This document shows, piece after piece, positions 1 through 64,000 of a stretch of 64,000 nt of DNA (its first letter is position 1; each line of letters opens with the position of its first letter). A program made the translations under genes and the position numbers. Under the pieces are notes generated by a model. That model was given only the letters and a program-made list of their open reading frames with translations. It was not told where the DNA came from and ran no database searches. Origin of the DNA: Omnitrophica bacterium GWA2_41_15 (lineage in GTDB: Bacteria; Omnitrophota; Gorgyraeia; Ghiorseimicrobiales; Ghiorseimicrobiaceae); contig CAKKQO010000017.1 of the NCBI GenBank assembly GCA_919902105.1, forward strand, positions 3,305 to 67,304, given 5' to 3'.

Positions 1-18
1 TGATTTTGGAAAGATAAT

Positions 19-2130
19 ATGCAGAATATAAAACTAAAAATAGAAAACCAGCTTGCCTTTATTGAGTTTGACCAGCCGGATTCTAAAGCTAATGTTCTCT
101 CCGCTCCGGTAATGGCCGAATTTAAAGAAATTATTTTACAGTTGGAAGAGAGAAAAGATTTAAAAGGGGCGATTATCTTAAGTGCCAAGCCTGATATCTT
201 TATTGCCGGAGCAGATATTAAGGAGATTGAAAATATAACCGCAGTAAGCGAGGCGTGTGCCAAAGCCAAAGCAGGACAATACATTTTAAATTCACTGGAA
301 AATTTGCCTTTTCCGACCCTTGCCTTAATTAACGGTGCCTGCCTCGGCGGTGGCTTAGAACTGGCGCTTTCCTGCGACTGGCGGCTGGCAGGTTTTAGCG
401 AAAAAGTAAAAATAGGGCTTCCCGAAGTAAAACTCGGAGTTATCCCCGGCTTTGGCGGCACAAAGCGCCTTGCGCGCCTGACAGGTTTGCGCAAAGGGCT
501 GGAGCTTATCTTATCCGGGGAAGCGGTTTCGGCGGAGAGCGCTTTTAAAATCGGTTTAGTAGACGGCTTAGTTTCTCAAAGCAGGATGTCTTCCGAAGGA
601 ATAGAATTTTTAAAGAATAAAAAGAAGCGCAAGATTTTTAGGCCGAAACTAAAAGGCTTTTTAAATAAATTTTTCGACAAAACGCCTCTCGGACGAGCTA
701 TCCTGGAAAATGAATCTAGGAAATTTATTTTAAAGACGACGCACGGCCAGTACCCGGCGGTTTTGGCGGCACTTGCGGCAGTTACGCAAAATTATACTGC
801 CTCGCTTAAGGCGGCCCTTGCAAGAGAAGCGCAAGTTTTTGCTAAATTATGCGTAGGGGAAGTGTCTAAAAACTTAATCAGTGTTTTTTATCTGGTTGAG
901 AAGTATAAAAAGGCAAGCTGGGTAGACGCACAGCCCAGAAAAATTAATAAATGCGCAGTATTAGGCGCAGGGGTAATGGGCGGAGGCATAGCGCAGCTTT
1001 TTAGTTTTTTTAGATTACCTGTGCGGATGAAAGATTTAAATTATTCCGCCTTAGGCCGCGGGTTAAAGCAGGCAAGAGAAGTTTTTAGCTACTCCCTTAA
1101 GAAAAGAAAGATTAGAGCCAGCCAGCTAAATTTAGGCATGGCGCTTATTTCACCGACTACCGATTACAGCGGCTTTAACAGCGCTGATTTAATTGTGGAA
1201 GCCGTGCTTGAAGATATGCAGATTAAAAAGAAAGTCTTTAGCGAATTAGGCAGTATCGCAAAACCCGATGCTATCCTTGCCTCTAATACATCCTGCCTTT
1301 CAATTAGAGAGATGGGCGAGGGTATAAAAAATAAGGCTCGGCTTATCGGGATGCACTTTTTTAATCCTGTGCACAGGATGCCGCTGATTGAATTTATCCG
1401 CACGCAAGAGACAAGCCCAGAAACAATCGCCACGATGGTTGAATTTTCCAAAAGATTAGGCAAGACCCCAATAGTCGTAAAAGATTCCTGCGGATTTCTC
1501 ATTAACCGAATCCTGCTTCCCTATCTTATTGAGGCAGTATTTATTTTAGAAGAGGGAGCGAGTTTTGAAAGGATAGATAAGATTTGTTTAGCTTTCGGCC
1601 TGCCCATGGGGCCGTTTAGCTTGGTAGATGAAATCGGCCTTGATGTCGGCTATAAAGTGGCTTTGCTTTTGGAGGAGAGCTTCGGTCCGCGTATGGCGGT
1701 GCCTGAGATTTTGAAGAAAGTTTATGAGAAAAAGTGGTTCGGTAAGAAAACGCAGAAGGGATTCTATGTTTATAAAGGGGAAAATAAAATTGCTAATAAA
1801 GAAATCTATAATTTTATCGCTAAGCCTGATTGCCGCTATCATAGCGATGAGGAAATTTTACAGCGTATGCTTTACCGCATGATAAATGAGGCGGCAATGT
1901 GCTTAGAGGAAAAAGTTTGCGATGAGCCGTCTTGCGTAGATATCGGAATGATTATGGGCACCGGCTTCCCGCCTTTCCGAGGCGGGCTCCTGCGTTACGC
2001 CGACTCTCTCGGCTGTGAAAATATCTTAGAAAAATTAGAGAAATTTAAAAAGGAAGTAAATGAGGCGCGATTTTCTCCTTCGGATTATTTAATTTCATTA
2101 GCTAAGGAGAAAAAGGGGTTTTATAAATGA
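19..2130 (+). CDS. Fatty-acid oxidation multifunctional protein: enoyl-CoA hydratase + 3-hydroxyacyl-CoA dehydrogenase (FadB/FadJ-like)
   Basis: 703-aa ORF. N-terminal crotonase motifs (FIAGADIKE, GACLGGGLELALSCD), central Rossmann GAGVMGGGIA, C-terminal 3HCDH-like region. Confidence 0.85.
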   Translation: MQNIKLKIENQLAFIEFDQPDSKANVLSAPVMAEFKEIILQLEERKDLKGAIILSAKPDIFIAGADIKEIENITAVSEACAKAKAGQYILNSLENLPFPTLALINGACLGGGLELALSCDWRLAGFSEKVKIGLPEVKLGVIPGFGGTKRLARLTGLRKGLELILSGEAVSAESAFKIGLVDGLVSQSRMSSEGIEFLKNKKKRKIFRPKLKGFLNKFFDKTPLGRAILENESRKFILKTTHGQYPAVLAALAAVTQNYTASLKAALAREAQVFAKLCVGEVSKNLISVFYLVEKYKKASWVDAQPRKINKCAVLGAGVMGGGIAQLFSFFRLPVRMKDLNYSALGRGLKQAREVFSYSLKKRKIRASQLNLGMALISPTTDYSGFNSADLIVEAVLEDMQIKKKVFSELGSIAKPDAILASNTSCLSIREMGEGIKNKARLIGMHFFNPVHRMPLIEFIRTQETSPETIATMVEFSKRLGKTPIVVKDSCGFLINRILLPYLIEAVFILEEGASFERIDKICLAFGLPMGPFSLVDEIGLDVGYKVALLLEESFGPRMAVPEILKKVYEKKWFGKKTQKGFYVYKGENKIANKEIYNFIAKPDCRYHSDEEILQRMLYRMINEAAMCLEEKVCDEPSCVDIGMIMGTGFPPFRGGLLRYADSLGCENILEKLEKFKKEVNEARFSPSDYLISLAKEKKGFYK

Positions 2131-2133
2131 GGG

Positions 2134-4005
2134 GTGTCTATGGAGATATTCGATAAAAAGATGAGCCAGGAAAAAAAGGCAGCGCTGGAATTAGCCGAGG
2201 CCTCACGCCAGGCACAGTGGGATTACCCCAGTTTTGTGCGCGAGATTTTTCACGGTAAAGTCCCTTGGCATTTAATCAGCCCTTTTCCGAGGCAGTCCGA
2301 AGAAGATAAAAAAATCGGGACTGAATACCTGAATAAACTCAAAAGTTTTTTAGAAAAGAACCTTAATCCCGACGAGGTGGATAAAACCGGTGAAATCCCA
2401 GAAGCCGTGGTTAAGGGTTTAGCGGATTTAGGGGCCTTTGCCATAAAAATCCCTAAGGAATACGACGGTTTGGGTTTTAGCCAGGTAAATTATAACCGGG
2501 CAATCCACTTGGTGGCAAGTTACTGCGGCTCAACCGCAGTATTGCTTTCGGCCCATCAGAGCATCGGCGTTCCCTACCCTTTGACTGTTTTTGGAAATGA
2601 GGAACAGAAGAAAAAATACCTCCCCCGTTTTAGGAAAGGGGCGATTTCCGGATTTGCGCTTACAGAGCCCTCGGCAGGCTCAGACCCGCATGAGATGAAG
2701 ACAACTGCTACGCCCACTGAAGACGGAAAATATTACTTGATTAACGGCGAAAAATTATGGATTTCAAACGGAAACATCGCCGATATCTTAATTGTGATGT
2801 GCCTGACGTCTCCTAAGATAGAGAGAGGCAAGGAAAGAAAGCAGATTACTGCTTTTATCGTTGAGACAAATACGCCGGGATTTGAGGCGGCATACCGTTG
2901 TAGTTTTATGGGATTACACGGGGTAAAACTCGGCCTTTTAAAATTCAATAATGTAAGAGTGCCTAAGGAAAATATTTTATGCGCTGAAGGCCAAGGGTTA
3001 AAGCAGGCCTTTGTCACGCTAAATACCGGCCGGCTTACCGTGCCTGCGGCTGTAACCGGAATGAGCAAGTGGTGCCTTTCGGTTGCGCGGCATTGGGCGA
3101 AGGAAAGAAGGCAGTGGGGTGCGCCTGTAGGTGAGCACGAAGCAGTAGCCGTAAAACTTGCCAATATCGCCGCAAGCACCTTTGCCATGGATGCGGTTAC
3201 TTGGCTTACCTCGCATATGGCAGACGAGAAAAAGTTAGATATCCGGCTTGAGGCGGCGATGGCAAAGTTATTCTGCACCGAAGAGAGCTGGAGGGTGATT
3301 GACGATACTCTTCAAATCCGCGGCGGGCGCGGTTTTGAGACGGGGCCTTCGCTAGCGGGGCGCGGTGAAAAGGGTTATGCGGTGGAGAGAACTTTTCGCG
3401 ATGCCCGGGTAAACTTGATTATTGAAGGGACGAGCCAGATTATGCGGCTTTTTATCGCCCGCGAGGCGTTAGACCCGCATTTAAGAAGGGTACAGTCGGT
3501 TTTAAATCCCAAGAGGGATATATTCAGCCGACTAAAGAATGCCTTTTCGCTAGGTTTTTATTATGCCTTTTGGTTTCCTAAATTGTGGTTTCCTTCTTTT
3601 GGGCTAGGCACAAGCCGAGATTTACCTATTATCCTAAGCAGGCACTTGCGTTTTGTGCGAGCTGCAAGCAAGAGATTGGCCCGCGAGTTATTTTTGCAGA
3701 TGATGATTTATCAGCAGCGTTTAGAATCAAAGCAGAATGTTTTACAAAGATTTGTCGATATCGGGACAGATTTATTTGTTATCTCGACCGTTTGTTCTTA
3801 CGCGGCAAGTTTAGAGAAGGGAAAAAGCGCCCAATATGACGGCTCAGCGATAGAATTAGCGGATTTATTTTCTCGTCAGGCAAGGACGCGTATTATGCGG
3901 AATTTTAAAGACGCATGGCGTAACCACGACAAGATGTTAAACCATGTCGCCAAGCAGATTGTAGCCGGAAAGTTTGAATGGTTAGAAAACGAGATTATTA
4001 AGTAA
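2134..4005 (+). CDS. Acyl-CoA dehydrogenase, long form with C-terminal extension
   Basis: 623-aa ORF. ACAD blocks GFALTEPSAGSDP, KLWISNG, LQIRGGRGF, IIEGTSQIMRLFIAREAL. Start is GTG 2134 or ATG 2140. Follows the FadB-like gene by 3 nt. Confidence 0.85.
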   Translation: MSMEIFDKKMSQEKKAALELAEASRQAQWDYPSFVREIFHGKVPWHLISPFPRQSEEDKKIGTEYLNKLKSFLEKNLNPDEVDKTGEIPEAVVKGLADLGAFAIKIPKEYDGLGFSQVNYNRAIHLVASYCGSTAVLLSAHQSIGVPYPLTVFGNEEQKKKYLPRFRKGAISGFALTEPSAGSDPHEMKTTATPTEDGKYYLINGEKLWISNGNIADILIVMCLTSPKIERGKERKQITAFIVETNTPGFEAAYRCSFMGLHGVKLGLLKFNNVRVPKENILCAEGQGLKQAFVTLNTGRLTVPAAVTGMSKWCLSVARHWAKERRQWGAPVGEHEAVAVKLANIAASTFAMDAVTWLTSHMADEKKLDIRLEAAMAKLFCTEESWRVIDDTLQIRGGRGFETGPSLAGRGEKGYAVERTFRDARVNLIIEGTSQIMRLFIAREALDPHLRRVQSVLNPKRDIFSRLKNAFSLGFYYAFWFPKLWFPSFGLGTSRDLPIILSRHLRFVRAASKRLARELFLQMMIYQQRLESKQNVLQRFVDIGTDLFVISTVCSYAASLEKGKSAQYDGSAIELADLFSRQARTRIMRNFKDAWRNHDKMLNHVAKQIVAGKFEWLENEIIK

Positions 4006-4135
4006 GCCCCGTTAGAGATGACGCTTTTCTTATAACAAGCGGGGTTTGGTAATTATAGAAGCAGAAATTTTATCAGCAGGATTACGAAGAGTAGACGGTC
4101 GTCGATGACGACCTATCTCTAACGGGGTAAGCCCC
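4002..4135. mobile_element. Candidate MITE-like palindromic element E0 filling the whole intergenic gap
   Basis: 13-bp inverted repeat CCCCGTTAGAGAT (4007-4019) / ATCTCTAACGGGG (4115-4127). Internal hairpin GTCGTC-gat-GACGAC. 9-bp direct repeat GTAAGCCCC at 4002-4010 and 4127-4135. Confidence 0.4.
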
Positions 4136-4137
4136 TT

Positions 4138-6192
4138 ATGGATATTCCTTTTCATATTTTTAAAAAAGACCCGGATAAATCTTTCATTGTTGATTACGCC
4201 CCGATTTTTTCCGGGCTCAATATTCTCGAGAAAAACCTTATCATTGAAAAAAGCAAAGTAGTGGAATATAAAAAAGACGATTTGATTTATAAAGAACTTG
4301 ACCCTCCGGACGGATTCTATTGCGTAATTACCGGCAGGATAAAAATTGCTACCGGAAAGAAAACACTGGAATACCTCCACTGCGGAAATTATTTCGGGAT
4401 TATCTCGCTTTTAACCGGGGATGCGCATTCGGTAAATGCCATAGCCGCCAACGACTCTAAAATCCTAAAAATAGAAAAAGATGATTTTGGCGAGATTTTA
4501 AAGCGCATTCCGCACTTAGCTATTGATTTAAGCAAGACCCTTTCGCGCCGTCTGCGCAAAAAAGAGGTTAAAGAAAAAAGGATTTTTGAAAGCAATATCA
4601 TTTCGGTCTTTAGCGCCGCAGGCGTTGGCGGGCGCACGATGTATGCGGCAGACTTGGCGGTTAATTTAAGGAAAGAAACCGAAAGGAACGTTATTTTAGT
4701 TGATATAAGCAAAAACCCGGTTGGCGTATGCCGGGCATTAGGGATTATCCCGCGGGATGACTTACAGCTTCCCGCGATTAAATTAGATACGCCGTTTTTT
4801 ACCGGAGGAATAATCCAAAAGGCAATTATTAAAGACGAGGCGAAAGGTGTAGATATTTTAAATGTGGCGCATGAAAGCGCTGAAGGGAAATTCGCAGCAA
4901 ACCTAAGCGCGCTACTAACCCACCTTGCCAGCGAATACCACTACATCATTGTTGACTTACCTTGCGAAGTTGACGCTGTGGTAAACCAAGCGCTGAGGCA
5001 ATCAGACAGCATTAATATAATTACTGATAATCTCAGCGCCAACCTTATAAAAACCGAGACGTTAATTTCCGAATTAGAGACGAAGATAAATTCTGCCTTT
5101 GACAAAATAAAAATAATTTTAAATGTCAGGGCTGGCGAGAACCGCGTTAATTACGAAGAAACCCTTAGTGCGCTTAAATATAAGATATATGCTACTCTGC
5201 CGGCATTTTGGGAGAAGGCTTTAGAAGGCGCATCGATGCCAGAGAGCCTCGAAGCTGAATATAAAAAAGCAATACGCCGGATTGCCAGGGAGGTCGGGGA
5301 TGTGCGCGTGGGTTTGGCTTTAAGCGGCGGGGCGGCTTTTGGCCTTGCGCATATCGGGGTAATCAGGGTATTAGAACGGGAGAATATTCCGGTGGATGTG
5401 GTAGTCGGCTCCAGTATGGGCGCTCTTATTGCCGCCTTCTGGGCGGTAGGATTGGATAATGATGAATTAGAGAAGGTCGCCTTGGAATTTAACAGCCGCA
5501 AAAAAGCATTTCATTTGATGATGGATTTTGGTTTTCCGAAGCTCTCTTTTGCCAAAGGAAGGAGAATAAAAAAATTGTTACATAAGGTTCTCGCAGATAA
5601 AACATTTGCCGATACAAAATTTCCGCTGAAAATCGTCGCCTGTAATATAAGCAAGCGCTCTAAATTTATCTTTGAGTCGGGCCCCCTTGTGGATGCGGTA
5701 ATGGCCAGTATTGCCATTCCCGGCCTATTTGCTCCAGTTAAAGTAAATGGGGATTTGTTGGTCGATGGCGGTATAATTGAGCCGGTCCCGGTGGGGACAT
5801 TAGTCAAAATGGGGATAAAAAAGATAATTGCGGTGGATACTTTGCCACGGCCGGAAAATATCTTAGAAAATTACGAATACTACTTGAAAATGGCAGAGGC
5901 GCAAAGTAAGCAGATGGAAGGGCGCAGTTTTTTAGACAGGATTATTTCCCGCATGAAAATGCGTTTTAATCAAATGTTTTTTCCTAATATCCTTGACATC
6001 ATCGTCAATAGCATACAGACATTAGAGTCTGCTGTTTCGGAGTCCGATTGCCAAATGGCTGATATCGTGTTGAGGCCTTTTGCCGTAGGAGTAGACTGGT
6101 TTGAGTTATATAAGTCGCAAGCATTAATAAAGAAAGGCATAGAAGAGGCAAGAAGGGCCATGCCTGATATTAAAAATCTCCTCAAAGAATAA
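4138..6192 (+). CDS. Three-domain protein: cyclic-nucleotide-binding domain + degenerate MinD/ParA-like domain + patatin-like phospholipase
   Basis: 684 aa. CAP_ED-like N-terminus (YFGIISLLTGDAHSVNAIA). Middle ISVFSAAGVGGRTM resembles a deviant Walker A lacking the Lys. Patatin motifs LSGGAAFG, GSSMG (GxSxG), DGG. Confidence 0.8.
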   Translation: MDIPFHIFKKDPDKSFIVDYAPIFSGLNILEKNLIIEKSKVVEYKKDDLIYKELDPPDGFYCVITGRIKIATGKKTLEYLHCGNYFGIISLLTGDAHSVNAIAANDSKILKIEKDDFGEILKRIPHLAIDLSKTLSRRLRKKEVKEKRIFESNIISVFSAAGVGGRTMYAADLAVNLRKETERNVILVDISKNPVGVCRALGIIPRDDLQLPAIKLDTPFFTGGIIQKAIIKDEAKGVDILNVAHESAEGKFAANLSALLTHLASEYHYIIVDLPCEVDAVVNQALRQSDSINIITDNLSANLIKTETLISELETKINSAFDKIKIILNVRAGENRVNYEETLSALKYKIYATLPAFWEKALEGASMPESLEAEYKKAIRRIAREVGDVRVGLALSGGAAFGLAHIGVIRVLERENIPVDVVVGSSMGALIAAFWAVGLDNDELEKVALEFNSRKKAFHLMMDFGFPKLSFAKGRRIKKLLHKVLADKTFADTKFPLKIVACNISKRSKFIFESGPLVDAVMASIAIPGLFAPVKVNGDLLVDGGIIEPVPVGTLVKMGIKKIIAVDTLPRPENILENYEYYLKMAEAQSKQMEGRSFLDRIISRMKMRFNQMFFPNILDIIVNSIQTLESAVSESDCQMADIVLRPFAVGVDWFELYKSQALIKKGIEEARRAMPDIKNLLKE

Positions 6193-6243
6193 CCCTACCT
6201 TTTTAATTTATTAACAGAGTTATAGCCCAGAATAGGGGGAGAA

Positions 6244-6834
6244 GTGGTTAAAGTTTTGAGAAAAATGTATGATTGGACAGTGCATTGGGCAAGGACAAAA
6301 AATGCCCCTTATGCGCTCTTCGGAGTGGCTTTTATAGAAAGTTCTGTTTTCCCTATTCCTCCGGATGTTTTATTAATTGCGATGGTAGTGGCGGATAATT
6401 CAAAATGGATACGCTATGCCTTTATCTGTACGCTCGGCTCAATTTTGGGCGCACTTTTCGGCTATTTTATCGGTTGGGGCCTGTATGAAACAGTAGGAAA
6501 AGTTATCGTAGATACTTATCATCTCCAGCAGATTGTAGAGTTAATCGGGCGCAACTATGCAGAGAATGCGTTCTTGACTATATTTACCGCCGCCTTTACC
6601 CCCATACCGTACAAGGCAATTACTATAACCGCCGGCCTTTTTAGAATATCGCTGACGGTGTTTATAGTTGCTTCAATCATCGGCCGTGCCGGGAGGTTTT
6701 TCTTAGTTGCCGGCTCATTACGTATATTCGGTAAAAAGATCGCTGACTCAATAGAAAAATATTTTGACATCCTTTCGCTTGTTCTTGCCGCGCTTTTAAT
6801 AATCGGGTTTTTATTCTTAAAGTACGTGTTTTAG
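6244..6834 (+). CDS. YqaA/DedA-family (SNARE-associated) inner-membrane protein
   Basis: 196 aa, multi-TM. N-terminal pattern FGVAFIESSVFPIPPDVLLIAM is typical of YqaA/DedA proteins. GTG start. Confidence 0.7.
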   Translation: MVKVLRKMYDWTVHWARTKNAPYALFGVAFIESSVFPIPPDVLLIAMVVADNSKWIRYAFICTLGSILGALFGYFIGWGLYETVGKVIVDTYHLQQIVELIGRNYAENAFLTIFTAAFTPIPYKAITITAGLFRISLTVFIVASIIGRAGRFFLVAGSLRIFGKKIADSIEKYFDILSLVLAALLIIGFLFLKYVF

Positions 6835-6837
6835 CTT

Positions 6838-7257
6838 ATGTTCTTAGTGTCCCCAGAGAAAGAAAAAAAGTTATTTGAGCGGATGAAGGCGTTGGGCGTG
6901 CGCCAGGTCGATATTGAGGAGAAATTTATCCGTTCATCCAGTCCCGGCGGCCAGAATGTCAATAAAACCTCGACCTGCGTCTATTTAAAACATATCCCTA
7001 CCGGATTGAGGGTTAAATGCCAAAGGGAACGCGCACAGAGCCTTAATCGATACTTAGCGCGCAGGCGGCTCCTCGATTTAATTGAGCAAAAAGAAAAAGG
7101 ATTTATCGCCGCCGAAAGAGAGCGCATTGAAAAAATCCGCAGGCAGAAGAAAAGGCGCTCACGGCGGGCAAAAGAGAAAATATTGCGCAATAAACATCTG
7201 TTGTCAGAGAAGAAAAGCCAGCGTATCGGTATTAAAGCGCATTTTATCGAGGACTAA
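6838..7257 (+). CDS. GGQ-motif peptidyl-tRNA hydrolase, ArfB-like ribosome rescue factor
   Basis: 139 aa. RF-1 domain core SPGGQNVNKTSTCVYLKHIPTG followed by a highly basic C-terminal tail, as in ArfB. Confidence 0.65.
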   Translation: MFLVSPEKEKKLFERMKALGVRQVDIEEKFIRSSSPGGQNVNKTSTCVYLKHIPTGLRVKCQRERAQSLNRYLARRRLLDLIEQKEKGFIAAERERIEKIRRQKKRRSRRAKEKILRNKHLLSEKKSQRIGIKAHFIED

Positions 7258-7261
7258 GTAT

Positions 7262-7582
7262 ATGATTACTTATGATGATTTTAGGAAGGTAGAGTTAAAA
7301 GTGGCGATAATTAAGGAAGTTACAATACATCCTGATGCCGATAAGCTCTATGTTTTAAAAATTGACGCAGGCGGCATAGAGAAACAGTTGGTTGCGGGTA
7401 TCCGTCCATATTATTTGCCTGATGAATTAATCGGACGCCAGGTTATTATCGTTGATAACTTAGAGCCCAGGGCCGTGCGCGGGATGATGAGCCAAGGCAT
7501 GCTTTTAGCCGCCTCCGATGACGAAGGCTTAAGCATTCTCACCTTAGACAAACCAAGAAAATCCGGAAGCATAGTAAAATAG
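7262..7582 (+). CDS. tRNA-binding domain protein (CsaA/Trbp111-like OB fold)
   Basis: ATG at 7262 inside the 7082 ORF. FRKVELKVAIIKEV...HPDADKLYVLKIDAG...QLVAGI matches the tRNA-binding OB domain. The upstream part of the track ORF overlaps the ArfB-like gene in another frame. Confidence 0.75.
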   Translation: MITYDDFRKVELKVAIIKEVTIHPDADKLYVLKIDAGGIEKQLVAGIRPYYLPDELIGRQVIIVDNLEPRAVRGMMSQGMLLAASDDEGLSILTLDKPRKSGSIVK

Positions 7583-8965
7583 ATGAATATCACGCAATTT
7601 ATCCCGCAGGATATATGTCTTAAATGCGACGGGTGTTGCCGCTTTAACTATCCAGACACCATCTGGGCGCCTTTGGGCAGAAAAACTGTTTCCTATCAAG
7701 ACTACTATATCTGTGAATGGTTTACCCCCAAGACACATAAATGTAAAGATTATAAAAATCGCCCGCTTGATTGTTTGTTCTATCCTTTCCTCCTGCCTAA
7801 AAAAAATGAAAAAATTTATCTTGCCGTACACTTAGCATGCCCATATATAAGCGAAAAAATAAATTCGCTGGAATTTAACAATTATGCAGAACATTTATCC
7901 AATTTTTTAAAGAGCAAAGACGGAAAAAAGTTACTAAAAGAAAACCTGCATATCTGTGCCGAATACGATGGAGACTTAAAGCTCATCGCGCGACTTGATA
8001 TTGAAGAAGAGCCGCTGGGTAAACCCCTTGAAGTTGAAGATAAAATAATCTTTGAAAAGTATCTTTCTAAAACAAGGCATGAACTTTCCATCTTTTCTTT
8101 TGCCAATATCCTTATCTGGCAGGCGCATTTTGATATCCGCTACAGGATTATAAAAGATAATCTCTGTGTATTTTTCAAAGACAGGATTGGTTGTTTTATG
8201 TGCCTTCCGCCATTAGGTAAAAATGTCGGCAAGGAAACGCTCGAAGGATGTTTTAAGATTATGAATAGCCAAAATGAAGACCAGCGCATTTCGCGCATAG
8301 AGAATATAGAAGAGGGACAAGCGGATTTTTACAAAAAGTTGGATTTTAAGCTTTACCCCAAAGATAAAGAATATATCTATGAAAGAAAAGATTTGGTTAC
8401 CTTAGCCGGAGATAAATTTAAAAGTAAAAGGGCAAATTATAATTATTTCATTAAGCATTATGATTATGAATTTTCTCTTTTAGAGAAGGCGGCGATTAAT
8501 GATTGCCTCAAGACTTTAGAAAATTGGAAAAAAGAACGCCTATCCCGCCCGAACGACCCGCCCGAACGACATCTGGTCGGGCGCGGCATTCAGTCGGGCG
8601 CGGCCCGCAATAAAGATGAATTATACCGAAATATTTTAGAAGATAATTTTTTGGCGCAGAAAGAAGCTCTTTTGAATTACGGTCATCTTGGTTTATCCGG
8701 GAGAGTTATTAGGATAGAGGGAGAGGTTAAGGCGTATACTTTGGGCTTTGAGTTAAATAAGGATATTTTCTGTATTTTAGCCGAAGTCTGCGACCTGAAG
8801 TTTAAAGGGATGCCTCAGTTTTTATTCCGTGAATTTTGCCGTATGTTAGATAAATATAAATATATAAATGTGATGGATGATTCAGGCCTCGTTAATTTAA
8901 GGACGGTAAAATTATCCTACCATCCTACAAAAGAGATAAATTCCTATATCGCTGAGTCACAATGA
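7583..8965 (+). CDS. Fusion of YkgJ-type Cys-cluster domain and DUF2156-like (phosphatidylglycerol lysyltransferase C-terminal-like) domain
   Basis: 460 aa. N-terminal CLKCDGCCRF...C...C cluster. The C-terminal 300 aa resemble the DUF2156/GNAT-like fold (tentative, by eye). Contains a GC-rich repeat insert at 8544-8608. Confidence 0.5.
   Translation: MNITQFIPQDICLKCDGCCRFNYPDTIWAPLGRKTVSYQDYYICEWFTPKTHKCKDYKNRPLDCLFYPFLLPKKNEKIYLAVHLACPYISEKINSLEFNNYAEHLSNFLKSKDGKKLLKENLHICAEYDGDLKLIARLDIEEEPLGKPLEVEDKIIFEKYLSKTRHELSIFSFANILIWQAHFDIRYRIIKDNLCVFFKDRIGCFMCLPPLGKNVGKETLEGCFKIMNSQNEDQRISRIENIEEGQADFYKKLDFKLYPKDKEYIYERKDLVTLAGDKFKSKRANYNYFIKHYDYEFSLLEKAAINDCLKTLENWKKERLSRPNDPPERHLVGRGIQSGAARNKDELYRNILEDNFLAQKEALLNYGHLGLSGRVIRIEGEVKAYTLGFELNKDIFCILAEVCDLKFKGMPQFLFREFCRMLDKYKYINVMDDSGLVNLRTVKLSYHPTKEINSYIAESQ
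8544..8608 (+). repeat. GC-rich repeat insert inside a CDS: 13-nt unit x2 followed by a partly complementary 17-nt-period unit x2
   Basis: CCCGCCCGAACGA at 8544 and 8557. GTCGGGCGCGGC at 8576 and 8593. Translated in-frame as RPNDPPERHLVGRGIQSGAAR. Confidence 0.7.
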
Positions 8966-9549
8966 GATTATCCGAATTAAAATTTGTGGTATTTGATGTA
9001 GAAACCACCGGCCTTGAACCGGAGTCCGGGGATAGGATTGTAGAAATCGCTGCTTTAAAGTCTAAGGGTGAAAAGGTCGTTGATAGATTCCATTCGTTAA
9101 TTAACCCAAAAGTTCCTGTATCGGCCGGGGCATTCGCAGTAAACGGGATAACCTTGGATATGCTTAAATCTGCGCCGAGGCCATCCGAGATTATTCCTAA
9201 ATTTGTTGATTTTATAAAGCGTGATGCGCTTTTTGCCTATAATGCCAATTTTGACGCGGCATTCCTTGCGCAGGAATTAAAATTATTGGGAGAAAATCTT
9301 CCGCAGGAATTAATCATTATTGATATTCTGGCAATGGCGCGCTCACTGGTCACAAATTTATTCAGTTATAAATTGGAGTCAGTGGCTAAGCATCTTGGCT
9401 ATGCGCAGGTACAAAAACACCGCGCCTTAGAAGATGTGAAAATGAGTTTCTTTATCCTGCAGAAATTATTCGCTATTTTAAAGACACGCGGCAGAGATGA
9501 TTTTTTACAGATTAAGAATTTATATGGAATATCTTTACAAAATATATAA
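8962..9549 (+). CDS. DnaQ-like 3'-5' exonuclease (DNA polymerase III epsilon family)
   Basis: 195 aa. Exo I FVVFDVETTGL, Exo II AYNANFDAAFL, Exo III HRALEDV. Confidence 0.8.
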   Translation: MRLSELKFVVFDVETTGLEPESGDRIVEIAALKSKGEKVVDRFHSLINPKVPVSAGAFAVNGITLDMLKSAPRPSEIIPKFVDFIKRDALFAYNANFDAAFLAQELKLLGENLPQELIIIDILAMARSLVTNLFSYKLESVAKHLGYAQVQKHRALEDVKMSFFILQKLFAILKTRGRDDFLQIKNLYGISLQNI

Positions 9550-10921
9550 GTACAATAAAGACCCTTTTAAGATTTTCTCTGCCTTGCGCGATAAAAAAAA
9601 TGTGTTTTTCCTCGATAGCGGGATTAACCTTGACGGTTTAGGCAGGTTTTCTTTTTTGGGGTTTGAGCCGGAATTTATTTTAAAAACAAAAGAAGAAGAA
9701 AGCCTTTTTTTGTTGTTGCGTCATAACTTAAATAAATTTAAACTTCCCGTTCAATTAAACAGACTTTCCCCTTTTTTAGGGGGGCTATGCGGCTACTTAT
9801 CTTACGATTTAGGTTTGTCCTTAGAGAAAATAAGAAGTAAAAATTTAAATGCTCTAGATGTTCCCGTTGCTTATCTTGGTTTTTATAATGCGGTGATAAT
9901 CATCGACCATTTAAAAAAGCGCTTAGCTATTTTTGCTTGCGGCTTTCCGGAGAAAAATTCAAGACTATCCAAGTTAAAGGCAAAAGAGCGCGTAAGAGAA
10001 ATCGAGGCATTGCTAGGGAAAAACCAACACCTAAAAGACCAAGCGCCTGAAATTAAAATTAGAGATTTAAAATCAAATTTTACGCACGAAAATTATATTA
10101 GAGCCATAAATAGGGCCAAAGAGTATATTGCCGCAGGAGAAATCTATCAGATTAACCTTTCTCAGCGTTTCGAGGCACAGTGTTCTGTGGGTGGCTTTTC
10201 CTTGTACCAGCGCCTGCGCCGGTTGTTTCCGGCGGCATTTTCGGCTTATTTTGACGCAGGCAGTTTTCAGATTATCAGTTCTTCCCCAGAAAGATTTTTA
10301 TCTTTAGAGAGAAATTTGGTAACAACGCGGCCGATGAAGGGCACGCGGCCGCGCGGCAGGATTGAGGATGAGGATTTATCTTTAAAGGAAGAATTATTGA
10401 ACTCGGAAAAAGATAAGGCAGAATTGTTAATGATTGTGGATTTAGAGCGTAATGATCTTGGACGGGTCTGTGAATATGAGAGTATCAAAGTAACTAAGCC
10501 GCGTATCTTGGAAACTTATACTACAGTATTTCAGACGACGGCCGAGATAGAAGGGAGATTACACAAAGATAAAGACAGAGTTGATTTATTACGCGCCTGT
10601 TTTCCCGGCGGCTCAATTACCGGCTGTCCCAAAATCCGGGCAATGCGGATAATTGATGAGCTTGAACCCACACGGCGCAATATCTATACCGGCGCGTTAG
10701 GGTATTTGGATTTAGCCGGCAATATGGATTTTAATATTTTAATCCGCACTCTTTTGTTAAAAGACGGTAAGGTTTATTTTCATGTTGGGGGCGGGATTGT
10801 CGCCGATTCTGATCCCGAGGCGGAATATCAAGAGACTTTGGTTAAAGCCAAGGCGATTTTTGAAGCGCTGGGAGTAGGAGATGAAAGTATTCTTGGACGG
10901 CAAGTGGCTTACGCTCGATAA
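9524..10921 (+). CDS. pabB: Aminodeoxychorismate synthase component I
   Basis: Chorismate-binding enzyme blocks (SSSPERFL, PMKGTRPRG, GGSITGCPKIRAM, ERNIYTGALGY). Adjacent overlapping pabC supports PabB over TrpE. Start is 9524 ATG, or 9497. Confidence 0.8.
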   Translation: MEYLYKIYKYNKDPFKIFSALRDKKNVFFLDSGINLDGLGRFSFLGFEPEFILKTKEEESLFLLLRHNLNKFKLPVQLNRLSPFLGGLCGYLSYDLGLSLEKIRSKNLNALDVPVAYLGFYNAVIIIDHLKKRLAIFACGFPEKNSRLSKLKAKERVREIEALLGKNQHLKDQAPEIKIRDLKSNFTHENYIRAINRAKEYIAAGEIYQINLSQRFEAQCSVGGFSLYQRLRRLFPAAFSAYFDAGSFQIISSSPERFLSLERNLVTTRPMKGTRPRGRIEDEDLSLKEELLNSEKDKAELLMIVDLERNDLGRVCEYESIKVTKPRILETYTTVFQTTAEIEGRLHKDKDRVDLLRACFPGGSITGCPKIRAMRIIDELEPTRRNIYTGALGYLDLAGNMDFNILIRTLLLKDGKVYFHVGGGIVADSDPEAEYQETLVKAKAIFEALGVGDESILGRQVAYAR

Positions 10922-11702
10922 GGCAAGGGCGCCTATTGATGAACCGGGGTTTTTATATGCCCAAGGCGTATTTGAGACAATGCGCGCGGATAATGAGAAA
11001 ATTTTCCGGCTGGAGGCGCATTTAGAGCGGCTGACAAACTCGTCTAAATTGGTAAAGATAAGTTTAGGCTATTCTAAAGCGCAATTAAAAGATATAATAG
11101 AAAGAACCGTTTCTTTAAACAACTATTCCTGTTTATGCCTGCGCCTGACAGTTTGGCAAGGGCTGAATAAGGCACATATATCTGTAATTAGCAGAAAATA
11201 TAGGCCTTATCCGCAGAAGAAATATATTTCAGGTTTTAAGGCCATCTTCAGCAGTATTACACAGAATGAAACCAATTTTTTAGCCAATATTAAGGCATCG
11301 GCGCGCCTGCATTTTTTATTGGCCGAAGAGGAAGCAAAAAGTAGAGGAATGGACGAGGCAATATTATTAAATACTAAAGGCGATATTGCCGAAGGCGCGC
11401 GCAGCAATATTTTTTTAGTAAAAGACGGCGCATTGCATACGCCGGATAAGGAATCGGGCCCCCTTTTGGGTATTACGCGTAACGCAGTCTTAGACATTGC
11501 CAAAGACCTTAAAATAAAAACTTACGAGAGAAAAATTAAACCCAGCGAACTATTTTCCGCAGATGAAGCATTCCTCACCAATTCTCTAATCGGCATTATG
11601 CCGCTCCCAGATGTAGAAAAGAAAAAAATCGGCAGCGGGAAAATAGGAAGATTAACAGCGGATTTTGCGAAAAGATATCAGGAAAACTTAAAGAAAGGCT
11701 AG
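10881..11702 (+). CDS. pabC: Aminodeoxychorismate lyase / class IV aminotransferase
   Basis: 273 aa. Fold-type IV PLP enzyme pattern (GFLYAQGVFETMR, EGARSNIFLVKDG, GITR). Overlaps the pabB end. Confidence 0.75.
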   Translation: MKVFLDGKWLTLDKARAPIDEPGFLYAQGVFETMRADNEKIFRLEAHLERLTNSSKLVKISLGYSKAQLKDIIERTVSLNNYSCLCLRLTVWQGLNKAHISVISRKYRPYPQKKYISGFKAIFSSITQNETNFLANIKASARLHFLLAEEEAKSRGMDEAILLNTKGDIAEGARSNIFLVKDGALHTPDKESGPLLGITRNAVLDIAKDLKIKTYERKIKPSELFSADEAFLTNSLIGIMPLPDVEKKKIGSGKIGRLTADFAKRYQENLKKG

Positions 11703-11704
11703 AA

Positions 11705-14041
11705 ATGAAAAAGAAAAAATTAATTATTGGGCTGTTGAGTTTGGTAATTATTGGTTTTTTAATTTTTCAACTTGCGCCTGCGGATTATTATGCCAAATTA
11801 GGCAGGGTTTTTTATAAAATAGCGCTAGAGAAATACAAAAAAGAAAATACCCAAATAAGCCGCATGAAATTAGGCAAATTGTATTTTGAGTTGGGCAAAT
11901 ACGAATTAGCATATGAGACACTTTCAGGGATAAATTCTCTGCCTGCCCAGAAGGCCAGCGCCTATGCTTTATTTAAATTGAATAAATTTACCGAAGCGCT
12001 CGCCATATTTAGCAAATTAGGCAGATTAAATGACCCCGAATACCTTTATTACTATGGTCTAACCTGCGAGAAGAGCAATCTCTATGATGAAGCAGAGAAA
12101 ATTTACCGCAAAATCAGCGCTGGCGCGTATAAGCTAAAAGCAGAGGAAAGACTTCTCGCTCTTTCTCATCTGGTGGAAGGTGAAGTAAGCGCGGATATCT
12201 TAACGCTCTTGGAAAGTTCTCCGGGGCAAGTTGATTATCCGGAAGCAGGGGCATTGATATTGTCTGTTAAAGAAGAATTAGAAATATTGCCGGATAATAC
12301 TTCAGTATCTACATCGCATATCTTGGTTAAAATTTTAAACGACCGCGGCAAAGACGCCTTTTCAGAGGTGGTTTTGGGGTATGATTCTACTTATGAAAGG
12401 GTAGAACTTGATTTTGCCCGCACGATTAAACCGGATGGTATGAGTATTTCGGTAGGAGATAAAAATATCCGTGATGTCTCAGTGTATTTAAACTTTCCGC
12501 TTTACAGTAATGCCCGGGCAAAGATTATTTCTATGCCGGAGGTCGTAAGCGGATGTGTTATCGAATATAAGGCGCGTGTTTATAATGGCAAATTAATGGC
12601 GGATAGGCATTTTTCTACTGCCTATTTTCTGCAGGAAGCCGAGCCGGTCGTTTATTCAAGTTTTAAGCTGGTTGTCCCGAAAGATAGAAAGCTAAATATA
12701 AAAGTTTTGAACAGCGGATACAACAAAATCGGCGCTGATCTTAATCCTAAGATTAGCCAAGAAAACGGAAAAACAATATATTTTTTAGAAATAAAAAACA
12801 TCCCGCAGATAATCCCTGAGCCAAGCATGCCGCCTAAAGCAGAAATAGATACGATTCTTTTGATTTCCAGCTTTACTTCCTGGGATGAGATGTTTAACTG
12901 GTGGAGCAAGTTATATAAAGATAAAATCATAGCCGATGAAAATATAAAAAACAAAGTTAAGGAGTTAACCAAAGGTCTTGTTTCGGATAAGGATAAAGCA
13001 GCGGCAATTTATAATTTTTGCGCTCAAGAAATAAGGTATGTAGCGGTAGAATACGGCGATGCCGGATATGAGCCGCATTATGCCTCAGAGATATTCTTAA
13101 ATAAATACGGCGACTGTAAAGATAAAGCCATGCTCTTGATTACAATGCTTAAAGAAGCGGGCCTTTTGGCATATCCGGTTTTAATCGGGACCGAAGGAAC
13201 CATTGTTTTGCAGGATGATTTTCCCATGTCGGTCTTTAATCACGCCATCGCTGTTTTAGAACTAAACGGAGAATATATCTTTCTTGATCCGACTGCCGAG
13301 ACAGTTTCCTTCGGGGATCTTCCTTCGGCCGACCAGGCAAGGAAAGTGCTGGTATTCTTTGAAGAGAAGTTTAAAATTATGACGACAGCGGATTTTGGGG
13401 TAGAGCGCAATTTCCTGCGGTCAGAGACAACGATTAAGATAAATAATGATGAATCTATATTGGCAGACCGCTCTGTTTCTGCATCAGGAATCTATGAGCA
13501 GGCGCAGAGATACTGGCTCATTTTTACTCCGCCGTCTTTAATCGAAGAGGCCATTAAGAATAAAGTGCAGGGTTTTTCGCCTAACGGCAGGCTGCTTGAT
13601 TATAAGATTGAAAACGCCCGGGATCTAAATAAAAAAGTAATCATTAATTATCGGTTTAGCGGAGACGATTTTTTGGCTAAGGCGGGGAAAGCCCGGATTT
13701 TATCAGAGTTTTCCGGAGGGGTTGATGTTTCTGCGATAGTAAAAGATGAGCGCGCCTACCCTATATATTTCGGCATACTCTCGCAGGGTGTCGATAGTAT
13801 AAAAATAAGCATACCCGAAAATTTGCGCTTTAAATACCTGCCGGATTCTGTGTATATCGATAATGAGTGGACGAAATTTTCCTCTGATTACATTGTTAAT
13901 GGCAGCACTCTAGAATATAGAAGCGAGTATTTACATAAGAAAAAATATATCCCTGTCAGCGAATATCAGCAGTATAAAAATTTTATAGAAGGTTTGGCGC
14001 GTAAGTTAAATCAGGCAATAATCTTAGAAGAGGTAAAATGA
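11705..14041 (+). CDS. TPR + DUF3857 + transglutaminase-like cysteine protease domain protein
   Basis: 778 aa. N-terminal TM and TPR-like repeats. Transglutaminase core YGDCKDKAMLL with downstream H and D. Confidence 0.7.
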   Translation: MKKKKLIIGLLSLVIIGFLIFQLAPADYYAKLGRVFYKIALEKYKKENTQISRMKLGKLYFELGKYELAYETLSGINSLPAQKASAYALFKLNKFTEALAIFSKLGRLNDPEYLYYYGLTCEKSNLYDEAEKIYRKISAGAYKLKAEERLLALSHLVEGEVSADILTLLESSPGQVDYPEAGALILSVKEELEILPDNTSVSTSHILVKILNDRGKDAFSEVVLGYDSTYERVELDFARTIKPDGMSISVGDKNIRDVSVYLNFPLYSNARAKIISMPEVVSGCVIEYKARVYNGKLMADRHFSTAYFLQEAEPVVYSSFKLVVPKDRKLNIKVLNSGYNKIGADLNPKISQENGKTIYFLEIKNIPQIIPEPSMPPKAEIDTILLISSFTSWDEMFNWWSKLYKDKIIADENIKNKVKELTKGLVSDKDKAAAIYNFCAQEIRYVAVEYGDAGYEPHYASEIFLNKYGDCKDKAMLLITMLKEAGLLAYPVLIGTEGTIVLQDDFPMSVFNHAIAVLELNGEYIFLDPTAETVSFGDLPSADQARKVLVFFEEKFKIMTTADFGVERNFLRSETTIKINNDESILADRSVSASGIYEQAQRYWLIFTPPSLIEEAIKNKVQGFSPNGRLLDYKIENARDLNKKVIINYRFSGDDFLAKAGKARILSEFSGGVDVSAIVKDERAYPIYFGILSQGVDSIKISIPENLRFKYLPDSVYIDNEWTKFSSDYIVNGSTLEYRSEYLHKKKYIPVSEYQQYKNFIEGLARKLNQAIILEEVK

Positions 14042-15147
14042 CTCCCGCAAAAAAATACCACCAGATAAAAAACTGGTTGTTTTTAGCGCATATTATTTTG
14101 TCTTTGGCCGGGCTGTCTTTGCTTTTATTTTCGGGGCTATCCTTATATCTAAAAGATAAAATTATATTATTCGCCCAAAGTAATTTTCTGGTTGTGGCAA
14201 TATATATTTTTATCGTCTACATTGTTTCTTTTTTATTGGGTTTTCCGCTGGCTTTTTACGAAGGCTATCGCCTTGAGCATAAGTTTAAGCTCTCCGTGCA
14301 AAAACTATCCGCATGGCTCAAAGACTTGTTTAAAAAACAATTTATCGAACTGATAGTCATTTTGGCGAGCTCCGAAGCCTTATACTTTTTTTTAAGAAAA
14401 GCTGGCAATAGCTGGTGGATATATGCGGCGCTATTCTGGATATTCTTAAGCATCGTTCTGGCAAAATTAACGCCGATTTTGCTTATTCCCTTGTTTTTTA
14501 AATCCTCGCCAGTTCAGGATGAAAATTTAAAACAAAAAATCATTTCTTTGGTAGATAAAGCCGGCGCCAATATCAAAAACATCTTTATCATCGATTTTTC
14601 CAAGAAGACTAAAAAGTCGAATGCTTGTGTCTGCGGTTTAGGCAGGAGCAGAAGGATTCTTTTAGCGGACAACTTAGTCAATGAATTTGATAGAGAAGAG
14701 GTTTGTTCCGTGGTTGCCCACGAATTAGGGCACGAAGTCCATAAAGATACCATAAGATTGCTTGTTGCCGCGAGTATATTTTCATTTTTCGCCTTTTATA
14801 TCTCCGATATATTTTTAAAAGGCAATTTAAAGTGGTTTGGCTTTAAAGAAGTTTATGATATCGCCGCATTTCCTTTAATCGCGCTAGGTATTTTTCTCGT
14901 AAGTTTCTTAATACTTCCTTTGCAGAACGGTTATACCAGGAGGCGTGAAAAATATGCGGATTTATTTGCCTTAGGCCTGACTAATGACCCGCTAAGTTTT
15001 ATTTCAATGATGAAAAAATTAGGCGAAAAAAACTTAGCTGATGTTGCGCCTAATAAGATAATTGAATTTTTATTATACGACCATCCGCCGATAGAGAAGA
15101 GAATTCAGGCGGCAGAAGGGTTTTACAATGGAGAAGAAGGATCTTAA
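14038..15147 (+). CDS. M48 family zinc metalloprotease (Ste24/HtpX-like), multi-TM
   Basis: 369 aa. Several TM helices, HELGHEVHKD (HExxH) and downstream EKYAD. Confidence 0.75.
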   Translation: MTPAKKYHQIKNWLFLAHIILSLAGLSLLLFSGLSLYLKDKIILFAQSNFLVVAIYIFIVYIVSFLLGFPLAFYEGYRLEHKFKLSVQKLSAWLKDLFKKQFIELIVILASSEALYFFLRKAGNSWWIYAALFWIFLSIVLAKLTPILLIPLFFKSSPVQDENLKQKIISLVDKAGANIKNIFIIDFSKKTKKSNACVCGLGRSRRILLADNLVNEFDREEVCSVVAHELGHEVHKDTIRLLVAASIFSFFAFYISDIFLKGNLKWFGFKEVYDIAAFPLIALGIFLVSFLILPLQNGYTRRREKYADLFALGLTNDPLSFISMMKKLGEKNLADVAPNKIIEFLLYDHPPIEKRIQAAEGFYNGEEGS

Positions 15148-15784
15148 AGCAATCTTTGATAAGCTTTTTAAGGCCTTTGGCCCGCAATACTGGTGGCCCG
15201 CGAATACTCCTTTTGAGGTTATAATAGGCACAATCCTTACGCAAAATACCAACTGGGGAAATGTAGAAAAGGCCATTAATAATTTAAGGGCCAGAGGCTG
15301 CCTTTCGGCGCATAAACTGCATCAGATGCCTGCTAAAGAAATAGCGCCCTTAATTAGGCCTAGCGGTTATTTTAATATCAAGGCTAAACGTTTAAAGAAC
15401 TTTATAAATTTTCTTTTTAACCACCATGGGGGGAGCCTTAAAAAAATGTTTAACCAGGATATAGATAGTTTACGCAGGGAGCTTCTTTCTGTAAATGGCA
15501 TAGGCAGGGAGACTGCTGACTCTATAATTTTATATGCGGCAGAGTTGCCTATTTTTGTTGTCGATGCCTATACCAAAAGAGCATTCAGCCGGCATAAATT
15601 TTTTGCTAAAGACTCCGATTATGACAACGTGCAAAAATTTTTTATGGAAAATCTAAGTAAAGATGTTAAAATATTTAATGAGTTTCATGCATTGCTCGTA
15701 AGATTGGGCAAAGACTTTTGCCTTAAAAATAAACCTAAATGCGAAGTTTGCCCTATTAAGCCCTTCCTAAAAGTAGATTTTTAG
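15128..15784 (+). CDS. Endonuclease III-related HhH-GPD DNA glycosylase-like protein
   Basis: 218 aa. HhH region LLSVNGIGRETADSIILYA and C-terminal FeS-type Cys loop CLKNKPKCEVCPI. Confidence 0.7.
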   Translation: MEKKDLKAIFDKLFKAFGPQYWWPANTPFEVIIGTILTQNTNWGNVEKAINNLRARGCLSAHKLHQMPAKEIAPLIRPSGYFNIKAKRLKNFINFLFNHHGGSLKKMFNQDIDSLRRELLSVNGIGRETADSIILYAAELPIFVVDAYTKRAFSRHKFFAKDSDYDNVQKFFMENLSKDVKIFNEFHALLVRLGKDFCLKNKPKCEVCPIKPFLKVDF

Positions 15785-15819
15785 GAAGCGGGGGGGTATG
15801 AATACGGAGGAAGGGCGGG

Positions 15820-16455
15820 GTGAAAATTATACCAGCAATATTAACGGAAGATAAAGTTGACTTTAATAATAAGCTCGCTCAATCAGAAAAATTTACCGAT
15901 TTCGCACAAATTGATATTATGGATGGAAAATTTGTCCCGTCTAAAAGCGTGGGCCTTGATGTTTTGTCTTCTATTAAGACGCATCTTGGCATAGAGTTCC
16001 ATTTAATGGTGGAAGACCCGCTTAAATATTTAGATGCGGCGCAGAAATCTAAGGTGAAGAGGGTGATTTTCCATTATGAAATAAAAGATGTTGAGCCAGG
16101 GAAAATAATCAAAGAAATCCGTGCTTTAGGCTTAGAGGCAGGTTTAGCCATTAATCCTGAAACAGGGCTTAGCGAGGTAAGGCATTTATTTAATTTGATA
16201 GATGTGTTATTATTACTTTCGGTTAACCCGGGATATTACGGCAGTCCTTTTATCCCCGGGGTATTGGAGAAGGCGAAAGAGCTTTCACAAGATAAACATA
16301 ATTTTATTATCGCCTTAGACGGCGGCGTAAAGCTCGATAATATTTTAGAGATTAAAAATTCCGGAGTTGAGCTTGCCTGTGTAGGCAGTAGCATCTTTAA
16401 AGGGAGCGCTTTAGAAAATTACCGCGCCCTGAATAAGAAGATATCTGAGAATTAA
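15820..16455 (+). CDS. rpe: Ribulose-phosphate 3-epimerase
   Basis: 211 aa. IIPAILT..., DIMDGKFVP, HLMV, SVNPGYYG, DGGV motifs of the Rpe TIM barrel. GTG start. Confidence 0.8.
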   Translation: MKIIPAILTEDKVDFNNKLAQSEKFTDFAQIDIMDGKFVPSKSVGLDVLSSIKTHLGIEFHLMVEDPLKYLDAAQKSKVKRVIFHYEIKDVEPGKIIKEIRALGLEAGLAINPETGLSEVRHLFNLIDVLLLLSVNPGYYGSPFIPGVLEKAKELSQDKHNFIIALDGGVKLDNILEIKNSGVELACVGSSIFKGSALENYRALNKKISEN

Positions 16456-16486
16456 TTAAACTTTAAAGGAGAAAAAATATAAAACA

Positions 16487-17209
16487 ATGGATATTGTCCC
16501 GCGCCAGAAAGATAATATAATAGTTTTATACTTAAGCGGAGATATAAATATTGACTCTGCCAATCTTATTGAATCCGTGGGTTACTATTTGGAAAATGGC
16601 ATAACCGATATACTCTGCGATTTTACTAATATAAATCTTGTGGATTATGCCGGCCTTTCGGTTTTAGCTATTGCCTATAAGGATGTAATGAATCATCACG
16701 GAAGGATGAAGTTTACGAACGTGCCTCTACACATCAGGAATATATTTTCGACAGTCTGTTTAGACAAGGTTTTTGAGCTCCATGAAAATGAGGATTTAGC
16801 ATTAAATAGTTTTAAGGAAGATAAAATTATAGAAGAAATAAAAAAGAAACAATTACGCCGCAGGTTCAAACGCCTGCCCATACTTATCCCGGCTTATTTT
16901 AAACTAAAAAGCTCCCTGGAAGATAAGATTCAAGACGGTAAGGTATATAACTTAAGCGCTATCGGCGCATACATTCTTTGCAAGAAGATATACGCCTTAG
17001 GCGATATTTTAGCGCTTACGATGAAACTTATGCCTAAGCCGGGCGAACTGGCCCTTGAGGGTAGGGTAATCTGGATCGCCCAAAAAGAACTTATGCCTCA
17101 GCTGTATCCGGGTATGGGAGTTGAGTTTTATAATATCAGCCCAAAAATGCAGGAGCAGGTGGTGCAATTTGTCGAGCGTAATCTGCCGCTTGAAAGCACG
17201 GCGGAATAA
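16487..17209 (+). CDS. STAS (anti-sigma-antagonist-like) domain fused to PilZ c-di-GMP-binding domain
   Basis: 240 aa. N-terminal STAS pattern (LVDYAGLSVL). C-terminal PilZ motifs RRRFKR (RxxxR) and NLSAIGA (D/NxSxxG). Confidence 0.7.
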   Translation: MDIVPRQKDNIIVLYLSGDINIDSANLIESVGYYLENGITDILCDFTNINLVDYAGLSVLAIAYKDVMNHHGRMKFTNVPLHIRNIFSTVCLDKVFELHENEDLALNSFKEDKIIEEIKKKQLRRRFKRLPILIPAYFKLKSSLEDKIQDGKVYNLSAIGAYILCKKIYALGDILALTMKLMPKPGELALEGRVIWIAQKELMPQLYPGMGVEFYNISPKMQEQVVQFVERNLPLESTAE

Positions 17210-17212
17210 ACT

Positions 17213-17230
17213 TGTCCCGCCGCAGGCGGA
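17213..17230 (+). repeat. GC-rich mini-hairpin of the CCGCC-GNA-GGCGG family (intergenic copy)
   Basis: GTCCCGCC-gca-GGCGGAC directly after the STAS-PilZ stop codon. Confidence 0.6.
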
Positions 17231-17253
17231 CTCTATTAGAGGAGATTCGTAAG

Positions 17254-17469
17254 ATGCCGAAAGCAAAAGAAAAGAATAAGAACAAACAATATAAATGCCA
17301 TATCTGCGGCAGGGGTATTGACGAAAAATGCGCGCTAATGCATGTTAAGACTGAAGAATACCTAATTGATTTAATCAAAAAAGACCATCCAAATTGGCGC
17401 AATGATTCTAGCGCTTGCAGCGAATGCATTGTTTATTACCGTAAATTGATAAAAGACGCCGAAATTTAA
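17254..17469 (+). CDS. Small Cys4 zinc-ribbon-like protein, function unknown
   Basis: ATG 17254 preceded by GAGGAG. CHIC...C...CSEC arrangement. The track ORF starts earlier at a TTG inside a hairpin. Confidence 0.4.
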   Translation: MPKAKEKNKNKQYKCHICGRGIDEKCALMHVKTEEYLIDLIKKDHPNWRNDSSACSECIVYYRKLIKDAEI

Positions 17470-17471
17470 TT

Positions 17472-17840
17472 ATGGATGATTTTATTCAGAAGCTGGATAT
17501 GATCGCCGATAAAGACAAACGTTATAAGCTCGACGCTTATGATTTTGTATTGGAGGCGCTTTCTTATATTCAGAAGAAAACCAAAAAGAAAGGCCACATC
17601 AGCGGCCAGGAATTGCTTTTAGGAATAAGGGAATATGCGCTTTCGCAATTCGGCGGCTTAAGCAAAGTGGTGTTTGAACACTGGGGAGTAAGATCGACGG
17701 AAGATTTCGGAGAAATAGTGTTTAATATGGTCAATGAGAATCTGTTGTATAAGACCGAAGGCGACTCTAAAGAAGATTTTAAGGGTTTCTATGATTTTGA
17801 AGAGGCCTTTAAGGTAAAATTCGACGCAGATCCCGTCTAA
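17472..17840 (+). CDS. Conserved hypothetical protein
   Basis: 122-aa ORF tightly coupled to the previous gene. No motif recognised. Confidence 0.4.
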   Translation: MDDFIQKLDMIADKDKRYKLDAYDFVLEALSYIQKKTKKKGHISGQELLLGIREYALSQFGGLSKVVFEHWGVRSTEDFGEIVFNMVNENLLYKTEGDSKEDFKGFYDFEEAFKVKFDADPV

Positions 17841-17879
17841 ATTAATTTTCTAAACTATCCTGCCTAAATTAGAAAATCT

Positions 17880-18977
17880 ATGAAGAGATATCTTACTGAG
17901 CCTCCGATAAATAATGGGCACATTGGAGGCTTAGGTTTGAGCCAGATGCAAGGCGCGACGACGAAGGCGTGCCCAATGTGGCACGCAGAGGAGGAGCAAC
18001 GAAGCAGCAGGCCAAAGATAAGCCTCCCCTTCGGGGCTGGCCGCTTTTGGGCTGCGACTGCGTCGTTCGTCCTTGGCGTAGTGCATAGACTACGCCGGCG
18101 TCCTCACTTCTTGTCTCGCTCCAAAATCGTCACAGCCAATGTACTCATTATTTATCGGAGGCTCAGTAGCATAATTATTACATTAGGTTTGCTGCTGGCA
18201 GGCCTAAGTAGTTATGCAACGGGCAAAACCCATAGCGTTATTTACGTTACTGCCAAATCCGCTGTGGTTGTTGATGCTCGGACGAATAAAATCTTATATG
18301 CAAAGAATATTAATTTGCATATACCGCCAGCATCTTGCGCAAAAATAATGACAGCGTTACTTGTTTTAGAAAAAATAGAGCTTGATAAACTAATAACCGT
18401 TTCTAAAAGGGCGGCAAGTATTGAGCCGAGTAAGGCGGGGCTTAGATGGGGTAGTCAATATCGCTCGGCTGACCTATTAGCTGCCTGCCTAATGTCCTCT
18501 GCTAATGATGCTTCTATCGCTCTTGCCGAAGAAATTTGCGGGTCAGAAAGCGAATTTGTGAAGCTGATGAATGAAAAGGCAAAAAAAATTGGGATGGAAA
18601 ACACCCGTTTCGCCAATGCTACGGGCCTGCCTTCTAAAAAAATAGAACAATATTCTACGGTTTACGATTTAGCGCGGATGATGCGCTATGCCTTAAATAA
18701 GCCGCAAATAGTCGAACTTATGAATAAAAAAGAGAAGTTCATTTCCGGCAGTGACGGCCGCAAGATTTATTTACGGAATCATAATAAAATGCTCTGGAAA
18801 AAACCCAAGTCTATAATCGGCAAAACCGGATATACCATAAAGTCTCGGCATTGCTTTACGGGCGCTGCTGGTTCTGGCAGCAGGCAGAAAGTCGTCTTTG
18901 CCATTCTTTCTTCAAGAAGACTCTGGCAGGACATAAGCATCCTTGTTAATCACGGATTGTATTTGAAAGGGGAATAG
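17880..18977 (+). CDS. Serine-type D-Ala-D-Ala carboxypeptidase (peptidase S11, PBP5/DacA-like) carrying a 93-codon in-frame insertion in its signal peptide
   Basis: SxxK (SCAK), SxN (SAND), KTG (KTGYT) motifs. Removing 17892-18170 gives MKRY-IIITLGLLLAGLSSYA, a canonical signal peptide. Confidence 0.75.
   Translation: MKRYLTEPPINNGHIGGLGLSQMQGATTKACPMWHAEEEQRSSRPKISLPFGAGRFWAATASFVLGVVHRLRRRPHFLSRSKIVTANVLIIYRRLSSIIITLGLLLAGLSSYATGKTHSVIYVTAKSAVVVDARTNKILYAKNINLHIPPASCAKIMTALLVLEKIELDKLITVSKRAASIEPSKAGLRWGSQYRSADLLAACLMSSANDASIALAEEICGSESEFVKLMNEKAKKIGMENTRFANATGLPSKKIEQYSTVYDLARMMRYALNKPQIVELMNKKEKFISGSDGRKIYLRNHNKMLWKKPKSIIGKTGYTIKSRHCFTGAAGSGSRQKVVFAILSSRRLWQDISILVNHGLYLKGE
17892..18170 (+). 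mobile_element. 279-bp GC-rich element E1 with about 34-bp terminal inverted repeats, inserted in-frame in the dac-like gene
   Basis: Arms 17893-17926 and 18136-18169 pair at 33 of 34 positions on the + strand (31 Watson-Crick, 2 G-U). Internal hairpins GGCGTAGT-gcatag-ACTACGCC, GCGTGCC/GGCACGC, CCCC-UUCG-GGG. Length is exactly 93 codons with no stop. Confidence 0.55.
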
Positions 18978-19006
18978 ATGTATAATATAAAAATAGGGGG
19001 GTGTCT

Positions 19007-19459
19007 ATGTTAGAAGAAAAGATTTTAGCTGATTATAAGCAGGCAATGAAAAATAGGGATAGATTGCGTTCCTCTGTGCTTAGTTTCTTACGTTCAAGCC
19101 TAAAAAATTTAGCTATAGATAAAAGAAAAGATATGCTCTCTGATGAAGAGGTTATTTCAGTCATAAAAAAACAGATTAAGCAGAGGGAAGATTCTATTGA
19201 ACAGTTTAAGCGGGGCGGCAGGACTGATTTATCCGAAAAAGAAACAAAAGAGAAAGAAATTTTGGAATCATACCTTCCGGAGCAGTTAGGCGAAGAGAAA
19301 ATCCGCGCCATCGTTGACGAGATAGTTGTCTCTTTGGGCGGTACTGCCTCAATGGTAGATATGGGCAAGGTAATGAAAGAAGTGATGGCCAAAGTCGGCG
19401 CCTCTAGCGACGGGAAAATTGTAAGTTCTATTGTCAAAGATCGCCTGCAGAAGAAGTAA
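19007..19459 (+). CDS. GatB/YqeY domain protein
   Basis: About 150 aa. LEEKILADYKQAMKNRD...LSDEEVISVIKKQIKQREDSIEQF...LPEQL pattern typical of YqeY. Confidence 0.8.
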   Translation: MLEEKILADYKQAMKNRDRLRSSVLSFLRSSLKNLAIDKRKDMLSDEEVISVIKKQIKQREDSIEQFKRGGRTDLSEKETKEKEILESYLPEQLGEEKIRAIVDEIVVSLGGTASMVDMGKVMKEVMAKVGASSDGKIVSSIVKDRLQKK

Positions 19460-19528
19460 TTAATAATAACTGCCTGCCGCGTGATATCAAAAAGGATAGC
19501 ATTTATCTAAAAAATATTGGAGGTGACA

Positions 19529-19918
19529 ATGGGCAATAGAATTTTGGTATTAATTTTGATAAGTTTTTTGTTAATGAATGTATGCGGTTGTGTGGCAATT
19601 TTAGCCGGCACTGCCGGAGGCGTAGGCACAGCGGCTTGGCTTTCGGGAAAATTGACGCAGGATGTAAATGCGCCGTTTGAGCACGTTATTAAAGCCGCCA
19701 AATCTGCCTTAGAGTCGCTTAAATTGACGGTTGAAAAAGAAACTGTTGAGAAAAACTCCGGCCAGATTATCAGTAAATATTCTGACGGGAAAAATATCTG
19801 GATTGATATACACCGTCTTACTCCTACCAGGTCAAGGATTGAAATCCGTGTAGGTGTAGTCAGCCCGGACAAAGAAGCCGCCGATAAAATACTAAAGGCA
19901 ATAATTAAATATTTATAA
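19529..19918 (+). CDS. Lipoprotein, DUF3568-like
   Basis: ATG 19529 after GGAGG. Signal peptide with lipobox-like NVCGC. C-terminal IEIRVG pattern. Confidence 0.55.
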   Translation: MGNRILVLILISFLLMNVCGCVAILAGTAGGVGTAAWLSGKLTQDVNAPFEHVIKAAKSALESLKLTVEKETVEKNSGQIISKYSDGKNIWIDIHRLTPTRSRIEIRVGVVSPDKEAADKILKAIIKYL

Positions 19919-19922
19919 TATT

Positions 19923-20108
19923 GAGAAACGTAAAACTAATGGAACTTCTTCGCACACGAAATTTTTTGCCGTCTATTTCGGTTTACGTCTTTAGGTGTTA
20001 CGCTCCATAGAAGATTGTCGCTACACCTTCGCCGTAATTCCTCATAGACTTTTGCCAAAAGATTTCTTATTGTGTGCTTTCAGAAATTCCATTAGTTTTG
20101 CGTACCTC
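19923..20108. mobile_element. 186-bp rod-like palindromic element E2 (MITE-like), intergenic
   Basis: Arms GAGAAACGTAAAACTAATGGAACTTCT...GCACAC (19923-19957) and GTGTGC...AGAAATTCCATTAGTTTTGCGTACCTC (20072-20108). Pairing continues inward (GTCTAT/ATAGAC, GGTGT/ACACC). Confidence 0.45.
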
Positions 20109-20127
20109 TATAGATAGTTTAATCAGC

Positions 20128-21252
20128 ATGATTAAAAAAGAAAGGTTAATTAAGCTCACGCGGGATTTAATCCGCATAAATTCCGAAAATCCGCCAGGAA
20201 ATGAAGTAATTATTGCTGAGTTTGTAAAGAGGCACTTAGAAAAATCTGGATTAAAAACCAAGGTTTACGAGTTTAAGAAAAACAGATCTAACGTGCTGGC
20301 AAATTTAGGCGGCAAGAGCGATAAAACCCTGCTGATTTCTCCGCATTTAGATACGGTCCCAGCAGGTAAAAATTGGAAACACGAGCCATTTTCTGCAACG
20401 ATAGAGAAAGGCAGAATTTATGGCCAGGGCGCGACAGATTGTAAATGCAACTTAGCTATTGCACTTGAGGCAATAAGAAGCCTTTGTGAAGAAAAAATAA
20501 AGCCGCAATGCAATCTACTTTTTGTGGCATCGGCTGACGAAGAAGCCGGCAGTAAATACGGCCTAATACCTTTATTAGAGAAAAAAATAATTAGCCCGGA
20601 TTTTGCCTTAGCATTGGATTCCGATGAATTTAATATTGTGGTTTCACAGAAAGGCCTGATGCATTTTAAGGTAAAGATATTTGGTAAAACTGCTCACGGC
20701 GCATATCCTGAAAGGGGCATAAATGCAATTGAAATTGCCAGCCGCATAATCTGCGCTTTAAAGGAAAACAAATTTAAGTACAAGGCATTCCCATTACTTA
20801 AAGGCCCGACGGTAAATATCGGTAAGATTTCCGGCGGGGAAAAGGTAAACATCGTCGCTGGCTTCTGTGAGTTTGAAGTGGACTTAAGGTATTTGCCCGG
20901 GATGAACAAGGATGAAATTATAGGCCAGATAGAAAAGATAATCGCAAAATTCGCAAAGAGGTTTCGTATTGAATTTGACGATATTCAAAATCCTTATACA
21001 ATAGATAAAAAACATCCTTTAGTGTATTCGTTAATCGCGGCGGCAGGAGAGATAGAAATCAAGCCGCAGATAAAGGGTTCAGCAGGGGCAACAGTTATTA
21101 CTTTTTTTCGCCAGCACAATATACCGGCAATCAGTTTTGGCTGCGGCAATTCCGGATGCGCGCATGCAAGCGATGAATATGTAAAAATCGATAATCTTTA
21201 CAAAGGAGCAAAAATATTGGAGGTTTTCCTAAAAAATGGTTTGCTGAGGTAA
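20128..21252 (+). CDS. M20 family metallopeptidase (ArgE/DapE-type deacylase)
   Basis: ATG 20128. LISPHLDTVPAG, GRIYGQGATDCKCNLA and ADEEAGS motifs. The upstream part of the track ORF lies on element E2. Confidence 0.8.
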   Translation: MIKKERLIKLTRDLIRINSENPPGNEVIIAEFVKRHLEKSGLKTKVYEFKKNRSNVLANLGGKSDKTLLISPHLDTVPAGKNWKHEPFSATIEKGRIYGQGATDCKCNLAIALEAIRSLCEEKIKPQCNLLFVASADEEAGSKYGLIPLLEKKIISPDFALALDSDEFNIVVSQKGLMHFKVKIFGKTAHGAYPERGINAIEIASRIICALKENKFKYKAFPLLKGPTVNIGKISGGEKVNIVAGFCEFEVDLRYLPGMNKDEIIGQIEKIIAKFAKRFRIEFDDIQNPYTIDKKHPLVYSLIAAAGEIEIKPQIKGSAGATVITFFRQHNIPAISFGCGNSGCAHASDEYVKIDNLYKGAKILEVFLKNGLLR

Positions 21253-21255
21253 GAA

Positions 21256-21933
21256 ATGAGAAAGACAATATTATTTTTATCCTGGTTAATTTTTTACGTA
21301 GGTTCTGCCTATGCCGTGCCGATGAAAGGGCCGTATTTTTTAAAACAAGGCCAAATTGAGGTAGGCGTTGAGGCAAATTTTGTCGCCAGGCGCGATATTG
21401 AGGATATTACTACAAACATCCAAAGCAGCCAATTTTTTTATTGCATGGCCTTTGGTTTGTTTGACTGGTTAAATATCGAGGCAAAGTATGGCTCAGGCGA
21501 TATTAAGAACGATCAATATAATGACCAGAAATTTTATTATAATTACAACTGGGGCGGCGGATACGGCTTAAGAATAAAGGCATATGAAAACCATAAAATG
21601 AAAATTATCTTAGGGGCTCATCATATTAGTATCCATCCTGACCCGAACAAAAATACGGATAATTCAACCCATCGCGTAATTTTAGACGAAACGCAGTCCG
21701 ATATAACTTTAAGCCTAAAAGGAGAAAGGTTTAGCCCATACGCAGGCGCAAAAGTCGGGCATACCCGCCTTATCCGGCGCATAAATTCTGAGCGCGCGAC
21801 ATTACGCTCGGAAGAAAATTACGGTTTTGCTTTAGGGTTTGATTATATGTTTAAGAAAAACGTGCGTTTTAATTTTGAAGGCCGCTTCGTCGATGAATAC
21901 GCTTTGACCTCGAGCGTAAGCTACATATTTTAA
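21256..21933 (+). CDS. Putative outer-membrane beta-barrel protein
   Basis: 225 aa. Signal peptide (..GSAYA), alternating amphipathic strands, C-terminal ...SVSYIF. Confidence 0.5.
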   Translation: MRKTILFLSWLIFYVGSAYAVPMKGPYFLKQGQIEVGVEANFVARRDIEDITTNIQSSQFFYCMAFGLFDWLNIEAKYGSGDIKNDQYNDQKFYYNYNWGGGYGLRIKAYENHKMKIILGAHHISIHPDPNKNTDNSTHRVILDETQSDITLSLKGERFSPYAGAKVGHTRLIRRINSERATLRSEENYGFALGFDYMFKKNVRFNFEGRFVDEYALTSSVSYIF

Positions 21934-22047
21934 ATGAAGCCACAAGTTAGGGAACGTAAGTCGACATAACTTGTCTGGCTGAATTTATCCCGCCGAATAC
22001 CATAAAATTCTCTATTGATAATTTTATGGTATCTTATGAGGCGGGAG
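21934..22047 (-). repeat. Nested-hairpin boundary element (BH family), copy G, stop-codon-abutting orientation
   Basis: TAAATGAAG + AGCCACAAGTTA...TAACTTGTCTGGCT hairpin + GAATTT + ATCCCGCC[ACCATAAAATT...AATTTTATGGT]GGCGGGA. Confidence 0.7.
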
Positions 22048-22076
22048 AGCGTTTTATGTTCCGCTAATCCTAAAAT

Positions 22077-22673
22077 ATGCAAATAATTATAATTTTAGGC
22101 ATCCTTCTGGCGTTAGTGAGCTTAGCTTTGCTGAAGCTATTGATGTTACGGCGCAGGTTCTGGATAGGAGTTTGTTTTATCCTTATTTTATTGCTTGGGT
22201 TAGTGTTAAGTTTTATCGGCTATTTGTTTAGCCCATACCGTATATTTGACGAAAATAAACCCGTAGCTTTAATTGAGTCAACGCCAGTCAAGGCCGAGAT
22301 TTATGACGCAGTGCTGGCAATAAAACACCTAACTAATCCTAAAAGCCGCAGGCCAGAAAAATTTCTGCTTACGGGGAATCGATGGATAATTGAGGGTAAT
22401 ATTCTAAAAGTAAAATTAAATAAAGGTGAGATTAATTTATATAGAATAGCGCGCATAAGAAGCGGCTATATTAATCCGGGAAACCTTAGGCCTTTTCCGG
22501 AATTAGCTTATAATTTATCTAAGCGCAGAGATATATTGGGGGATTTTTTAAATAAGCAAAAATTAGATTTTATAGAAGCATTTACCGGGACAGTTAGCTA
22601 TCGCAGCGGCGATGAAAAAGCCGAGTTTTATTTGTATGCTGCAGATAGCGGATTCAGGCTAGAGAAGGAATGA
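22077..22673 (+). CDS. Hypothetical membrane protein
   Basis: 198-aa ORF with two N-terminal TM helices. No motif recognised. Confidence 0.35.
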   Translation: MQIIIILGILLALVSLALLKLLMLRRRFWIGVCFILILLLGLVLSFIGYLFSPYRIFDENKPVALIESTPVKAEIYDAVLAIKHLTNPKSRRPEKFLLTGNRWIIEGNILKVKLNKGEINLYRIARIRSGYINPGNLRPFPELAYNLSKRRDILGDFLNKQKLDFIEAFTGTVSYRSGDEKAEFYLYAADSGFRLEKE

Positions 22674-23302
22674 TTACGCAAAAAACAGGAATAGAGATTA
22701 AGGCGATATTGTTTGATCTAGGTAATGTCACGGTAAATTTTAACCATTATTTAGCCGTTGAAAGGATAAAAAATTTTACGGATAAAAGCGGCGATGAAAT
22801 TTATCGGTTATTTTTTGATTCTGACCTTACCGGCTTATTTGAAGAAGGAAAACTTAAGCCTTATGAATTTTACCGTAAGGTAAAGGAACTTCTAAAAGTT
22901 AAAATTAGCTACGAAGAATTTGTGCCTATCTGGAATGAGATATTTTTTATTAGCGAAGATAACCTAAAAATGCACGCCCTGATTAAAAAATTCAGAGAAA
23001 AATTTACGGTGGTGTTAATTTCCAATATCAATAAGTTGCACTATGATTATTTGATAAAAAAATATGATATATTTGAAGAGTTTGATAAACATATACTTTC
23101 CTACGAAGTAGGTGCGCGTAAGCCGGCTACTTTAATTTATAAAGCAGCACTTAGGGATGCAGACGCAGATATTAAAGATGTGGTTTATATCGACGATAGG
23201 GAAGATTTAGTCAAGCAGGGTAACGCCTTGGGGATAAAGAGCATATGTTTTAAAAATTATCCGGCCCTTGTAGAAAGTTTAGGCGCCCTGGGGTTAATAT
23301 AA
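22670..23302 (+). CDS. HAD-superfamily hydrolase (subfamily IA-like)
   Basis: 210 aa. Motif I AILFDLGNV, motif II ISN, C-terminal YIDDRE. Confidence 0.7.
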   Translation: MITQKTGIEIKAILFDLGNVTVNFNHYLAVERIKNFTDKSGDEIYRLFFDSDLTGLFEEGKLKPYEFYRKVKELLKVKISYEEFVPIWNEIFFISEDNLKMHALIKKFREKFTVVLISNINKLHYDYLIKKYDIFEEFDKHILSYEVGARKPATLIYKAALRDADADIKDVVYIDDREDLVKQGNALGIKSICFKNYPALVESLGALGLI

Positions 23303-23304
23303 GG

Positions 23305-23440
23305 ATTTGCGGCATCGAGAAAAATCTAATCGCCAGCCGGCAGATTTTTCTTGCGTCGCAAAAGTATTTGCGACATCAAGCAAAAAATTTACGCCAGTTG
23401 GCATTTTTTGCTTGACAACAACTATATCTTGTGTTAACTT
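23305..23440 (+). promoter_or_regulatory. Promoter-carrying hairpin repeat (P family), copy P1 with duplicated unit; TTGACA-17-TAACTT
   Basis: GAAAAATCT-aatcgccagccggc-AGATTTTTC, TCGCAAA-agta-TTTGCGA, CATC, GCAAAAAAT-ttacgccagttggc-ATTTTTTGC, then TTGACA 23412-23417 and TAACTT 23435-23440. Confidence 0.55.
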
Positions 23441-23531
23441 TAAAGTATAAACGCAAGAAATAGTTGTGGAAAACTATAAGTATAAATAAACGGGGGTAAG
23501 AAGACAAAATTGAAAAACGAGTAAATTTTAA

Positions 23532-23562
23532 AGAGGCCAAAAAATAAAGGGCCTCTTTTTTT
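23532..23562 (+). terminator. Intrinsic terminator-like hairpin inside the leader between promoter P1 and the ATP-grasp gene
   Basis: AGAGGCC-aaaaaataaag-GGCCTCT followed by a T run. Confidence 0.7.
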
Positions 23563-23621
23563 GTGATACTTTGGCTTTAGTTAGAATGGTTTGCTACTAA
23601 GAAAGAGAGAATCTTGCAATT

Positions 23622-24620
23622 ATGGCTTTAAAAGTTGGCTTAACTTACGATTTAAGAATTGATCGTCCTGTCCAGAAGGGAGAGCCACAGGATATTAACG
23701 CGGAATTTGATTTCGAAGAAACAGTTAATAATATCGCCGCCTCCATCGAGACGGGCGGCCATAAAGTGATTAAGATAGGCGGAGTGAAAAACCTGCTGAA
23801 TATGTCCGATGGCATTAAAAATAAAGTCGATATAGTTTTTAATATTTGCGAAGGCTATCTTGGCAGAAACAGGGAAGCGCAGGTTCCGGTAATTTTAGAG
23901 ATGTTGGGCGTGCCTTTTGTGGGGTCGGATGGTTTGACCTTAAGTCTTGCTTTGGATAAAGTAATGACGAAAAAAGTGCTTATATCTGAAGGGATTCCTA
24001 CGCCTAAGTATTTTGTGGTAAACAGCTACGATAGTGCATATAATTTAGACCATCTAAACTTTCCATTGATTGCAAAATTAAGATATGAAGGGGCATCAAA
24101 AGGCATAACAGAAAAATCACGCGTAGAAGATACTAAAGAATTAAAAACGCAGATAGATTACCTTGTTTCTAATTATAAGCAGGCGGTATTGGTAGAAGAG
24201 TTTATCAGGGGCCTTGAATTTACGGTGCCGATTATCGGCAATGAAAAGGCGGAAGTTTTCCCGCCCGCGCAGGTGCATATCGATAACAATGTTGATTTGG
24301 GAGACCAGTTTTACACTTTTGATTTTATCGCCTCAGATAGGTTAGGCTATGTTTATCCGGCAAAGATTCCTAAAAAATTGCAAGAGAAGTTATGCAGTTT
24401 AGCGCTAGCGACCTATAAAGCAGTAGACTGCCGCGATTTCGGCAGGGTGGATTTCCGCCTAGACTATGAAGGCAATCCTTATGTTTTAGAGATTAACCCA
24501 TTACCATCGCTTGCATTGAAAGATGTGTATAAGTTGGTTGCGGATTATAAAAGAGTTCCATATCAAAAGATAATTAACCGTATATTGGATGCGGGGATTA
24601 AAAGATATAATTTAAATTAG
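23622..24620 (+). CDS. ATP-grasp ligase of the D-alanine--D-alanine ligase family
   Basis: 332 aa. Ddl-like layout (GVPFVGS, PLIAKLRYEGASKGI, LVEEFIRG.EF, DFGRVDFRLD, LEINPLP). Confidence 0.75.
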   Translation: MALKVGLTYDLRIDRPVQKGEPQDINAEFDFEETVNNIAASIETGGHKVIKIGGVKNLLNMSDGIKNKVDIVFNICEGYLGRNREAQVPVILEMLGVPFVGSDGLTLSLALDKVMTKKVLISEGIPTPKYFVVNSYDSAYNLDHLNFPLIAKLRYEGASKGITEKSRVEDTKELKTQIDYLVSNYKQAVLVEEFIRGLEFTVPIIGNEKAEVFPPAQVHIDNNVDLGDQFYTFDFIASDRLGYVYPAKIPKKLQEKLCSLALATYKAVDCRDFGRVDFRLDYEGNPYVLEINPLPSLALKDVYKLVADYKRVPYQKIINRILDAGIKRYNLN

Positions 24621-24626
24621 AATGTA

Positions 24627-24767
24627 CTCCGCCTCATAGGATGCCCTAAAATTTTCGTGCGATAATTTTAGGGCATTCGGCGGAGTTAATCCCGCGAGAA
24701 GCGGGATCAATTCCGGCATATAACTTATGAGCGCTTCGTTCCATAAGTTATGCCGTCATTGAGGAGG
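24627..24767 (+). repeat. Nested-hairpin boundary element (BH family), copy A, start-codon-abutting orientation
   Basis: CTCCGCC[ATGCCCTAAAATT...AATTTTAGGGCAT]GGCGGAG, ATCCCGC-gagaa-GCGGGAT, CAATTCC, GGCATATAACTTATG...CATAAGTTATGCC, GTCATTGAGGAGG, then TTG start 24773. Confidence 0.75.
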
Positions 24768-24772
24768 ATAAA

Positions 24773-25957
24773 TTGGCCAATAACCAGCAGGTTTTAGAAA
24801 AACCGCAGGCACAAACAGAAAATATTTCTGCGCTTCCTAGCCGGCGCAGGACTTTTCCCATCGATTATAGCGAGCTCAGCCTTTTTAAAGATGTCTCCCC
24901 TTTAGAATGGGAAGATTGGCATTGGCAGATAAAAAATAGTATTCATACCAAAGACCATCTTTCTCAGATTATTCAATTGACGCCACAGGAAGAAGAAGGT
25001 ATACGCCGCAGCCGCGGCCGCTTAGCGGTTTCCATTACTCCTTATTGGGCAACGTTGATAGATTCAGAAGATCCGCAGTGCCCAATAAGGCGCCAGGCCG
25101 TTCCTTTAGCCGATGAATTTAATATCGGCCCGCATGAGATGGCGGACCCTTGCGCAGAAGACAGGGATTCCCCTGTGCCCGGCTTAGTCCATCGTTATCC
25201 GGACAGAGTTCTATTGCTGGTAACTGAGCAGTGCGCAATGTATTGCCGGCATTGCACACGACGCAGGATTGTCGGCGAGAAAGAACACAGAGGCCTTGAT
25301 TTAAATAAGGCAGTAGAATATATCAAAGCAAACCATAAAATCCGCGATGTGCTTATTTCCGGCGGAGACCCTTTTATGCTTGAGGATGATGATTTGGAAA
25401 AAGTTATTCAAGCCGTCCGCGGCATCTCGCATGTGGAATTTTTGCGTATCGGAACACGTGTTCCGGTAACGCTTCCCCAGCGGATTAGCGAAAAATTAGT
25501 CATAATGCTTAAGAAATACTCGCCCCTATGGATAAGCCTGCATTTTAATCATCCCCGCGAAATCACTAAAAGAGTTAAGCAGGCAATGGCGATGCTGGCG
25601 GATTCCGGCTTTCCTTTAGGGTCGCAGACGGTGCTATTAAAAGGGATTAATGATAAACCGTATATTATGCGCAAGCTTATGCATGAATTGCTGAAAGTGA
25701 GGGTGCGGCCATATTATATTTATCAGTGTGACCCTGTCAAAGGCACTGCGCATTTTAGGACGCCCGTTGCCGTGGGCATAAACATAATTGAAAAGATGCG
25801 CGGCTATACCTCAGGATATGCAGTTCCTACCTATGTGGTAGACGCACCCGGCGGAGGCGGAAAAATACCCGTCGGGCCGAATTACCTTCTTTCTCAGGAT
25901 AAAGGGCGTTATACCCTAAGAAACTACAAAGGCAAAATATATACTTATATTGAATAA
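24773..25957 (+). CDS. kamA: Lysine 2,3-aminomutase (KamA-family radical SAM enzyme)
   Basis: 394 aa. CAMYCRHCTRR radical-SAM cluster, WEDWHWQ N-terminal block, ITPYWATL and SGGDPF blocks as in KamA. TTG start. Confidence 0.85.
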   Translation: MANNQQVLEKPQAQTENISALPSRRRTFPIDYSELSLFKDVSPLEWEDWHWQIKNSIHTKDHLSQIIQLTPQEEEGIRRSRGRLAVSITPYWATLIDSEDPQCPIRRQAVPLADEFNIGPHEMADPCAEDRDSPVPGLVHRYPDRVLLLVTEQCAMYCRHCTRRRIVGEKEHRGLDLNKAVEYIKANHKIRDVLISGGDPFMLEDDDLEKVIQAVRGISHVEFLRIGTRVPVTLPQRISEKLVIMLKKYSPLWISLHFNHPREITKRVKQAMAMLADSGFPLGSQTVLLKGINDKPYIMRKLMHELLKVRVRPYYIYQCDPVKGTAHFRTPVAVGINIIEKMRGYTSGYAVPTYVVDAPGGGGKIPVGPNYLLSQDKGRYTLRNYKGKIYTYIE

Positions 25958-26007
25958 ATCAAGATACTTTATAGGTGTATTTTTTGTTTTATAGCTACAT
26001 TTATTTA

Positions 26008-26036
26008 TTGACTCCTGCCAAGCTTTGTTTTATAAT
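26008..26036 (+). promoter_or_regulatory. Sigma-70-type promoter TTGACT-17-TATAAT upstream of the EF-G-like gene
   Basis: TTGACT 26008-26013, TATAAT 26031-26036. Confidence 0.6.
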
Positions 26037-26134
26037 ATTAACAGTTTCTTAGTAAGCTCATCATTGAATTAAATCCCGCATTGGACTAAATAAACACACC
26101 AAAAATTTTGGTTTAAAATGAGGGTTTAAGTAAA

Positions 26135-28090
26135 ATGGATGCGAAGCTAAAGCGAAACTTTATCTTGCTGGGTCATGCCTCCAGTGGTAAAACTACGCTT
26201 GCGGAAAGCATCCTTTTTCTTTGTCAGGCAACTGTGCGTAAGGGGGATGTGGCAGGAGGGACTACTGCCAGCGACTATAATCCCGACGAGATAGAAAGAA
26301 AAATATCGATTAACTTAAGCCTACTCTTTTGCAATTATAAAGGCGCGAGATTCCAGCTTATCGATACTCCCGGATATGCCGATTTTATCGGAGAAGTAAT
26401 CAGCGGTTTGCGAGCCGTAGACGGCGCAGTGGTAGTAGTAGATTCCTCAAGCGGCATAGAATTAGGCACGGAAAGGGCCTGGGAATTGTTAGATGAACAA
26501 AATATACCCCGGCTTATTTTCATCAATAAATTAGATAAAGAAAATACTAGCGAAGAAAAAATAATTCTTGAGTTTAAAGAGCGGTTTTCTAATAAATGTT
26601 TACCTCTCAAAGCAATAAATAGCCAAGAGATTATTGAAGCGGCGGCTGAGCTCGACGATGCTTTGTTGGAGAAATATCTGGAAGGCAAGGAGTTATCCAG
26701 CGAAGAGGTAAAAGGCGCATTGCATAAGGGGGTTTTATCCGGAAAGATTTTCCCGATAATCTCCGGCTCAGCCTTGCAAGATAAAGGGGTTAAGGAATTG
26801 CTGGATGCCATAATAGATTTCTTGCCCAATCCTTTAGAGCGAGCGCCAATTTTAGTTGCCAGAGCTGATAGCAAAGAAGAAAAAGAGCTTATTTTTGGCG
26901 AGGATAAAAGTTTTTCCGCTTTTGTTTTTAAGACAGTATCCGACCCTTATATCGGGCAACTGACGTTATTAAGGTTATTTTCCGGAAGGCTGGCAGCTAA
27001 TAGCGCTGTTTATAATGCCACTGCCAATATAAGAGAGAGGATAGGTTCTATTTACATGTTGAAAGGAAAAGACCAGACCCTCTTGGATTATGCATCCTGC
27101 GGAGATATCGTAGCGCTGGCAAAGCTTAAGAGTACCCATGCCTCAGACTCATTGACAGACGAGAAAGAAACTTACCTGTTTAAGCCGCTGGTATTGCCTG
27201 AGCCGGTGATGTCTGCATCGATTAAGCCGAAAACCAGGGCTGATGAAGAAAAGATTTCTCTGGCACTGGCAAAGTTGATGGCGGATGATAAAAGCCTAAA
27301 GGTCAGCCGTGATAACCAAACTAAGGAGGAAATTCTCTCCGGCGTAGGAAGCCTGCACTTAGAGGTAATGGTGGCGCGCTTGCGCAGCCGTTTCCATGTA
27401 GATTTAGAGTTAGGCAAGCCCAAAGTCCCTTATAAAGAAACTATTAAAGGCCGCGCTAAGGTTCAAGGAAGATATAAGAGGCAGTCGGGCGGCAGGGGCC
27501 AATACGGCGATGTTTGGATTGAGGTTGAGCCTTTGCCAAAGGGCACAGGAGATTTTGAATTTGTGAATAAGATTTTTGGCGGCGCTATCCCGCGCAATTA
27601 TATTCCGGCGGTAGAAAAAGGAGTGCGCCAAGCTTGTTCTGAGGGAGCAATTGCCGGTTACCCCTTGACGGGACTACGGGTTATTTTGTGCGATGGTTCA
27701 TATCATGCTGTAGATTCTTCAGACATGGCCTTTCAGATTGCCGGAGCAATGGCTTTAAGGAAAGCGGTGCACGAAGCAGCGCCAACTTTACTTGAGCCGA
27801 TTATGGACGTTGAGATCCTAGTTTGTGAAGAATTTATGGGGCAGATTTCAGGAGATGTTAATTCCCGCAGAGGTAAAGTTATGGGGATGGACACGAAAGG
27901 AAAATATCAGGTGATAAAAGCAAGGATTCCTTTGGCAGAGATGTTTCAATATGCTAATGACCTGCGTTCAATGACTGGCGGCCGAGGTACTTATACGATG
28001 CATCTTGCTGATTATGAAGAGGTCCCGCACAAAATCGCCTCAACAATAATTTCTCAATATAGCGCACAAAGACAACAACACGAGGAATAA
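26135..28090 (+). CDS. Elongation factor G paralogue (EF-G2-like)
   Basis: 651 aa. G1 GHASSGKTT (EF-G2-type rather than AHIDAGKTT), DTPGYADF, NKLD, and domain IV/V blocks. Confidence 0.8.
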   Translation: MDAKLKRNFILLGHASSGKTTLAESILFLCQATVRKGDVAGGTTASDYNPDEIERKISINLSLLFCNYKGARFQLIDTPGYADFIGEVISGLRAVDGAVVVVDSSSGIELGTERAWELLDEQNIPRLIFINKLDKENTSEEKIILEFKERFSNKCLPLKAINSQEIIEAAAELDDALLEKYLEGKELSSEEVKGALHKGVLSGKIFPIISGSALQDKGVKELLDAIIDFLPNPLERAPILVARADSKEEKELIFGEDKSFSAFVFKTVSDPYIGQLTLLRLFSGRLAANSAVYNATANIRERIGSIYMLKGKDQTLLDYASCGDIVALAKLKSTHASDSLTDEKETYLFKPLVLPEPVMSASIKPKTRADEEKISLALAKLMADDKSLKVSRDNQTKEEILSGVGSLHLEVMVARLRSRFHVDLELGKPKVPYKETIKGRAKVQGRYKRQSGGRGQYGDVWIEVEPLPKGTGDFEFVNKIFGGAIPRNYIPAVEKGVRQACSEGAIAGYPLTGLRVILCDGSYHAVDSSDMAFQIAGAMALRKAVHEAAPTLLEPIMDVEILVCEEFMGQISGDVNSRRGKVMGMDTKGKYQVIKARIPLAEMFQYANDLRSMTGGRGTYTMHLADYEEVPHKIASTIISQYSAQRQQHEE

Positions 28091-28112
28091 CACCACTCCC
28101 TAAAATAATCAA

Positions 28113-28823
28113 ATGGTAAAAATTGGAATATTCGGTTTAGAAAATATTTTTTCCGGCACAAAAGCCGCTGTCGCTGATAAACGCATCGATAAGCTAAAGG
28201 ATTTATTTAAATCCGCCAAAAAAGTCTATATAGAAACAGAGTTAATTTATGAACAAGCAAACCTATCTGAGGCAGACGGAATAATTATAAATAAGGATTC
28301 GAAACTGGATTTAATCTTATCCGACTTAGAGTTTGTCGAAACAAGGTTATCCCGGACAGAAGATAGAGGAGAAAAAGAATTACTCGCTAGATTTAAAATA
28401 AGCTTAGAAAAAGAAGAGTTTCTTTCTTTTGAGCCGTTAAACGATGCCGAGAAAAAGATTATTGCCCCATTCCAGTTGTTCACCATCAGGCCGATATATT
28501 TAGTAGATACAAGTAAAGAAGTGGATAAGGATGCCATTTTACTTAACGCTTATAATGAGTTTGGGTATATTTCTTTTTTTACCGTTGGCGATAAAGATTC
28601 GCATGGCTGGCCGCTAAAAAAAGGTTTGACTGCTTGGGATGCCGCAGGAGTAATCCATTCGGATATCCAGCGCGGCTTTATCCGCGCCGAAGTAGTGCAT
28701 TATGATGATTTAATTAAGGCGGGGCACTTAAACGAGGCGCGCAATAACGGGCTTTTAAAATTAGAAAATAAAGAATATGTAGTGCAAGACGGGGATTGGA
28801 TGCTCTTTAGGTTTAATAAATGA
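28113..28823 (+). CDS. YchF-like protein retaining the C-terminal DUF933/TGS-like domain but lacking a recognisable P-loop
   Basis: 236 aa. The C-terminus FFTVGDKDSHGWPLKKGLTAWDAAGVIHSDIQRGFIRAEV matches the YchF C-terminal domain. The N-terminus KIGIFGLENIFSGTKA replaces GxxGxGKST. Confidence 0.6.
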   Translation: MVKIGIFGLENIFSGTKAAVADKRIDKLKDLFKSAKKVYIETELIYEQANLSEADGIIINKDSKLDLILSDLEFVETRLSRTEDRGEKELLARFKISLEKEEFLSFEPLNDAEKKIIAPFQLFTIRPIYLVDTSKEVDKDAILLNAYNEFGYISFFTVGDKDSHGWPLKKGLTAWDAAGVIHSDIQRGFIRAEVVHYDDLIKAGHLNEARNNGLLKLENKEYVVQDGDWMLFRFNK

Positions 28824-28895
28824 CGGCACAACTTATAGAGCCGTAAGGCGATATAAGTTGTATGCCGGAATTTATCCCGACCGAAGCGTCGGGAT
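28821..28895 (-). repeat. BH family copy B1, stop-codon-abutting orientation
   Basis: AAATGAC (the TGA is the stop of the upstream gene) + GGCACAACTTATA...TATAAGTTGTATGCC + GGAATTT + ATCCCGAC-cgaagc-GTCGGGAT. Confidence 0.75.
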
Positions 28896-28952
28896 AAGTG
28901 AGGGTTCAGCCAAGAAGTATCAGTGGGATTGAACGTTGAGATTTATTAATAC

Positions 28953-29070
28953 TTGCTCCTTGCTTTAACGCTTGTAAATTTCTTCGAAATTTACTACGCA
29001 AGCTTCGGAGTCAATTCAGCCGGATAACTTATGGCATTCTGCGAATTCCATAAGTTATGGCTTCATTGAC
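28953..29070 (+). repeat. BH family copy B2: Q module + terminal hairpin, abutting the purH start
   Basis: The 65-nt Q module (28953-29017) is about 90 percent identical to 42711-42775. Then ATAACTTATGG...CCATAAGTTAT hairpin and TTCATTGAC before ATG 29071. Confidence 0.75.
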
Positions 29071-30633
29071 ATGATTAGAGTAAAACGCGCGCTTATAAGC
29101 GTATCAGATAAGCAGGGGATATTGGAATTTGCTAGAACACTCCAAAGTTTGGATGTTGAGATAATTTCAACCGGGGGGACAGCAAAGATATTATCCGACG
29201 GCGGAGTAAAAGTTATTGAGGTTTCGGATTATACTGGTTTTCCGGAAATGCTCGATGGCAGGGTTAAAACCTTGCATCCCAAGATACACGCAGGGCTTTT
29301 GGCTGTACGGGATAAGCCCGAGCATATGAAGCAATTAGCCGAACACAAGATAGGGCTGATTGATATGGTGGTAGTAAATTTATATCCTTTCGAGAAAACC
29401 ATACAAAAAAAAGGCGTGACACTTAGCACGGCAATTGAAAATATAGATATCGGCGGGCCTTCAATGTTAAGGTCTGCTGCGAAAAATTACCGTTCGGTAG
29501 CTGTGGTCTCTAATCCGGCCAGATACGAAGAGATTTTACGGGAATTAAAAAACAATAACGGCATATTATCAGATGCGGTTTTGACCCAGCTTGCTTTGGA
29601 TGTTTTTAATCTTACCTCTTATTATGACAAAGCAATTTTTAATTATTTAAAAGGCACTTTTTCTTTGGGGGAGCTTGAAAAAATCACCTTTCCAGAAACG
29701 ATAGAGCTTAGTTTTAAAAAGCTCCAGGACTTAAGATATGGCGAAAACCCGCATCAGAAGGCGGCATTTTATGCTAATAAAAATGGCGATTTAAGAGGGT
29801 TAGCGGGCGCCAAGCAATTAAGCGGCAAAGAGCTGTCTTTTAATAACATCTTAGATTTGAATTCTGCTTGGGGATTGGCTTGCGAGTTCGATAAACCTGC
29901 GGCAGTAATCGTTAAGCATAATAACCCTTGTGGCGCGGCCGAAGATGAAAATTTGCTTAAGGCATATCAGAATGCCTATAAGTGTGATCCGTTTTCTGCT
30001 TTTGGCGGGATTATCGCCTTAAACCGGCCGGTGGATAGGGCGGTAGCACAGGCATTGGAAAAGAGCGGGTTTATTGAATGTGTCCTTGCCCCGAGTTTTA
30101 GCAAAGATGTGCTTAAGATTCTAGAAAAAAAGAAAAATCTCAGGATTTTAGAGCTAAAAGATAATGAGATAAAAGAGAGCATAGACTTTAAGAAAGTGTC
30201 CGGCGGCATGCTCTTGCAGGATAAGGATTCAAAAATTTATGCCCCGGATAATTTAAAAACAGTGACAAAAAAGAAGCCTTCTAAGAAAGAAATTGAATCT
30301 TTACTTTTTGCTTTTAAAGTGGCAAAACACGTCAAATCCAATGCCATCATTTTAGCTAAGGCCACTATGACCGTTGGTGTCGGCGCAGGCCAGATGTCGC
30401 GCGTGGACAGCGCATATATTGCCATAAAAAAGGCTGGGAAGTTAGCCAAAGGTGCAGTTGCAGCAAGCGATGCCTTTTTCCCTAAAGAGGATGCCGTTAT
30501 CCAGCTGGCCAAGGCTGGGATAAAGTCAATAATTCAACCCGGCGGTTCCATCGCCGATGCGCAAATTATTAAAACTGCGTCTAAATTAGGCGTCTCTATG
30601 GTCTTCTGCGGGATGCGGCATTTTAGGCACTAA
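29071..30633 (+). CDS. purH: Bifunctional AICAR transformylase / IMP cyclohydrolase
   Basis: 520 aa. RALISVSDK, GGTA, DGRVKTLHP, NLYPF, NIDIGGPSMLR, VIVKHNNPCG and GGSI blocks. Confidence 0.9.
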   Translation: MIRVKRALISVSDKQGILEFARTLQSLDVEIISTGGTAKILSDGGVKVIEVSDYTGFPEMLDGRVKTLHPKIHAGLLAVRDKPEHMKQLAEHKIGLIDMVVVNLYPFEKTIQKKGVTLSTAIENIDIGGPSMLRSAAKNYRSVAVVSNPARYEEILRELKNNNGILSDAVLTQLALDVFNLTSYYDKAIFNYLKGTFSLGELEKITFPETIELSFKKLQDLRYGENPHQKAAFYANKNGDLRGLAGAKQLSGKELSFNNILDLNSAWGLACEFDKPAAVIVKHNNPCGAAEDENLLKAYQNAYKCDPFSAFGGIIALNRPVDRAVAQALEKSGFIECVLAPSFSKDVLKILEKKKNLRILELKDNEIKESIDFKKVSGGMLLQDKDSKIYAPDNLKTVTKKKPSKKEIESLLFAFKVAKHVKSNAIILAKATMTVGVGAGQMSRVDSAYIAIKKAGKLAKGAVAASDAFFPKEDAVIQLAKAGIKSIIQPGGSIADAQIIKTASKLGVSMVFCGMRHFRH

Positions 30634-32079
30634 ATGACCCACCCCCAAGCAATCCGCTATTTAGAATCCTTAGTAAACTACGAGAAGAAATCCTATTATC
30701 ATTATAAACACGCATTTAAATTAGAGGGCATAAAGAATTTTTTAGAAATCTTGGGCAATCCGCAGGATTCTCTACGCTGTATTCATATTGCCGGCACTAA
30801 AGGTAAGGGTTCAACCTGTGCCTTTATTGCTCATATCTTAAGAGAGGCCGGACTTTCCGTCGGACTTTATACCTCGCCGCATTTATCGGATTTCCGCGAG
30901 CGCATTAGGATTTTAACCATACCACCTACTACCTATCACCTATCACCTGAATTTGAGGGGATGATTTCAAAACAAGCGTTATCGCGCTTGGCTTGGCGCC
31001 TAAAGCCGACAATAGATAAATTTAACCACAATTCTAAATACGGCCCGCTGACATTTTTTGAAGTTTATACGGCACTCGCCTTTATTTATTTTAAAGAAAA
31101 AAAAGTGGATTTTGCGGTTTTAGAGACGGGTTTGGGCGGAAGATTAGATGCCACAAATGTGATTAATCCTTTAGTCTGCGTAATTACCCCGATAAGTTTA
31201 GAGCATACTCAACTTTTGGGCAATACATTAACGAAAATTGCCCGCGAGAAGGTGGGTATTATCAAGAAGTTTCGCCCCTCGCCCCTCGCCCCTCGCCCCT
31301 CGGTAGTAATCAGCGCGCCGCAGGAGGAAGCAGCAGCTAGGGTGATTAGGGATAGATGTAGAAAAGTTGGCGCTAGATTATATGAAGTAGGGAAGGATAT
31401 AAGATACAAAAAATCCGAAATCCGAAATCCGAAATCCGAAATAAATCTAAAATCCAAAATCAAAAAATTTAAAATCCGCGGAATTTTTAATGAATATAAT
31501 AATTTAAAAATAAAACTTTTAGGTAAGCATCAGCTGGTGAATGCCGCCACGGCAGTGGGGGCAGTTGAGGCGTTAAAAAAATACGGCATTAGTGTAAATA
31601 TCGATGCGATAAGAAAAGGGCTTTATAATACGTTTTGGCCGGGCAGATGCGAAATTGTATCTAAGAAACCGTTAATTGTTTTAGACGGTGCGCAGAATGT
31701 TGCTTCAGCTAAGGCATTAAAAGAAACGATTAAAGAAAATTTTTCCACCGAAGGCGGATCCGCCTCCGGCGGAAAGTATAAAAAGTTAATTCTGGTTTTA
31801 GGGGCTTGTTGCGATAAAGATATTAAGGGAATATGTAATGAGTTGTGCTTGATGGCAGACGAAATCATCTTAACCAAAGCCAAAAACCCGCGGGCGGCGG
31901 AGCCGGAGCATATCAGGGTTCAGGGTTCAGGGTTAAGGGTTAAGGAAAAAATACATTTAACAGAAAATGTAGAGGAAGCGATTCAAAAAGCAGAAGAGCT
32001 TACTAGCAAAGAAGATTTAATCCTGATTACGGGGTCGTTGTTTGTGGTGGCAGAGGCGAGGGAAGTGTTGCAGAAATGA
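30634..32079 (+). CDS. folC: Folylpolyglutamate synthase / dihydrofolate synthase, with several low-complexity in-frame inserts
   Basis: 481 aa. HIAGTKGKGST P-loop, LETGLGGRLDATN, GKHQLVNAATA, LDGAQNV blocks. Start abuts the purH stop. Confidence 0.85.
   Translation: MTHPQAIRYLESLVNYEKKSYYHYKHAFKLEGIKNFLEILGNPQDSLRCIHIAGTKGKGSTCAFIAHILREAGLSVGLYTSPHLSDFRERIRILTIPPTTYHLSPEFEGMISKQALSRLAWRLKPTIDKFNHNSKYGPLTFFEVYTALAFIYFKEKKVDFAVLETGLGGRLDATNVINPLVCVITPISLEHTQLLGNTLTKIAREKVGIIKKFRPSPLAPRPSVVISAPQEEAAARVIRDRCRKVGARLYEVGKDIRYKKSEIRNPKSEINLKSKIKKFKIRGIFNEYNNLKIKLLGKHQLVNAATAVGAVEALKKYGISVNIDAIRKGLYNTFWPGRCEIVSKKPLIVLDGAQNVASAKALKETIKENFSTEGGSASGGKYKKLILVLGACCDKDIKGICNELCLMADEIILTKAKNPRAAEPEHIRVQGSGLRVKEKIHLTENVEEAIQKAEELTSKEDLILITGSLFVVAEAREVLQK
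30923..30950 (+). repeat. Heptanucleotide tandem array in folC (CACCTAT-type, 4 units)
   Basis: CACCTAC TACCTAT CACCTAT CACCTGA. Translated as PTTYHLSP. Confidence 0.85.
31272..31302 (+). repeat. Heptanucleotide tandem array in folC (TCGCCCC x4)
   Basis: TCGCCCC x4 then TCGG. Translated as RPSPLAPRPS. Confidence 0.9.
31411..31480 (+). repeat. Heptanucleotide tandem array in folC (AAATCCG x4 plus degenerate AAAATCC-type units)
   Basis: AAATCCG x4, then AAATAAATCT AAAATCC AAAATCA AAAAATTT AAAATCCGCGG. Translated as KSEIRNPKSEINLKSKIKKFKIRG. Confidence 0.9.
31742..31775. repeat. 34-bp GC-rich palindrome, folC copy (31/34 identical to the mnmE copy)
   Basis: TTTCCACCGAAGGCGGATCCGCCTCCGGCGGAAA. 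Two A-C mismatches in the stem. Translated as STEGGSASGGK. Confidence 0.85.
31923..31957 (+). repeat. Heptanucleotide tandem array in folC (TCAGGGT x3, TAAGGGT, TAAGGAA)
   Basis: Direct reading. Translated as RVQGSGLRVKE. Confidence 0.9.
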
Positions 32080-32108
32080 ACCCGGTAATTTTCTTTAGTT
32101 AAATTTAT

Positions 32109-32323
32109 GAGAATATCTTATGCCGTTTTCGCTCCAAATTGCAATTTTTTACGTCAGCTTCTCGATATTTTAAGGTGCCTGCGGAACTCCCCCACACCCA
32201 GTATGCTGGGTGTGGGGTCAGACAGTCCTCGGCACGCTTCCTCTTATTCATCGGAAGTGACCTTAAAATACCTGCGACTCCTGACTAAATTGCAAAATCG
32301 CTCAAACGACACAAGATATCCTC
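32109..32323 (-). ncRNA. Candidate rod-like structured RNA or MITE (element E3); strand assignment from wobble pattern
   Basis: 20-position outer helix 32109-32128 / 32304-32323 with three A-C mismatches on + that become G-U on -. Arms are similar for about 75 nt. Perfect 12-bp hairpin CCCCACACCCAG-tatg-CTGGGTGTGGGG (32190-32217). TAAATT direct repeat 3 nt outside each end. Confidence 0.4.
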
Positions 32324-32410
32324 CAATAAATTAGTTTAAAAATTACCAGTTTCATTTCTAAACTATTGCGAGGAGATAGGCGCAAAACGCAAAACTTTAA
32401 CTGGGAGGGG

Positions 32411-32929
32411 ATGATGAGGAAGGTATTATTAAAAGTCAGCGGTGTAATACTTATAATTTGGGGCTTAAGTTGGATTATCCCCTTATGTTTTATGCATGCA
32501 GAAAAGCGTCTATTACATACCGAAACGCGTGTTGTACATGACGTTATGCTCGGCATACCTTTATTAGGGGAAAGAATGCCCGTTATCCTGAGAAGATCCT
32601 TAAGGGTGACTGAGGAAATTATGCTATTCTTAGGTGGTCCTATCTTAATATTCGCGGGTATAAGATTATTTTCTTTTAAAAGATTGGCGCGGAAACTAGC
32701 CATATTTTCCTATTTAATAGTTTTAGCATACACTGTTTTTCTAAATATTTCTTGGTATATGTGTTCTACAGCGATAGACAACAGCGATGAAAGCCCATTT
32801 AGTATCGTAAGCATTATAGAATACTTTCGTTATTGGCCGCCACGTTATCTTATTGAGTTACTTATTCTTATGCTTATTCCCACATTTTTTATTGTTATTT
32901 TATTTAGGTATAAGGAACAATTTAAATAA
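32411..32929 (+). CDS. Hypothetical multi-TM membrane protein
   Basis: ATG 32411 after GGGAGGGG. Four or five predicted TM helices. No motif recognised. Confidence 0.4.
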   Translation: MMRKVLLKVSGVILIIWGLSWIIPLCFMHAEKRLLHTETRVVHDVMLGIPLLGERMPVILRRSLRVTEEIMLFLGGPILIFAGIRLFSFKRLARKLAIFSYLIVLAYTVFLNISWYMCSTAIDNSDESPFSIVSIIEYFRYWPPRYLIELLILMLIPTFFIVILFRYKEQFK

Positions 32930-33043
32930 CTTTACCTGCCCCAAAGTAAAGGCGCAGTTTTCTTCTGGAGGCGGATACGACTGCAGCAGTAATTAGCGGA
33001 AAGATATTAAGTATACTAAAGTAAACTTTAGATAACTTTTTTC

Positions 33044-33072
33044 TTGACAACCGGTATTTTCTGTGGTATATT
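33044..33072 (+). promoter_or_regulatory. Promoter TTGACA-17-TATATT (with TGn extended -10) for the toxin-antitoxin operon
   Basis: TTGACA 33044-33049, TGG-TATATT 33064-33072, GGAGGTG SD, ATG 33093. Confidence 0.65.
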
Positions 33073-33092
33073 TTTGTTGGAGGTGAAAGATA

Positions 33093-33320
33093 ATGCATAG
33101 AATATCTTACGCAGTTAAAATCGAGCCTTCTTTGATAAAAAAAGTAAGGGAATTTTGCCTGCAGCACGGGGTAAAACAAGGGTTTTTTATTGAAAAAGCG
33201 CTCAGGGAACAATTAGCCAGAGAGGAATTGATTGAAGACCTGATAGATTTTAAAAATCTGCGTATTCAGGAGGGTTCCGCGATTAGCTTTGAGGATTATT
33301 TGAAAAAGAGGGCTTCGTAA
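33093..33320 (+). CDS. Type II antitoxin (small DNA-binding protein upstream of a RelE/ParE toxin)
   Basis: 75 aa. Stop overlaps the toxin start (TAATG). Acidic C-terminal half. Confidence 0.6.
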   Translation: MHRISYAVKIEPSLIKKVREFCLQHGVKQGFFIEKALREQLAREELIEDLIDFKNLRIQEGSAISFEDYLKKRAS

Positions 33321-33571
33321 TGTATCGCCTCAAAATAATCGCCCATGCCCAGAAAGATCTCGATACTTTCCACGGGAAAGATTTTGAAAGCATAAAAAAG
33401 AAAATATTGAGCCTTTCGACTAATCCCCGTCCTTTTGGTGCAATAAAACTGACGCAAGAAGAAAGTTATCGTATTAGGGCAGGTGATTGGCGTATTTTAT
33501 ATAGAATAGACGATAAACAGAAAGAAGTAATTATATATCGTATCAAACATAGAAAAGAAGCCTACCGCTAA
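33320..33571 (+). CDS. RelE/ParE-family type II toxin
   Basis: 83 aa. Pattern KDLD....I...I..L..NP.P.G..KL......YRIR.GDWRILY.I.D....V.I..I.HRKEAY is typical of RelE/ParE. Confidence 0.75.
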   Translation: MYRLKIIAHAQKDLDTFHGKDFESIKKKILSLSTNPRPFGAIKLTQEESYRIRAGDWRILYRIDDKQKEVIIYRIKHRKEAYR

Positions 33572-33611
33572 AACCATTCTTAATTTTTTCGTTATTTATA
33601 GATAGTATTAT

Positions 33612-35099
33612 ATGATTGATACAAGGTTTAATCTAACCGACACAATCGCGGCGATGGGGACGGGGCTAGGGGAAGCCGGTATCGGAATTGTGCGCATTAG
33701 TGGAAAAGATGCGCTAAAGATTGCCGATAAGATTTTTGTTGGTAAAGACGGTAACAAACCGTCGCAATTTAAAACATATACGCTGCATTATGGGTGGATT
33801 GTGAATAGTCCACAGTCCATAGTCCGTAGTCCACAGAAAAAAAAGAAGAAACTACCGACTACCGACTACCGACTACCGACTAATATTATCGATGAAGTGC
33901 TTTTGACGGTAATGCGCGCGCCCAAGAGTTATACTAAGGAAGATGTAGTGGAGATAAATTGCCATGGAGGGATTGTGGCAATGCGGGCGGTATTAGATTT
34001 GGTTTTGGCGAATGGGGCGCGCCTTGCCTCTGGCGGTGAATTTACCAAGCGTGCCTTTTTAAACGGAAGGATTGATTTAAATCAGGCAGAGGCAGTTCTG
34101 GATATAATTCGCGCCAAAACAGATAGTGCGCTTAAAATAGGGACAGAGCAGTTAAGAGGGATATTGTCTTTGCAAATAAATAAACTGCATAAGGATTTGT
34201 TAGGCGTACTTACGATATTAGAAGCAAATATTGATTTTCCCGATGAAGAAATTGGCGCGGTTAATTTAAAAGAGGTTAATAAAAAGCTCAAGACCACAAA
34301 GAATAAACTAAAAGATATTGTAGATTTGGCAAAGCGCGGGCAAGTGCTGCGCGATGGTATTGGCGCGGTTATCTGCGGCAGGCCCAATGTGGGCAAATCC
34401 TCGCTTTTGAATGCGCTCTTAAGAAGGGAGCGCTCTATCGTTAGCCCGGTTGCCGGCACTACCCGTGACACAATAGAGGAAATTATCGATATAAAAGGCA
34501 TTCCAATTAGGATTGTAGATACTGCAGGAATTATTGAGCCGCGGGATTTAGTGGAAAAAAAGGCGGTTTCGCGCTCTAAGCGCGTTATTGATCTGGCGGA
34601 TTTGGTGATTTTGCTTTTTGACGGCAGCCAAAAATTAAACAAAGAAGATAGTGCGCTGATTAAAAAATTTCCTCCGAAGGCGGATCCGCCTTCGGAGGAA
34701 AGCAAAAAGCAAGTTATCGCGGTTATAAATAAAATAGACCTAAGGCAAAAAATAAAAAAAGAGAAACTAAATAAAGTATTTGAATGTGTAATTGAGCTTT
34801 CAGCGAAGAAAATAAAGAATATAAATTTATTAGAAGATGCGATTGCGGGTTTGGTGTTTGGCGGAAAAATCAATAAATCCGAGTCTCTACTGGTGAGTAA
34901 TTTAAGGCATATTGAGTTGCTTAGGGGAGCGCAAAAAACTCTTGGCCAGGCCTGCGATTCGCTGGATAATAAAGTGTCTCTTGAATTCATTGCCCAGGAT
35001 ATTAAGGCGGCCTTAGGTTATTTTGATGATATTTTAGGTAAGAAATTTTCCGAAGACCTATTGGATAAGATATTTGGGGAGTTTTGTATCGGTAAATGA
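33612..35099 (+). CDS. mnmE: tRNA modification GTPase MnmE with in-frame repeat inserts
   Basis: 495 aa. DTIAA..T, SYTKEDVVEINCHGG, GRPNVGKSSLLNAL, VAGTTRD, DTAG, C-terminal FCIGK. Confidence 0.85.
   Translation: MIDTRFNLTDTIAAMGTGLGEAGIGIVRISGKDALKIADKIFVGKDGNKPSQFKTYTLHYGWIVNSPQSIVRSPQKKKKKLPTTDYRLPTNIIDEVLLTVMRAPKSYTKEDVVEINCHGGIVAMRAVLDLVLANGARLASGGEFTKRAFLNGRIDLNQAEAVLDIIRAKTDSALKIGTEQLRGILSLQINKLHKDLLGVLTILEANIDFPDEEIGAVNLKEVNKKLKTTKNKLKDIVDLAKRGQVLRDGIGAVICGRPNVGKSSLLNALLRRERSIVSPVAGTTRDTIEEIIDIKGIPIRIVDTAGIIEPRDLVEKKAVSRSKRVIDLADLVILLFDGSQKLNKEDSALIKKFPPKADPPSEESKKQVIAVINKIDLRQKIKKEKLNKVFECVIELSAKKIKNINLLEDAIAGLVFGGKINKSESLLVSNLRHIELLRGAQKTLGQACDSLDNKVSLEFIAQDIKAALGYFDDILGKKFSEDLLDKIFGEFCIGK
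33806..33880 (+). repeat. Two heptanucleotide arrays joined by an A-run inside mnmE (TAGTCCA-type x4, ACTACCG x4)
   Basis: TAGTCCA CAGTCCA TAGTCCG TAGTCCA (33806-33833), A-rich linker, ACTACCG x4 (33851-33878). Translated as SPQSIVRSPQKKKKKLPTTDYRLPTN. Confidence 0.9.
34668..34701. repeat. Perfect 34-bp GC-rich palindrome inside mnmE
   Basis: TTTCCTCCGAAGGCGGATCCGCCTTCGGAGGAAA. Translated as FPPKADPPSEE. Confidence 0.9.
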
Positions 35100-35204
35100 A
35101 GACATAACTTATGGAGCGATAGCGAACATAAGTTATCTGTCTGAATTTATCCCGAAGCGTGTGCAGGAAATTTCAAAGAAATTTCCAAACGCTTACGCAA
35201 GGGA
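35095..35204 (-). repeat. BH family copy F, stop-codon-abutting orientation
   Basis: AAATGAA (the TGA is the mnmE stop) + GACATAACTTATG...CATAAGTTATCTGTC + TGAATTT + ATCCCGAAGCGT[GGAAATTTC-aaa-GAAATTTCC]ACGCTT..GGGA. Confidence 0.7.
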
Positions 35205-35216
35205 AAATGAGGGTTT

Positions 35217-35777
35217 ATGGATAAAAAGAAAATAGAAAAAGCGGTAAGGGATATATTAGAGGCGATAGGGGAGGACCCAAAGAGAAAAGATTTAGAGGAG
35301 ACGCCGCGGCGGGTAGCTGAGATGTATGAGGAGATATTCTCCGGTATTAAGCAAAATGCCGAGAAGGAATTAGAGGTTATTTTAGAGCAGAAGCATGAGG
35401 AAATCGTGCTTTTAAAGAATATCCCGCTTTATTCCGTGTGCGAGCATCACCTTTTGCCTTTTATCGGAAAGGCGCACGTTGCCTATATTCCTAAGCAGGG
35501 CAGGGTTACCGGCTTAAGTAAGCTTGCGCGGGTGGTAGATATCCTATCCAAGCGGCCGCAGGTGCAGGAGCGCCTGACTACCCAGATTGCCGAGATAATT
35601 ATGCATAAGCTAAAACCTCAAGGGTGTATGGTAGTCATTGAGGCAGAGCATTTATGTATGACCTTTAGGGGAGTGAAGAAGCCCGGAGTGCTTACGGTTA
35701 CTTCCGCAGTGCGAGGCGTTTTCAAGGAAAACCAAAAAACCAGGGCCGAAACCCTGGCTTTGATTAACGCTAGATAA
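35217..35777 (+). CDS. folE: GTP cyclohydrolase I
   Basis: 186 aa. [29 protein letters not shown] blocks. Confidence 0.9.
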
Positions 35778-35782
35778 TAAAA

Positions 35783-35813
35783 AACCCGCGCCAGATTCAC
35801 TTCGGCGCGGGTT
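35783..35813 (+). terminator. Terminator-like hairpin after folE
   Basis: AACCCGCGCC-agattcacttc-GGCGCGGGTT. A-run upstream and a weak T-run downstream. Confidence 0.55.
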
Positions 35814-35972
35814 AAATGTTTATTATTCTGTTAACAGCCACACGGTTTTTAGGTCCTCTTTACAGCTTTGGCAGGTTGCTTCATCTAACTTTAACTCCGG
35901 CAGTTTTTTATGTAACTTGTTGATTAGCAAATAGTTAAGTAAATAAACACTTAAAAGACGGAAATAGCGCGA

Positions 35973-36018
35973 ATATATATATATATATATTGACAAAAAT
36001 ACCCCTAACTACTACAAT
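35973..36018 (+). promoter_or_regulatory. (AT)9 tract + promoter TTGACA-17-TACAAT giving a probably leaderless transcript
   Basis: (AT)9 35973-35990, TTGACA 35990-35995, TACAAT 36013-36018, ATG at 36024 (5 nt after the -10, no SD). Confidence 0.6.
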
Positions 36019-36023
36019 AAATC

Positions 36024-36368
36024 ATGGAGCATTCTAAAATACAATTAGCCGACAAACAAGCCGACGGCTATTGTATTAACTTACGCCCTTCCTCTAAAGG
36101 TATAAGGAAGGCGTATCCTACTGGATTAGGCGCGGTTAATTTAGTCTTTATGGTTACGAATAAGGGAATGTTAGGGTGCGGCGCCTTTAATGTAGCGGTG
36201 CTGGATAAATTTAACTACCCTACCGCTGTTGTGCGTTCAACTTCCGGCTCGCCTATTGCAACCATTGACGAACTTCTCTCTGGCGTAGTCAAAGAGGCAA
36301 ATGCCTCTGCCATCAAACTTGGCGTAAAAGCCGGTATGCCGGCTAAAAATGCCTTGGAAAAATTATAA
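36024..36368 (+). CDS. DUF1805 (YunC-like) family protein
   Basis: 114 aa. NLVFMVTNKGMLGCGAF pattern resembles DUF1805. Tentative. Confidence 0.5.
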   Translation: MEHSKIQLADKQADGYCINLRPSSKGIRKAYPTGLGAVNLVFMVTNKGMLGCGAFNVAVLDKFNYPTAVVRSTSGSPIATIDELLSGVVKEANASAIKLGVKAGMPAKNALEKL

Positions 36369-36371
36369 CCT

Positions 36372-36902
36372 ATGCGGATATTTAAAATTATAATTATTCC
36401 CCTATTTATTTTTTCTTCTGTTTATCTCCATGCCCTCTATGCCGAGGAAGACAGGGCGCTTTATACGCAGGCAATGAGGGCGGTAAAAGAGAAAAATTTT
36501 AATTCTGCCTTTATGGATTTTAAGATTTTTTTAGAAGAAAACCCGGAATCGAAACTGGCGGAAGGCGCACTTTTTGCTGTCGCCGAATATTATTTTGAAA
36601 ATTCAGATTATTATGACGCTTTTTATGCATTTAATCGTTTTCTTAAAGAACATCCGCAGTCAAAAGCAAGGATTTTTGCGCTTGTTTATCTTTCAGAGAT
36701 TGCCCGTAAGCAGAATAACCAAGAGCTCGCAGAAAAATTAGAAAAGGCCATCATTTCCTCAGAGCAAATAGCCCTCTTATTCCGTGAGTCTAAGGAGTTC
36801 CGCTTCCGCTCGCCTTTTTTAAAGAAATACCTGGCCGTTTATTTTATAGACCGGGTAGAATTTTATATCGATGGCACGCCCTTTGCGCAAATACATTATT
36901 AG
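36372..36902 (+). CDS. Secreted TPR-repeat protein (YbgF/BamD-like, tentative)
   Basis: 176 aa. Signal peptide, then two or three TPR-like repeats (AEGALFAVAEYYFENSDYYDAFYAFNRFLKEHP). Confidence 0.45.
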   Translation: MRIFKIIIIPLFIFSSVYLHALYAEEDRALYTQAMRAVKEKNFNSAFMDFKIFLEENPESKLAEGALFAVAEYYFENSDYYDAFYAFNRFLKEHPQSKARIFALVYLSEIARKQNNQELAEKLEKAIISSEQIALLFRESKEFRFRSPFLKKYLAVYFIDRVEFYIDGTPFAQIHY

Positions 36903-38871
36903 GTTTTTATTATCCGTAGTTTTCCTTTTCCTGATTGCCTCAGTTGCTTTTAATAGAATAAATAATTTCTTAGAAGATAAAAAGAGAGATATAGAAAATG
37001 CGGTTTCCTCATATCTTAATTGCCAGGCTAAAATTGACGACATAAAATATATATTCCCCGCCTCCCTGCGTATTAATAATTTCCATATTCTCCAAAACAA
37101 TTATTTTAAAAAAAAGCAAGTTCTTTACTTCAAAAAAGTAAAGCTCACATTTTCAATTCTTGCCGTGGCTAGCCGAAGCAATGCATTCATCAGCCGTGTC
37201 AACGTAGAAGACGCCTCTTTTGATTATGCAGAATGTTTTTCCTTAGCTAAAGAACATTATGCAGACATCGTTAGTTTTATAAGCAGCCTTCCCAAGGATG
37301 CTGTTTTTTCATTATTATTTAAAGAGGCCTCCTTAACTTTTTCATCAAAGGATAGTTGTAGTCTATCCTTTGGTTTAAAAATAAAAAGGGGCACATTCTT
37401 TAGTTGCGGGTTGATTAAAATCGGCCCTCTAAAAGAGCATGGTTTAAATCTTTGGCGGTATAACCTTAAGGGCTATCTTACTAACGAGGGCTTAGCCATA
37501 GATAATTTGGAAATAAGGCGAAAAAATTTCTATTCACTGATCCGGGGAGTGGCAGAAGATAATGCGTTGCGTTTTAATGGCTTTTTGTCTTTAAGCAGCC
37601 ATTGGAAAGAGCTCGCGGAAAATTTTGAAGATTTTAATATTCCCCATGCTCTTAATTCATTGATAAAACGAAAAAAGACCGAATACGAATATATAATCAG
37701 GAATACAATTAGCGGGTTGAATTTATATGAATTAAGCGCAACGGTAAAGTTTAATTTGCCGCAGATAGATATTGAGAGGTCAAGGTTTATATTAAATAAC
37801 GTTCCAATCTCTTTGCAGGGGAAGGTTGTTTTTGGGCCTAAGATTTCAGTTGATGCCAGCGCAAATAGTTATCCAGATAAATCACCTGATGAGCGCCAAA
37901 AGAATCCGTTAAGTTTTGATTTATCAATAATGGGCAGGTTAGAAAAGTCTGAGTTTAACGGCGAAATGGGTTTGAATTTCAGCCGAAACATAAAAAATAA
38001 AATTGTGCAGCAAAAATTAAATTTACGCCTTAGTGATGCCTATTTTGATTTAAGCTGTCCGGAATACTTAAAGATTGATGCAGGTGAGATGAAAACAGAA
38101 TACCACTCAGGAGAAAACCAGCATAAAATTTTGCTTAGAGACGCAAATATTTTATTCTTCGTCAAAGATAATTTTCTGCGTTTAGTCAATTTAAATTGTA
38201 AAGTATACGACGGAAATCTATCGGGCACCGGCCAGATTAATCTGGCAAATATGCCTCCTAAATGCGATTTTAATTTTCTCATAAGCAATGCAGGCGCCGG
38301 AAAATTTAAAGATTTATTAGAGTATTTTTCAAAAGTGGAAGGCACATTAGAGAGCAGCATTCGTTATAAAAATTACCCGTATTCGACTTTAAGCGGAAGA
38401 ATGGATATCTCTAACGGATACTTAAATAATTTCGAGTTTTTTAAATGGCTGGCAGATTTTTTTGTGCTTCCGTCATTAAGGCGCATAGATTTTGATAAAG
38501 TTTCATTTGATTTTTTCGTAAATGGTGATGCAGCAAAAATGGAGAATATTAAATTAGTTGCTAAGGACGTTGCGGCAGGCGGTTATTTCGGAATTTATAG
38601 CGGCGATTTAGTTAAAAGCGCCGTCTCCCTAACTTTATCTAAGGATATTGTAAATCAATCCGAAAAACTTAAACCTTTAATTCGGCTTTTAAGGGAAAAT
38701 TTTACGAGTCTGGACTTTGATTTTCAGCTTTCGGGAATATTTAAGGCGATGAATTTTCAGTGGTTAAAATCTGATTTTAAGAATAAAGTCCAGGATGCCC
38801 TGCCCGGTTTTATCGAAAGAGGTATTGAGAGAAAAGTAGAAGAGGCAATAGAAGCTATTGGCGAGGAGTGA
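36871..38871 (+). CDS. Large membrane-anchored hypothetical protein (AsmA-like, tentative)
   Basis: 666-aa ORF with an N-terminal TM helix and beta-rich repetitive body. No catalytic motif. Confidence 0.35.
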   Translation: MARPLRKYIIRFLLSVVFLFLIASVAFNRINNFLEDKKRDIENAVSSYLNCQAKIDDIKYIFPASLRINNFHILQNNYFKKKQVLYFKKVKLTFSILAVASRSNAFISRVNVEDASFDYAECFSLAKEHYADIVSFISSLPKDAVFSLLFKEASLTFSSKDSCSLSFGLKIKRGTFFSCGLIKIGPLKEHGLNLWRYNLKGYLTNEGLAIDNLEIRRKNFYSLIRGVAEDNALRFNGFLSLSSHWKELAENFEDFNIPHALNSLIKRKKTEYEYIIRNTISGLNLYELSATVKFNLPQIDIERSRFILNNVPISLQGKVVFGPKISVDASANSYPDKSPDERQKNPLSFDLSIMGRLEKSEFNGEMGLNFSRNIKNKIVQQKLNLRLSDAYFDLSCPEYLKIDAGEMKTEYHSGENQHKILLRDANILFFVKDNFLRLVNLNCKVYDGNLSGTGQINLANMPPKCDFNFLISNAGAGKFKDLLEYFSKVEGTLESSIRYKNYPYSTLSGRMDISNGYLNNFEFFKWLADFFVLPSLRRIDFDKVSFDFFVNGDAAKMENIKLVAKDVAAGGYFGIYSGDLVKSAVSLTLSKDIVNQSEKLKPLIRLLRENFTSLDFDFQLSGIFKAMNFQWLKSDFKNKVQDALPGFIERGIERKVEEAIEAIGEE

Positions 38872-38877
38872 ATTTAA

Positions 38878-40443
38878 ATGTTGGCAAAGGTATTTTCTTC
38901 TTGTGTTTTTGGTTTAGAGGTCTATCCAATAGATATTGAAGTAGATATTGCGCAAGGGCTGCCGTCAGTAACGGTGGTCGGGCTTCCGGATACGGCAGTT
39001 AAGGAAAGCAAAGACCGCGTCAAATCCGCTATAAAAAATTCCGGCTACCATTATCCAGCAGAACGCATTACCGTTAATCTTGCTCCCGCAGATATAAAAA
39101 AAGAAGGCCCTTGTTTTGATTTGCCCATTGCTTTAGGGGTATTAGCCGCTTCTGGGCAGCTCAATAATGAGAAACTAAACGAGTATGTTATCTTAGGCGA
39201 ACTTGCTTTAGAGGGAAAAGTAAGGCCGATAAAGGGGGCGTTGCCTGTCGCCCTAAGCCTTAGGAAAAATAAAAAAAGAAAATTCCTTCTGCCGCAAGAA
39301 AATGCTCAAGAAGCAGCGGCAGTTACGGATATAGAAGTTTATGCAATAGAGAATTTAGCCCAGGCAGTGGGTTTTATCAGCGGCGATGTTAATCTTTCGG
39401 CTTATAAGGTAGACCTAAAGGCATTATTAGAAGGGGCCGTAAGATATGATGTGGATTTTTGCGATGTCAAGGGCCAGATTTTAGTAAAGAGGGCTTTAGA
39501 AATTGCCGCAAGCGGCGCCCACAACATCCTAATGATTGGTCCGCCCGGTGCGGGCAAGACTATGTTGGCGAAAAGGTTTACCTCTATACTTCCGGATATG
39601 ACATTTGAGGAGATATTAGAGGTAACCAAGCTTTATAGTGTCAGCGGCCTGCTTTGCGCTCATCAGGCTTTGGTGGTAACACGTCCATATCGCTCCCCGC
39701 ATCATACGGCAAGCGACATCGCCCTTGTCGGCGGGGGAACTTTCGCCCGCCCCGGAGAAATAAGCCTGGCTCATAACGGAGTGTTATTCCTGGATGAATT
39801 GCCGGAGTTCCATCGCGATGTATTAGAGGTATTGAGGCAGCCCTTAGAAGACGGTTATATTAATATCTCACGTATTGCTAAATCAACGCGTTATCCCAGC
39901 CGTTTTTTATTGATAGCGGCGATGAACCCCTGCCCCTGCGGCTATTTTGGCGGCGGCTCGCATTCCCGGAGTTGTCATTGCAGCCCCGCGTCAATTCAGC
40001 GCTACCGGGCTAAAATCTCAGGGCCTCTGTTAGATAGGATTGATATACATATTGAAGTCCCGGTATTAAAATCAGAGGTGTTAATGGGAGAGGCCAGAGC
40101 CGAGACCTCAAAACAAGTTAAACAAAGGGTAAATAAAGCAAGGAAAATCCAGCTTGAAAGATTTTCCGCTGAAGGCGCAGGCGTTGGCGGAAAAAATGAG
40201 AGCACTTTCTTTAACTCTCAGATGAATCATAAGCAGATTAAGAAATATTGCGCATTAGGCAAAGAGGCAGAGGAATTATTGAAAGCAGCCATAAATGAGC
40301 TAGGATTTAGCGCCCGGGCATATGATAAGATATTGAAAGTTTCAAGGACCATAGCGGATTTAGCCGATTCAGGCGAAATCCTTGCTGAGCATGTATCGGA
40401 GGCAATACAATACCGCTCTCTGGATAGGCAGTTATGGGTCTAA
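38878..40443 (+). CDS. YifB/ComM-family Mg-chelatase-like AAA+ ATPase
   Basis: 521 aa. Lon-like N-domain, Walker A GPPGAGKTMLA, LFLDELPEF, CPCGY zinc motif, C-terminal ARAYDKILKVSRTIADL. Confidence 0.85.
   Translation: MLAKVFSSCVFGLEVYPIDIEVDIAQGLPSVTVVGLPDTAVKESKDRVKSAIKNSGYHYPAERITVNLAPADIKKEGPCFDLPIALGVLAASGQLNNEKLNEYVILGELALEGKVRPIKGALPVALSLRKNKKRKFLLPQENAQEAAAVTDIEVYAIENLAQAVGFISGDVNLSAYKVDLKALLEGAVRYDVDFCDVKGQILVKRALEIAASGAHNILMIGPPGAGKTMLAKRFTSILPDMTFEEILEVTKLYSVSGLLCAHQALVVTRPYRSPHHTASDIALVGGGTFARPGEISLAHNGVLFLDELPEFHRDVLEVLRQPLEDGYINISRIAKSTRYPSRFLLIAAMNPCPCGYFGGGSHSRSCHCSPASIQRYRAKISGPLLDRIDIHIEVPVLKSEVLMGEARAETSKQVKQRVNKARKIQLERFSAEGAGVGGKNESTFFNSQMNHKQIKKYCALGKEAEELLKAAINELGFSARAYDKILKVSRTIADLADSGEILAEHVSEAIQYRSLDRQLWV
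40163..40194 (+). repeat. GC-rich hairpin of the TTTCCGC...GCGGAAA family inside the ComM-like gene
   Basis: TTTTCCGC-tgaaggcgcaggcgttg-GCGGAAAA. Translated as FSAEGAGVGGKN. Confidence 0.6.
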
Positions 40444-40497
40444 TTTTCTTGCTTTTTTGTGATTTTATAATATAATAAGGTTAATTTGAAGTGAGAA

Positions 40498-41130
40498 ATG
40501 GCGGAAATTGGGAGGGCGAGCAAAATGAAAGGGAAGACGGAAATATTTGTTTTAATCATAATCTTCCTCTGCGGCTTGGCAGGCTTTTCTTTATATAAGT
40601 ACGCAGGGATAAATATAGATTTAGGCCGCGAGAAGAAGCAGTTGATAGAGTTAGAAGCAAGAAATAATGCAATAACTCAAGAATTAGGAGAACAGAAAGT
40701 GCGCCTTAGCCAAGTAAACGAGGAGAAGAAAAACCTTGAAGAAGAAGTAACTCTCGGCAGGCAAAATTTAGGCCAGCTGAAGCTAGAATTAGCGGATAGC
40801 CGCAAGTCACTGGCAAGTTTACAAAGGACGGTCGAAGAATTAACTGCCGTTAATCAGAATTTAAATCAGGAACAGGCTGCTCTAAAGGCAAAAATCGAAG
40901 AATTAACCAGCCGAAAAAATACTTTAGAGGCGAAGATAAGTTCTGTAGAAGAACTTAAACAGATGTTGAAAGATTTAATAAAGTCAAAAAGAACCCAGCG
41001 CCACAGGAAGGCGAGAGCAAAGATAAACACAGAACAAGAATCAAAAGATAAAAACCATGGTTATATCATTTATCAGGGAAAACCTACCTTTAAGCCTAAG
41101 ATTTCTATACAGGTAAGACCCGTCCTTTAA
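40498..41130 (+). CDS. Membrane-anchored coiled-coil protein
   Basis: 210 aa. One TM helix, then a long heptad-rich segment (LEEEV..LKLELADSRKSLASLQ..). The start could be ATG 40525. Confidence 0.4.
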   Translation: MAEIGRASKMKGKTEIFVLIIIFLCGLAGFSLYKYAGINIDLGREKKQLIELEARNNAITQELGEQKVRLSQVNEEKKNLEEEVTLGRQNLGQLKLELADSRKSLASLQRTVEELTAVNQNLNQEQAALKAKIEELTSRKNTLEAKISSVEELKQMLKDLIKSKRTQRHRKARAKINTEQESKDKNHGYIIYQGKPTFKPKISIQVRPVL

Positions 41131-41216
41131 AGGTATCAGGACGGTCTACCCTTGTAGGGTAAGACCCGTCCTTTAAAGGTATCAGGACGGTCTACCCTTG
41201 TAGGGTAATACCCGCC
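41112..41216 (+). repeat. 46-nt tandem duplication (2.3 copies) spanning the gene end; each unit forms a hairpin
   Basis: GGTAAGACCCGTCCTTTAAAGGTATCAGGACGGTCTACCCTTGTAG at 41112 and 41158, with a partial third copy. Contains AGACC(C)GTCCT/AGGACGGTCT and TACCC/GGGTA stems and a GTAG motif. Confidence 0.85.
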
Positions 41217-41234
41217 CAATAAAAAGGATAAACA

Positions 41235-41684
41235 GTGCAGGAATTTTTTACCGCTGTCTTTAACAATAAGGTGTTAGTTACAACTATCTGGGGATGGTTT
41301 ATCGCCCAGAGTATTAAGGTTTTTATCGGCGTTATTGTAAAAAGGAAATTTGATTTCCGCTGGTTCGTAGGCACAGGAGGAATGCCTTCTGCCCATGCTT
41401 CAGGGGCAAGCGCTTTAGCTACGGCTACCGGTATGCATTTTGGTTTCGATTCGCCTTTATTTGCTTTAGCGGTGATGTTTGCCTTGGTGACAATGTTTGA
41501 TGCCCAAGGGGTAAGGCGTTCTACTGGCAAGCAGGCAGAGATTCTTAATAAAATAATGGAAGACCACTGGTCAGGCAAAGCAGGAGAAGATAGGCTCAAG
41601 GAACTTATTGGGCATACGCCGTTACAGGTGATCATTGGTTCTATCTTAGGGATAACTATTGCGCTTTTGATGAGTGCAAGATAA
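41235..41684 (+). CDS. Divergent PAP2 family membrane protein (DUF212)
   Basis: 149 aa. GGMPSAHAS and FDAQGVRR motifs of DUF212. GTG start. Confidence 0.7.
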   Translation: MQEFFTAVFNNKVLVTTIWGWFIAQSIKVFIGVIVKRKFDFRWFVGTGGMPSAHASGASALATATGMHFGFDSPLFALAVMFALVTMFDAQGVRRSTGKQAEILNKIMEDHWSGKAGEDRLKELIGHTPLQVIIGSILGITIALLMSAR

Positions 41685-41694
41685 TGTTTACTTT

Positions 41695-41815
41695 ATCCCG
41701 TTTCGTAAGATGCGTCAAAATTCTATTCTACAATTTTGACGCACTCAACGGGATCAATTCCGACATATAATTTACGTAAACTTTGTTTACGTAAATTATG
41801 TCGTCATTTAGGAGC
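41695..41815 (+). repeat. BH family copy D, start-codon-abutting orientation
   Basis: ATCCCGTT[GCGTCAAAATT...AATTTTGACGC]AACGGGAT, CAATTCC, GACATATAATTTACGTAAA...TTTACGTAAATTATGTC, GTCATTTAGGAGC, then ATG 41820. Confidence 0.75.
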
Positions 41816-41819
41816 AGAT

Positions 41820-42641
41820 ATGAATAAAAAATTAATTTTCATTATTTCCATCTCTATACTTATTACGGCAGGCCTTTATATACTTATAAAGAATGTTTCG
41901 TTTAAATCTAATAAATCAGCGCCTAATGCAGCATCCGCCCGTCAACTTTTTGAGTTAGCCAAGGGCCAAGAATTAAATAATGAATTGCTTCTTGCAAAAG
42001 CCACGTATCGAGAAATTATTAATAATTATCCTGATTATCGAGAAATACAAGATGTCGAGAAAAAAATAGAAGATTTGAATACAAGGATTATTTTTTTACC
42101 TACGCTTATTGCGCCTACAAGCATATTCTACTTCGTCGCACCCGGAGATAGCCTAAACAAGATTGCCAGAGAATTTAATACTACCGTCGAATTAATCTCG
42201 AAAATAAATATGCTTAAGTCTGGGATAATCCGGCCGGGAATAAAGCTTAAGATTTGGACGGGTAAGTTTAGCGTATTGGTGGATAAATCTCAGAATATAC
42301 TAATGCTTAAGTCTGATAATGAGATAATCAAGGTCTATACGGTTTCAACGGGTATAAATAACTCTACCCCGGTCGGGGCTTTTAAGATTAAGGATAGAAT
42401 TGTTAACCCTCCTTGGTTTAAGCCGGGGGCGCCTAAGCCTATTCCGGCAGGGAACCCGGAAAATATTTTGGGCACGCGCTGGCTGGGTTTTGATTTACCT
42501 AGTTATGGAATACACGGGACTATTGATCCCAAAACGCTGGGTCAGCAGGTTACTAATGGCTGCGTCAGGATGAAGAACGAAGATGTGGAGGAGCTATTCT
42601 CTTTGTTGCCGCCAGATACGGAAGTAACGATTATCGATTAA
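41820..42641 (+). CDS. LysM domain + YkuD-type L,D-transpeptidase
   Basis: ATG 41820 (MNKKLIF, TM/signal). LysM YFVAPGDSLNKIAREF. YkuD catalytic HGT...GCVRM. Confidence 0.8.
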   Translation: MNKKLIFIISISILITAGLYILIKNVSFKSNKSAPNAASARQLFELAKGQELNNELLLAKATYREIINNYPDYREIQDVEKKIEDLNTRIIFLPTLIAPTSIFYFVAPGDSLNKIAREFNTTVELISKINMLKSGIIRPGIKLKIWTGKFSVLVDKSQNILMLKSDNEIIKVYTVSTGINNSTPVGAFKIKDRIVNPPWFKPGAPKPIPAGNPENILGTRWLGFDLPSYGIHGTIDPKTLGQQVTNGCVRMKNEDVEELFSLLPPDTEVTIID

Positions 42642-42710
42642 GGCATATCCCACCTCAGAAGGCATAGTAAGTCCTATCCTTATTATTAGGATTAGGCGAG
42701 AACAGAAATC

Positions 42711-42826
42711 TGCTCCTTGCTTGAGCGCTAGTAAATTTCTTACGAAATTTACTACGCAAGCTGCGGAGTCAATTCGCGCAAAATAATTTACATCAGCTTC
42801 GCTTCTGTAAATTATGCGCTCATTGA
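42711..42826 (+). repeat. BH family copy C: Q module + terminal hairpin, abutting the accA start
   Basis: Q module 42711-42775, GCGCAAAATAATTTACA...TGTAAATTATGCGC hairpin, then TCATTGA directly fused to ATG 42827. Confidence 0.75.
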
Positions 42827-43792
42827 ATGGCTAATTTAGATTTTGAACGGCCTATAAAAGAATTAGAAAAAAAAATAGAAGAGTTAAAGCATTTTTCTTC
42901 CGAGCGCAAGGTTGATTTATCTACAGAGATTAAAACCTTAGAAGAGAAGTTATTAAAATTACGTAAAGAAACCTACCAGAATCTAACTGCTTGGCAGAGG
43001 GTGCAGATTGCCCGCCATCCTAGGCGGCCATATACTATAGATTATATAAAACTCATTACTACAGATTTTATTGAACTGCACGGTGACAGGCTTTTTGGCG
43101 ACGATAAAGCTATAATTTCTGGCTTTGCAAAGATAGAACCGTATAAAGTTTTGATTATCGGCCAGCAAAAAGGCCGCGATATCAAGGAAAATATTTTACG
43201 TAACTTTGGCTGCGCGCATCCAGAGGGTTTTAGAAAAAGTATGCGCCTGATGAAGCTTGCCGCACAGTTTAATCTGCCTATTGTGGTTTTTATTGATACG
43301 CCAGGCGCCTATCCGGGAATCGGCGCAGAAGAAAGAGGCCAGGCGCAGGCAATTGCAGAAAACCTGCGCGATATGACAAAAATAAATGTGCCGATAGTGG
43401 TGATTGTAATCGGCGAGGGGGGCTCAGGCGGTGCACTCGGTATAGGCGTTGGGGACAGGGTCTGTATTTTAGAAAACGCCTACTATTCGGTTATCTCTCC
43501 TGAGGGGTGCGCGGCTATCCTCTGGAAAGATAGCGCAAAGGCGCCACTTGCGGCTGAGGCGCTTAAGCTGACCTCAGAAGATTTGTTTAAGGCAGGTTTA
43601 ATCGACGAAATTATCCCTGAGCCGTTAGGGGGGGCGCATAACAATCCCCAAGAGACAGCTCGGAGTATCAGACAAACCATCCTTAAATATCTAAAAGAGC
43701 TAAACTTGATTCCTGAAGATAAACTGCTGGAATTAAGATACGAAAAGTTTAGAAAAGTAGGCAGAATTAGCCCTTCGACTCCTTCGGGGTAA
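42827..43792 (+). CDS. accA: Acetyl-CoA carboxylase carboxyltransferase alpha subunit
   Basis: 321 aa. [41 protein letters not shown] blocks. Short GC-rich C-terminal tail ISPSTPSG. Confidence 0.9.
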
Positions 43793-43821
43793 CCCCCCTT
43801 CCTAAAAACCGCTTTAACAAA

Positions 43822-44844
43822 ATGGAAAAACAAGATATAAAAAATCTGTCTTTGGCAGAATTAAAGGCAGATTTACTTGCCTTATCTTTTGCTCCTTATG
43901 TAGCAGAGCAAATTTTCACTTGGCTCTATAAAAAGAGAATAAGTAGTTTTTCTGGAATGTCCAATATCTCTAAGGGCAATATTTCTAAATTAAAAAATAA
44001 ATTTTATATCGGTGATATAGCCTTGAAAGATAAGTTGATATCCAAAGACGGAACAATAAAATTTCTCTTTGGATTAATAGATAAAGAGGCGGTAGAGACC
44101 GTATTTATTCCCGCCAAAAACAGGAATACCCTTTGCCTTTCTTCACAGGTAGGCTGTAAATTCAGGTGTTTATTTTGCGCCAGCGGCAAGAGTTTTGTCA
44201 GAAATTTATCCGTTTCTGAAATCACTTCGCAGTTATCCAGAATAATTGAGATTACAGGCGCCGCGGTAAGCCACCTCGTATTTATGGGAATAGGCGAGCC
44301 GTTGGATAATTATGATAATGTATTTAAAGCCGTACGGATTTTTAACGCTCCTTCGGCTTTTAATATCGGCGCGCGCCGCATTACCATTTCTACCTGCGGC
44401 ATAATCCCTGCGATTGAAAATTTAGCACGGCAAGGCCTGCAGGTAGAATTATCCATATCTTTACATGCGGCAGATAATGAGCTAAGGAATAAGCTTATGC
44501 CCGTGAATAAAAGGTACCCTTTGGATAAATTAATTTCCTGCGTGCGCGAGTATATAAAACAAACTAACCGCCAGATTACCTTCGAGTATATTTTAATAAA
44601 AGGATTAAATGATAGTTTATCTTGCGCCGATAAATTGTCTAAGCTTTTATCCGGGCTAAATTTTAAAGTTAACCTTATTCTATTTAATCTGCAGGAAGGG
44701 TCTTGTTTTCAGCCGCCAGACAAAAAACTTGTCTTAGGTTTTAAAGAGCGGCTGATAAAAAATGGCACTCATGCAACTACAAGAGCATCACGCGGCCAGG
44801 ATATTCGTGCTGCCTGCGGGCAATTAAGAATAGCGCATAATTAG
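43822..44844 (+). CDS. rlmN: 23S rRNA/tRNA (adenine-C2)-methyltransferase RlmN (radical SAM)
   Basis: 340 aa. CLSSQVGCKFRCLFCASG, MGIGEPLDN, C-terminal IRAACGQL. Confidence 0.85.
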   Translation: MEKQDIKNLSLAELKADLLALSFAPYVAEQIFTWLYKKRISSFSGMSNISKGNISKLKNKFYIGDIALKDKLISKDGTIKFLFGLIDKEAVETVFIPAKNRNTLCLSSQVGCKFRCLFCASGKSFVRNLSVSEITSQLSRIIEITGAAVSHLVFMGIGEPLDNYDNVFKAVRIFNAPSAFNIGARRITISTCGIIPAIENLARQGLQVELSISLHAADNELRNKLMPVNKRYPLDKLISCVREYIKQTNRQITFEYILIKGLNDSLSCADKLSKLLSGLNFKVNLILFNLQEGSCFQPPDKKLVLGFKERLIKNGTHATTRASRGQDIRAACGQLRIAHN

Positions 44845-44880
44845 GGACACATCCCATTTTTAAAAAATGGGATGTGTCCC
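44844..44880. repeat. Perfect 18-bp-arm palindrome between rlmN and the deacetylase gene
   Basis: GGGACACATCCCATTTTT / AAAAATGGGATGTGTCCC with no spacer. Overlaps the last base of the rlmN stop codon. Confidence 0.85.
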
Positions 44881-44891
44881 TAATAAATAAT

Positions 44892-45797
44892 ATGCACATA
44901 ATTTACTCTCCCAAATACGAAGTGGATATTGGCGGTCATGTTTTTCCGACGGCAAAATACCGCCTGATAAAAGAAAGGTTGGCCAAGGAAGGCATAGCGG
45001 CTAAGCAAGATTTTATCCAACCGCAAAAGGCAACGGATGACGAGGTGGGCTTGGCACATACTTCCGCCTATATTGAGAAGTTAAAAACAGGAACGTTAAC
45101 TTACGTTGAGATGTTAAAACTAGAACTACCGTATTCTAAAGATTTGGTTGATGCATCATATCTTTGCGCCGGAGGGACTATTTTAGCTGCGCGCCAGGCG
45201 CTCAAAGAAAAAATAGCCGTGCATTTAGGCGGGGGATTTCATCATGCGTATGCCGACCACGGCGAAGGATTTTGTGTTTTTAATGATGCAGCCATTGCGA
45301 TAAAGGTTTTACAAAGTGAACATTTGATTAAAAAAGCAGTAGTTATTGATGTGGATTTACATCAGGGAAACGGAACGGCAAAAATTTTTCAGGGAGATAA
45401 AAACGTTTTTACTTTTTCTATCCATCAGGAAAATCTTTATCCCTACCCTAAGGGAAAAAGCAATTGGGATATCGGCCTTGAAGATGGATGTGGCGATAAA
45501 GAGTATTTAGGGTTTTTGAAGGAAGCAGTCGAAAAAATAATTAGAGAGTTTAAGCCTGATTTTGCTATCTATTTGGCCGGAGCTGACCCCTATCAAGATG
45601 ACCAATTGGGTAGTTTGGATATTTCACTTGCAGGATTAAAAGAAAGGGATGAATTTACCTTAAGGTCCCTATATAAAAACAATGTCCCTGTGGCAATTGT
45701 CTTAGGCGGAGGGTATGCCTGTGACATAGAAGATACGGTTACAATACATGCCAATACCGTAAAATCCGCTTTAAATTTGCCCAAAATTACACCTTAA
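44892..45797 (+). CDS. Histone deacetylase-family (class II/AcuC-like) zinc deacetylase
   Basis: ATG 44892. GGGFHHA, GFCVFND, DVDLHQGNGT, GADPY motifs. Confidence 0.8.
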   Translation: MHIIYSPKYEVDIGGHVFPTAKYRLIKERLAKEGIAAKQDFIQPQKATDDEVGLAHTSAYIEKLKTGTLTYVEMLKLELPYSKDLVDASYLCAGGTILAARQALKEKIAVHLGGGFHHAYADHGEGFCVFNDAAIAIKVLQSEHLIKKAVVIDVDLHQGNGTAKIFQGDKNVFTFSIHQENLYPYPKGKSNWDIGLEDGCGDKEYLGFLKEAVEKIIREFKPDFAIYLAGADPYQDDQLGSLDISLAGLKERDEFTLRSLYKNNVPVAIVLGGGYACDIEDTVTIHANTVKSALNLPKITP

Positions 45798-45806
45798 CAT
45801 GGGCAA

Positions 45807-45836
45807 ATTTACCCTGAGCGTATTCGAAGGGTAAAT
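45807..45836. terminator. Hairpin between convergent genes (possible bidirectional terminator)
   Basis: ATTTACCCT-gagcgtattcga-AGGGTAAAT. Confidence 0.55.
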
Positions 45837-45851
45837 ATCGCAATAAATAAC

Positions 45852-46139
45852 TTATTTTGTTTTTTTCGCTTTACTTGAAGACTTGGCAGGTTTTTCTGGT
45901 TTTATATTGATAAGGGTGTGTATGTTACTTTTTCTGTAGGCGCTTCTTTTCTTGGTAAAATAGACTGTCCCGTCTGCCTTAGCAAAAAGCGTGCCTTCGC
46001 CCGCAACATTTAGGCCCCTTTTCCACTTGTCGCCTTGACGGGTTAGAATTGAGCCGCTTCTCACAAATTGTCCCGCATTGACTTTTAAACCCCGCGTTTC
46101 TTTATAATGTATATGGGATAACCCCCCGCGTTGTGCCAT
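45852..46139 (-). CDS. rpmA: Ribosomal protein L27, divergent N-terminus and extended basic C-terminus
   Basis: 95 aa. GSILTRQ.....G.NV..G.GTLFAKADGTVYF aligns by eye with the E. coli L27 core. The canonical N-terminal AHKKAGGSTRNG is replaced by AQRGGLSHIHYK. Confidence 0.7.
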   Translation of the reverse strand: MAQRGGLSHIHYKETRGLKVNAGQFVRSGSILTRQGDKWKRGLNVAGEGTLFAKADGTVYFTKKRSAYRKSNIHTLINIKPEKPAKSSSKAKKTK

Positions 46140-46147
46140 AGTAAAAT

Positions 46148-46269
46148 CCTCCTCAATGACGACACGACTTATGGAAATCGTAGATTGATATAAGTCGTAT
46201 GTCGGAATTGATACCGAAAGCTGCGATAAAAATTTGGAACAAATTTTTGAAGCGTTTTACTTTCGGTAT
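46148..46269 (-). repeat. BH family copy E (minus orientation), abutting the rpmA start
   Basis: On the - strand: ATACCGAAAG[...AAAAATTT..AAATTTTT...]CTTTCGGTAT, CAATTCC, GACATACGACTTAT...ATAAGTCGTGTC, GTCATTGAGGAGG, 8 nt, ATG. Confidence 0.75.
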
Positions 46270-46348
46270 TAATGCTAAAAATTTCTAATTTTATTCACTG
46301 ATTCAAAGCGCCATATTATATGTAATTTGAGCCATTTTGTCAATGGGC

Positions 46349-46377
46349 TTGACATTTAATGTTTCTTAGGTTATACT
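46349..46377 (+). promoter_or_regulatory. Promoter TTGACA-17-TATACT for the marR-efflux operon
   Basis: TTGACA 46349-46354, TATACT 46372-46377. Confidence 0.65.
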
Positions 46378-46426
46378 TCTTAATAGAGTTAATAGTTAAT
46401 ATACTTAAATATTATGGGGATTAAAT

Positions 46427-46882
46427 ATGCCAGAGATTTCACTCTCGGAATTTGCCGATAAATTAAACCAGCTTATGCCAGCTATTATCAAGGAATTTGC
46501 CCGCAGGCAGACAAATGAATTATATAAAGGAAAGATTACCCTGCCGCAATTTTTGATTCTTGGTTTTTTAGAGAGAGGGGGCGAGTCTAGGATGACCGAT
46601 ATTGCCCGTTTTATGGGGATAACTACTGCCGCTTCAACCGGTATCGTAGATAGATTAGTAAGGGCAGGTTATACTGTAAGAAGCTATGATATTAATGACC
46701 GGCGGATTATCCGGATGAAACTGACTCAATCAGGCAGTATCTTGGTAAAAAAGGTAAATAAAGAGCGTAGAGCGATGATTATCGATATCTTTGGAAAAAT
46801 CTCACAAGCTGAACGCGAGAAATACTTAGAGATATTGACGCATATTTATAGTATTTTAACAGCGCATCAAACAAGGGCGTAA
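46427..46882 (+). CDS. MarR-family transcriptional regulator
   Basis: 151 aa. Winged-helix pattern LPQFLILGFL...MTDIARFMGITTAASTGIVDRLV..GY..R.....DRR. Confidence 0.8.
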   Translation: MPEISLSEFADKLNQLMPAIIKEFARRQTNELYKGKITLPQFLILGFLERGGESRMTDIARFMGITTAASTGIVDRLVRAGYTVRSYDINDRRIIRMKLTQSGSILVKKVNKERRAMIIDIFGKISQAEREKYLEILTHIYSILTAHQTRA

Positions 46883-46888
46883 GGTTAG

Positions 46889-48154
46889 ATGAATAAAATA
46901 GGCCTGTGTCTAATAATTTTTACCCTTTTTGCTTCTCGGTTAGCTTTGGCGGAAGAAGTGACTCTTTCTTTGGAGGAGGCAGTGGTTTTGGCTTTAAGGG
47001 ACAACAGCGATATTTTACTAAAAGCCGAAGAAATAGAAAAAGCAAAGGCAAAAATTGCCGAGGCCAATGCCGCGCTTTTTCCGACACTGAATTTTACCAG
47101 CACTTATTCTCAAACCCTAGGGTTATACTCAAATAATTTAAGCCAAGACAGCTTCCAACTTACGCTGAAAGAATATTTATATAAGGGCGGCAAGATTATT
47201 AATACTATTGAGCAGAATAAACAAAAATTAGTTGTCGCATCTCTCTTATTGGAAAAAGCGAGATTAGAGACGGTTTTAAAAGTAAAGAAGGCGTTTCTTA
47301 CGCTTTTATTATCGCAAGAATTTACAAAGTTAAACAAGGAGATATTGGATAATACAGAAAAACACCTCGATTCGTTAAAAGAACGTTACAAAAAAGGTGA
47401 GGCATCGGAATCAGATATTTTACGCATTGAGTCACCTTTTGCTGCAGCAAAGGAGGCTTTTGAAGCGGCGCTTAGCGATGTAGATGCAACTCGCGAATTA
47501 TTACGTAATTTATTGTATTTGAGTGAAGAGGTAAATATCAAGCCCAAAGGCGAATTTATCTATTCCGGCCGGCAGATTGCCTTAAGCGAAGCCTTTTTAA
47601 AGGCGCTTAAGGAGCGCCCTGAGATAAAACAGTACGCAGCGCAAGAAGAGGCGGATAAAAAAGCCATCGAGATTGCAAAAGCGGATGCGCGGCCGTCTAT
47701 TTATGTCTCAGGAGATTATTATAATCGTTCGCATCTTAGTGCGACAGAGGCGCGTAACCGCAACGATTATGCTGTCGCGGGTATAACTTTGTCTTGGCCG
47801 ATATTCGACGGATGGCTGACTAAGGCAAAGATAGAGCAGGCTATTTCTGATTTAAGACAGACTCAACTGACAAAAGAAAAAATAATTAAAGATATTGCTT
47901 TAGAATTAAGGCAGGCCTATTTGGGATTAAAGGATGCGCTTGCTAAAATTAGGACTAAATTTTCAGAATTATTATTTTTTAAAGATAATTTTTCTGTAGT
48001 AAAACAAAAGTATGAAGAAGGGTTGGCGAGCTCTTTAGATTTAGAGGATACCGCTTTAAAATATAACCTATCATTATTTAATCAAAAGCAGGCAATTTAT
48101 GATTATTTATTGGCAAGCGCCGACTTTGAAAAGGCAAGCGGCGAATCGAGGTGA
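46889..48154 (+). CDS. TolC-family outer-membrane efflux channel
   Basis: 421 aa. Signal peptide and two-repeat OEP architecture (LSLEEAVVLAL..N.D.., repeated coiled segments). Confidence 0.8.
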   Translation: MNKIGLCLIIFTLFASRLALAEEVTLSLEEAVVLALRDNSDILLKAEEIEKAKAKIAEANAALFPTLNFTSTYSQTLGLYSNNLSQDSFQLTLKEYLYKGGKIINTIEQNKQKLVVASLLLEKARLETVLKVKKAFLTLLLSQEFTKLNKEILDNTEKHLDSLKERYKKGEASESDILRIESPFAAAKEAFEAALSDVDATRELLRNLLYLSEEVNIKPKGEFIYSGRQIALSEAFLKALKERPEIKQYAAQEEADKKAIEIAKADARPSIYVSGDYYNRSHLSATEARNRNDYAVAGITLSWPIFDGWLTKAKIEQAISDLRQTQLTKEKIIKDIALELRQAYLGLKDALAKIRTKFSELLFFKDNFSVVKQKYEEGLASSLDLEDTALKYNLSLFNQKQAIYDYLLASADFEKASGESR

Positions 48155-49074
48155 AGAAAATGAAAAAAATAACCATATTTATAGGGTTGCTTTTGGCCGG
48201 CTTTATTCTTTTTAAGCTGTTTTATCAGAGGCCTGCTTTAAAAGAAGAGGCTTTGCCTAAGGGCCTAACCCAAAGTATAGCAGTTAAGGCCACGCAAGTT
48301 AAAAAAGAGGATTTGAATCTTATGCTCTCCTATGCCGGGACCATTAAGGCAAAAGAAGAGGTCAGGGTTTATTCAAAAGTTACGGGTAAATTAGCAGAAT
48401 ATCTGGTCAGAGAGGGCGAGCATATAGAAAAAGGCCAGACGATTGCCCTTGTCGACAGGGATGAAACCGGCCTTAAATATGAATTGGCTAAAGTAGAATC
48501 CCCCATATCCGGTATTGTCGGAGAAACCATGCTGGATAAGGGGGCTGTGGTTTTACCTACTTCAGGGATAGTCCCCGGAACCACCTTAGCTATAGTTGTA
48601 GACATGGATAAGATGACTGTAAAATTAGACATCCCGGAAGTGGACGTGCCTTATTTTAAGAATGGCCTAAAGGCAAAGGTGCAGGCAGACGCCTATCCGA
48701 ATGAAGATTTTTTAGGCGAGGTTTCTAAGGTGAGCGAGGTAGTGGATACGGCGACGCGTACGCTACCCGTGGAAATAACTATTTCTAATGATGAACATCG
48801 CCTTAAGTCCGGGATGTTTGCCCGGATAAAAATATACGCCGCAGAGTTAAAAGACAGGTTGGTCCTGCCGCAGGACGCCCTGATTCAGGAATTAGGGCAG
48901 AATTATGTTTTTCTGGTAGAGGATAACACTGCCAAGAAGAAAAAAGTAACTTTAGGCGTGCACGATGATGGCAATGTGGAAATAACCGAAGGCGTAAGTT
49001 TCGGCGACAAGATAATTGTCTTTGGGCAGCAGGGTTTAAAAGACGGCACACCTGTGGAACTAAGAGAGGAATAG
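48151..49074 (+). CDS. RND efflux periplasmic adaptor (HlyD/MFP family)
   Basis: 307 aa. TM anchor, then lipoyl and beta-barrel segments (SPISGIV, LPQDALI, VFLVEDN.AKKK.V.LG). Confidence 0.8.
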   Translation: MKKMKKITIFIGLLLAGFILFKLFYQRPALKEEALPKGLTQSIAVKATQVKKEDLNLMLSYAGTIKAKEEVRVYSKVTGKLAEYLVREGEHIEKGQTIALVDRDETGLKYELAKVESPISGIVGETMLDKGAVVLPTSGIVPGTTLAIVVDMDKMTVKLDIPEVDVPYFKNGLKAKVQADAYPNEDFLGEVSKVSEVVDTATRTLPVEITISNDEHRLKSGMFARIKIYAAELKDRLVLPQDALIQELGQNYVFLVEDNTAKKKKVTLGVHDDGNVEITEGVSFGDKIIVFGQQGLKDGTPVELREE

Positions 49075-49076
49075 GT

Positions 49077-52000
49077 ATGAAATTACCCCAATTTGGCGTA
49101 AAATTTCCGGTTACTAATATTATGATTTTCTTCGCGGTGTTAGTATTGGGGCTGGTAGCGTTGTCTAAACTGCATATCGATCTTATGCCTGAGATTGAGC
49201 CGCCGGTGATCTCGGTAATTACCGTTTATGAAGGGGCGGGCGCCGAAGACGTTGAGACAAAGGTCACGGAAATTATCGAGAATAATTTAGCCACCGTTTC
49301 AAACTTAGATAAGATAACATCGCGTTCGCTGGAAGGCCTTTCTGTTGTCAGCTGCCGTTTTAATTGGGGGACAAACCTTGATGAGGCATCCAACGATGTG
49401 CGCGATAAATTAGAATTTGCCAAGCGGCTCTTACCCGAAGAGATAGAAACGCCCATAGTATTTAAGTTTAATACCGCGATGATTCCGATATTATTTGTCG
49501 GGGTAAGTTCTCCAGCTGAAAAATACCCCCAGCTGTATCATTTAGTAGATAAAGAGGTTAGCGACGAACTAAAAAGAATCCCGGGAGTGGGCGCAGTACA
49601 GATGTACGGAGGCCTGGAGCGCCAGATTAACGTTAAGCTCGACCGCGCGCGCATGGAAGCATATAACCTCTCTACCCAAAAAATAATAGAAAGGCTATCG
49701 CAGGAAAATATCACCCTGCCGGCGGGTAATCTAAAAACCGGATATCTCGATTATACTTTAAGGCTTATCGGAGAATTCCGCAGCCCCGCGCAATTAAGAG
49801 ATGTTATTTTGGCGCAGGCAGGCGAGAAGAAGGTCTATTTAAAAGACGTAGCGGAAATAGAGGATTCCTACAAAGAAGAAACCATGGTCCTAAGGACCAA
49901 CGGTAAGCCAGGTGTAATGATGATGGTGCAGAAGCGCTCCGGAGCAAATACCGTAGATATAGCCCGGAAAATAAAAGCCGAGCTGAAAAAAATAGAAAAA
50001 CGTCTTCCACAAGACATAAAATTTTCTATTCTTATGGACAGCTCAGAGCATATTATTCAGTCTATCAGGGATTTAACACAGACACTTTACTGGGGCGGCA
50101 TATTCGTTGTTTTGGTAGTGTATATATTTTTACGCCAAATCCGCCCGAGCTTGATTATCGCCCTGACTATACCGTTTTCCCTGATTATTTCTTTTATCTT
50201 TATGTATTTTTTCGGCTACACGCTTAATATTCTTTCACTTTCCAGTCTTGCCATTGCTATCGGTATGGTGGTAGATAATGCTATTGTTATTGTAGATAAC
50301 GCCTATCGCCATCGTGAGCGCGGGGAAAGCCCGCATGATGCGGCGATAAACGGCGCCTCCGAGGTAGGGCTGGCAGTTTCCGCCTCAACATTTACCACGG
50401 TAGTCGTATTTCTTCCTATGATTTTTTTAAGCGGTATTACCGGCATAATGTTTAAACAGCTGGCGATAGTTATTACGGTAACGCTTCTGGCGTCACTTTT
50501 TACTGCTTTAACTTTTAGCGCAATGCTCTGCTCAAAATTATTAACCGTTCCTCCGCCCGAGAGATTTAACAATAAAAATAAATCATTATATCAGCGGTTT
50601 TACGCAATAAGCGGCAAGTTATTTACTTCTTTAGAGAGCGCCTATGGAAGGCTTTTAAACTGGGCGCTAAAACATAAAAAAACTACTGTTTTTATTGCTC
50701 TCGGAGTTTTTGTCTTGAGCCTAGCTTTGGTGCCGAAAATAGGCACGGAATTTATCCCTGAGGAAGATACAGGCGACTTAAATATCCAGATAGAGCTTCC
50801 TGTCGGGACTCGGGTTGAGGAGACGGATAAAATCGCAAAACAAGTAGAGGGAATTTTTAAAGAAGATGTTCCCGAGACAAGGACGATTTTTTCCCGGGTC
50901 GGCTATTCCAGCACCTCGCGTTTCGGCTCTGCTTTTGGGCAGAAATTAGGCTCTAATATTATTACGGTGGGAGCAAAGTTATCTTCCTTAACCGAGCGTA
51001 AGCGCACGGTGAAAGAAATCGCCGAAAATATCCGCCCTAAGATCCGTTCTCTTTTAGGTGTAAAGAAAATAAATATACAGGCAGGCAGCCCATTTTCTAG
51101 GATTTTATTCGGAGGAGGAAAGCCGATTTTAATAGAAATCTTAGGCCATGATTTAGAGATTACCGATAACATCGCCTATAAATTAAGGGATGAAATATCT
51201 CAAATAAAAGGCGTAACCGATGCGACCATTTCGCGCGAATTGGGTAAGCCGGAATTACAGGTAGATGTAGACAGGCTAAAGGCCGCGTCTTTGGGCCTGA
51301 ATATGGATTTGATTACAGATACACTGCGGACTTATTTTTACGGCAAAGCCGCTACCAAATACCGGGAGGCAGGCGATGAATACGATATCTTCGTGCGCTT
51401 AAAAGATTCCGACCGCAGGACTGTCAAAGATATAGAAGATATCCCGATAATCTCGGCAGGCGGTAAGATTGTCCGTTTAAATAACGTTGCCCAAGTGATA
51501 CACCGCACCGGCCCTATTGAAATTGAACGCCAGAACCAGGATAGAATTGTTAGGGTGGAAGCAAATACTTTCAAACGTTCTTTAGGCCAGATTACCAAAG
51601 ACATAAAAGAAGTTATCGTAAAAACCAATATCCCGTATGATGTCAGGATTAATTTAGGGGGCGATATAGAAGAGCAGGCTAAATCATTCCGCGATTTATT
51701 CGTGCTTTTTATTTTAGGCGGGATTTTGGTTTATATGGTAATGGCATCACAATTTGAGTCAATGCTTGACCCTTTTGTCGTAATATTCTCTGTGCCTTTC
51801 GCCTTCTGCGGCACTGCCTTCGGGCTTTTTTTAACCGGTATCCCCTTAAGCATAAATGCCTTTATCGGGCTGATTATGCTCGTCGGTATCGTAGTCAATA
51901 ACGCCATTGTTTTGGTGGACTATATTAATATCTTACGTAAGCGCGGCCTTTCAATACAAGAGGCAGTTACCATCGGCGGAGCAAATCGCCTGCGCCCCAT

Positions 52001-52196
52001 CCTCATGACTACCATCACTACTATATTCGGTATGCTTCCCTTGGCTTTATCCCGCGGCGAGGGTTCAGAACTCTGGCGGCCATTAGGTATCAGCATGCTC
52101 AGCGGACTAAGTCTATCAACCTTGGTTACTCTGGTGCTTGTGCCTGTAATTTACACACTTTTTAAACAGAAATCACAATTGCAGAAAATAAAATAG
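49077..52196 (+). CDS. RND-family efflux permease (AcrB/HAE1-like)
   Basis: 1039 aa with 12-TM two-lobe architecture and the conserved AIGMVVDNAIVIVDN and LVGIVVNNAIVLVDY motifs. Confidence 0.9.
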   Translation: MKLPQFGVKFPVTNIMIFFAVLVLGLVALSKLHIDLMPEIEPPVISVITVYEGAGAEDVETKVTEIIENNLATVSNLDKITSRSLEGLSVVSCRFNWGTNLDEASNDVRDKLEFAKRLLPEEIETPIVFKFNTAMIPILFVGVSSPAEKYPQLYHLVDKEVSDELKRIPGVGAVQMYGGLERQINVKLDRARMEAYNLSTQKIIERLSQENITLPAGNLKTGYLDYTLRLIGEFRSPAQLRDVILAQAGEKKVYLKDVAEIEDSYKEETMVLRTNGKPGVMMMVQKRSGANTVDIARKIKAELKKIEKRLPQDIKFSILMDSSEHIIQSIRDLTQTLYWGGIFVVLVVYIFLRQIRPSLIIALTIPFSLIISFIFMYFFGYTLNILSLSSLAIAIGMVVDNAIVIVDNAYRHRERGESPHDAAINGASEVGLAVSASTFTTVVVFLPMIFLSGITGIMFKQLAIVITVTLLASLFTALTFSAMLCSKLLTVPPPERFNNKNKSLYQRFYAISGKLFTSLESAYGRLLNWALKHKKTTVFIALGVFVLSLALVPKIGTEFIPEEDTGDLNIQIELPVGTRVEETDKIAKQVEGIFKEDVPETRTIFSRVGYSSTSRFGSAFGQKLGSNIITVGAKLSSLTERKRTVKEIAENIRPKIRSLLGVKKINIQAGSPFSRILFGGGKPILIEILGHDLEITDNIAYKLRDEISQIKGVTDATISRELGKPELQVDVDRLKAASLGLNMDLITDTLRTYFYGKAATKYREAGDEYDIFVRLKDSDRRTVKDIEDIPIISAGGKIVRLNNVAQVIHRTGPIEIERQNQDRIVRVEANTFKRSLGQITKDIKEVIVKTNIPYDVRINLGGDIEEQAKSFRDLFVLFILGGILVYMVMASQFESMLDPFVVIFSVPFAFCGTAFGLFLTGIPLSINAFIGLIMLVGIVVNNAIVLVDYINILRKRGLSIQEAVTIGGANRLRPILMTTITTIFGMLPLALSRGEGSELWRPLGISMLSGLSLSTLVTLVLVPVIYTLFKQKSQLQKIK

Positions 52197-52227
52197 CCTA
52201 ACTTTCAACAACGAGTTAGGCTATTTT
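52194..52227 (+). terminator. Intrinsic terminator after the RND gene
   Basis: TAGCCTAAC-tttcaacaacga-GTTAGGCTA + TTTT. Confidence 0.8.
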
Positions 52228-52231
52228 AGAT

Positions 52232-52317
52232 TGGTGCCGAAGAAGGGAGTTGAACCCTTACGAGCTTACGCTCATCGGTTTTTGAGACCGACGTGTATGC
52301 CATTCCACCACTTCGGC
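52232..52317 (-). tRNA. tRNA-Leu (anticodon CAA), class II with long variable arm, CCA encoded
   Basis: Reverse complement GCCGAAG-TG-...TCGGT-CTCAAAA-ACCGA...AAGGGTTCAACTCCCTT-CTTCGGC-ACCA folds as a cloverleaf with anticodon loop CU-CAA-AA. Confidence 0.9.
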
Positions 52318-52322
52318 AGTAT

Positions 52323-52736
52323 TTATTTAAATTTTTCTTTTACGCGATTACGCGTAAAGTAGAGTATAATGATGCTGTGGTAGATTATAGAAATTATATG
52401 TTTTACCGGGCTAGGTATAGTTGTTTCCAGCGCGCCGTTGATACTAATAATTTTAGCAAAGATCAAGATTTTACTTAAAACAATTATACTGGAAAAGTAA
52501 AGTAATAACCTGTAACAATTTAAGTTATGCCTTAGTATGCCGATGCCTATGCCTAATGAGGTTAAGGCAGTAAATAAGACAAATAAAAGCACATTCAGCG
52601 GTTTTGCGGATTTGCCTTGGATAAGGCTTAAAACCACCGCAAAAAGTGTAACCGCGCCGATAAAAATTTCTATCAAGCCAAATAGTCTTATGCCCAAATT
52701 ACGTTTCATTCTCAAATAAGATTTAGTTGACGCCAC
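52323..52736 (-). CDS. Hypothetical four-TM membrane protein
   Basis: 137-aa ORF, hydrophobic throughout, directly upstream of tRNA-Leu on the same strand. Confidence 0.35.
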   Translation of the reverse strand: MASTKSYLRMKRNLGIRLFGLIEIFIGAVTLFAVVLSLIQGKSAKPLNVLLFVLFTALTSLGIGIGILRHNLNCYRLLLYFSSIIVLSKILIFAKIISINGALETTIPSPVKHIISIIYHSIIILYFTRNRVKEKFK

Positions 52737-52893
52737 CTATTTTATATTCTAAAATATCAAAGGTCAAGAGGTTAATTTGTCATTGGGGCTTGGTCATTAG
52801 AATTTTTAAGATGGGGCTGTCCCGAATGTTGTAAACTGATAATGTTTAACTTCGGGACGCCCCGAAGAGACACTTGGATAGCAAACTACATTC

Positions 52894-52969
<76 letters not shown>

Positions 52970-52973
52970 TTAC

Positions 52974-53005
52974 AGGGCGCTGAATAAGTAAAGCAGCGCC
53001 TTTTT
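52974..53005 (+). terminator. Intrinsic terminator after tRNA-Ala
   Basis: GGCGCTG-aataagtaaag-CAGCGCC + TTTTT. Confidence 0.8.
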
Positions 53006-53040
53006 AATTCTACGATAAATTTTTCGTCGGGAGGCCGCCC

Positions 53041-53069
53041 TTGAAAGAAGCCAGATTCTGTGTTATACT
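53041..53069 (+). promoter_or_regulatory. Promoter TTGAAA-17-TATACT with extended -10 TG, driving the candidate sRNA
   Basis: TTGAAA 53041-53046, TGT-TATACT 53061-53069. Shares the TTGAAA...TTCTGTGTTA core with the promoter at 53266. Confidence 0.6.
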
Positions 53070-53075
53070 ATAAGT

Positions 53076-53240
53076 AGCCGATAAAGGTAGGCCGTCAAAA
53101 AGTGCGGAGAAGAAGGTGAGGCACAACTCCTAAAGCACATGTAACTTAAGGAACGGCCGGAAGTTAGATGAAGGTGAGTTGTAAAGTTATCGCCTTTGTC
53201 GGCGTTTCTTATTAATCCCAACAGATTGTTGGGATTTTTT
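53076..53240 (+). ncRNA. Candidate structured small RNA or cis-regulatory leader of about 165 nt with its own promoter and terminator
   Basis: Closing helix GCCGAUAAAGG (53077-53087) / CCUUUGUCGGC (53192-53202). Internal GGCCGU/ACGGCC and ACAACUC/GAGUUGU pairings. Duplicated GAAGGUGAG motif. Terminator AATCCCAACA-gat-TGTTGGGATT + T run (53214-53240). Confidence 0.5.
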
Positions 53241-53265
53241 GTTGGCTTGGAACGCAAAATCTGGA

Positions 53266-53293
53266 TTGAAAATATTCGTTTCTGTGTTAAAAT
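53266..53293 (+). promoter_or_regulatory. Promoter TTGAAA-16-TAAAAT with extended -10 TG for the ybjQ-like operon
   Basis: TTGAAA 53266-53271, TGT-TAAAAT 53285-53293, SD AAGGAGG, ATG 53319. Confidence 0.6.
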
Positions 53294-53318
53294 AGTCTAA
53301 AAAGAAAGGAGGCAAAGT

Positions 53319-53633
53319 ATGCTGCTTACGAATATTGAGTCAATACCGGGTAAAAGAATTGTGGAGCATTTTGGCTTGGTTGCCGGTAGTACAGTAAGGG
53401 CTAAAAATGCTTTTAAGGATTTCGGCGCTGGCCTAAAAAATATTTTTGGCGGTGAACTGAAGAGCTACACTGCGTTATTAGAAGAATCCCGTAATCAGGC
53501 CATTGAGCGCATGGTAAAACAGGCAGAGCAATTGGGGGCAAATACGGTGGTAAATGTGCGTTTTGCTACTTCCAATATTGCCCAAGGCGCTTCAGAATTA
53601 TACGTCTATGGCACGGCAGTAAGAATAGAATAA
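53319..53633 (+). CDS. YbjQ/UPF0145 family protein
   Basis: 104 aa. IPGK.I....G.V.G..VRAKN.F.D..AG.KNIFGGEL..Y...L...R..A..RM...A...GANTVVNVRF....I..G..E...YGTAV. Confidence 0.75.
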   Translation: MLLTNIESIPGKRIVEHFGLVAGSTVRAKNAFKDFGAGLKNIFGGELKSYTALLEESRNQAIERMVKQAEQLGANTVVNVRFATSNIAQGASELYVYGTAVRIE

Positions 53634-53644
53634 AAGGGGGAATA

Positions 53645-54073
53645 ATGGGTGAATTAATATACCTTATTATTTTAATCGCGTTGGGCTATTTTGTGGGAAC
53701 AAGGGTTGAAAGGCGGCACTACCGGTTGATAGAAGAGCGCGAGAGGAACTTATTGCATCTTCCTGCTGTCTGCGGCAAGGATTTTTTAGAAGATAGAGCC
53801 ATAAGCGAGAGCCGGTTAGTTTATGGAAGCGTAGTGGTTTCTACTGATTATTTTAAATTGATTCTGGCAGGGTTAAGGAATCTGTTGGGAGGAGAAATTT
53901 CTGCCTATGAGAGTATTCTTGACCGCGGCAGAAGGGAATCAGTCCTGCGCATGAAAGAAAAGGCCGTTGGTGCAGACATAATACTGAACCTGCGCATTGA
54001 AACTTCACGGATTACCGAAATGGGCTCTATGGAAGTTTTTGCCTACGGCACAGCGGTTTATTACAACAGATAA
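53645..54073 (+). CDS. YbjQ/UPF0145-like protein with N-terminal TM anchor
   Basis: 142 aa. One TM helix, then a second, more divergent YbjQ-like domain (LLGGEISAYE...FAYGTAV). Confidence 0.6.
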   Translation: MGELIYLIILIALGYFVGTRVERRHYRLIEERERNLLHLPAVCGKDFLEDRAISESRLVYGSVVVSTDYFKLILAGLRNLLGGEISAYESILDRGRRESVLRMKEKAVGADIILNLRIETSRITEMGSMEVFAYGTAVYYNR

Positions 54074-54888
54074 TGAAATATACCGCCCGGGAAATCAAGG
54101 GTAATGATAATATATCGGCCAGTTCGCCTGTTAAAGATTTTTTTGAGCTGATATTTAAGATTCTGGGAATCCTTTTGGCTGTATATATAGGGTTAGGATT
54201 TTTAGTTGATTATCTTGCCCCGCGGATTTCCTCAAGTTTAGAATTAAAATTAGGCAGGGCCTTTTCTAAAAAATTCGACGAAAAGCCGCTTTCAAAGGAA
54301 GAAAAAGAACTACAAAGAATTTTGGAAAATCTGCTAAAACACGCCGATTCCCTGCCGAAATTTGATTATAAAGTAAATATAGAGGAGTCTAAACAAGTTA
54401 ACGCCTTCGTTCTTCCGGGAGGCCGTATTGTCGTCTTAAACGCTTTATTAAAAAAAGTAGGTTCCGAAAATGAAATTGCTATGGTCCTCGGGCATGAATT
54501 GGGGCATTTTGCCTACCGTGACCATTTGCGCGGCCTCGGTCGTAACCTAATAGCTCTATTAATTTCTTCTTTCTTATTCGGCTCAGACAGCTCTATCAGC
54601 CAAGCCGTAAGTAATTCTATCACCAATGCCGAAATGAGATTTTCGCAAAGCCGGGAAAGGGCCGCAGACATTTATGGTTTAGAGTTATTAAATAAAGCCT
54701 ACGGGAATGTTTCCGGGGCAACGGATTTTTTTGAAAAGATGGGTGCAGAGGAAAAAGCGGGATGGTTTTTTTATATTTTTGCCAGCCATCCTTATCCGAA
54801 AAGCCGGGTAGCGGCGCTAAAGGAAGCGATTAAGACAAAAAGATACAGCATAGCCCAGAAGATACCTTGGCCCGGCTCAGGAGAATAA
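54073..54888 (+). CDS. M48 family zinc metallopeptidase
   Basis: 271 aa. TM helix, HELGHFAYRDH (HExxH), downstream ERAAD. Start overlaps the previous stop (ATAATG). Confidence 0.75.
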   Translation: MKYTAREIKGNDNISASSPVKDFFELIFKILGILLAVYIGLGFLVDYLAPRISSSLELKLGRAFSKKFDEKPLSKEEKELQRILENLLKHADSLPKFDYKVNIEESKQVNAFVLPGGRIVVLNALLKKVGSENEIAMVLGHELGHFAYRDHLRGLGRNLIALLISSFLFGSDSSISQAVSNSITNAEMRFSQSRERAADIYGLELLNKAYGNVSGATDFFEKMGAEEKAGWFFYIFASHPYPKSRVAALKEAIKTKRYSIAQKIPWPGSGE

Positions 54889-54898
54889 TTGAGGAAAA

Positions 54899-55393
54899 AT
54901 GGCGAATTTTTCTTTTGATATTGTTTCAGAAGTAGATATGCAGGAAGTGGATAACGCCATAAATCAGGCCAAAAAAGAGCTTGTCCAGCGCTATGATTTT
55001 AAGGGCAGTAAGTCTTCGATTGAATTTGACCGTAGCGAAAAAAAATTGACCCTAATCGGAGATGATGATTTTAAACTGCGCGCCTTAAGGGATATTTTAG
55101 CAGGGCGCCTTGCCAAAAGAGGAGTCTCGTTTAAATTTCTTACTTTTAAAGAGCCGGAAAAGGCATTTGAGGGGACCTTGCGCCAGCAGGTGGAAATTGT
55201 AAGCGGCATAGACAAAGAAAAAGCCAGAGATTTAAATAAGATTATAAAGGAGTTAGGGCTAAAGGTGCAGACGCAGATTGAGGGAGAAAAAATCCGGGTA
55301 ATATCAGCAAAAAAAGACGACTTGCAGACAGTGATTGCGCATTTAAGAAGCATTGATTTTCCGCTCCCGCTTTCCTTTTGTAATTATAGGTAA
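54899..55393 (+). CDS. YajQ family nucleotide-binding protein (UPF0234)
   Basis: 164 aa. SFDIVSEVDMQEVDNAINQAKKE...RYDFKGS pattern is diagnostic of YajQ. Confidence 0.8.
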   Translation: MANFSFDIVSEVDMQEVDNAINQAKKELVQRYDFKGSKSSIEFDRSEKKLTLIGDDDFKLRALRDILAGRLAKRGVSFKFLTFKEPEKAFEGTLRQQVEIVSGIDKEKARDLNKIIKELGLKVQTQIEGEKIRVISAKKDDLQTVIAHLRSIDFPLPLSFCNYR

Positions 55394-55397
55394 GCCT

Positions 55398-57833
55398 ATG
55401 CAATACGATTTTTCCCAAATAGAAGCTAAATGGCAGAAGTTCTGGCAGAAAAACAAGAGCTTTCGCGCCGCCATCGATAAAACCCGCAAAAAGTTTTACT
55501 GCCTTGAGATGTTTCCTTATCCCTCAGGTAGGATACATATGGGCCATGTGCGTAATTATACTATCGGTGATGTAATTGCCCGCTATAAGTGGATGCAGGG
55601 TTTTAATGTGCTGCATCCAATGGGCTTTGACGCCTTTGGCCAGCCGGCAGAAAACGCCGCGATAAAGAATAATTCCGACCCCAAAGAATGGACCTATAAA
55701 TGCATAGATTGGATGAAGGCTCAACTTAAGAAGATGGGGTTTTCCTATGATTGGGAAAGGGAAGTTGTGACCTGTGGCCCCGCATATTATCGCTTCAACC
55801 AGTGGATATTTTTAAAGATGCTCGAGCGCGGGCTTGCTTATAAGAAGGCATCAACCGTTAACTGGTGCCCGAGCTGCGAGACAACGCTCGCCAATGAAGA
55901 AGTTATTGACGGCGCATGCTGGCGCTGCAAGAACGCTGTAGCCCAAAAAGATTTAGAGCAGTGGTACCTTAAAATTACCGCCTATCAGGAAAGGTTATTG
56001 GAAGATTTAAAGCAATTAGCGCATTGGCCCGAACAAGTAATTGCGATGCAAGAGAATTGGATAGGCAAGAGCTCCGGGTGCGAAATTTATTTTAAGCTTC
56101 GCGATAGCGGGGAGATTATCCCGGTTTTTACCACCCGCGCAGACACTATTTTTGGCGTAACTTATATCGTGCTGGCGCCGGAGCATACAATAATATCAAA
56201 AATTTCTGCCGAAGGCGGAAAAGGCCATATATCAAACCTCAAAGAAGTTGAGCAATATATTGAAGCAGCGAAAAAGAAAACAAAATTAGAAAGAATTGAA
56301 AGAGATAAAACCGGCATACAGTTAAAAGGTATTACAGCCATAAACCTGGTAAACAACGAAGAAATACCTGTTTTTATTGCCGACTATGTGCTTATGGAAT
56401 ATGGCACCGGCGCAATTATGGCTGTCCCTACGCACGACCAGCGGGATTTTCTCTTTGCCAAAGAGCATAATCTGCCGATGCGGATTGTAATTCAGGCTCC
56501 AGGCTCCAGGCTGCAAGCTCCAAGCGAAATGAAAGAAGCATACGAGGGCGATGGGGTGCAAGTTAATTCTGGAGAATTTGACGGTTTACCTAACCAAGAA
56601 GCGAAGATAAAGATTGCGCAGTGGATAGAAGATAAGGGTATGGGAAAAATCTCCACCCAATGGCGCCTAAAGGATTGGCTGATTTCCCGCCAGCGTTATT
56701 GGGGGACACCCATTCCGGTGATTTACTGTCCAAAGTGCGGTATTGTCGGTGTGCCTTACGAAGACCTGCCGGTTGAGTTACCTGAAAAAGTAAAGATTAC
56801 AGGCGTTGGCGGAAGCCCGCTTTCTAAGGTAAAGGAATTTGTTGTGGTAAAATGCCCGAAATGTAGCGGCCGCGCCCTTCGGGAAACTGATACTATGGCG
56901 ACTTTTATTGATTCTTCGTGGTATTTCTTAAGATACTGCTCGCCGGATTTTGACAAGGCGCCGTTTGATAAAGACGAGGCGGCCTATTGGATGAAGGTGG
57001 ATCAGTATATCGGCGGCATTGAGCATGCGGTCCTGCATTTATTATATTCGCGTTTTTTTACCAAATTTTTTAAGGATTTAGGGATGCTTGATTTTTCCGC
57101 CGAAGGCGGAGATGAGCCGTTTGATAAATTGCTTACCCAGGGGATGGTGCTTAAAGACGGCGAGGTAATGTCAAAATCACGCGGCAATATAGTGGATCCG
57201 GATGAGATTATTAATAAATATGGCGCAGACACCCTGCGGCTTTTTATTCTTTTTGCCGCACCACCCGAAGCGGAACTTGAATGGAACGATACAGCCATAG
57301 ACGGCTCTTTTAAATTTTTAATGCGCATCTTTCGCCTTTTAGAAAAAGCCGCTGATAAAACTCCGAGCGCCGAACTCTTGCGCCGCCTGCATAGTACGAT
57401 TAAAAAAGTTACTGAAGATATGGAGGGCGGTTTTAAGTTTAACACTGCGATTAGCGCAATTATGGAATTAGTCAACGAAATCTATAAAAGTGATTCCGTA
57501 AACAAGGAAATTCTAAAGACGCTTACGATTTTAATCTCGCCGTTTGTCCCGCATATGGCAGAAGAGATGTGGCAGGCACTCGGTGCAAAAGAAAGCATCT
57601 TAAAAGTCCGCTGGCCTGAGTTTAAGCCTGAGTTTTTAAAATTAGACAAAGTTACGCTGGTTGTGCAGATTAACGGCAAGGTGCGCGAAAAAATAGAAGC
57701 AGAAGTTGATATAGATAAAGAAAGCCTAAAAGAATTAGTTTTAGCCAGCAATACTGTAAAGAAATGGATTGAAAATAAGCCGGTCAAAAATTTTGTAATT
57801 GTGCCGAATAAATTAGTAAATATCGTAGTTTAA
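55398..57833 (+). CDS. leuS: Leucyl-tRNA synthetase
   Basis: ATG 55398. FPYPSGRIHMGHVRNY (HIGH), KMSKSRGN-type VMSKSRGN (KMSKS), and CP1/zinc motifs. Confidence 0.9.
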   Translation: MQYDFSQIEAKWQKFWQKNKSFRAAIDKTRKKFYCLEMFPYPSGRIHMGHVRNYTIGDVIARYKWMQGFNVLHPMGFDAFGQPAENAAIKNNSDPKEWTYKCIDWMKAQLKKMGFSYDWEREVVTCGPAYYRFNQWIFLKMLERGLAYKKASTVNWCPSCETTLANEEVIDGACWRCKNAVAQKDLEQWYLKITAYQERLLEDLKQLAHWPEQVIAMQENWIGKSSGCEIYFKLRDSGEIIPVFTTRADTIFGVTYIVLAPEHTIISKISAEGGKGHISNLKEVEQYIEAAKKKTKLERIERDKTGIQLKGITAINLVNNEEIPVFIADYVLMEYGTGAIMAVPTHDQRDFLFAKEHNLPMRIVIQAPGSRLQAPSEMKEAYEGDGVQVNSGEFDGLPNQEAKIKIAQWIEDKGMGKISTQWRLKDWLISRQRYWGTPIPVIYCPKCGIVGVPYEDLPVELPEKVKITGVGGSPLSKVKEFVVVKCPKCSGRALRETDTMATFIDSSWYFLRYCSPDFDKAPFDKDEAAYWMKVDQYIGGIEHAVLHLLYSRFFTKFFKDLGMLDFSAEGGDEPFDKLLTQGMVLKDGEVMSKSRGNIVDPDEIINKYGADTLRLFILFAAPPEAELEWNDTAIDGSFKFLMRIFRLLEKAADKTPSAELLRRLHSTIKKVTEDMEGGFKFNTAISAIMELVNEIYKSDSVNKEILKTLTILISPFVPHMAEEMWQALGAKESILKVRWPEFKPEFLKLDKVTLVVQINGKVREKIEAEVDIDKESLKELVLASNTVKKWIENKPVKNFVIVPNKLVNIVV
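56203..56221 (+). repeat. GC-rich mini-hairpin TTTCTGCC-GAA-GGCGGAAA inside leuS
   Basis: Direct reading. Translated as SAEGGK. Confidence 0.6.
56493..56527 (+). repeat. Heptanucleotide tandem array in leuS (CAGGCTC-type, 5 units)
   Basis: CAGGCTC CAGGCTC CAGGCTG CAAGCTC CAAGCGA. Translated as QAPGSRLQAPSE. Confidence 0.85.
57094..57110 (+). repeat. GC-rich mini-hairpin TTTCCGCC-GAA-GGCGGA inside leuS
   Basis: Direct reading. Translated as FSAEGGD. Confidence 0.6.
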
Positions 57834-57861
57834 TATAAATTAATAGCTATACGCTGTATAT

Positions 57862-58209
57862 ATGTTTCAGCTTAACCTTACCCGTCAGGAAAAGAATGTA
57901 ATTTTAGTGGTTATTCTTGCAGCACTTGTTGGCATCGGCATAAGTTATTTATTTAAAGCAATACCTAAGGCAGACGAGGCATATAATGCCTCTTTTGATA
58001 AGCCGTTAAAGGTAAATATCAACACCGCCTCGTTCGATGAGTTAATTAAGCTTCCTGAAATCGGCCCTAAGACCGCAGAAAGAATCATAAACTTCCGCGG
58101 CAAAAACGGAAAATTTTCTGAAATAGACCAATTAAAACAAATCCAAGGCATTACAGATAAAAAATTAACGCGCATAAAAGAATTCCTTGTTCTTGAAGAG
58201 CCAAAATAA
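57862..58209 (+). CDS. comEA: ComEA-family helix-hairpin-helix DNA-binding protein
   Basis: 115 aa. TM anchor, then VNINTASFDELIKLPEIGPKTAERII..R...G.F..I..L..I.GI. Confidence 0.75.
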   Translation: MFQLNLTRQEKNVILVVILAALVGIGISYLFKAIPKADEAYNASFDKPLKVNINTASFDELIKLPEIGPKTAERIINFRGKNGKFSEIDQLKQIQGITDKKLTRIKEFLVLEEPK

Positions 58210-59632
58210 AAAAATAAATTTTGTTCTTGTCCCTATCGCTGTTTGCTTTTCTTTGGGGATATCGGCGGCGAGTTTCACTAATATCCCTTTTTTTATTTGT
58301 TATCCGCTTTCTGCCATTCTGCTCATTGTTTGTTTATTCCTAAGAGATGATGAGGCGTTTAGCATAAATTTATTGGGCCTGGCTTTTTTTATCGGGGCAG
58401 CGCATTTATCCTCTTATCAGACCCTACCTAAAAATCACATTGCTGATGCTAATAATCGCTGGATATTTTGGCAGGATGGTATTTTGGCAAGGGGTCTTAT
58501 TATCGATGAGCCGCAAATTAAAGAGGGAAGAGCTAAGTTTATATTATATTTGTCAGAGATAAAGGTTGGGGGTGGGGAACAAAAAGCAACAGTAAGGGGA
58601 AAAATTTTAGTTACGGTTTTTGACGGAGAAGTATTGCCAAAAATATCTTACGGCGATGAGGTAATTTTGGAGGGAAAATTTTTCAGGCCGCATAATTTTG
58701 GTAAAAAAAGCAATTTCGACTATCGCCGTTATTTAACGCGCCGAGGCATATACGGTGCATTAAATGTCAGAAAAGGCGCGCCTTTTAAAATAACCGCGCA
58801 TAATAGAGGGAATTTTATTAAGCAATTGGCGATTAAATTTAAAAATAAAATAGAGTCTGGCTTTTACGCTAATATGCCTGAAAGCTACGCGGCGGTCTTA
58901 TCAACAATGTTATTAGGGGATAGGTCGAGTTTACCTAAAGGGATTTTAGAAGTATTTGTCAGGACCGGCACCGCCCATATTCTGGCTATAAGCGGCATGA
59001 ATATCGCGATAACCGCTTTTATTCTGCTTGTATTTCTAAAAGTAATGCGCATTCCCAGAAAGCCGCGTTATATTTTAACCATCCTGCTCCTTGTATTTTA
59101 TAATTTTATTACCGGCGCACAGCCGTCTGTAAGCCGAGCAGTGATTATGGGCTCGGTTTTGTTAGTCGGATTGTTGCTTGAGAGGGAGGTAAATATCTAT
59201 AATTCTCTGGCTTTGGCAGCGTTAATCCTACTGGCACAAAATCCCTTGCAAATACAAGAGATAGGGTTTCAACTGTCTTTTGTCAGCGTTATCTCAATAG
59301 TTTATCTTTCCCCAAAGATAGAAAGGTTTTTACGCCTGAATAATTTTATTCTAAAATCTTTTTCTGTATCGCTGGCGGCGTGGCTTGGCACATTCCTATT
59401 CATAATTTATTACTTTAAGATTATTTCGCCGGTGACTATTTTGGCTAATTTAGTTATTGTGCCTTTGGTAACGGTGCTTACGGTGGCAGGGTTTATTTTG
59501 ATGTTGGGGATATTTATTCTACCGGCTTTTGTTCACGTATTTGGCCTGACTGCGGGTGCAAGCGTTTATCTCTTGATTAAATCCGCTGAACTTTTCTCCC
59601 TCATCCCCGGCGCATATTTTTATTTAAAATAA
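58187..59632 (+). CDS. comEC: ComEC/Rec2 DNA internalisation channel (DUF4131 + competence domain; no metallo-beta-lactamase domain)
   Basis: 481 aa, multi-TM. Conserved GTAHILAISGMNI and SRAVIMG blocks. TTG start uncertain. Confidence 0.7.
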   Translation: MFLKSQNKKINFVLVPIAVCFSLGISAASFTNIPFFICYPLSAILLIVCLFLRDDEAFSINLLGLAFFIGAAHLSSYQTLPKNHIADANNRWIFWQDGILARGLIIDEPQIKEGRAKFILYLSEIKVGGGEQKATVRGKILVTVFDGEVLPKISYGDEVILEGKFFRPHNFGKKSNFDYRRYLTRRGIYGALNVRKGAPFKITAHNRGNFIKQLAIKFKNKIESGFYANMPESYAAVLSTMLLGDRSSLPKGILEVFVRTGTAHILAISGMNIAITAFILLVFLKVMRIPRKPRYILTILLLVFYNFITGAQPSVSRAVIMGSVLLVGLLLEREVNIYNSLALAALILLAQNPLQIQEIGFQLSFVSVISIVYLSPKIERFLRLNNFILKSFSVSLAAWLGTFLFIIYYFKIISPVTILANLVIVPLVTVLTVAGFILMLGIFILPAFVHVFGLTAGASVYLLIKSAELFSLIPGAYFYLK

Positions 59633-59633
59633 A

Positions 59634-59729
59634 TTTTTCTTGCGCCACAAAAGTCTTTGCGGCATCGCGCAAAAAATTTACGCCAGAAGGCATTTTTTGC
59701 TTGACAAACAAAATCGGATTGATTAAAAT
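59634..59729 (+). promoter_or_regulatory. P-family hairpin repeat copy P2 with TTGACA-17-TAAAAT; leaderless start
   Basis: CTTGCG, CCACAAA-agtc-TTTGCGG, CATC, GCGCAAAAAAT-ttacgccagaaggc-ATTTTTTGC, TTGACA 59701-59706, TAAAAT 59724-59729, ATG 59737. Confidence 0.6.
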
Positions 59730-59736
59730 ATTGCAT

Positions 59737-60651
59737 ATGGTCAAAAAGAGCTTAATCATCTTAGCTATTTTTAATTGTTTTGTATTTCCTGCCTTTGCGT
59801 TAGACTCCGAAGAGTCCTCAGATAAACAAACTACTTCACAAGCGCTAGATAATCAACAAGACATACCTGACTGGCTAACGCGCACGAGCTTCGGCCTAGA
59901 GGGCGGATCGGACAAGAAACTAAAATATTTCATTGAAACCGTTCAGCCGCTTTTAGGCACAGAGGAAGAAATTATCACATTATTTAACCACACCCGTCTT
60001 TCACTGCAAGACGAAAGGCAAATCTTTAACACCGGTTTTGGCATAAGAAAAATATTTAACGAAAGTTACCTCTTGGGTATCAATGCCTTTTACGACTACC
60101 AGGATTTAAACAAGCATAGCCGGGGAGGAATTGGCTTTGAAGCAGTAAATGACTTTGGCCTTGAAGCGCGCCTAAATACGTATTTTAGAATTTCCCATGA
60201 ACAGATTGTAGAAGACGCAGGCGCTAGCCAGTTTTATGAAAAAGTGGCAAATGGCTTTGATTGGGAAGTAGGCTGTCCCATTCCTTATTTATCAGCCATA
60301 CGCCTTTATGGAGGCGGCTATCTCTACGACTTTGAGCATTTCCGGAATAAAGCGGGATGGAAGTCAAGAATGGAATACACCCCTATTAAGAATTCTCGTC
60401 TCGTCCTTGAGATGTTCGATGATAACAAGCGCGATGATATCGGCTTCCGCGTAGAAGGCGTAATTACCTTGGCATTTACGTCGTTTAATTGGAAGGATAT
60501 CTTAAAAGACTTGAAATTAGCAAAAGAGCCTTTCTCTAAAATTGATCTAAATAATAGAAAATTAGACAGGGTAGTCAGGGATTTTGATATTACGGTAATA
60601 AAGTCTACTAAATCCGGCGGTTTGGTAATAGAGGGCGGCAGGAGCAATTAA
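59737..60651 (+). CDS. Stand-alone inverse-autotransporter (intimin/invasin-type) beta-barrel domain protein
   Basis: ATG 59737 with signal peptide. Blocks VQPLLG, TLFNHTRLS, NTGFGIRK, LLGINAFYDYQ, HSRGGIGFE, NTYFRIS, ANGFDWE and EYTP match the IAT_beta pattern as I remember it. Confidence 0.7.
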   Translation: MVKKSLIILAIFNCFVFPAFALDSEESSDKQTTSQALDNQQDIPDWLTRTSFGLEGGSDKKLKYFIETVQPLLGTEEEIITLFNHTRLSLQDERQIFNTGFGIRKIFNESYLLGINAFYDYQDLNKHSRGGIGFEAVNDFGLEARLNTYFRISHEQIVEDAGASQFYEKVANGFDWEVGCPIPYLSAIRLYGGGYLYDFEHFRNKAGWKSRMEYTPIKNSRLVLEMFDDNKRDDIGFRVEGVITLAFTSFNWKDILKDLKLAKEPFSKIDLNNRKLDRVVRDFDITVIKSTKSGGLVIEGGRSN

Positions 60652-61256
60652 TGAAAAATAGACATATTATCTCTATTATTTTAGCAATTTTAGCATTTTT
60701 TACATCTTCAGCTTTTGCCGATACGAGCGTTACAAACAAATACCAGGTATCTCTTACTAAATTTGAGCTTTTTAACAGCGGCACAAATCAATGGGTTACC
60801 TTATATGAGGGTAACAGTGTCACGTTAGACATTGCTTCGGTTTCAGTAAATCAGGCCGTGGGTAATTTTATGTCCGGCTTAAGCGTTCCAGACGGAACAT
60901 ACACAAAGGCGAGGGCGACACCATCTACAACTTTCGTAATAAAAGGGAGCGTGACATCCGGCGGAACCACCTATTATACTACCGCCACAACTCTGGCTAG
61001 CGGCGGCAGGACAGTTTCCTCTGCTTCGACCACCGCGTCTGATGAGGCCGACTGCACCATAGCGATACTTACCACGGATGTAGCCCCAAACACTGACGGC
61101 GTGAGCTTTAGCTCGCCGCTTACAATTACCGATGGAAACCCAAATAAAAAAATACGTGTTAAATTTGATTTAAGCAACACCTTGGTTTATGTAGCAGCCG
61201 GGCCGAATAATCTAGTCTATCCCGGGCCACCGACCGTAACAATGACATTGGAGTAG
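60651..61256 (+). CDS. Secreted Thr/Ser-rich beta-sandwich-like protein (DUF4382-like, tentative)
   Basis: 201 aa. Signal peptide ..SSAFA. Motifs VPDGTYTKAR and IRVKFDLSNTL. ATG overlaps the upstream TAA by 1 nt. Confidence 0.45.
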   Translation: MKNRHIISIILAILAFFTSSAFADTSVTNKYQVSLTKFELFNSGTNQWVTLYEGNSVTLDIASVSVNQAVGNFMSGLSVPDGTYTKARATPSTTFVIKGSVTSGGTTYYTTATTLASGGRTVSSASTTASDEADCTIAILTTDVAPNTDGVSFSSPLTITDGNPNKKIRVKFDLSNTLVYVAAGPNNLVYPGPPTVTMTLE

Positions 61257-61273
61257 GCGTCAAAAGATTTTAT

Positions 61274-61301
61274 TTGACTTTTTTTATTTTTGTGGTATAA
61301 T
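61274..61301 (+). promoter_or_regulatory. Promoter TTGACT-16-TATAAT with extended -10 TG
   Basis: TTGACT 61274-61279, TGG-TATAAT 61293-61301. Confidence 0.55.
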
Positions 61302-61341
61302 TAAAATGTAAGCGCGAAGCAGCGCTTAAAAGACAAGGCAG

Positions 61342-61369
61342 TCCGCAAAAGATAATTTTGCGGATTTTT
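61342..61369 (+). terminator. Intrinsic terminator-like hairpin
   Basis: TCCGCAAAA-gataa-TTTTGCGGA + TTTTT. Confidence 0.7.
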
Positions 61370-61370
61370 A

Positions 61371-61451
61371 TTGAGGCCACAACTTATGGAGCGAATGCGC
61401 TCATAAGTTGTATGGCCGAAATAATCCCGCGGATAGTTTACGAAGCGGGAT
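61371..61451 (-). repeat. BH family copy H
   Basis: TTATTGAG + GGCCACAACTTATG...CATAAGTTGTATGGCC + GAAATAA + TCCCGC-ggatagtttacgaa-GCGGGA. Confidence 0.7.
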
Positions 61452-61469
61452 AGAAGAATGAAGGGAGTA

Positions 61470-61506
61470 AAGGCGCTCCGGTAAAACGGAGCGCCTTTTT
61501 ATTTTT
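61470..61506 (+). terminator. Strong intrinsic terminator
   Basis: AAGGCGCTCCG-gtaaaa-CGGAGCGCCTT + TTTATTTTT. Confidence 0.85.
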
Positions 61507-61556
61507 AATGAGTGCATAACTTAGAGAGCTCGATAGAGCGATATAAGTTATATACA
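61507..61556 (-). repeat. Solo BH-type terminal hairpin (copy I)
   Basis: TAATGAG + GTGCATAACTTA-gagagctcgatagagcgata-TAAGTTATATACAC. Confidence 0.55.
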
Positions 61557-61627
61557 CGAATTAACTTCGAAGTTTACCGTGAAAATATCGTAAGAAATTT
61601 TCATGGTGTTTAAACGAGGAGTAGATC

Positions 61628-62152
61628 ATGGAATTTAGTGAATTTATCAGCCAATTTAAATCCGGGATTAGGGCTATAGCCAATAAGCATATGCCGCAAT
61701 GCGGGTTTCTTGACGCAGACGACCTTGTGCAGGAGGCACTGCTTTCCATCTGGCTTAAATGGAAGAAAGACGGCCTTAAAGACAAGAATAAAAGCTATGT
61801 CCTTAAAGGCTGTTACTTTGAAATGAAGAATTTCCTGCGCAAGTCTCTGGATAGGGTTACGCCGGTAAGTTTAGATATGCCAATAGATGAAGAAGGCGCA
61901 ACTTTAGAAGAAGTTATTCCGGATGCACGTTTCTATAGCAATAGTCGGGATATGGAGGCAAATCATTTGATAGATACGATTAGGAATGACGGTTTAACTC
62001 TGCGTGAAAAAGATGTATTTGAATACTTTCTACAAGGTTTGAATACCCGCCAGATAGGGAAAAAATTAGGCATTTCACATGTGCGGGTGGTAAAGATAGA
62101 GAAGAGCATCTGGACTAAGACGCGCGCTAAAATAGGACAGAATGATCGATAA
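61628..62152 (+). CDS. Sigma-70 family (ECF-like) RNA polymerase sigma factor
   Basis: 174 aa. Region 2 DADDLVQEALLSIWLKW. Region 4 HTH LTLREKDVFEYFLQGLNTRQIGKKLGISHVRV. Confidence 0.7.
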   Translation: MEFSEFISQFKSGIRAIANKHMPQCGFLDADDLVQEALLSIWLKWKKDGLKDKNKSYVLKGCYFEMKNFLRKSLDRVTPVSLDMPIDEEGATLEEVIPDARFYSNSRDMEANHLIDTIRNDGLTLREKDVFEYFLQGLNTRQIGKKLGISHVRVVKIEKSIWTKTRAKIGQNDR

Positions 62153-62252
62153 TATTTTAGTCTTACAGCATATTGAATGTGAACCGCTTGGCATCTTGGA
62201 AGACCTAGATTCAAAAGGCGCCCTATTCTTTAACAAATTCCTTAACCTCTAA
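62142..62252 (+). pseudogene. Possible truncated remnant of a class I glutamine amidotransferase gene
   Basis: The 36-codon ORF MIDNILVLQHIECEPLGILEDLDSKGA... looks like the first beta-alpha unit of GATase1 proteins and stops just before the P3 repeat. Confidence 0.3.
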
Positions 62253-62274
62253 GCATGTAAGGATAGGCCTTTTT

Positions 62275-62376
62275 CCTTGCGTCGTAAAAGTTTTTACGAC
62301 ATCAGCAAAATCTAATCGCAAGTTTGTAGATTTTGTTTGACAGAACAAGTCTAATAAAGTATATTAGTGTATACTT
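62275..62376 (+). promoter_or_regulatory. P-family hairpin repeat copy P3 with TTGACA-17-TATATT and an overlapping 7-6-7 inverted repeat (candidate ArsR operator)
   Basis: CTTGCG, TCGTAAA-agtt-TTTACGA, CATC, CAAAATCT-aatcgcaagtttgt-AGATTTTG, TTGACA 62337-62342, TATATT 62360-62365, AAGTATA-ttagtg-TATACTT 62357-62376. Confidence 0.55.
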
Positions 62377-62401
62377 AATTAGTTTAATTCTTGAGATAAT
62401 T

Positions 62402-62728
62402 ATGCAAGAGACAGCGGAATTATTTAAAATACTATCGGTTGATAAAAGAATAGGGATTCTGGAATTGCTTAAAAAAGGAGTGATGAGCGTTAATGCTATA
62501 GCTAAGGCTTTGGCAGTAACACAATCGGCAGTATCTCAGCATTTAAGAGTGCTTAAAAACGCCGGCTTTGTAAATGGCCAGAGGCGGGGATATTGGATAT
62601 ATTATTCATTAGACCGCAATACGCTTGAAAAATGCCGCCAAAGGCTTAATCGTATCTGTGTCTGCGGATGCTTGAATAAAGAGGCAGGCATGGGAATAAA
62701 CCAGAAAGAGCGGCTGCGAGCAAAGTAG
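62402..62728 (+). CDS. ArsR/SmtB-family metalloregulator with C-terminal Cys cluster
   Basis: ATG 62402. HTH LFKILSVDKRIGILELL...VNAIAKALAVTQSAVSQHLRVLKNAGFV. C-terminal CVCGC. Confidence 0.75.
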   Translation: MQETAELFKILSVDKRIGILELLKKGVMSVNAIAKALAVTQSAVSQHLRVLKNAGFVNGQRRGYWIYYSLDRNTLEKCRQRLNRICVCGCLNKEAGMGINQKERLRAK

Positions 62729-62793
62729 CGTTTTTTAAAACCTATTTATTTAAGTAAATACGCATATACTTAAACAGAAAGGAGATGATAACA

Positions 62794-62907
62794 ATGACAA
62801 GAGGAAAAAGAAAGATAGGCAAGGGTTTTCTGAAACAGCCGCAAGGTAAAAATAAAGCAAAGAACTTCTGCGGTTGCGGCTGTGTTCCGCATGGAAAAAA
62901 GAAATAA
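62794..62907 (+). CDS. Small basic Cys-rich peptide (37 aa), not in the ORF track
   Basis: AAAGGAG SD 8-9 nt upstream. MTRGKRKIGKGFLKQPQGKNKAKNFCGCGCVPHGKKK. Lies between arsR and the membrane gene on the same strand. Confidence 0.35.
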   Translation: MTRGKRKIGKGFLKQPQGKNKAKNFCGCGCVPHGKKK

Positions 62908-62934
62908 GAATCGGTTTAAACAAGGGGAGGGGAA

Positions 62935-63408
62935 GTGAGAGGATTAATATTGATAGTGTCGTATTGGATACATCTTGTTGCTTCGGTTATCTGGATCGGC
63001 GGAATTGCCTTTGTCCTTTTTATCGCAATACCGAAAGCAAAACAAGTCTTAGGAGCAGAGGCGTCCAAACTAATGGTTGAATTTGGGAAAAGGTTTACTC
63101 TATTGGTAAATTACAGCATTGCCTTTCTAGCGCTTACCGGAATTGCCCTGATATCGTTAAACAGGGCTCCTTTGGCCGGTGAGATTTTTGAAAAGAGGTG
63201 GATGATTATAGCCATAAAGCATATTGTATTTCTGGCAATGATTATTATTCATTTCTACAGGGGCCTTGTTTTGGCGCCGAAGATTGGCAAAGCCGCCTCT
63301 AGCGCGGAAAAGGCAAATTTGCAGAAATTATCCCTTAGTTTGGTTAAGGTAAATTTTGGATTGGGATTAATCACACTATTATTAAGCGGAATTTTACATA
63401 TTGCCTGA
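62935..63408 (+). CDS. Four-TM membrane protein, CopD-like (tentative)
   Basis: 157 aa. GTG start after GGGGAGGGG. WIHLVASVIWIGG pattern resembles the CopD/DUF2269-type helix 1. Confidence 0.4.
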   Translation: MRGLILIVSYWIHLVASVIWIGGIAFVLFIAIPKAKQVLGAEASKLMVEFGKRFTLLVNYSIAFLALTGIALISLNRAPLAGEIFEKRWMIIAIKHIVFLAMIIIHFYRGLVLAPKIGKAASSAEKANLQKLSLSLVKVNFGLGLITLLLSGILHIA

Positions 63409-63456
63409 AATTTTTAAAGCACAGCCGAGAGGAAGGAAAAAACATCAATTAAAAAC

Positions 63457-63506
63457 TTGACAAATGACGCTTGGCTTGCTATGTTTATAATTGAGCAACT
63501 GTTCAA
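63457..63506 (+). promoter_or_regulatory. Promoter TTGACA-17-TATGTT followed by imperfect palindrome TTGAGCAACTGTTCAA (candidate ArsR/SmtB operator)
   Basis: TTGACA 63457-63462, TATGTT 63480-63485, palindromic skeleton TTGAnCAnnTGnTCAA 63491-63506. Confidence 0.4.
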
Positions 63507-63528
63507 GTGAATAAAGGGAGTTTTTATT

Positions 63529-63891
63529 ATGTTGGGAAAGCATACCGATGTATGTGAATTATTTTGCTACAATAAAGCAAAGGTAAATATTCTTAAGAAG
63601 TTCCTACCTTCGGCTAATAAACTTACTAAACTTGCAGAAATATTTAAGGTGTTGGGTGATACAACGCGTGCAAAGATATTGCTTTCTCTATCAAAAGGCG
63701 AGCTCTGCGTATGTGATATAGCCCATGTCTTGGGCTTAAGTATTTCTGCGGTTTCTCATCAGCTCAGACTATTGCGCAGTTTGGGATTGGTAAAATATCG
63801 CAGCGAAGGCAGGATGGCTTTTTATACTTTAGATAATGAGCATGTTATGAGATTGATCGATGAAGGCATAAGGCATATCGGAAAGGAATAA
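63529..63891 (+). CDS. ArsR/SmtB-family metal-sensing repressor (CadC/SmtB-like)
   Basis: 120 aa. LAEIFKVLGDTTRAKILLSL..GELCVCDIAHVLGLSISAVSHQLRLLR. The ELCVCD metal site is present. Confidence 0.8.
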   Translation: MLGKHTDVCELFCYNKAKVNILKKFLPSANKLTKLAEIFKVLGDTTRAKILLSLSKGELCVCDIAHVLGLSISAVSHQLRLLRSLGLVKYRSEGRMAFYTLDNEHVMRLIDEGIRHIGKE

Positions 63892-64000
63892 TTCTATAGT
63901 GAAGGATAAATTTAGAAAAGCACTAATAACTCTATCAACATTCATAATAGTCTTTATTCTGCATATTTTCTATTTTAAAGTTACCGAGGGAGGATGTGGA

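Follow-up and report, generated by a model that had tools for sequence, protein, structure and literature searches.

Correia or NEMIS elements of Neisseria are non-autonomous and carry terminal repeats of ~24-26 bp and TA termini (Delihas 2008, PMC2229807). They are co-transcribed with their neighbours, and the open frames of some variants are fused to host ORFs (PMC2229807). RUP of Streptococcus pneumoniae is the best-documented bacterial MITE that is tied to an IS630-family transposase, IS630-Spn1 (PMC2229807). The enterobacterial palindromes ERIC/IRU and YPAL (RU-2) are intercistronic and co-transcribed and contain open frames; ERIC has TA termini, and YPAL fusions even create signal peptides (PMC2229807). 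Rickettsia palindromic elements (RPE) lie in frame in conserved protein genes and are translated along with them (PMC2229807). REP2 of Neisseria and the IR repeats of Borrelia are found just upstream of genes, to which they supply the ribosome-binding site (Delihas 2011, PMC3184786).

The window, i.e. the whole 64-kb stretch of Omnitrophota DNA that was analysed, contains one copy of an element that can be compared with each of these. Like Correia/NEMIS it is non-autonomous, has terminal repeats and TA ends, and would form a long stem from both ends in the transcript. However, Correia elements are 107-155 bp long, lack a branched core and have promoters and an IHF site, whereas the Omnitrophota element measures 270-420 bp, contains three hairpins in its interior, of which two covary, yielded no promoter or terminator motif and carries a Shine-Dalgarno sequence and stops in its ends; the two share no sequence similarity, and their host phyla differ. 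RUP shares the TA target and the terminal repeats and is the model for the mobilisation proposed below, but it is 107 bp long, has stops in all six frames and an identified parent IS, whereas the new element keeps one frame open and our scans found no parent. ERIC/IRU and YPAL are likewise intercistronic with open frames, but they are shorter (127-168 bp), and neither is reported to supply a downstream Shine-Dalgarno sequence or to end a frame on a stop formed by the target duplication. RPE are the closest analogue of the insertion discussed here, yet they insert in frame recurrently, whereas this happened at just one of our 36 insertions, in a frame that most copies have closed. With REP2 and the Borrelia repeats the element has in common that a gene-adjoining repeat furnishes the ribosome-binding site; REP2 differs in having its own promoter and ATG and no terminal inverted repeats, whereas the Omnitrophota element appears to be a TA-duplicating transposon. 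An identity as REP, BIME or REPIN was rejected in view of the TA duplication, the long terminal repeats and the branched core.

We conclude that the element is very probably a non-autonomous DNA transposon (MITE) that inserted at a TA with duplication of the TA, and that it belongs to a family dispersed in Candidatus Omnitrophota. This family is apparently undescribed, has an unusual operon-compatible design and is, as far as the searchable literature goes, the first MITE family described for this poorly known and mostly uncultured phylum.

The insertion in dac

All element descriptions use the + strand of the window as reference orientation. The boundaries were derived from the copies in other genomes and from the empty orthologous site, and give a span of 17896-18166 (271 bp). 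The features are as follows.

17880..18977, + strand: dac, D-alanyl-D-alanine carboxypeptidase (Peptidase_S11), from the ORF list; 365 codons including the insert
17894..17895, no strand: left copy of the TA target-site duplication; TA on both sides in 32 of 46 copies, and the empty site has 2 nt here
17896..18166, + strand: presumed MITE; full-length nhmmer and BLAST matches to 45 other copies, the nearest 89% identical
17896..17926, + strand: left terminal inverted repeat; holds CCTCC at 17901-17905, an outward GGAGG on the - strand
17948..17963, + strand: 5' strand of helix P2 (GCAAGGCGCGACGACG), pairing with 18099-18114; RNAalifold consensus and pair counts
17967..17986, + strand: hairpin H1 (GCGTGCC-loop-GGCACGC); compensatory changes in 4 of 7 pairs across 28 copies, 100% of cells paired
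17995..18067, + strand: central hairpin H2 with a C(UUCG)G apex within 18025-18036; apex insertions of 12-150 nt in other copies
18075..18096, + strand: hairpin H3 (GGCGTAGT-loop-ACTACGCC); compensatory changes in 2 of 8 pairs
18099..18114, + strand: 3' strand of helix P2; RNAalifold consensus and pair counts
18136..18166, + strand: right terminal inverted repeat; outward GGAGG at 18157-18161
18167..18168, no strand: right copy of the TA target-site duplication; flanks of copies and empty site
18167..18217, + strand: remainder of the original signal peptide (SIIITLGLLLAGLSSYA), now ORF residues 97-113; translation and hydropathy

The insertion adds 273 nt (271 bp plus a TA), or 91 codons, between Leu5 and Ser6 of Dac. 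A sequence-only reading of the same DNA had delimited an element of 279 bp, or 93 codons, on codon boundaries, with a junction MKRY-IIITLG after its deletion. Both have to be revised: deletion yields MKRYLSIIITLG..., which matches the orthologue MKRYLSIIIIILG.... Other parts of that reading were reproduced. In a scripted check, 17893-17926 and 18136-18169 paired in 31 Watson-Crick and two G-U pairs with one C-A mismatch, i.e. at the 33 of 34 positions counted before; the interior is indeed GC-rich, with a peak of 0.63 at 17950-18099 against a window mean of 0.41; the UUCG-type loop is present; GGAGG (18157-18161) stands 9 nt ahead of the ATA at 18171; and the dac ORF is open from 17880 to 18977.

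The terminal inverted repeats comprise 31 nt, 28 of which are identical between both ends of the window copy, and they are kept in all 46 copies of the family, whose ends are CTGAGCCTCCGATAAATAATGG-like. A 22-mer from them, ACTGAGCCTCCGATAAATAATG, is found in the window as one inverted pair and nowhere else, with no occurrence expected (100 shuffles). The repeat-finding program omitted the terminal pair from its listing, which we treated as a miss of the tool.

TA is duplicated on either side of the element (17894-95 and 18167-68). An empty site in dac orthologues, proposed earlier as a check, was found at two syntenic loci (L027 and L028), whose Dac (274 aa) is 94% identical and lacks the element, reading MKRYLSIII. 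These loci read ATGAAGAGATATCTCAGCATC, whereas the window reads ...TATCT-TA-[271 bp]-TA-GCAT; with the element and both TAs taken out, the window sequence is 2 nt shorter than the empty site. The orthologues have CA, not TA, at this site; we infer the TA before insertion from a synonymous CTT/CTC difference.

Copies in other genomes and presumed mobilisation

A search for the end sequence in other genomes, also suggested by the sequence-only reading, led to 46 copies in Omnitrophota genomes and metagenomes, representing 36 independent insertions of 235-421 bp. The genome scan with a 20-nt end yielded 26 loci (21 full-length copies and three that run off the sequence end), nearly all in Omnitrophota MAGs (up to 7 loci in one of them), with the complete genome of Ca. 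Velamenicoccus archaeovorus as a further source; the metagenome scan added 25 full copies. Six loci (L014, with a Rossmann GGSG motif, L029, L030, L037, L046 and L069) were discarded, their exact 20-mer being a chance match in coding sequence. The scan of viral contigs gave 6 matches, all to one unrelated coding sequence. The flanks of the copies are unrelated and have the consensus T-TA-A, with TA on both sides in 32 of the 46 and on at least one side in 41. None of the sampled copies is more than 89% identical to the single copy in the window, and the source lineage lies outside the sample.

A 2-bp TA duplication together with long terminal repeats is the signature of cut-and-paste transposition of the IS630/Tc1-mariner type. 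The family shows this duplication at a TA target; it is small and has no transposase gene (235-421 bp, with a sole ORF of ~88 codons that has no Pfam domain), and its 36 insertions are dispersed over unrelated sites within and between genomes, as in MITEs. Since it has the TA duplication and the long terminal repeats, the element was presumably moved in trans by an IS630/Tc1-mariner-type transposase, a family assignment that we take solely from the TA duplication. Scans of genomes, metagenomes and viruses for an autonomous element or transposase with these ends yielded only MITE-size copies, remnants and chance coding matches; they demanded an exact match of 20-23 nt, which a parent with diverged ends would escape. 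Across 547 kb of fetched sequence, no two of the 14-nt ends formed an inverted pair at a spacing of 0.5-4 kb, and a protein search with the element ORF returned products of 62-120 aa, none of transposase size.

Element ends, through-frame and operon junctions

Read inward, the repeat stops two of three frames within 4 or 15 nt: the left repeat of the window copy has a TGA that uses the TA, a TAA at nt 13-15 and an ATG at nt 19-21. Read outward, it ends in GGAGG-CTCAG-TA, which is placed for a start codon just outside. At 24 of the 36 independent insertions, an ATG-initiated ORF of at least 100 codons starts no more than 17 nt outside an end, compared to 10.3% at random TA sites in the same loci (p = 7.5e-16). 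Housekeeping genes whose ATG adjoins the element include rpoC, topA, atpD, mraY and trmD, and Pfam searches showed intact N-termini for the adjoining RpoC, TopA, L17, MraY, TrmD, AtpD, RbfA, Pta, MiaA and Alr. On the other side, upstream ORFs run into the entering repeat and terminate at its nt 4 or nt 15. Independent gene calls place the element between murF and mraY, and between the small and large subunits of a hydrogenase. Judged by its position, the outer GGAGG of the repeat is the Shine-Dalgarno site of the adjoining gene in most copies. The ends of the family seem to be built to be harmless inside operons; in keeping with this, most surviving copies are found precisely at stop/start junctions between co-transcribed housekeeping genes. 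Some large copies had been considered as candidates for a fusion of the upstream gene through the element; this was rejected, as the conserved upstream gene stops at nt 4 (L002, L008, L032).

Nearly all copies of the compact subfamilies lie in the orientation opposite to that of the window copy. On the strand read by the host, the upstream gene is stopped in all three frames within 35 nt, an ATG is available at nt 19-21, and a stop-free frame of 84-95 codons follows through the element. It closes at a TAA made of the duplicated TA and the next base, just past the GGAGG and 0-14 nt before the downstream ATG. The element lengths 270, 282, 285, 288 and 303 bp are all multiples of 3, whereas frame-breaking lengths (271, 271, 272, 283, 284, 286) are single insertions each. 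Lineages differ in the frame in which they read the middle of the element, yet regain the same end. The through-frame therefore appears to be selected for openness and not for the peptide; a real protein product was rejected as an explanation of the ORF, since its middle half is read in two to three different frames across lineages. A test for depletion of stop-creating substitutions was uninformative, as the subfamilies differ in frame.

Insertions in essential operons are normally lethal or polar, and this family is tolerated in the most essential ones (rpoBC, atp, dcw, ribosomal proteins). We tentatively propose, rating it as somewhat less likely than not, that it may be a 'non-polar' transposon which preserves translational coupling in operons. 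In crossing the element, ribosomes would open the 30-bp terminal stem, in which the Shine-Dalgarno site is otherwise concealed, and would also keep Rho off the RNA; under this proposal, that is why the element is tolerated between rpoB and rpoC or murF and mraY. If the through-frame and the end signals do work in this way, the family would represent a natural 'operon-safe' insertion cassette, with which translational coupling, Rho polarity and the minimisation of the cost of selfish DNA could be cleanly studied.

The structured core and the fate of dac

The element is predicted to fold with -149.2 kcal/mol (z = -11.6) on its + strand, compared to -146.8 kcal/mol (z = -11.3) for the - strand. 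In an alignment of 28 compact copies, pairing is kept in 98.7% of the cells in 86 pairs, and double-sided changes occur in 35 cells compared to 10.7 in shuffles (none of 500 shuffles reached 35). This covariation is carried by hairpins H1 and H3; in the latter, GC is changed to AU in 5 copies and UA to CG in 4. Helix P2 is beyond covariation testing because it is nearly invariant, and unpaired stretches such as GCAAGGCGCGACGACGA hardly vary either. The apex of H2 holds 45-nt tandem modules in one copy (L012). The Rfam search, another of the checks suggested beforehand, matched no family to the element: at the gathering threshold the whole window gave only tRNAs elsewhere, and at E <= 10 the region 17800-18260 gave only matches at chance level. 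Promoter and terminator scans inside the element were negative for the window copy, L001 and L002; the AT-rich apex insert of L017 has one weak promoter-like match (10/12) that is aimed at the downstream gene. The three core motifs were never found without the repeats in the fetched sequence.

It is conceivable, if rather doubtful, that the GC-rich core is a functional structured RNA or single-stranded DNA structure carried by the repeats, with a role in transposition or as a stabiliser or processing site of the host mRNA. The excess of double-sided changes in H1 and H3, the near-invariant unpaired stretches and the constant association of core motifs and repeats are in line with such a role, and so is single-sequence folding, in which the strand in the window orientation is better by 9 kcal/mol on average and in 19 of 21 copies. 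However, consensus folding gives almost the same energy for both strands (-101.4 vs -98.9) and does not separate them, and most copies, lying within operons, are transcribed on the strand that folds worse. Moreover, ancestry alone can lift related copies above shuffle controls.

The window copy is atypical in that it is reversed with respect to nearly all compact copies, intragenic (the only one of 36 insertions within a coding sequence), in frame and stop-free. The frame used by dac (+ frame 2) has no stop here, 1-2 stops in the closest relatives and 1-6 in most other copies, with ~4 of 36 copies lacking one. The H1 stem elsewhere mostly contains CGTAGT, which gives a TAG in this frame that is absent from the window copy. 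The one frame into the element without an early stop is by chance that of dac, and it owes its openness to the sequence variant of the window copy. Dac homologues (PF00768/PF13354) have 260-290 aa, and the orthologue begins with MKRYLSIIIIILGLLLGISSYATGK. The insert is rich in basic residues (15 K+R vs 4 D+E) and ends in ...IIYRRLS directly ahead of IIITLGLLLAGLSSYA; a protein search with its translation gave one match. Downstream, dac has no frameshift or stop in 810 nt, and its dN/dS against the orthologue is 0.16, a value that mostly reflects the time before insertion. We consider it on balance probable that Dac is translated straight through the element and gains a strongly basic N-terminal insert of 91 residues. 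The insert would be followed by the original hydrophobic segment, now serving as an internal signal or signal-anchor, and by the SYA-TG cleavage motif, and Dac would still be exported.

In the mRNA, the 30-bp terminal stem would sequester the region just past the start codon as well as the right-arm GGAGG, and it is a possible target of RNase III. This bears on the idea that the insertion inactivated dac, which would make the gene a young pseudogene, or dispensable owing to paralogues, with an open frame by luck. The stem starts 14 nt past the ATG, and the insert fold of -149 kcal/mol could block elongation or attract RNase III; the chance of an insertion being in frame is 1 in 3, and that of its being stop-free as well amounts to a few percent, low yet not negligible. 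We nevertheless regard inactivation as unlikely: the 810 nt downstream are intact, dN/dS is 0.16, an in-frame length with a stop-free frame is what a filter of selection would leave, and the nearest relatives would terminate at the H1 TAG. Even less probable is a Dac start created or exposed by the element, either at an in-frame ATG in the H1 loop (17973) or at the ATA/ATT codons 18171-18176, which lie 9-12 nt past the right-arm GGAGG. The same GGAGG serves the adjoining gene in most other copies, and the NCBI annotation (P0001, 333 aa) begins at this internal ATG. Yet there is no ATG, GTG or TTG within 20 nt of the element end, and with the first start-type codon after this GGAGG, a TTG 27 nt on, the signal peptide would be too short. 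In bacteria, ATA and ATT initiate very weakly, which speaks against them here; the GGAGG is predicted to be paired with CCTCC in the terminal stem, the internal ATG lacks a good Shine-Dalgarno sequence (GAAGG ~9 nt upstream), and the native ATG is intact with its own upstream region and an open frame. The idea in the sequence-only reading that the element supplies a ribosome-binding site holds for the family (GGAGG upstream of an ATG at 24 of 36 insertions) but is unlikely to apply to dac.

That reading had also offered an intervening sequence, which would be removed from the RNA by self-splicing or by RNase III and rejoining to give normal Dac. The long terminal stem would bring the junctions together, and the structured core is conserved and covarying, but we hold this to be extremely improbable. 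About two thirds of the copies are intercistronic, where there is nothing to rejoin and excision would be purposeless; no intron or ribozyme family matched; the TA duplication with terminal inverted repeats is a signature of DNA transposition; an exact excision of the element would leave one TA too many and thereby disrupt the frame; and we know of no bacterial pathway that rejoins RNase III products. What we retain of the earlier alternatives is the in-frame MITE with translation as the most likely outcome, without the comparison to RPE as a family trait (one intragenic copy in 36, frame mostly closed).

With translation through the element, Dac is predicted to be a DD-carboxypeptidase with a long cytoplasmic leader, and the element explains both its strange N-terminus and the mis-set start in the public annotation. 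In Omnitrophota genomes in general, the repeats will give rise to wrong gene starts and assembly breaks, and to spurious 88-residue 'hypothetical proteins', of which at least 102 clusters are present in public protein sets.

The inserted element in dac and its relatives

From sequence alone, the block in the D-alanyl-D-alanine carboxypeptidase gene dac had been read as a GC-rich, stop-free inverted-repeat element of 279 bp (93 codons). A script recount of the pairing between 17893-17926 and 18136-18169 returned the same 33 of 34 positions, with 31 Watson-Crick pairs, two G-U pairs and one C-A mismatch. The GC content reaches 0.63 within the block (window mean 0.41), and the sequence has the claimed UUCG loop as well as a GGAGG located 9 nt upstream of the ATA at 18171. 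In the 64-kb window there are exactly two occurrences of the arm 22-mer, inverted relative to each other, where chance would give 0. Both strands fold far more stably than shuffled sequence, the + strand at -149.2 kcal/mol (z = -11.6) and the - strand at -146.8 kcal/mol (z = -11.3). An automated repeat listing twice missed the 31-nt inverted pair of 17896-18166, which a direct sequence search and the script show clearly.

The extent of the element had to be revised. P0002, a Dac homologue of 274 aa that is 94% identical, is encoded on L027 and L028, two contigs with gene-for-gene synteny to the window. At the insertion site these orthologues read ATGAAGAGATATCTCAGCATC (MKRYLSI...) where the window has ATGAAGAGATATCT-TA-[271 bp]-TA-GCATA, and clean removal of the element restores MKRYLSIIITLGLLLAGLSSYA. 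The empty site thus bounds the element as follows:

17896-18166, + strand: main MITE, 271 bp, with copies elsewhere and an empty orthologous site
17894-95 and 18167-68: TA target duplication, flanking both ends of the element

The insertion therefore adds 273 nt (91 codons, not 93) between Leu5 and Ser6 of Dac, and the dac ORF (17880-18977, 365 codons) is open across it, as had been claimed. None of the other Dac homologues among 1133 hits contained the extra segment, the one exception being NCBI's annotation of this very sequence.

Using 20 nt of the arm as query, a scan of 185,579 species-representative genomes matched 26 loci, nearly all in Candidatus Omnitrophota MAGs and the complete genome of Ca. 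Velamenicoccus archaeovorus; several MAGs account for 3-7 loci apiece. According to BLAST, nhmmer and end-matching, 21 of these loci carry full-length relatives of the whole block (235-398 bp, 72-88% identical), and in three more the sequence ends within the copy. Another 25 full copies, 270-421 bp long, came from a scan of metagenomes. The flanking sequence differs from copy to copy without relatedness. TA directly adjoins both of the conserved CTGAG...CTCAG ends in 32 of 46 copies and at least one of them in 41. The sequence-only reading had proposed a genome-wide search for the terminal repeat, a comparison of dac orthologues and a covariance-model search; the first gave dispersed Omnitrophota copies with unrelated flanks, the second the empty site, and the third (Rfam) no match for the element at gathering scores or at E <= 10. 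Taken together, the dispersed copies, unrelated flanks, TA duplication, empty site and lack of an Rfam family identify the block, by its sequence, as a miniature inverted-repeat transposable element.

Duplication of a 2-bp TA target is characteristic of IS630/Tc1-mariner-type transposition, RUP and IS630-Spn1 being an example (PMC2229807). The 547 kb of fetched sequence contained no pair of ends at IS size, and so we infer from the target duplication, rather than from an autonomous partner, that a transposase of this type moves the family. A protein search with the element ORF yielded no long related protein, and a scan of viral contigs yielded no copies of the element. The 20-nt end also occurs by chance in unrelated coding DNA (L014 1117-1136, where it encodes the Rossmann motif LFIGGSG; L029, L030, L037, L069, L074 and L076-L079), as separate, single matches in L046 and L075, and in a second conserved gene on marine and viral contigs; none of these is an element copy.

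The window holds another insertion of a similar kind:

19919-20112: second MITE-like insertion, unrelated to the main family; AT-rich, ~190 bp, with 31-nt inverted ends that are 84% complementary

It lies directly 3' of the stop codon of ORF 19517-19918 and folds at -66.5 kcal/mol (z = -7.6). In L027, which lacks it, the sequence is TATTTATAA-TA-GATAG, and the TA-element-TA of the window thus shows a TA duplication here as well. Its end also matches L021 568-589, from another Omnitrophota MAG. Two TA-duplicating insertions at most 2.2 kb apart, both absent from a locus with a 94%-identical Dac, suggest recent activity of a TA-targeting transposase in the lineage of the window.

Fold of the family and its position at cistron junctions

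The consensus fold, derived from an alignment of 28 compact copies, consists of a terminal stem of 28 pairs formed by the two repeats, an almost invariant long-range helix (GCAAGGCGCGACGACG with ...CGTCCTCG..CTTGTC...) and three internal hairpins. In its 86 pairs, 98.7% of cells are paired, falling to 36-47% in slid controls. Cells changed on both sides number 35, compared with 10.7 in column shuffles, and this value was reached in 0 of 500 shuffles. Covariation is concentrated in hairpins H1 (window 17967-17986; 4 of 7 pairs, with stems GTGCC, GTAGT, GTATC, GTACC and GTAAT) and H3 (18075-18096; 2 of 8 pairs); the other helices barely vary and are thus neither supported nor contradicted by it. 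What varies is the apex of the central hairpin: the window copy has UUCG here, other compact copies have 12-33 AT-rich nt, and in large copies it can reach ~150 nt, with tandem 45-nt hairpin modules among the inserts. One to three such modules (GGACCTCCGCATTCCA...) are found in L012 4973-5072 and in the central regions of L002 and L008, copies which relative to host genes are oriented the other way from the compact ones. Single copies fold ~9 kcal/mol better in the window + orientation (19 of 21 copies), but the consensus energies of the two strands hardly differ (-101.4 and -98.9). Over all helices of the family alignment, the + orientation has 140 G-U cells versus 20 A-C; most copies are transcribed in operons on the opposite strand, where these G-U cells become C-A mismatches.

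Read outward, both repeats end in ...CGGAGGCTCAG-TA; read inward, they give (TA)C-TGA in one frame and CTG AGC CTC CGA TAA, then ATA ATG, in another. Just outside one end, at a distance of no more than 17 nt, 24 of 36 independent insertions have the ATG start of an ORF that is at least 100 codons long; at random TA sites of the same loci the rate is 10.3% (p = 7.5e-16). These ORFs correspond to genuine genes whose N-termini are native (RpoC, TopA, ribosomal protein L17, MraY, TrmD, AtpD, RbfA, Pta, MiaA, Alr). On the upstream side, the element is usually entered by a co-directional ORF that terminates at nt 4 or nt 15. Independent gene calls agree, showing murF, element ORF and mraY in succession with stop adjoining start, and the element between the hydrogenase small and large subunits. 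The typical target resembles T-TA-A and is often the TA of a stop codon beside a start codon. Promoter or terminator motifs were not found in the element in the window, L001 or L002. The AT-rich apex insert of the 398-bp copy in L017 (5524-5552, - strand) has a promoter-like GTGACA-17-TATGAT (10/12) directed toward the downstream pta, which is weak evidence since shuffles average 0.4 such matches. Remnants were also detected:

L013 7042-7063: 22 nt of one repeat, giving the upstream gene its TAA and the next gene its GGAGG-8 nt-ATG
L038 about 8133-8155: similar to L013, a solo repeat end as stop codon and GGAGG of neighbouring genes
L003 4079-4108: 30-nt mini-copy between thiS and thiG
L033/L070: remnants

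The site of the L013 remnant is orthologous to that of a full copy in L025. By position, the family survives at cistron junctions of essential operons, with its ends replacing the stop codon and the Shine-Dalgarno site; because the downstream genes are essential, we take these signals to be in use. A 2026 preprint describes read-termination "hypervariable" signals, of unresolved mechanism, over the ribosomal-protein operons of 150 of 223 Omnitrophota chromosomes (bioRxiv 10.64898/2026.06.07.730766). The MITE copies are polymorphic between strains and occur inside ribosomal-protein operons, e.g. upstream of the L17 gene in L006, and one may speculate that they could contribute to these signals.

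Orientation bias and the through-frame

The two repeats are nearly symmetrical, yet in 23 of 25 compact copies with orientable flanking genes the host genes read the strand opposite to window + (binomial p about 2e-5, own arithmetic), so something internal must be asymmetric. On this opposite strand, frame 0 has a TAA at codon 5 and an ATG at codon 7, after which no further stop occurs in 21 of 28 compact copies. It contains 0.5 stops per copy, compared with averages of 1.0-4.1 in five of the six strand-and-frame combinations. When open, it nearly always ends ...CAG-TAA or ...CAG-TAG, the stop being formed from the duplicated TA, and in L001, L006 and L025 the ATG of the next gene follows immediately. 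The lengths common to several copies (270, 282, 285 and 303 bp) and that of a single copy (288 bp) are all multiples of 3; the frame-breaking lengths (271, 271, 272, 283, 284 and 286) represent one insertion each. In 12 of 28 copies a further frame (+1) is open too, the through-frame is lost in three junction copies (L039, L054, L060), and the large copies L002, L012, L017, L056 and L065 lie in the other orientation with no such frame.

A protein-database search returned 102 distinct clusters of the through-frame ORF, a set biased toward open ORFs, with a modal length of 88-89 aa and no Pfam domain. Depending on the lineage, their middle is read in two or three frames (RRRSRSTTSRTSDAV / RRRSLALRQGRVTQSQ / GGGIVMTMATTNDAG; GEARLSAVCGVAPPRRS / GKPAFRPSAALLLLGVV), despite which all come back to ...LAYGQNSGFQCAHYLSEAQ-stop. 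This suggests selection for an open frame and not for a peptide. That the family keeps the frame open is a proposal we make only tentatively; its rationale is that translation through the element would unfold the stem masking GGAGG and would also prevent Rho-dependent polarity.

The general kind is already known. Among Correia/NEMIS, ERIC, RUP, YPAL and RPE, published work describes terminal repeats and TA termini, transcripts that form long stem-loops, positions between cistrons and now and then an in-frame fusion, in some cases one that contributes a signal peptide (PMC2229807), and Neisseria REP2 is a repeat that brings a ribosome-binding site (PMC3184786). Our literature search found no paper on MITEs in Omnitrophota. 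New are the family itself, its size and branched, covarying core, the stop and Shine-Dalgarno signals that both ends carry, its occurrence within rpoBC, atp, dcw and ribosomal-protein operons, its strong orientation bias and, possibly, a frame kept open that ends on the target duplication.

The window copy and its probable effect on Dac

The window copy is an atypical family member. No sampled copy matches it at more than 89% identity; it has the orientation opposite to the family norm, sits within coding sequence and carries a broken version of the usual through-frame. Of the three frames entering it in this orientation, one stops at nt 4, another at nt 15, and the third is the dac frame. Normally the dac frame is shut by a TAG that the H1 stem CGTAGT contains; the window copy has CGTGCC and hence no stop, and its 271 bp plus the duplicated TA make 273 nt, which keeps the frame. 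By chance, an in-frame length and an open frame would coincide in a few percent of cases. This looks like survivorship, as only such an insertion would leave Dac translatable. Taken alone, a MITE landing in frame in a gene is fairly ordinary.

We lean slightly toward translation that reads through the element. The 268 downstream dac codons are intact, with a dN/dS of 0.16 versus the orthologue, and inactivation of dac by the insertion seems to us unlikely. Initiation elsewhere, at ATG 17973 as in the 333-aa NCBI model or at the ATA/ATT that follows the right-arm GGAGG, is less probable still, and excision of the element from the RNA is very improbable. The sequence-only reading had listed a translated in-frame MITE of RPE type as one of three possibilities. 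The frame holds, but the likeness to RPE does not: a protein search with the inserted peptide found one relative only, a 116-aa hypothetical protein of V. archaeovorus, and judged by this search, translated in-frame insertion, the habit of Rickettsia RPE, is not a habit of the Omnitrophota family.

The inserted peptide is basic (15 K+R versus 4 D+E) and ends ...IIYRRLS, immediately before IIITLGLLLAGLSSYA-TGK. By the positive-inside rule of membrane-protein topology, read-through should thus leave the Dac N-terminus in the cytoplasm and turn the old hydrophobic segment into an internal signal or signal-anchor.

The start of the NCBI protein model (P0001) lies inside the transposon, in the H1 loop, and differs from the native ATG 17880, the start used by the orthologue. 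Elsewhere, the sole Rfam matches in the window at gathering scores are two tRNA genes:

52235-52317, - strand: tRNA gene
52894-52966, + strand: tRNA gene

At 44840-44884 lies a perfect palindrome of 22 nt whose halves are separated by a single nt (ATTAGGGACACATCCCATTTTT / AAAAATGGGATGTGTCCCTAAT).

Follow-up and report, generated by a model that had tools for sequence, protein, structure and literature searches.

UP elements, such as that of E. coli rrnB P1, are A/T tracts upstream of the −35 box that form no hairpins, show no covariation and are not built as repeated modules. DNA hairpins serve as promoters for the phage N4 virion RNA polymerase, and supercoil-induced cruciform extrusion operates in engineered E. 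coli promoters. Palindrome-associated elements derived from IS200/IS605 have subterminal hairpins and insert in a strand-dependent manner, next to a short specific sequence and without obvious duplication; IS608 employs guide-target recognition. The Correia elements (CREE/NEMIS) of Neisseria are short repeats of intergenic DNA, frequently found 5′ of genes, and are linked to sigma-70 promoters in which one hexamer is derived from the element and the other is native; they vary in presence/absence among related genomes and leave end relics (PMC2649163). REP and REPIN palindromes bear at one end a GTAG or CGTC tag that is left unpaired (PMC3733652). A genome usually has more than 100 REPs, most of them located 3′ of genes in spacers whose flanking ORFs are unidirectional or convergent (PMC3733652, PMC2817692).

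Here we describe the P unit, a 61-nt non-coding DNA module with two hairpins (consensus from aligned copies), found at three loci of a 64,000-nucleotide stretch of DNA from Omnitrophica bacterium GWA2_41_15, termed the window throughout. Omnitrophota are uncultured and, to our knowledge, nothing is known about the organisation of their transcription; the literature on Omnitrophota promoters, repeats, and intergenic or palindromic elements yielded no description of the P unit.

P units are similar to CREE in being intergenic and promoter-linked, in their presence/absence between relatives and in leaving relics. CREE, however, are MITEs with terminal inverted repeats, ~70–157 bp long and present in ~120–250 copies within one genus, whereas P units contain two different hairpins in a fixed order, occur at low copy number in many species and, at the two loci compared, sit on a pre-existing −35 box, none having been created. 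P units have no terminal inverted repeats, their ends reading CTTGCG... and ...TTTTTTG. The CTTG found on both sides of the unit could be either a 4-bp duplication or the target itself. REP/BIME/REPIN sequences and P units are alike as 20–40-nt imperfect extragenic palindromes with covarying stems that form clusters, including inverted neighbours (L055 and L025 for P units), and REPs and P units are both candidates for recognition as single-stranded hairpins. Unlike REPs, P units are few, face the downstream gene and occupy unidirectional or divergent spacers; the copy number is three loci in 64 kb and nine strict matches in the richest MAG, and convergent spacers are almost absent. No GTAG or CGTC tag is conserved in the consensus flanks CTTGCG, CATCAAG and CTTGACA, and REP classes change from one related species to another, unlike the P consensus. 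The defining features of Correia and REP/BIME elements (inverted repeats, tags, high copy number, 3′ location) are thus absent from P units.

With IS200/IS605 derivatives P units would share subterminal hairpins, strand dependence and a position beside a short specific sequence that has no obvious duplication. The possible pairing of an internal TCAAG with a flanking CTTGA resembles the guide-target recognition of IS608 by analogy, although hairpins 1 and 2 are mutually dissimilar. Like UP elements, P units have A/T tracts at about −38 to −45 and −60 to −66 and occur at promoters of rRNA, tRNA and ribosomal-protein genes; they differ in their hairpins, their covariation and their modularity, and in bearing a T-tract where unit-free orthologous promoters have an A-rich tract. 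The N4 and engineered promoters provide a precedent for extruded DNA hairpins that are read at or beside a promoter, but those hairpins are at the start site or man-made, whereas P units adjoin canonical sigma-70 hexamers and their extrusion is a proposal made here.

Four units at three loci of the window

The window contains four units at three loci, all on the + strand, as are all genes around the loci. The pattern CTTGCGNNNNAAAAGTNTTTRCGRCATC matches at 23350, 59639 and 62276, on the + strand only, with 0.01 matches expected and none of 100 shuffles reaching three. The sequences are found at the positions given for the three loci in a preliminary description. Repeat finding independently recovers the family, including the partial upstream unit at 23303–23349, and a covariance model scores three full window units at ~87–98 bits and detects no further full copies in the 64-kb window. 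At every locus TTGACA is followed 17 nt on by a −10 box, as had been proposed, so that all three have −35/−10 hexamers of sigma-70 type within the 16–18-nt spacing range. The features are as follows.

Locus 1
23303–23349, + strand: distal partial unit A, beginning directly after the HAD-hydrolase stop codon (TAA, 23300–23302)
23306–23313, + strand: hairpin 1 of unit A, a relic of the 3′ arm only (TTTGCGGC), the left arm being missing
23316–23353, + strand: hairpin 2 of unit A, complete, of TCT/AGA type, with CTTG shared with unit B
23350–23410, + strand: unit B, full 61 nt from CTTGCG to TTTTTTG, 97.6 bits
23355–23374, + strand: hairpin 1 of unit B, 8 bp, loop AGTA
23376–23415, + strand: hairpin 2 of unit B, 13 bp, bulge TTAC, GCC-AGTT-GGC
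23412–23440, + strand: promoter 1, TTGACA at 23412–23417, 17 nt, extended −10 TGT-TAACTT at 23435–23440
23447–23563, + strand: predicted leader of promoter 1, ~120 nt, ending in an intrinsic terminator
23532–23563, + strand: leader terminator, AGAGGCC...GGCCTCT plus T run, strong

Locus 2
59633–59700, + strand: unit, ATTTTT plus module (59639–59699), 88.1 bits
59644–59663, + strand: hairpin 1, with one A·C mismatch
59665–59704, + strand: hairpin 2, by folding
59701–59729, + strand: promoter 2, TTGACA at 59701–59706, 17 nt, TAAAAT at 59724–59729

Locus 3
62270–62336, + strand: unit, module at 62276–62336, 86.8 bits
62281–62300, + strand: hairpin 1, TCGTAAA/TTTACGA, by folding
62302–62340, + strand: hairpin 2, CAAAATCT/AGATTTTG, inner stem GCAA/TTGT, by folding
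62337–62365, + strand: promoter 3, TTGACA at 62337–62342, 17 nt, TATATT at 62360–62365

The duplication reported earlier for locus 1 stands insofar as a second unit is present, though the first of the two lacks the left arm of hairpin 1. Pfam places the loci between HAD-hydrolase and Ddl-like ATP-grasp genes, between ComEC and inverse-autotransporter beta-domain genes, and between ECF-type sigma factor and ArsR genes, respectively, in agreement with the downstream genes previously named (ATP-grasp ligase, inverse autotransporter, ArsR). The locus 2 unit begins 1 nt past the ComEC stop codon (59630–59632), and the ATGs of the inverse-autotransporter gene (59737) and the ArsR gene (62402) are downstream of promoters 2 and 3. 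The promoter 1 leader lies upstream of the start of the Ddl-like/LAM operon at 23622 and is kept in orthologs down to 63% protein identity; a ~120-nt leader and a strong terminator therefore separate promoter 1 from the ATP-grasp gene.

A scan of the whole window with Rfam 15 at gathering thresholds returned no family at the three loci, and the best E-values of a permissive scan of 23250–23650 were 0.05–0.5, far under gathering scores. Two other promoter readings of the unit were rejected: a weak promoter inside it (TTGCGC, 17 nt, CATCAA) has a −10 match of only 3/6 in which key T residues are missing, and a sigma-54 reading of TGGCA-N-TTGC has, by inspection, a GG–GC spacing that is 2 nt short.

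A covarying two-hairpin family in Omnitrophota

The unit runs from CTTGCG through hairpin 1 (8 bp, AGNN loop), CATCAAG and hairpin 2 to a T-tract. With its flanks, the consensus reads ATTTTT CTTGCG-CCGCAAA-AGTC-TTTGCGG-CATCAAG-CAAAAAAT-AACC-GCC-AGTT-GGC-ATTTTTTG-CTTGACA. Hairpin 2 has an A/T-rich 13-bp outer stem (TCAAGCAAAAAAT/ATTTTTTGCTTGA), a 4-nt 5′ bulge, a 3-bp inner stem and an AGNN loop. What had been regarded as a conserved loop core, CGCCAG..GGC, is in fact this bulge, the inner stem (which covaries) and the AGNN loop; hairpin 2 is longer than was thought, its 13 bp reaching into the −35 box, of which the first four bases (TTGA) lie within the outer stem on folding. Units occur singly or in head-to-tail arrays of 2–4, and CTTG is always common to neighbouring units, or to the last unit and CTTGACA; because of this sharing, the TCAAG/CTTGA stem of the last hairpin 2 takes in four −35 bases. 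Junctions internal to arrays are CTTGCG-like, and TTGACA is found at none of them.

Predicted free energies of window unit B and of the consensus-like copy L011 are about −28 to −30 kcal/mol as RNA and about −22 kcal/mol as DNA, with z-scores of −5 to −6 on either strand and for RNA or DNA alike; the remaining two window units fold more weakly (−17 to −25 kcal/mol, z −1.6 to −3.3). In a MAFFT alignment of 23 copies, 97.3% of stem cells are paired and 9 of the 19 pairs are compensatory. A set of 55 distinct copies, in an alignment fitted to the model, gives 96.8% paired cells, with changes on both sides in 13 of the 19 pairs; none of 500 shuffles of this set equalled it, and slid controls were 37–58% paired. 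The covariation of the stems noted earlier therefore not only holds but extends well beyond the window, and the P units have compensatory pairs in excess of controls, as is required of a structured nucleic acid. The inner stem of hairpin 2 takes the forms GCC/GGC, GCT/AGC, GTC/GAC, GGC/GCC and GCA/TGC. AGNN is found in both loops on the + strand, also in the sets for which the search pattern left the loops free, and high conservation extends to bases outside the stems. Mismatches within stems have no strand bias (G·T, n = 16; A·C, n = 12), and these symmetric counts argue against a purely + strand RNA role.

Scanning one genome per GTDB species with the hairpin 1 pattern identified 31 loci in ~15 species (at least 15 Omnitrophota species overall, along with many metagenomes). 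The hosts are Candidatus Omnitrophota, with the exception of one MAG of an uncultured bacterium and a 3-kb contig binned as Pseudomonadota (L011), the element and flanks of which are identical to those of an Omnitrophota contig (L027). Hairpin 2 and the −35 box, neither of which is specified by the hairpin 1 pattern, are present after nearly every match. Conversely, a second scan, of metagenome contigs, with a pattern free of the hairpin 1 arms and of the −35 box, gave 30 loci; all 30 have hairpin 1 upstream, including new arms such as TCGGAAA/TTTCCGA and CCGCACA/TGTGCGG, and in most of them TTGACA comes next. Two scans of viral contigs gave no P-unit matches, and a metagenome scan seeded with ComEC returned no relatives. 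Homologs of the window proteins carry Omnitrophota names too.

Copies within a genome are no more alike than copies from different genomes (mean identity 0.779 within vs 0.785 between; permutation p = 0.6), and a recent intragenomic burst or concerted evolution was rejected on this basis. The family, its structure and covariation, its promoter arrangement and orientation, and its modular turnover, to which we turn below, are established in silico.

Promoters with and without units

A −35 box stands next to the unit in ~90% of ~60 copies from other genomes, and −10 boxes (at least 5/6 matches) occur at spacers of 16–17 nt in 18 of 29 distinct copies, against ~0.7 for each other spacing. The −10 box and the spacer are locus-specific and outside the repeat. 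In ~45 of 48 arrays the units point the same way as the closest feature downstream. A divergent upstream gene is found in ~8 of 51 cases, and convergent contexts are almost absent, the clearest of them (L002) having lost its −35 box. Non-coding RNA contexts are also represented. At L030 a −10 box at 180–185 predicts a +1 at ~192, which is where the match to the cobalamin riboswitch model (192–380) begins; at L008 the unit precedes a 16S-tRNA-23S operon that lies ~200 nt past the predicted start; and at L007 a tRNA is ~40 nt downstream of the predicted start. Starts predicted ~7 nt after the −10 box would agree with these riboswitch, 16S and tRNA distances, which lends them indirect support. 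Taken together, the −10 spacing, the co-orientation and the RNA-gene contexts suggest that P units mark real promoter regions. Downstream genes, named by eye from translations, comprise cspA (twice), rplM (twice), enolase (eno), Rex, an AsrA-like Fe-S protein (three times), a membrane pyrophosphatase, GlgE, GH130 and MerR, so that the units appear to lean toward highly expressed genes. Copies without the TTGACA/−10 arrangement, which the preliminary description had named as evidence against its proposal, do exist in a few cases: L002, as above, and L033/L047 and L044, in which CTTGA is point-mutated and an RBS and ATG come right after the unit. Two further copies (L041 and L052) are interrupted.

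Two promoters could be followed through relatives that differ in unit content. The Ddl series consists of syntenic orthologs found via homologs of the Ddl-like protein, and all of its loci hold a homologous promoter (CTTGACAA, N, TGTGTTAnTTT) followed by a leader of ~120 nt and a terminator. The two series are as follows.

Ddl series (identity to the window)
L071, 64% protein identity: no unit; A-rich tract upstream of the −35 box
L072, 63% protein identity: no unit; A-rich tract TAAAAATA-CTTGACA
L066, 79% protein identity: one full unit
L064, 81% protein identity: hairpin 2 alone, with a nested GC-rich palindrome
L063, 93% protein identity: T-tract relic, only CCAGCCGGCAGATTTTT ahead of CTTGACA; unit B wholly absent
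Window (reference): the L063 relic sequence, the 30 nt upstream of the relic and a precise 61-nt unit B (1.6 units)
L055, DNA ~97% identical: an extra complete inverted unit, 64 bits

rplM series (protein identity to L005)
L074, 72%: ...CAAATT-CTTGACA-...TTTTTATGATATAAT; no unit
L073, 86%: relic GGCATTTTTTTG only
L005 (reference): one unit
L020, 86%: two units

L071 belongs to an organism from sequencing run DRR093005, the run from which a MAG with P units (L009 and L013) was also binned. In orthologs lacking a unit, an A-rich tract occupies the position where the P unit places its T-tract, and L005 has, upstream of its unit, an A-rich flank resembling the unit-free promoters. The presence of a homologous −35 box, spacer and −10 box in unit-free relatives implies that the promoter was not brought by the element at these two loci. 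For the two loci whose polarity could be assessed, comparison in silico shows the predicted promoter to be separable from the unit, and parsimony, with two outgroups for Ddl and one for rplM, suggests that it is the older of the two. At locus 2 of the window, relatives at 80% and 62% show no unit after ComEC; in the former (L069) the contig stops 37 nt past the ComEC stop codon, and in the latter (L070) a different gene is downstream of ComEC.

Whole units are gained and lost between close relatives at a TTTTTnCTTG junction, with unit-sized indels separating relatives that are 93–97% identical. L049/L055 have a recombinant distal unit with mismatched arms; one MAG has the same composite, with a mini-hairpin nested in the hairpin 2 bulge, at three places (L002, L021 and upstream of L008); and other insertions are found between hairpin 1 and CATC. 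These indels, together with the inverted, recombinant and nested units, suggest spread or recombination rather than stable regulation. Other observations point to long-term constraint. Stems are 97% paired despite ~22% divergence between copies, in many combinations of arm variants, and a unit is kept before the AsrA-like gene although the products are only 46% identical; selection of pairing in place fits better than the decay of recently copied elements.

Origin and role of the units

We favour, with a probability of about 0.5, the reading that P units are conserved, structured accessory modules of Omnitrophota that dock onto existing promoters of sigma-70 type at their upstream edge. The hairpins would be kept by selection for intrastrand DNA pairing, in an extruded or single-stranded form that a conserved protein may read, and the module would tune the adjacent promoter rather than create it. 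It might do so through replacement of the native A-rich, UP-like region by the T-tract, through a structure that sequesters or exposes the −35 box, or by shielding the promoter from upstream transcription. As orthologs with a relic alone or with no unit show, a promoter can exist without the hairpins, whose benefit may be nil. The AGNN loops are strand-asymmetric, a property that a simple cruciform model leaves unexplained.

The turnover of the units also fits a selfish, non-autonomous hairpin element, similar to REP/REPIN or to IS200/IS605-derived palindrome-associated elements, that targets promoters and is inserted as single-stranded DNA 5′ of CTTGA by a hairpin-binding transposase, a reading which, though the main alternative, we consider rather unlikely overall. 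The association with promoters would then follow from target choice, the target perhaps being recognised through the internal TCAAG, and the stems would be conserved so as to stay mobilisable. Exact 61-nt presence/absence at CTTG junctions between close relatives, the additional inverted unit in L055, the CTTGACA target already in place in unit-free orthologs and the match between the A-rich flank upstream of the L005 unit and the unit-free promoters are all as this reading would have them, as are the nesting of other mini-hairpins at two hot spots, the recurrence of one composite at three loci of a single MAG, assembly breaks within the unit and the combination of strand-specific loops with strand-symmetric stem mismatches. 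Copies are few, however: in addition to the three loci in 64 kb, ~180 kb of DNA around the genes of relatives yielded a single full unit, present in two contigs that overlap (L066/L067). A single consensus in at least 15 species, with no excess of within-genome similarity, is unlike active REPIN or MITE families; 97% pairing at ~22% divergence looks like selection in place; and terminal inverted repeats, GTAG/CGTC tags and matches in viral contigs are lacking. In a further variant, which appears quite unlikely, the module would be promoter-homing: a 61-nt single-stranded DNA hairpin would recognise the −35 box by pairing of TCAAG with CTTGA and insert base-precisely upstream of it, maintained throughout the lineage by a hairpin-binding, possibly domesticated, enzyme. 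If so, these promoters would bear an extrudable structure able to sequester their own −35 box.

The preliminary description had regarded the units as portable promoters. The family does end at a sigma-70-type promoter, but portability is the least supported part of that description, given relatives that hold the homologous promoter with no unit. That the unit supplies the −35 box together with a UP-like tract, so that any −10-like hexamer 16–18 nt downstream would yield a new promoter, as with Correia elements, is now very doubtful. The −35 box directly adjoins hairpin 2 and takes part in its pairing, the genes downstream are mutually unrelated, and a composite of a TTGATA subfamily occurs in differing gene contexts in at least six species; moreover, the locus 2 relatives without a unit after ComEC, with a different downstream gene in L070, mean that element and gene could have come together there. 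Against this stand the unit-free −35/spacer/−10 homologs at both polarised loci, the array-internal junctions, which are CTTGCG and never TTGACA, the locus-by-locus differences in spacer and −10 box, and the essential nature of many targets (rRNA, tRNA, rplM, eno), where promoters must always have existed. An element acting in the RNA of the upstream transcript, as terminator, insulator, 3′-end stabiliser or terminator–promoter cassette, is likewise improbable. Units often start 1–60 nt past a co-directional stop codon, which leaves no space for another terminator; hairpin 2 is flanked by an A-tract and a T-tract, and on the − strand its inner stem is picked up by a terminator scan; and the copies directly before an RBS and ATG (L033/L047 and L044) must be transcribed. 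Yet ~8 of 51 upstream genes are divergent and convergent contexts nearly absent, G·U pairs are not preferred over A·C (16 vs 12), neither full hairpin is followed by a U-run, the conserved unpaired bases would be superfluous for a simple terminator, and canonical GC-rich terminators are present elsewhere in the window (23532–23563 and 61469–61498). An intrinsic terminator was accordingly rejected: hairpin 1 is followed by CATCAAG and the full hairpin 2 by CA, and the inner stem of 3–5 bp is flagged only weakly, on the − strand. Most improbable of all is a regulon of ordinary double-stranded operator or activator sites, in which two palindromes are bound by dimeric transcription factors. The position at −37 to −100 from the start, a period of ~61 nt that would be near six helical turns, and high sequence conservation including non-stem bases would suit such sites; complementarity-preserving changes in both arms (13 of 19 pairs) are unexpected for dimer half-sites, close relatives differ in unit number, and there is no functional theme downstream beyond the many highly expressed genes.

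Whichever of these readings applies, P units are a ready, high-confidence marker of predicted transcription start regions in Omnitrophota MAGs, and the orthologs described above constitute a natural series in which one promoter is found with 0, 0.4, 1, 1.6 and 2.6 units. With part of the −35 box lying in a conserved DNA hairpin, promoter control might depend on structure, or insertion might be targeted to promoters. P units also account for assembly breaks beside certain genes in Omnitrophota genomes; a Logan contig with the same ArsR gene as the window, for example, breaks inside the locus 3 unit.

Composite elements and nested repeats

Within the P units, 61-nt two-hairpin repeats that abut the -35 of Omnitrophota promoters, a "TTGATA" subfamily occurs at eight loci from other genomes or metagenome contigs (L007, L015, L016, L019, L023, L031, L043 and L046; for example L015:470-800, minus strand). 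Here, 17-bp inverted repeats (TATAACTTTATCTCTTA and TAAGAGATAgAGTTATA), ~190 nt apart, enclose the P unit together with its promoter, TTGATA-17-TATAAT. The left flank is conserved, as is the ~50-nt leader, and the neighbouring genes differ across at least six species. In layout, the composite is reminiscent of an inverton (invertible promoter) or of a MITE. The inverted repeat is similar to another repeat family of the window, D1/D3 (e.g. 21931, 28818, 35093 and 61368).

Two sites within P units recurrently harbour other tiny hairpin repeats: the hairpin 2 5′ bulge and the junction between the hairpin 1 3′ arm and CATC. The nested families are also present in the window, as D5 and D15.

Hairpin repeats nested in P units, and window copies of the same families
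L002:6260-6320, nested repeat
L021:4090-4150, nested repeat
upstream of L008:4293, nested repeat
L017/L019, nested repeat
L018:1180-1330, nested repeat
L060:9660-9740, nested repeat
L064:9790-9830, nested repeat
window 36079, 41112 and 41158, D5 (GGTAAGACCCGTCC...)
window 31736 and 34662, D15 (CCGAAGGCGGATCCGCC...)

Leader of the Ddl-like operon and the region ahead of the sigma-factor gene

Promoter 1 (TTGACA-17-TAACTT, 23412-23440) is separated from the Ddl-like/lysine-2,3-aminomutase operon by a leader that also precedes the Ddl-like orthologs in L063, L064, L066, L071 and L072. Its core motif, AAGAAGACAAAATTG(G)AAAAA, is retained among the orthologous loci down to 63% protein identity, and the peptide encoded by a tiny leader ORF (23510-23524) is not conserved in sequence. 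No Rfam family matches the leader, which may be an attenuator, a riboswitch or a small RNA. A second region, which lies upstream of a sigma-factor gene, may give rise to short non-coding transcripts.

Features of the two regions in the window
23447-23563, Ddl-operon leader, ~120 nt
23532-23563, strong intrinsic terminator at the leader 3′ end
61274-61301, consensus promoter (TTGACT, 16 nt, TG-TATAAT)
61340-61366, hairpin-1-like stem-loop with T run (TCCGCAAAA-GATAA-TTTTGCGGA), ~40 nt past this promoter
61368-61429, D1-family repeat
61469-61498, strong terminator

Assembly breaks and the ComEC locus

Break points of public assemblies fall within or beside P units (L032:1-48; L065:1-30; L049:1-60; the end of L069, a contig with an 80% ComEC relative), and the closest ComEC homologs and many L13 homologs lie on contigs of only 1-3 kb; Omnitrophota assemblies are thus fragmented by P repeats at housekeeping-gene promoters. 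In MAG JAUXSB01, the gene call for the ComEC ortholog (L068:10001-10855) is a fragment of 284 aa, and the genes that come after it are unrelated (RHH_3, ParB_N, Mrr_cat and others), possibly reflecting an inserted island or a rearrangement where the window carries its second P locus (59633-59700).

Follow-up and report, generated by a model that had tools for sequence, protein, structure and literature searches.

The repeats analysed here belong to a so far undescribed family of DNA elements of the Omnitrophota, small, modular and hairpin-forming, which are positioned exactly against the start and stop codons of genes. The family is of the interspersed palindromic repeat or hairpin-MITE kind and is specific to this phylum, whose members are abundant, uncultivated and often ultra-small, with a genome biology known only from metagenomes. 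Its unusual traits are a phylum-wide sequence conservation, a precisely structured core, polar doublets with unlike ends, the abutment on codons and the frequency of starts lacking a Shine-Dalgarno sequence. We favour, with moderate confidence, a reading in which it is a non-autonomous, modular palindromic family, similar to REP/BIME/REPIN elements or to hairpin MITEs, that has multiplied and been reshuffled in Omnitrophota genomes. Each unit consists of a variable hairpin (HP1), for which there are a few recurrent types, and, after it, of the irregular and highly conserved hairpin HP2.

The window, that is the whole stretch of 64,000 nucleotides analysed, is identical in sequence to metagenome contigs obtained from groundwater of the Hainich aquifer (well H51). 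Its G+C content is about 41%, its GC skew is uniformly positive and most of its genes lie on the plus strand. It holds ten copies of the element, five facing a start codon and five in the opposite orientation (Table 1). The five start-facing copies had been listed in a first-pass annotation of this DNA; all lie where it placed them and are recovered by the covariance model described below. The five inverted copies were recognised by repeat finding and by reading the minus strand. By counting two degenerate patterns, each describing one side of HP2, we found 5 occurrences of AATTCNNNCNNAYAAYTTAY and 6 of RTAARTTRTNNNNTCATT in the window, with 0.00 and 0.01 expected from shuffles, respectively, which excludes chance as their origin. 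A covariance model of the HP2 core, built from 50 copies (the 10 of the window and 40 from other genomes), returned exactly 10 matches in the window, at 64-79 bits. Since the next-best matches (at most 22 bits) were the opposite strands of the same ten copies, the orientation of the element is well defined. No two copies of the window are near-identical, and thus there is no sign of a recent burst within it.

Table 1. Copies of the element in the window, with their parts and immediate surroundings.
Feature	Coordinates	Strand	Score (bits)	Structure	Surroundings
Copy 1	24627..24767	+	71.6	Outer hairpin ACTCCGCC..GGCGGAGT enclosing GATGCCCTAAAATT..AATTTTAGGGCATTC	Precedes kamA; host Shine-Dalgarno GAGGAGG after HP2; kamA start TTG at 24773
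Copy 1, HP1	24689-24707	+		ATCCCGCGAGAAGCGGGAT	
Copy 1, HP2 core	24707..24762	+		Foot TCAAT/ATTGA; TC/TC loop; lower stem CGGC/GCCG; bulge AT; upper stem ATAACTTATG/CATAAGTTAT; apical AGCGCTTCGTTC	
Copy 2	41695..41815	+	69.6	HP1 + HP2	Tail TCATTTA, then GGAGC and the ATG of the LysM/YkuD L,D-transpeptidase gene at 41821
Copy 3	46148..46269	-	66.4		rpmA 5' UTR; tail TCATTGAGGAGG; rpmA ATG 15 nt after TCATT
Consensus sigma-70-type promoter	46315..46343	-		TTGACA-17-TATAAT, 12/12	Upstream of copy 3
Copy 4	28953..29070	+	68.0	HP1 with GTAAATTTC..GAAATTTAC core, + HP2	Tail TCATTGA, then C and the purH ATG at 29071; no Shine-Dalgarno
Copy 5	42711..42826	+	63.7	HP1 88% identical to that of copy 4	Tail TCATTGA, accA ATG directly after at 42827; no Shine-Dalgarno
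Copy 6	21931..22044	-	74.0	Inverted; C-G to G-C flip in upper stem	Tail TAAATGA on the + strand, its TAA being the stop of ORF 21256-21933
Copy 7	28818..28895	-	79.2	Inverted; HP2 + short HP1 ATCCCGACGCTTCGGTCGGGAT	Tail TGA serves as stop of the YchF_C-domain gene 28113-28823
Copy 8	35093..35202	-	78.2	Inverted	Tail TGA is the trmE stop (35097-35099); HP1 end adjoins Shine-Dalgarno and ATG of folE (35217)
Copy 9	61368..61450	-	75.7	Inverted; variant foot ATTTC/TCAAT	Between two terminator-like hairpins
Copy 10	61507..61600	-	64.0	Inverted; in tandem with copy 9	Tail after a strong terminator; HP1 end adjoins Shine-Dalgarno of gene 61628

HP2 is a single irregular hairpin of about 57 nt from foot to foot. 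It starts with a foot of 5-6 bp (TNAAT/ATTN'A), followed by a conserved TC/TC internal loop, a lower stem of 4 bp that is free in sequence but complementary, and a bulge of 2 nt located in the 5' arm in every case. The upper stem of 10 bp (AYAACTTATG/CATAAGTTRT) displays Y-R covariation and occasional compensated changes, including a C-G to G-C flip, and carries another TC/TC loop; the tip beyond this loop is variable, with 3 to 66 nt. The architecture proposed in the first-pass annotation, with an outer hairpin, a linker, a second hairpin and a tail, was found in all five of its copies. However, the linker CAATTCC and the tail GTCATTGA, which it had taken for conserved flanks, base-pair with one another and make up the foot of HP2.

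Across the 50 copies of the model, the pairs proposed for HP2 were formed in 99.4% of the cells, and 106 cells, involving 9 pairs, were changed on both sides. None of 500 shuffles reached these values and only 28-44% of the cells were paired when the partner columns were slid. The compensatory stem changes first noticed in the window are therefore genuine and pairing is preserved when more copies are aligned; the idea that structure rather than sequence is kept holds for the variable stems. The C-G to G-C flip is also real and defines a subfamily, ATAAGTTATG/CATAACTTAT, present in many genomes. In the 119 copies aligned to the model, the arms of the foot covary (AATTC/TCATT, AAGTTC/TCACTT, ATGTTC/TCACAT, AAGCTC/TCGCTT and ATTTC/TCAAT), as do the base 5' of AAT and the base 3' of ATT (TCAAT/ATTGA, TAAAT/ATTTA and TTAAT/ATTAA). 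G·T combinations outnumber A·C ones in the stems (23 vs 8), which weakly favours the element strand in an alignment fitted by an RNA model.

The 3' arm of HP1 ends with GGGNT and touches the foot of HP2. An inverted partner for this arm was found at most 130 nt away in 56 of 106 copies, compared to 4 of 106 in a control located 300 nt away. The few HP1 types that recur in many genomes are one with an AAATTT core, CCCTTGACA..TGTCAAGGG, CCCAGCAC..GTGCTGGG, CCCACACC..GGTGTGGG and a short CCCG..CGGG. Variants of the HP2 lower stem are likewise shared across genomes (GGCC at 15 loci, GCGC at 15, GCAC at 10, AGCC at 9 and CGAC at 7), they are linked to the foot base (p = 0.004), and several subfamilies occur within single genomes. 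Such recurring, foot-linked and co-occurring variants form the pattern of copied-element lineages.

At the gathering score, Rfam 15 identified only two tRNAs in the window and no family matching the element, and a permissive search of the doublet region returned unrelated families with a best sub-threshold E-value of 0.3. In the searchable literature on Omnitrophota repeats, two genome papers included, we found no description of the element. Thus, the first-pass annotation was right that the sequence matches no described family, and right in kind when it proposed an interspersed family of the REP/BIME or MITE type.

To delineate the distribution of the family, species-representative genomes were scanned with a 14-base HP2 pattern, which gave at least 118 loci, and the loci listed were then examined with the covariance model. 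Full elements were confirmed in 54 of the loci listed, from at least 48 genomes, and the model found about 120 copies among the matches listed, 119 of which were aligned. Among the same matches, the positive genomes are nearly all labelled Candidatus Omnitrophota or Omnitrophica; the other labels are Planctomycetes-type (7 loci from 6 genomes), Neomarinimicrobiota (1 locus, L082) and "uncultured bacterium" (1 locus, L104). None of the remaining pattern-match loci listed, all assigned to other phyla, was confirmed by the model. The family therefore extends well beyond the window, as the first-pass annotation had supposed, and occurs across the phylum Omnitrophota rather than in one genome. Element-bearing genomes come from groundwater, lake sediment, deep mine water and marine sediment. 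A two-arm pattern had 0 matches in 2.9 million viral contigs, and blastn found no match in a plasmid collection. We also used an unbiased sample of 80 metagenome loci (882 kb) around homologues of the GTPase of the window; it contained 22 matches, the majority of the loci being empty. Density thus differs about sixfold, from about 1 per 40 kb in this sample to 1 per 6.4 kb in the window, and is patchy and lineage-dependent. Such a phylum-restricted and easily modelled repeat accounts for some assembly breaks and could be used as a lineage marker in binning.

In most copies, the HP2 tail is found at a gene boundary. A start codon in the same direction was found within about 20 nt in 52 of the 119 copies, whereas 26 of the 119 overlap the stop of a converging gene, this stop (TGA or TAA in TNAATGA) corresponding to TCA or TTA on the tail's own strand. 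In the window, three of the five inverted copies (6, 7 and 8) overlap the end of the upstream gene and donate its stop codon. The distances to the start codon are bimodal, with 24 copies having a start 1-6 nt after TCATT, 0 at 7-9 nt and 34 at 10 nt or more. First, none of the 24 close starts has a Shine-Dalgarno sequence and 23 of them use ATG; these represent 41% of the start-facing copies (24/58). Second, 33 of the 34 distant starts have a Shine-Dalgarno sequence, which begins right at the end of the foot. We could confirm that ATG comes right after the hairpin without any Shine-Dalgarno sequence at purH and accA, as first noticed from the window. In contrast, the proposal that the tail supplies the Shine-Dalgarno sequence of other copies does not hold. 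An empty orthologous site (locus L141) reads TAGGAGAAAGAGATG, the filled site of the 95%-identical L137 retains AGGAGAAA after the element, and two different alleles of the kamA element are followed by the same Shine-Dalgarno sequence. Since it is present both at the empty site and next to both kamA alleles, the Shine-Dalgarno sequence is adjoining host sequence. Elements directly abut codons, and many essential genes begin immediately behind the hairpin, devoid of a ribosome-binding site; the family thus offers a natural experiment in which mobile hairpins reshape the translation signals of compact genomes.

Units often pair into doublets, always as a minus unit followed by a plus unit, with the tails pointing outward and HP1 in the middle. 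Doublets have inverted terminal modules of about 65 nt, which single units lack, and their two ends usually differ in type: A-type ends have a 3-bp AAT/ATT foot, and B-type ends a 4-bp foot (AAGT/ACTT and similar), often with the flipped upper stem and a longer tip. A-type tails adjoin 50 starts and 16 stops, while B-type tails adjoin 0 starts and 9 stops (Fisher p = 1.6e-5). The typical order is stop codon, inverted B-type HP2, HP1, A-type HP2, Shine-Dalgarno sequence and ATG. In the window, copies 7 and 4 form a tail-outward doublet that occupies the entire gap between the YchF_C-domain gene and purH, with a DNA fold of -52 kcal/mol (z = -7.0). The RNA fold of copy 1 is -71.1 kcal/mol (z = -7.9). 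The polarity of the doublet ends and the bimodal spacing of starts could mean that the elements have a function for the host.

Promoter and terminator scans found no consensus promoter or terminator-like site inside any element above the shuffle background. TTGACA is present in some HP1 hairpins, without a correctly spaced -10 box, and the hairpins of the element lack the T-run that comes after the G+C-rich hairpin of an intrinsic terminator. That the repeat is an ordinary terminator or promoter, or else a riboswitch, leader or similar cis-regulatory RNA specific to one gene, is thus extremely improbable despite its intergenic position and the TTGACA boxes: its neighbours are unrelated (kamA, purH, accA, rpmA, the L,D-transpeptidase gene, trmE and folE), it occurs in both orientations and it has no Rfam match. 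Three further readings of the sequence were dropped as not general, namely a promoter inside the element, small upstream ORFs contained in HP2, and a K-turn formed by the GA/GA loops of the opposite strand. Consensus promoters were found outside the elements, upstream in locus L184 and downstream of a B-type unit in L148. In the window, rpmA is the only gene with a consensus promoter upstream of its element, which places copy 3 within the rpmA leader. There is no promoter room between the upstream gene and the element at kamA and purH, and the scan found no promoter-like site from the L,D-transpeptidase stop to the accA copy; the kamA, purH and accA copies are therefore most likely intercistronic. 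Given that only rpmA has such a promoter and that half of the window copies are inverted, the earlier view of the element as mainly a 5' UTR is not supported.

About 60 lineages share synteny where the YchF_C-domain gene meets purH, and in most of them the two genes are 2-50 nt apart (TAA..AGGAGG..ATG). Elements of differing subfamily composition occupy it in the window, L122, L201, L137, L126 and L147, and L161 has a degenerate remnant. L137, with a doublet-filled gap of 183 nt, and L141, with a gap of 12 nt, have flanks that are 95% identical and constitute a clean filled/empty pair; such pairs are a starting point for studying the insertion mechanism. We also compared the window with two contigs of a related strain, L122 and L123, that are 94-96% identical to it. 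At the three comparable sites there was one indel of 133 nt and one allele replacement. First, copy 7 and its spacer (28820-28952) are absent from L122. Second, L123 has another allele of the kamA element: its HP1 resembles that of copy 3, it includes an extra nested hairpin and its HP2 stem is compensated (ATGACTTAC/GTAAGTCAT), the start codon and Shine-Dalgarno sequence being the same as in the window. Third, L122 still has copy 4, whose tip differs there by a compensated pair of changes (ATTC/GAAT to ACTC/GAGT), and this double substitution hints at selection on resident copies. Looking up further proteins of the window returned the same strain and no new polymorphisms. No target-site duplication could be recognised at L137/L141 or window/L122, where flanks diverged by 5-8% could hide one of 2-3 bp. 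Together, these comparisons show that the elements come and go between related strains and lineages.

Both strands of the elements fold stably. We examined which strand carries the conserved asymmetry. The sense-minus-antisense folding energy was +3.6 kcal/mol in start-facing and stop-facing copies alike (p = 0.89 between the classes); the element strand is less stable than its complement because TC/TC turns into tandem G·A on the latter. On the element strand, T and C predominate in the tip loops of both classes, and the stop-facing copies of the window score highest with the covariance model. The asymmetry thus follows the element strand whatever the direction of the gene, so that the conserved feature belongs to the element itself. 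It speaks against conservation being due to an mRNA-specific structure. It fits a protein that mobilises or recombines the element and recognises its hairpin as DNA, or the descent from competent master copies.

These observations bear directly on the possibility that the repeat is a boundary element selected by the host at the RNA level, that is a stabiliser, insulator or processing site in polycistronic transcripts, with mobility being secondary or ancient. According to this scenario, the B-type end would cap the upstream 3' end, the A-type end would directly precede the Shine-Dalgarno sequence or ATG, and an ATG within 1-6 nt would allow a Shine-Dalgarno-independent, leaderless-like initiation. 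We regard it as possible and on the whole rather unlikely. A generic, orientation-independent effect on RNA, such as stability or insulation, may be attractive in view of the foot polarity of the doublets and of the starts without Shine-Dalgarno sequence, all the more so as the purH sites without element nearly always have one, which makes those starts exceptional. The promoters predicted upstream of the element at rpmA and L184, the compensatory change in the orthologous copy and the stability of both strands when folded point in the same direction. However, the bulge, the TC/TC loops and the T/C-rich tips stay on the element strand even where this strand is antisense to the mRNA, in copies that are equally well or better conserved, and a sequence-specific RNA partner could not read both orientations. 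Moreover, most related lineages have the same junctions without any element, and some copies lie upstream of promoters or between terminators.

A more specific proposal, which we find doubtful, is that the A-type hairpin acts as a phylum-specific gene-start signal, a dedicated protein or RNase cutting or anchoring the ribosome at the foot of HP2, and that the doublet is a mobile punctuation mark. If this were true, the genes with a start 1-6 nt after TCATT (24 of 58 start-facing copies, those of purH and accA among them) would be translated without a Shine-Dalgarno sequence as processed leaderless-type mRNAs, and the heterotypic doublet would split operon transcripts into separately stabilised messages.

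Returning to the mobile palindromic family that we favour, we infer its mode of movement as follows. HP2, as single-stranded or extruded DNA, would be recognised by a conserved putative transposase or recombinase reading the hairpin. Such recognition would explain why the upper stem, the TC/TC loops and the bulge are kept, with compensated variation at the other stem positions. In these compact genomes, an insertion would be tolerated only in the few bases that separate a stop from the following ribosome-binding site, so that the element would end up occupying whole intergenic gaps. Its foot (TNAATGA inward) would lend a stop to the upstream gene and its other side would abut the Shine-Dalgarno sequence or ATG. 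The elements would be co-transcribed with their neighbours, and mRNA stability and translation are probably affected as a side effect, as for REP and Correia elements. Selfish repeats normally differ between genera, and an upper stem that is near-identical phylum-wide is therefore unusual for them and counts against the mobile reading. The repeat points to a putative hairpin-recognising enzyme conserved throughout the phylum.

A RAYT or other Y1 transposase, suggested as partner in the first-pass annotation, was not detected: tblastn with IS608 TnpA and E. coli RAYT, a weak test given that these query sequences were approximate, returned nothing in 1.86 Mb of loci. Clustering of ORFs near the elements of 54 loci revealed no enriched protein family, and the Pfam-annotated parts of the source genome contained no transposase, the element neighbourhoods consisting of housekeeping genes only. 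A single-copy enzyme gene located elsewhere in the genome would be compatible with these searches. The L140 segment between inward-facing B-type ends was considered as a transposase carrier and rejected, as it encodes ordinary DUF212-like and L,D-transpeptidase genes.

REP/BIME elements and REPIN doublets are known from Proteobacteria, where they are mobilised by RAYT, a Y1 HUH transposase whose own gene is flanked by repeats; REP palindromes are 20-40 nt long, extragenic and present in many copies. The Omnitrophota elements share with them the extragenic multicopy imperfect palindromes, inverted pairs of two types (similar to Y and Z units), specific linkers, co-transcription, the position at gene ends, the non-autonomous nature, a compensated hairpin and the lack of an obvious target duplication. 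They differ by a hairpin of about 57 nt instead of 20-40 nt, two TC/TC loops, a 2-nt bulge, an extra variable HP1 module, a sequence kept across a phylum and not only within a genus, and the absence of RAYT from the loci searched. REP palindromes are described as carrying a conserved GTAG or CGTC tetranucleotide at one end (PMC3733652). This tag is absent from the consensus of our 119 copies, the two ends of which are TNAAT-TC and TC-ATTN'A.

The likeness to Correia (NEMIS, from Neisseria), ERIC, RUP and BOX elements lies in the size of 100-250 bp, the inverted terminal modules, the insertion at or overlapping start and stop codons, the inclusion in 5' UTRs and intercistronic RNA, the presence or absence between strains and a modularity reminiscent of BOX A-B-C. 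In contrast to Correia elements and MITEs, the Omnitrophota element has no sequence similarity to them and no recognisable TA or other target duplication, each of its terminal modules is a self-contained hairpin, its doublet ends are unlike and it is phylum-wide. As for a parent DDE insertion sequence with the same ends, from which a MITE would derive, there was no recurrent neighbour gene in the 54 loci, and plasmids and viruses gave no match.

HP2 also parallels an integron attC site part for part: both are defined by structure with a partly conserved sequence, and both combine a paired foot with an internal loop, a stem with a bulge and a tip that varies. The repeat could thus be a folded single-strand recombination site, of the kind of attC or of the attP of CTX phage, at which a tyrosine recombinase would insert or exchange small cassettes at gene boundaries. 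The foot would be the R box, TC/TC the unpaired central spacer, the bulged stem the L box with its extrahelical bases and the tip the variable terminal structure. Several of the above findings would suit such a site, namely the location directly after stop codons and before the next gene, the swap of a whole element allele at an identical site between strains that are 96% identical, and filled/empty pairs without visible target duplication. Nonetheless, we judge it very unlikely. Integron attC sites belong to arrays of promoterless mobile cassettes beside an intI gene, whereas the genes flanking the repeat are housekeeping genes, syntenic across lineages and not cassette-like, the orientation of the elements relative to genes is mixed in the window, and no integrase lies near any copy in the annotated neighbourhoods. 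Furthermore, the foot reads TNAAT/ATTN'A where the R-box consensus would be RYYYAAC/GTTRRRY, and the upper-stem sequence is strongly conserved, unlike in attC.

Finally, the ends of IS200/IS605 elements and PATEs resemble the repeat by their subterminal imperfect hairpins, short conserved motifs on both sides of the foot, and the absence of target duplication and of classical terminal inverted repeats. No TnpA homologue was detected in the 1.86 Mb of loci with the approximate query. A further difference to IS200/IS605 is that the hairpins of an Omnitrophota doublet are mutually inverted instead of lying on the same strand, and the window copies are spread over both strands (4 plus and 6 minus) without bias relative to the inferred leading strand.

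At kamA, two independent Logan assemblies (L002 and L003) have as their first position window position 24709, exactly the AATTCC of the element copy preceding this gene (copy 1), so the element is a site at which assemblies of this organism break. The RNA fold of copy 1 allows an alternative, seen in this copy alone, in which the outer hairpin pairs through its 5' end (ACUCCGCCUCA) with the tail and Shine-Dalgarno sequence (UGAGGAGG); such a structure would mask the kamA ribosome-binding site.

In the 96% identical strain (contig L123), kamA is separated from the GTPase gene by a beta-barrel-like ORF of 1 kb, which ends in ..LKYRF and is missing from the window; this indel is unrelated to the repeat. 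Upstream of a GTPase homologue in another locus (L184), we observed a 273-nt tandem duplication whose unit comprises the whole promoter (TTGCCA-17-TATTAT), the element and the Shine-Dalgarno sequence, with an HP2 (the conserved irregular hairpin) identical to one HP2 in an unrelated MAG locus (L059). Strains might exchange element alleles through DNA uptake, a capacity that the comEA-like (HHH_3) and comEC-like (Competence, DUF4131) genes of the window suggest for this organism.

Coordinates of the features discussed (window coordinates unless a locus is named)
Feature	Position	Detail
Alternative pairing, copy 1	24627-24640 with 24758-24769	
Beta-barrel-like ORF	L123 2760-3798	window site 25992-25998
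Tandem duplication	L184 1-560	
comEA-like and comEC-like genes	57862-59632	
34-nt palindromes	31742-31775; 34668-34701	
Second-family copy	23301-23418	+ strand gene start 23622
Second-family copy	59633-59707	+ strand gene start 59701
Second-family copy	62287-62339	+ strand gene start 62333
Region of the possible small RNA gene	61257-61367	
Its promoter	61274-61301	TTGACT-16-TG-TATAAT
Its terminator	61340-61366	
Second terminator	61469-61498	strong

In three lineages (L152, L154 and L197) the boundary between ychF and purH is occupied by families unrelated to the element, including short CGGTATCGGTA-type repeats and long GGCCAAAATTATCTTC inverted repeats, which makes this boundary a site where repeats in general land. 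The ychF/purH gap of L130 and L131 is filled by hairpins similar to a G+C-rich 34-nt palindrome, TTTCC[AT]CCGAAGGCGGATCCGCCT[CT]CGG[CA]GGAAA. The window holds this palindrome within two unrelated ORFs, a folC-like gene (..FSTEGGSASGGKY..) and trmE (..FPPKADPPSEES..), in different frames while both ORFs stay open, a likeness to the Rickettsia palindromic elements.

A second repeat family, consisting of a hairpin GCAAAAAAT..ATTTTTTGC followed by TTGACAA, has three copies in the window, each upstream of a + strand gene, and may be a terminator-plus-promoter module. Beside the inverted element copy 9, we noticed what could be a gene for a small RNA of about 60 nt: its promoter is near consensus and has an extended -10, and two hairpins and then a terminator come after it. 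Copy 9 is flanked by this terminator on one side and a second, strong one on the other.
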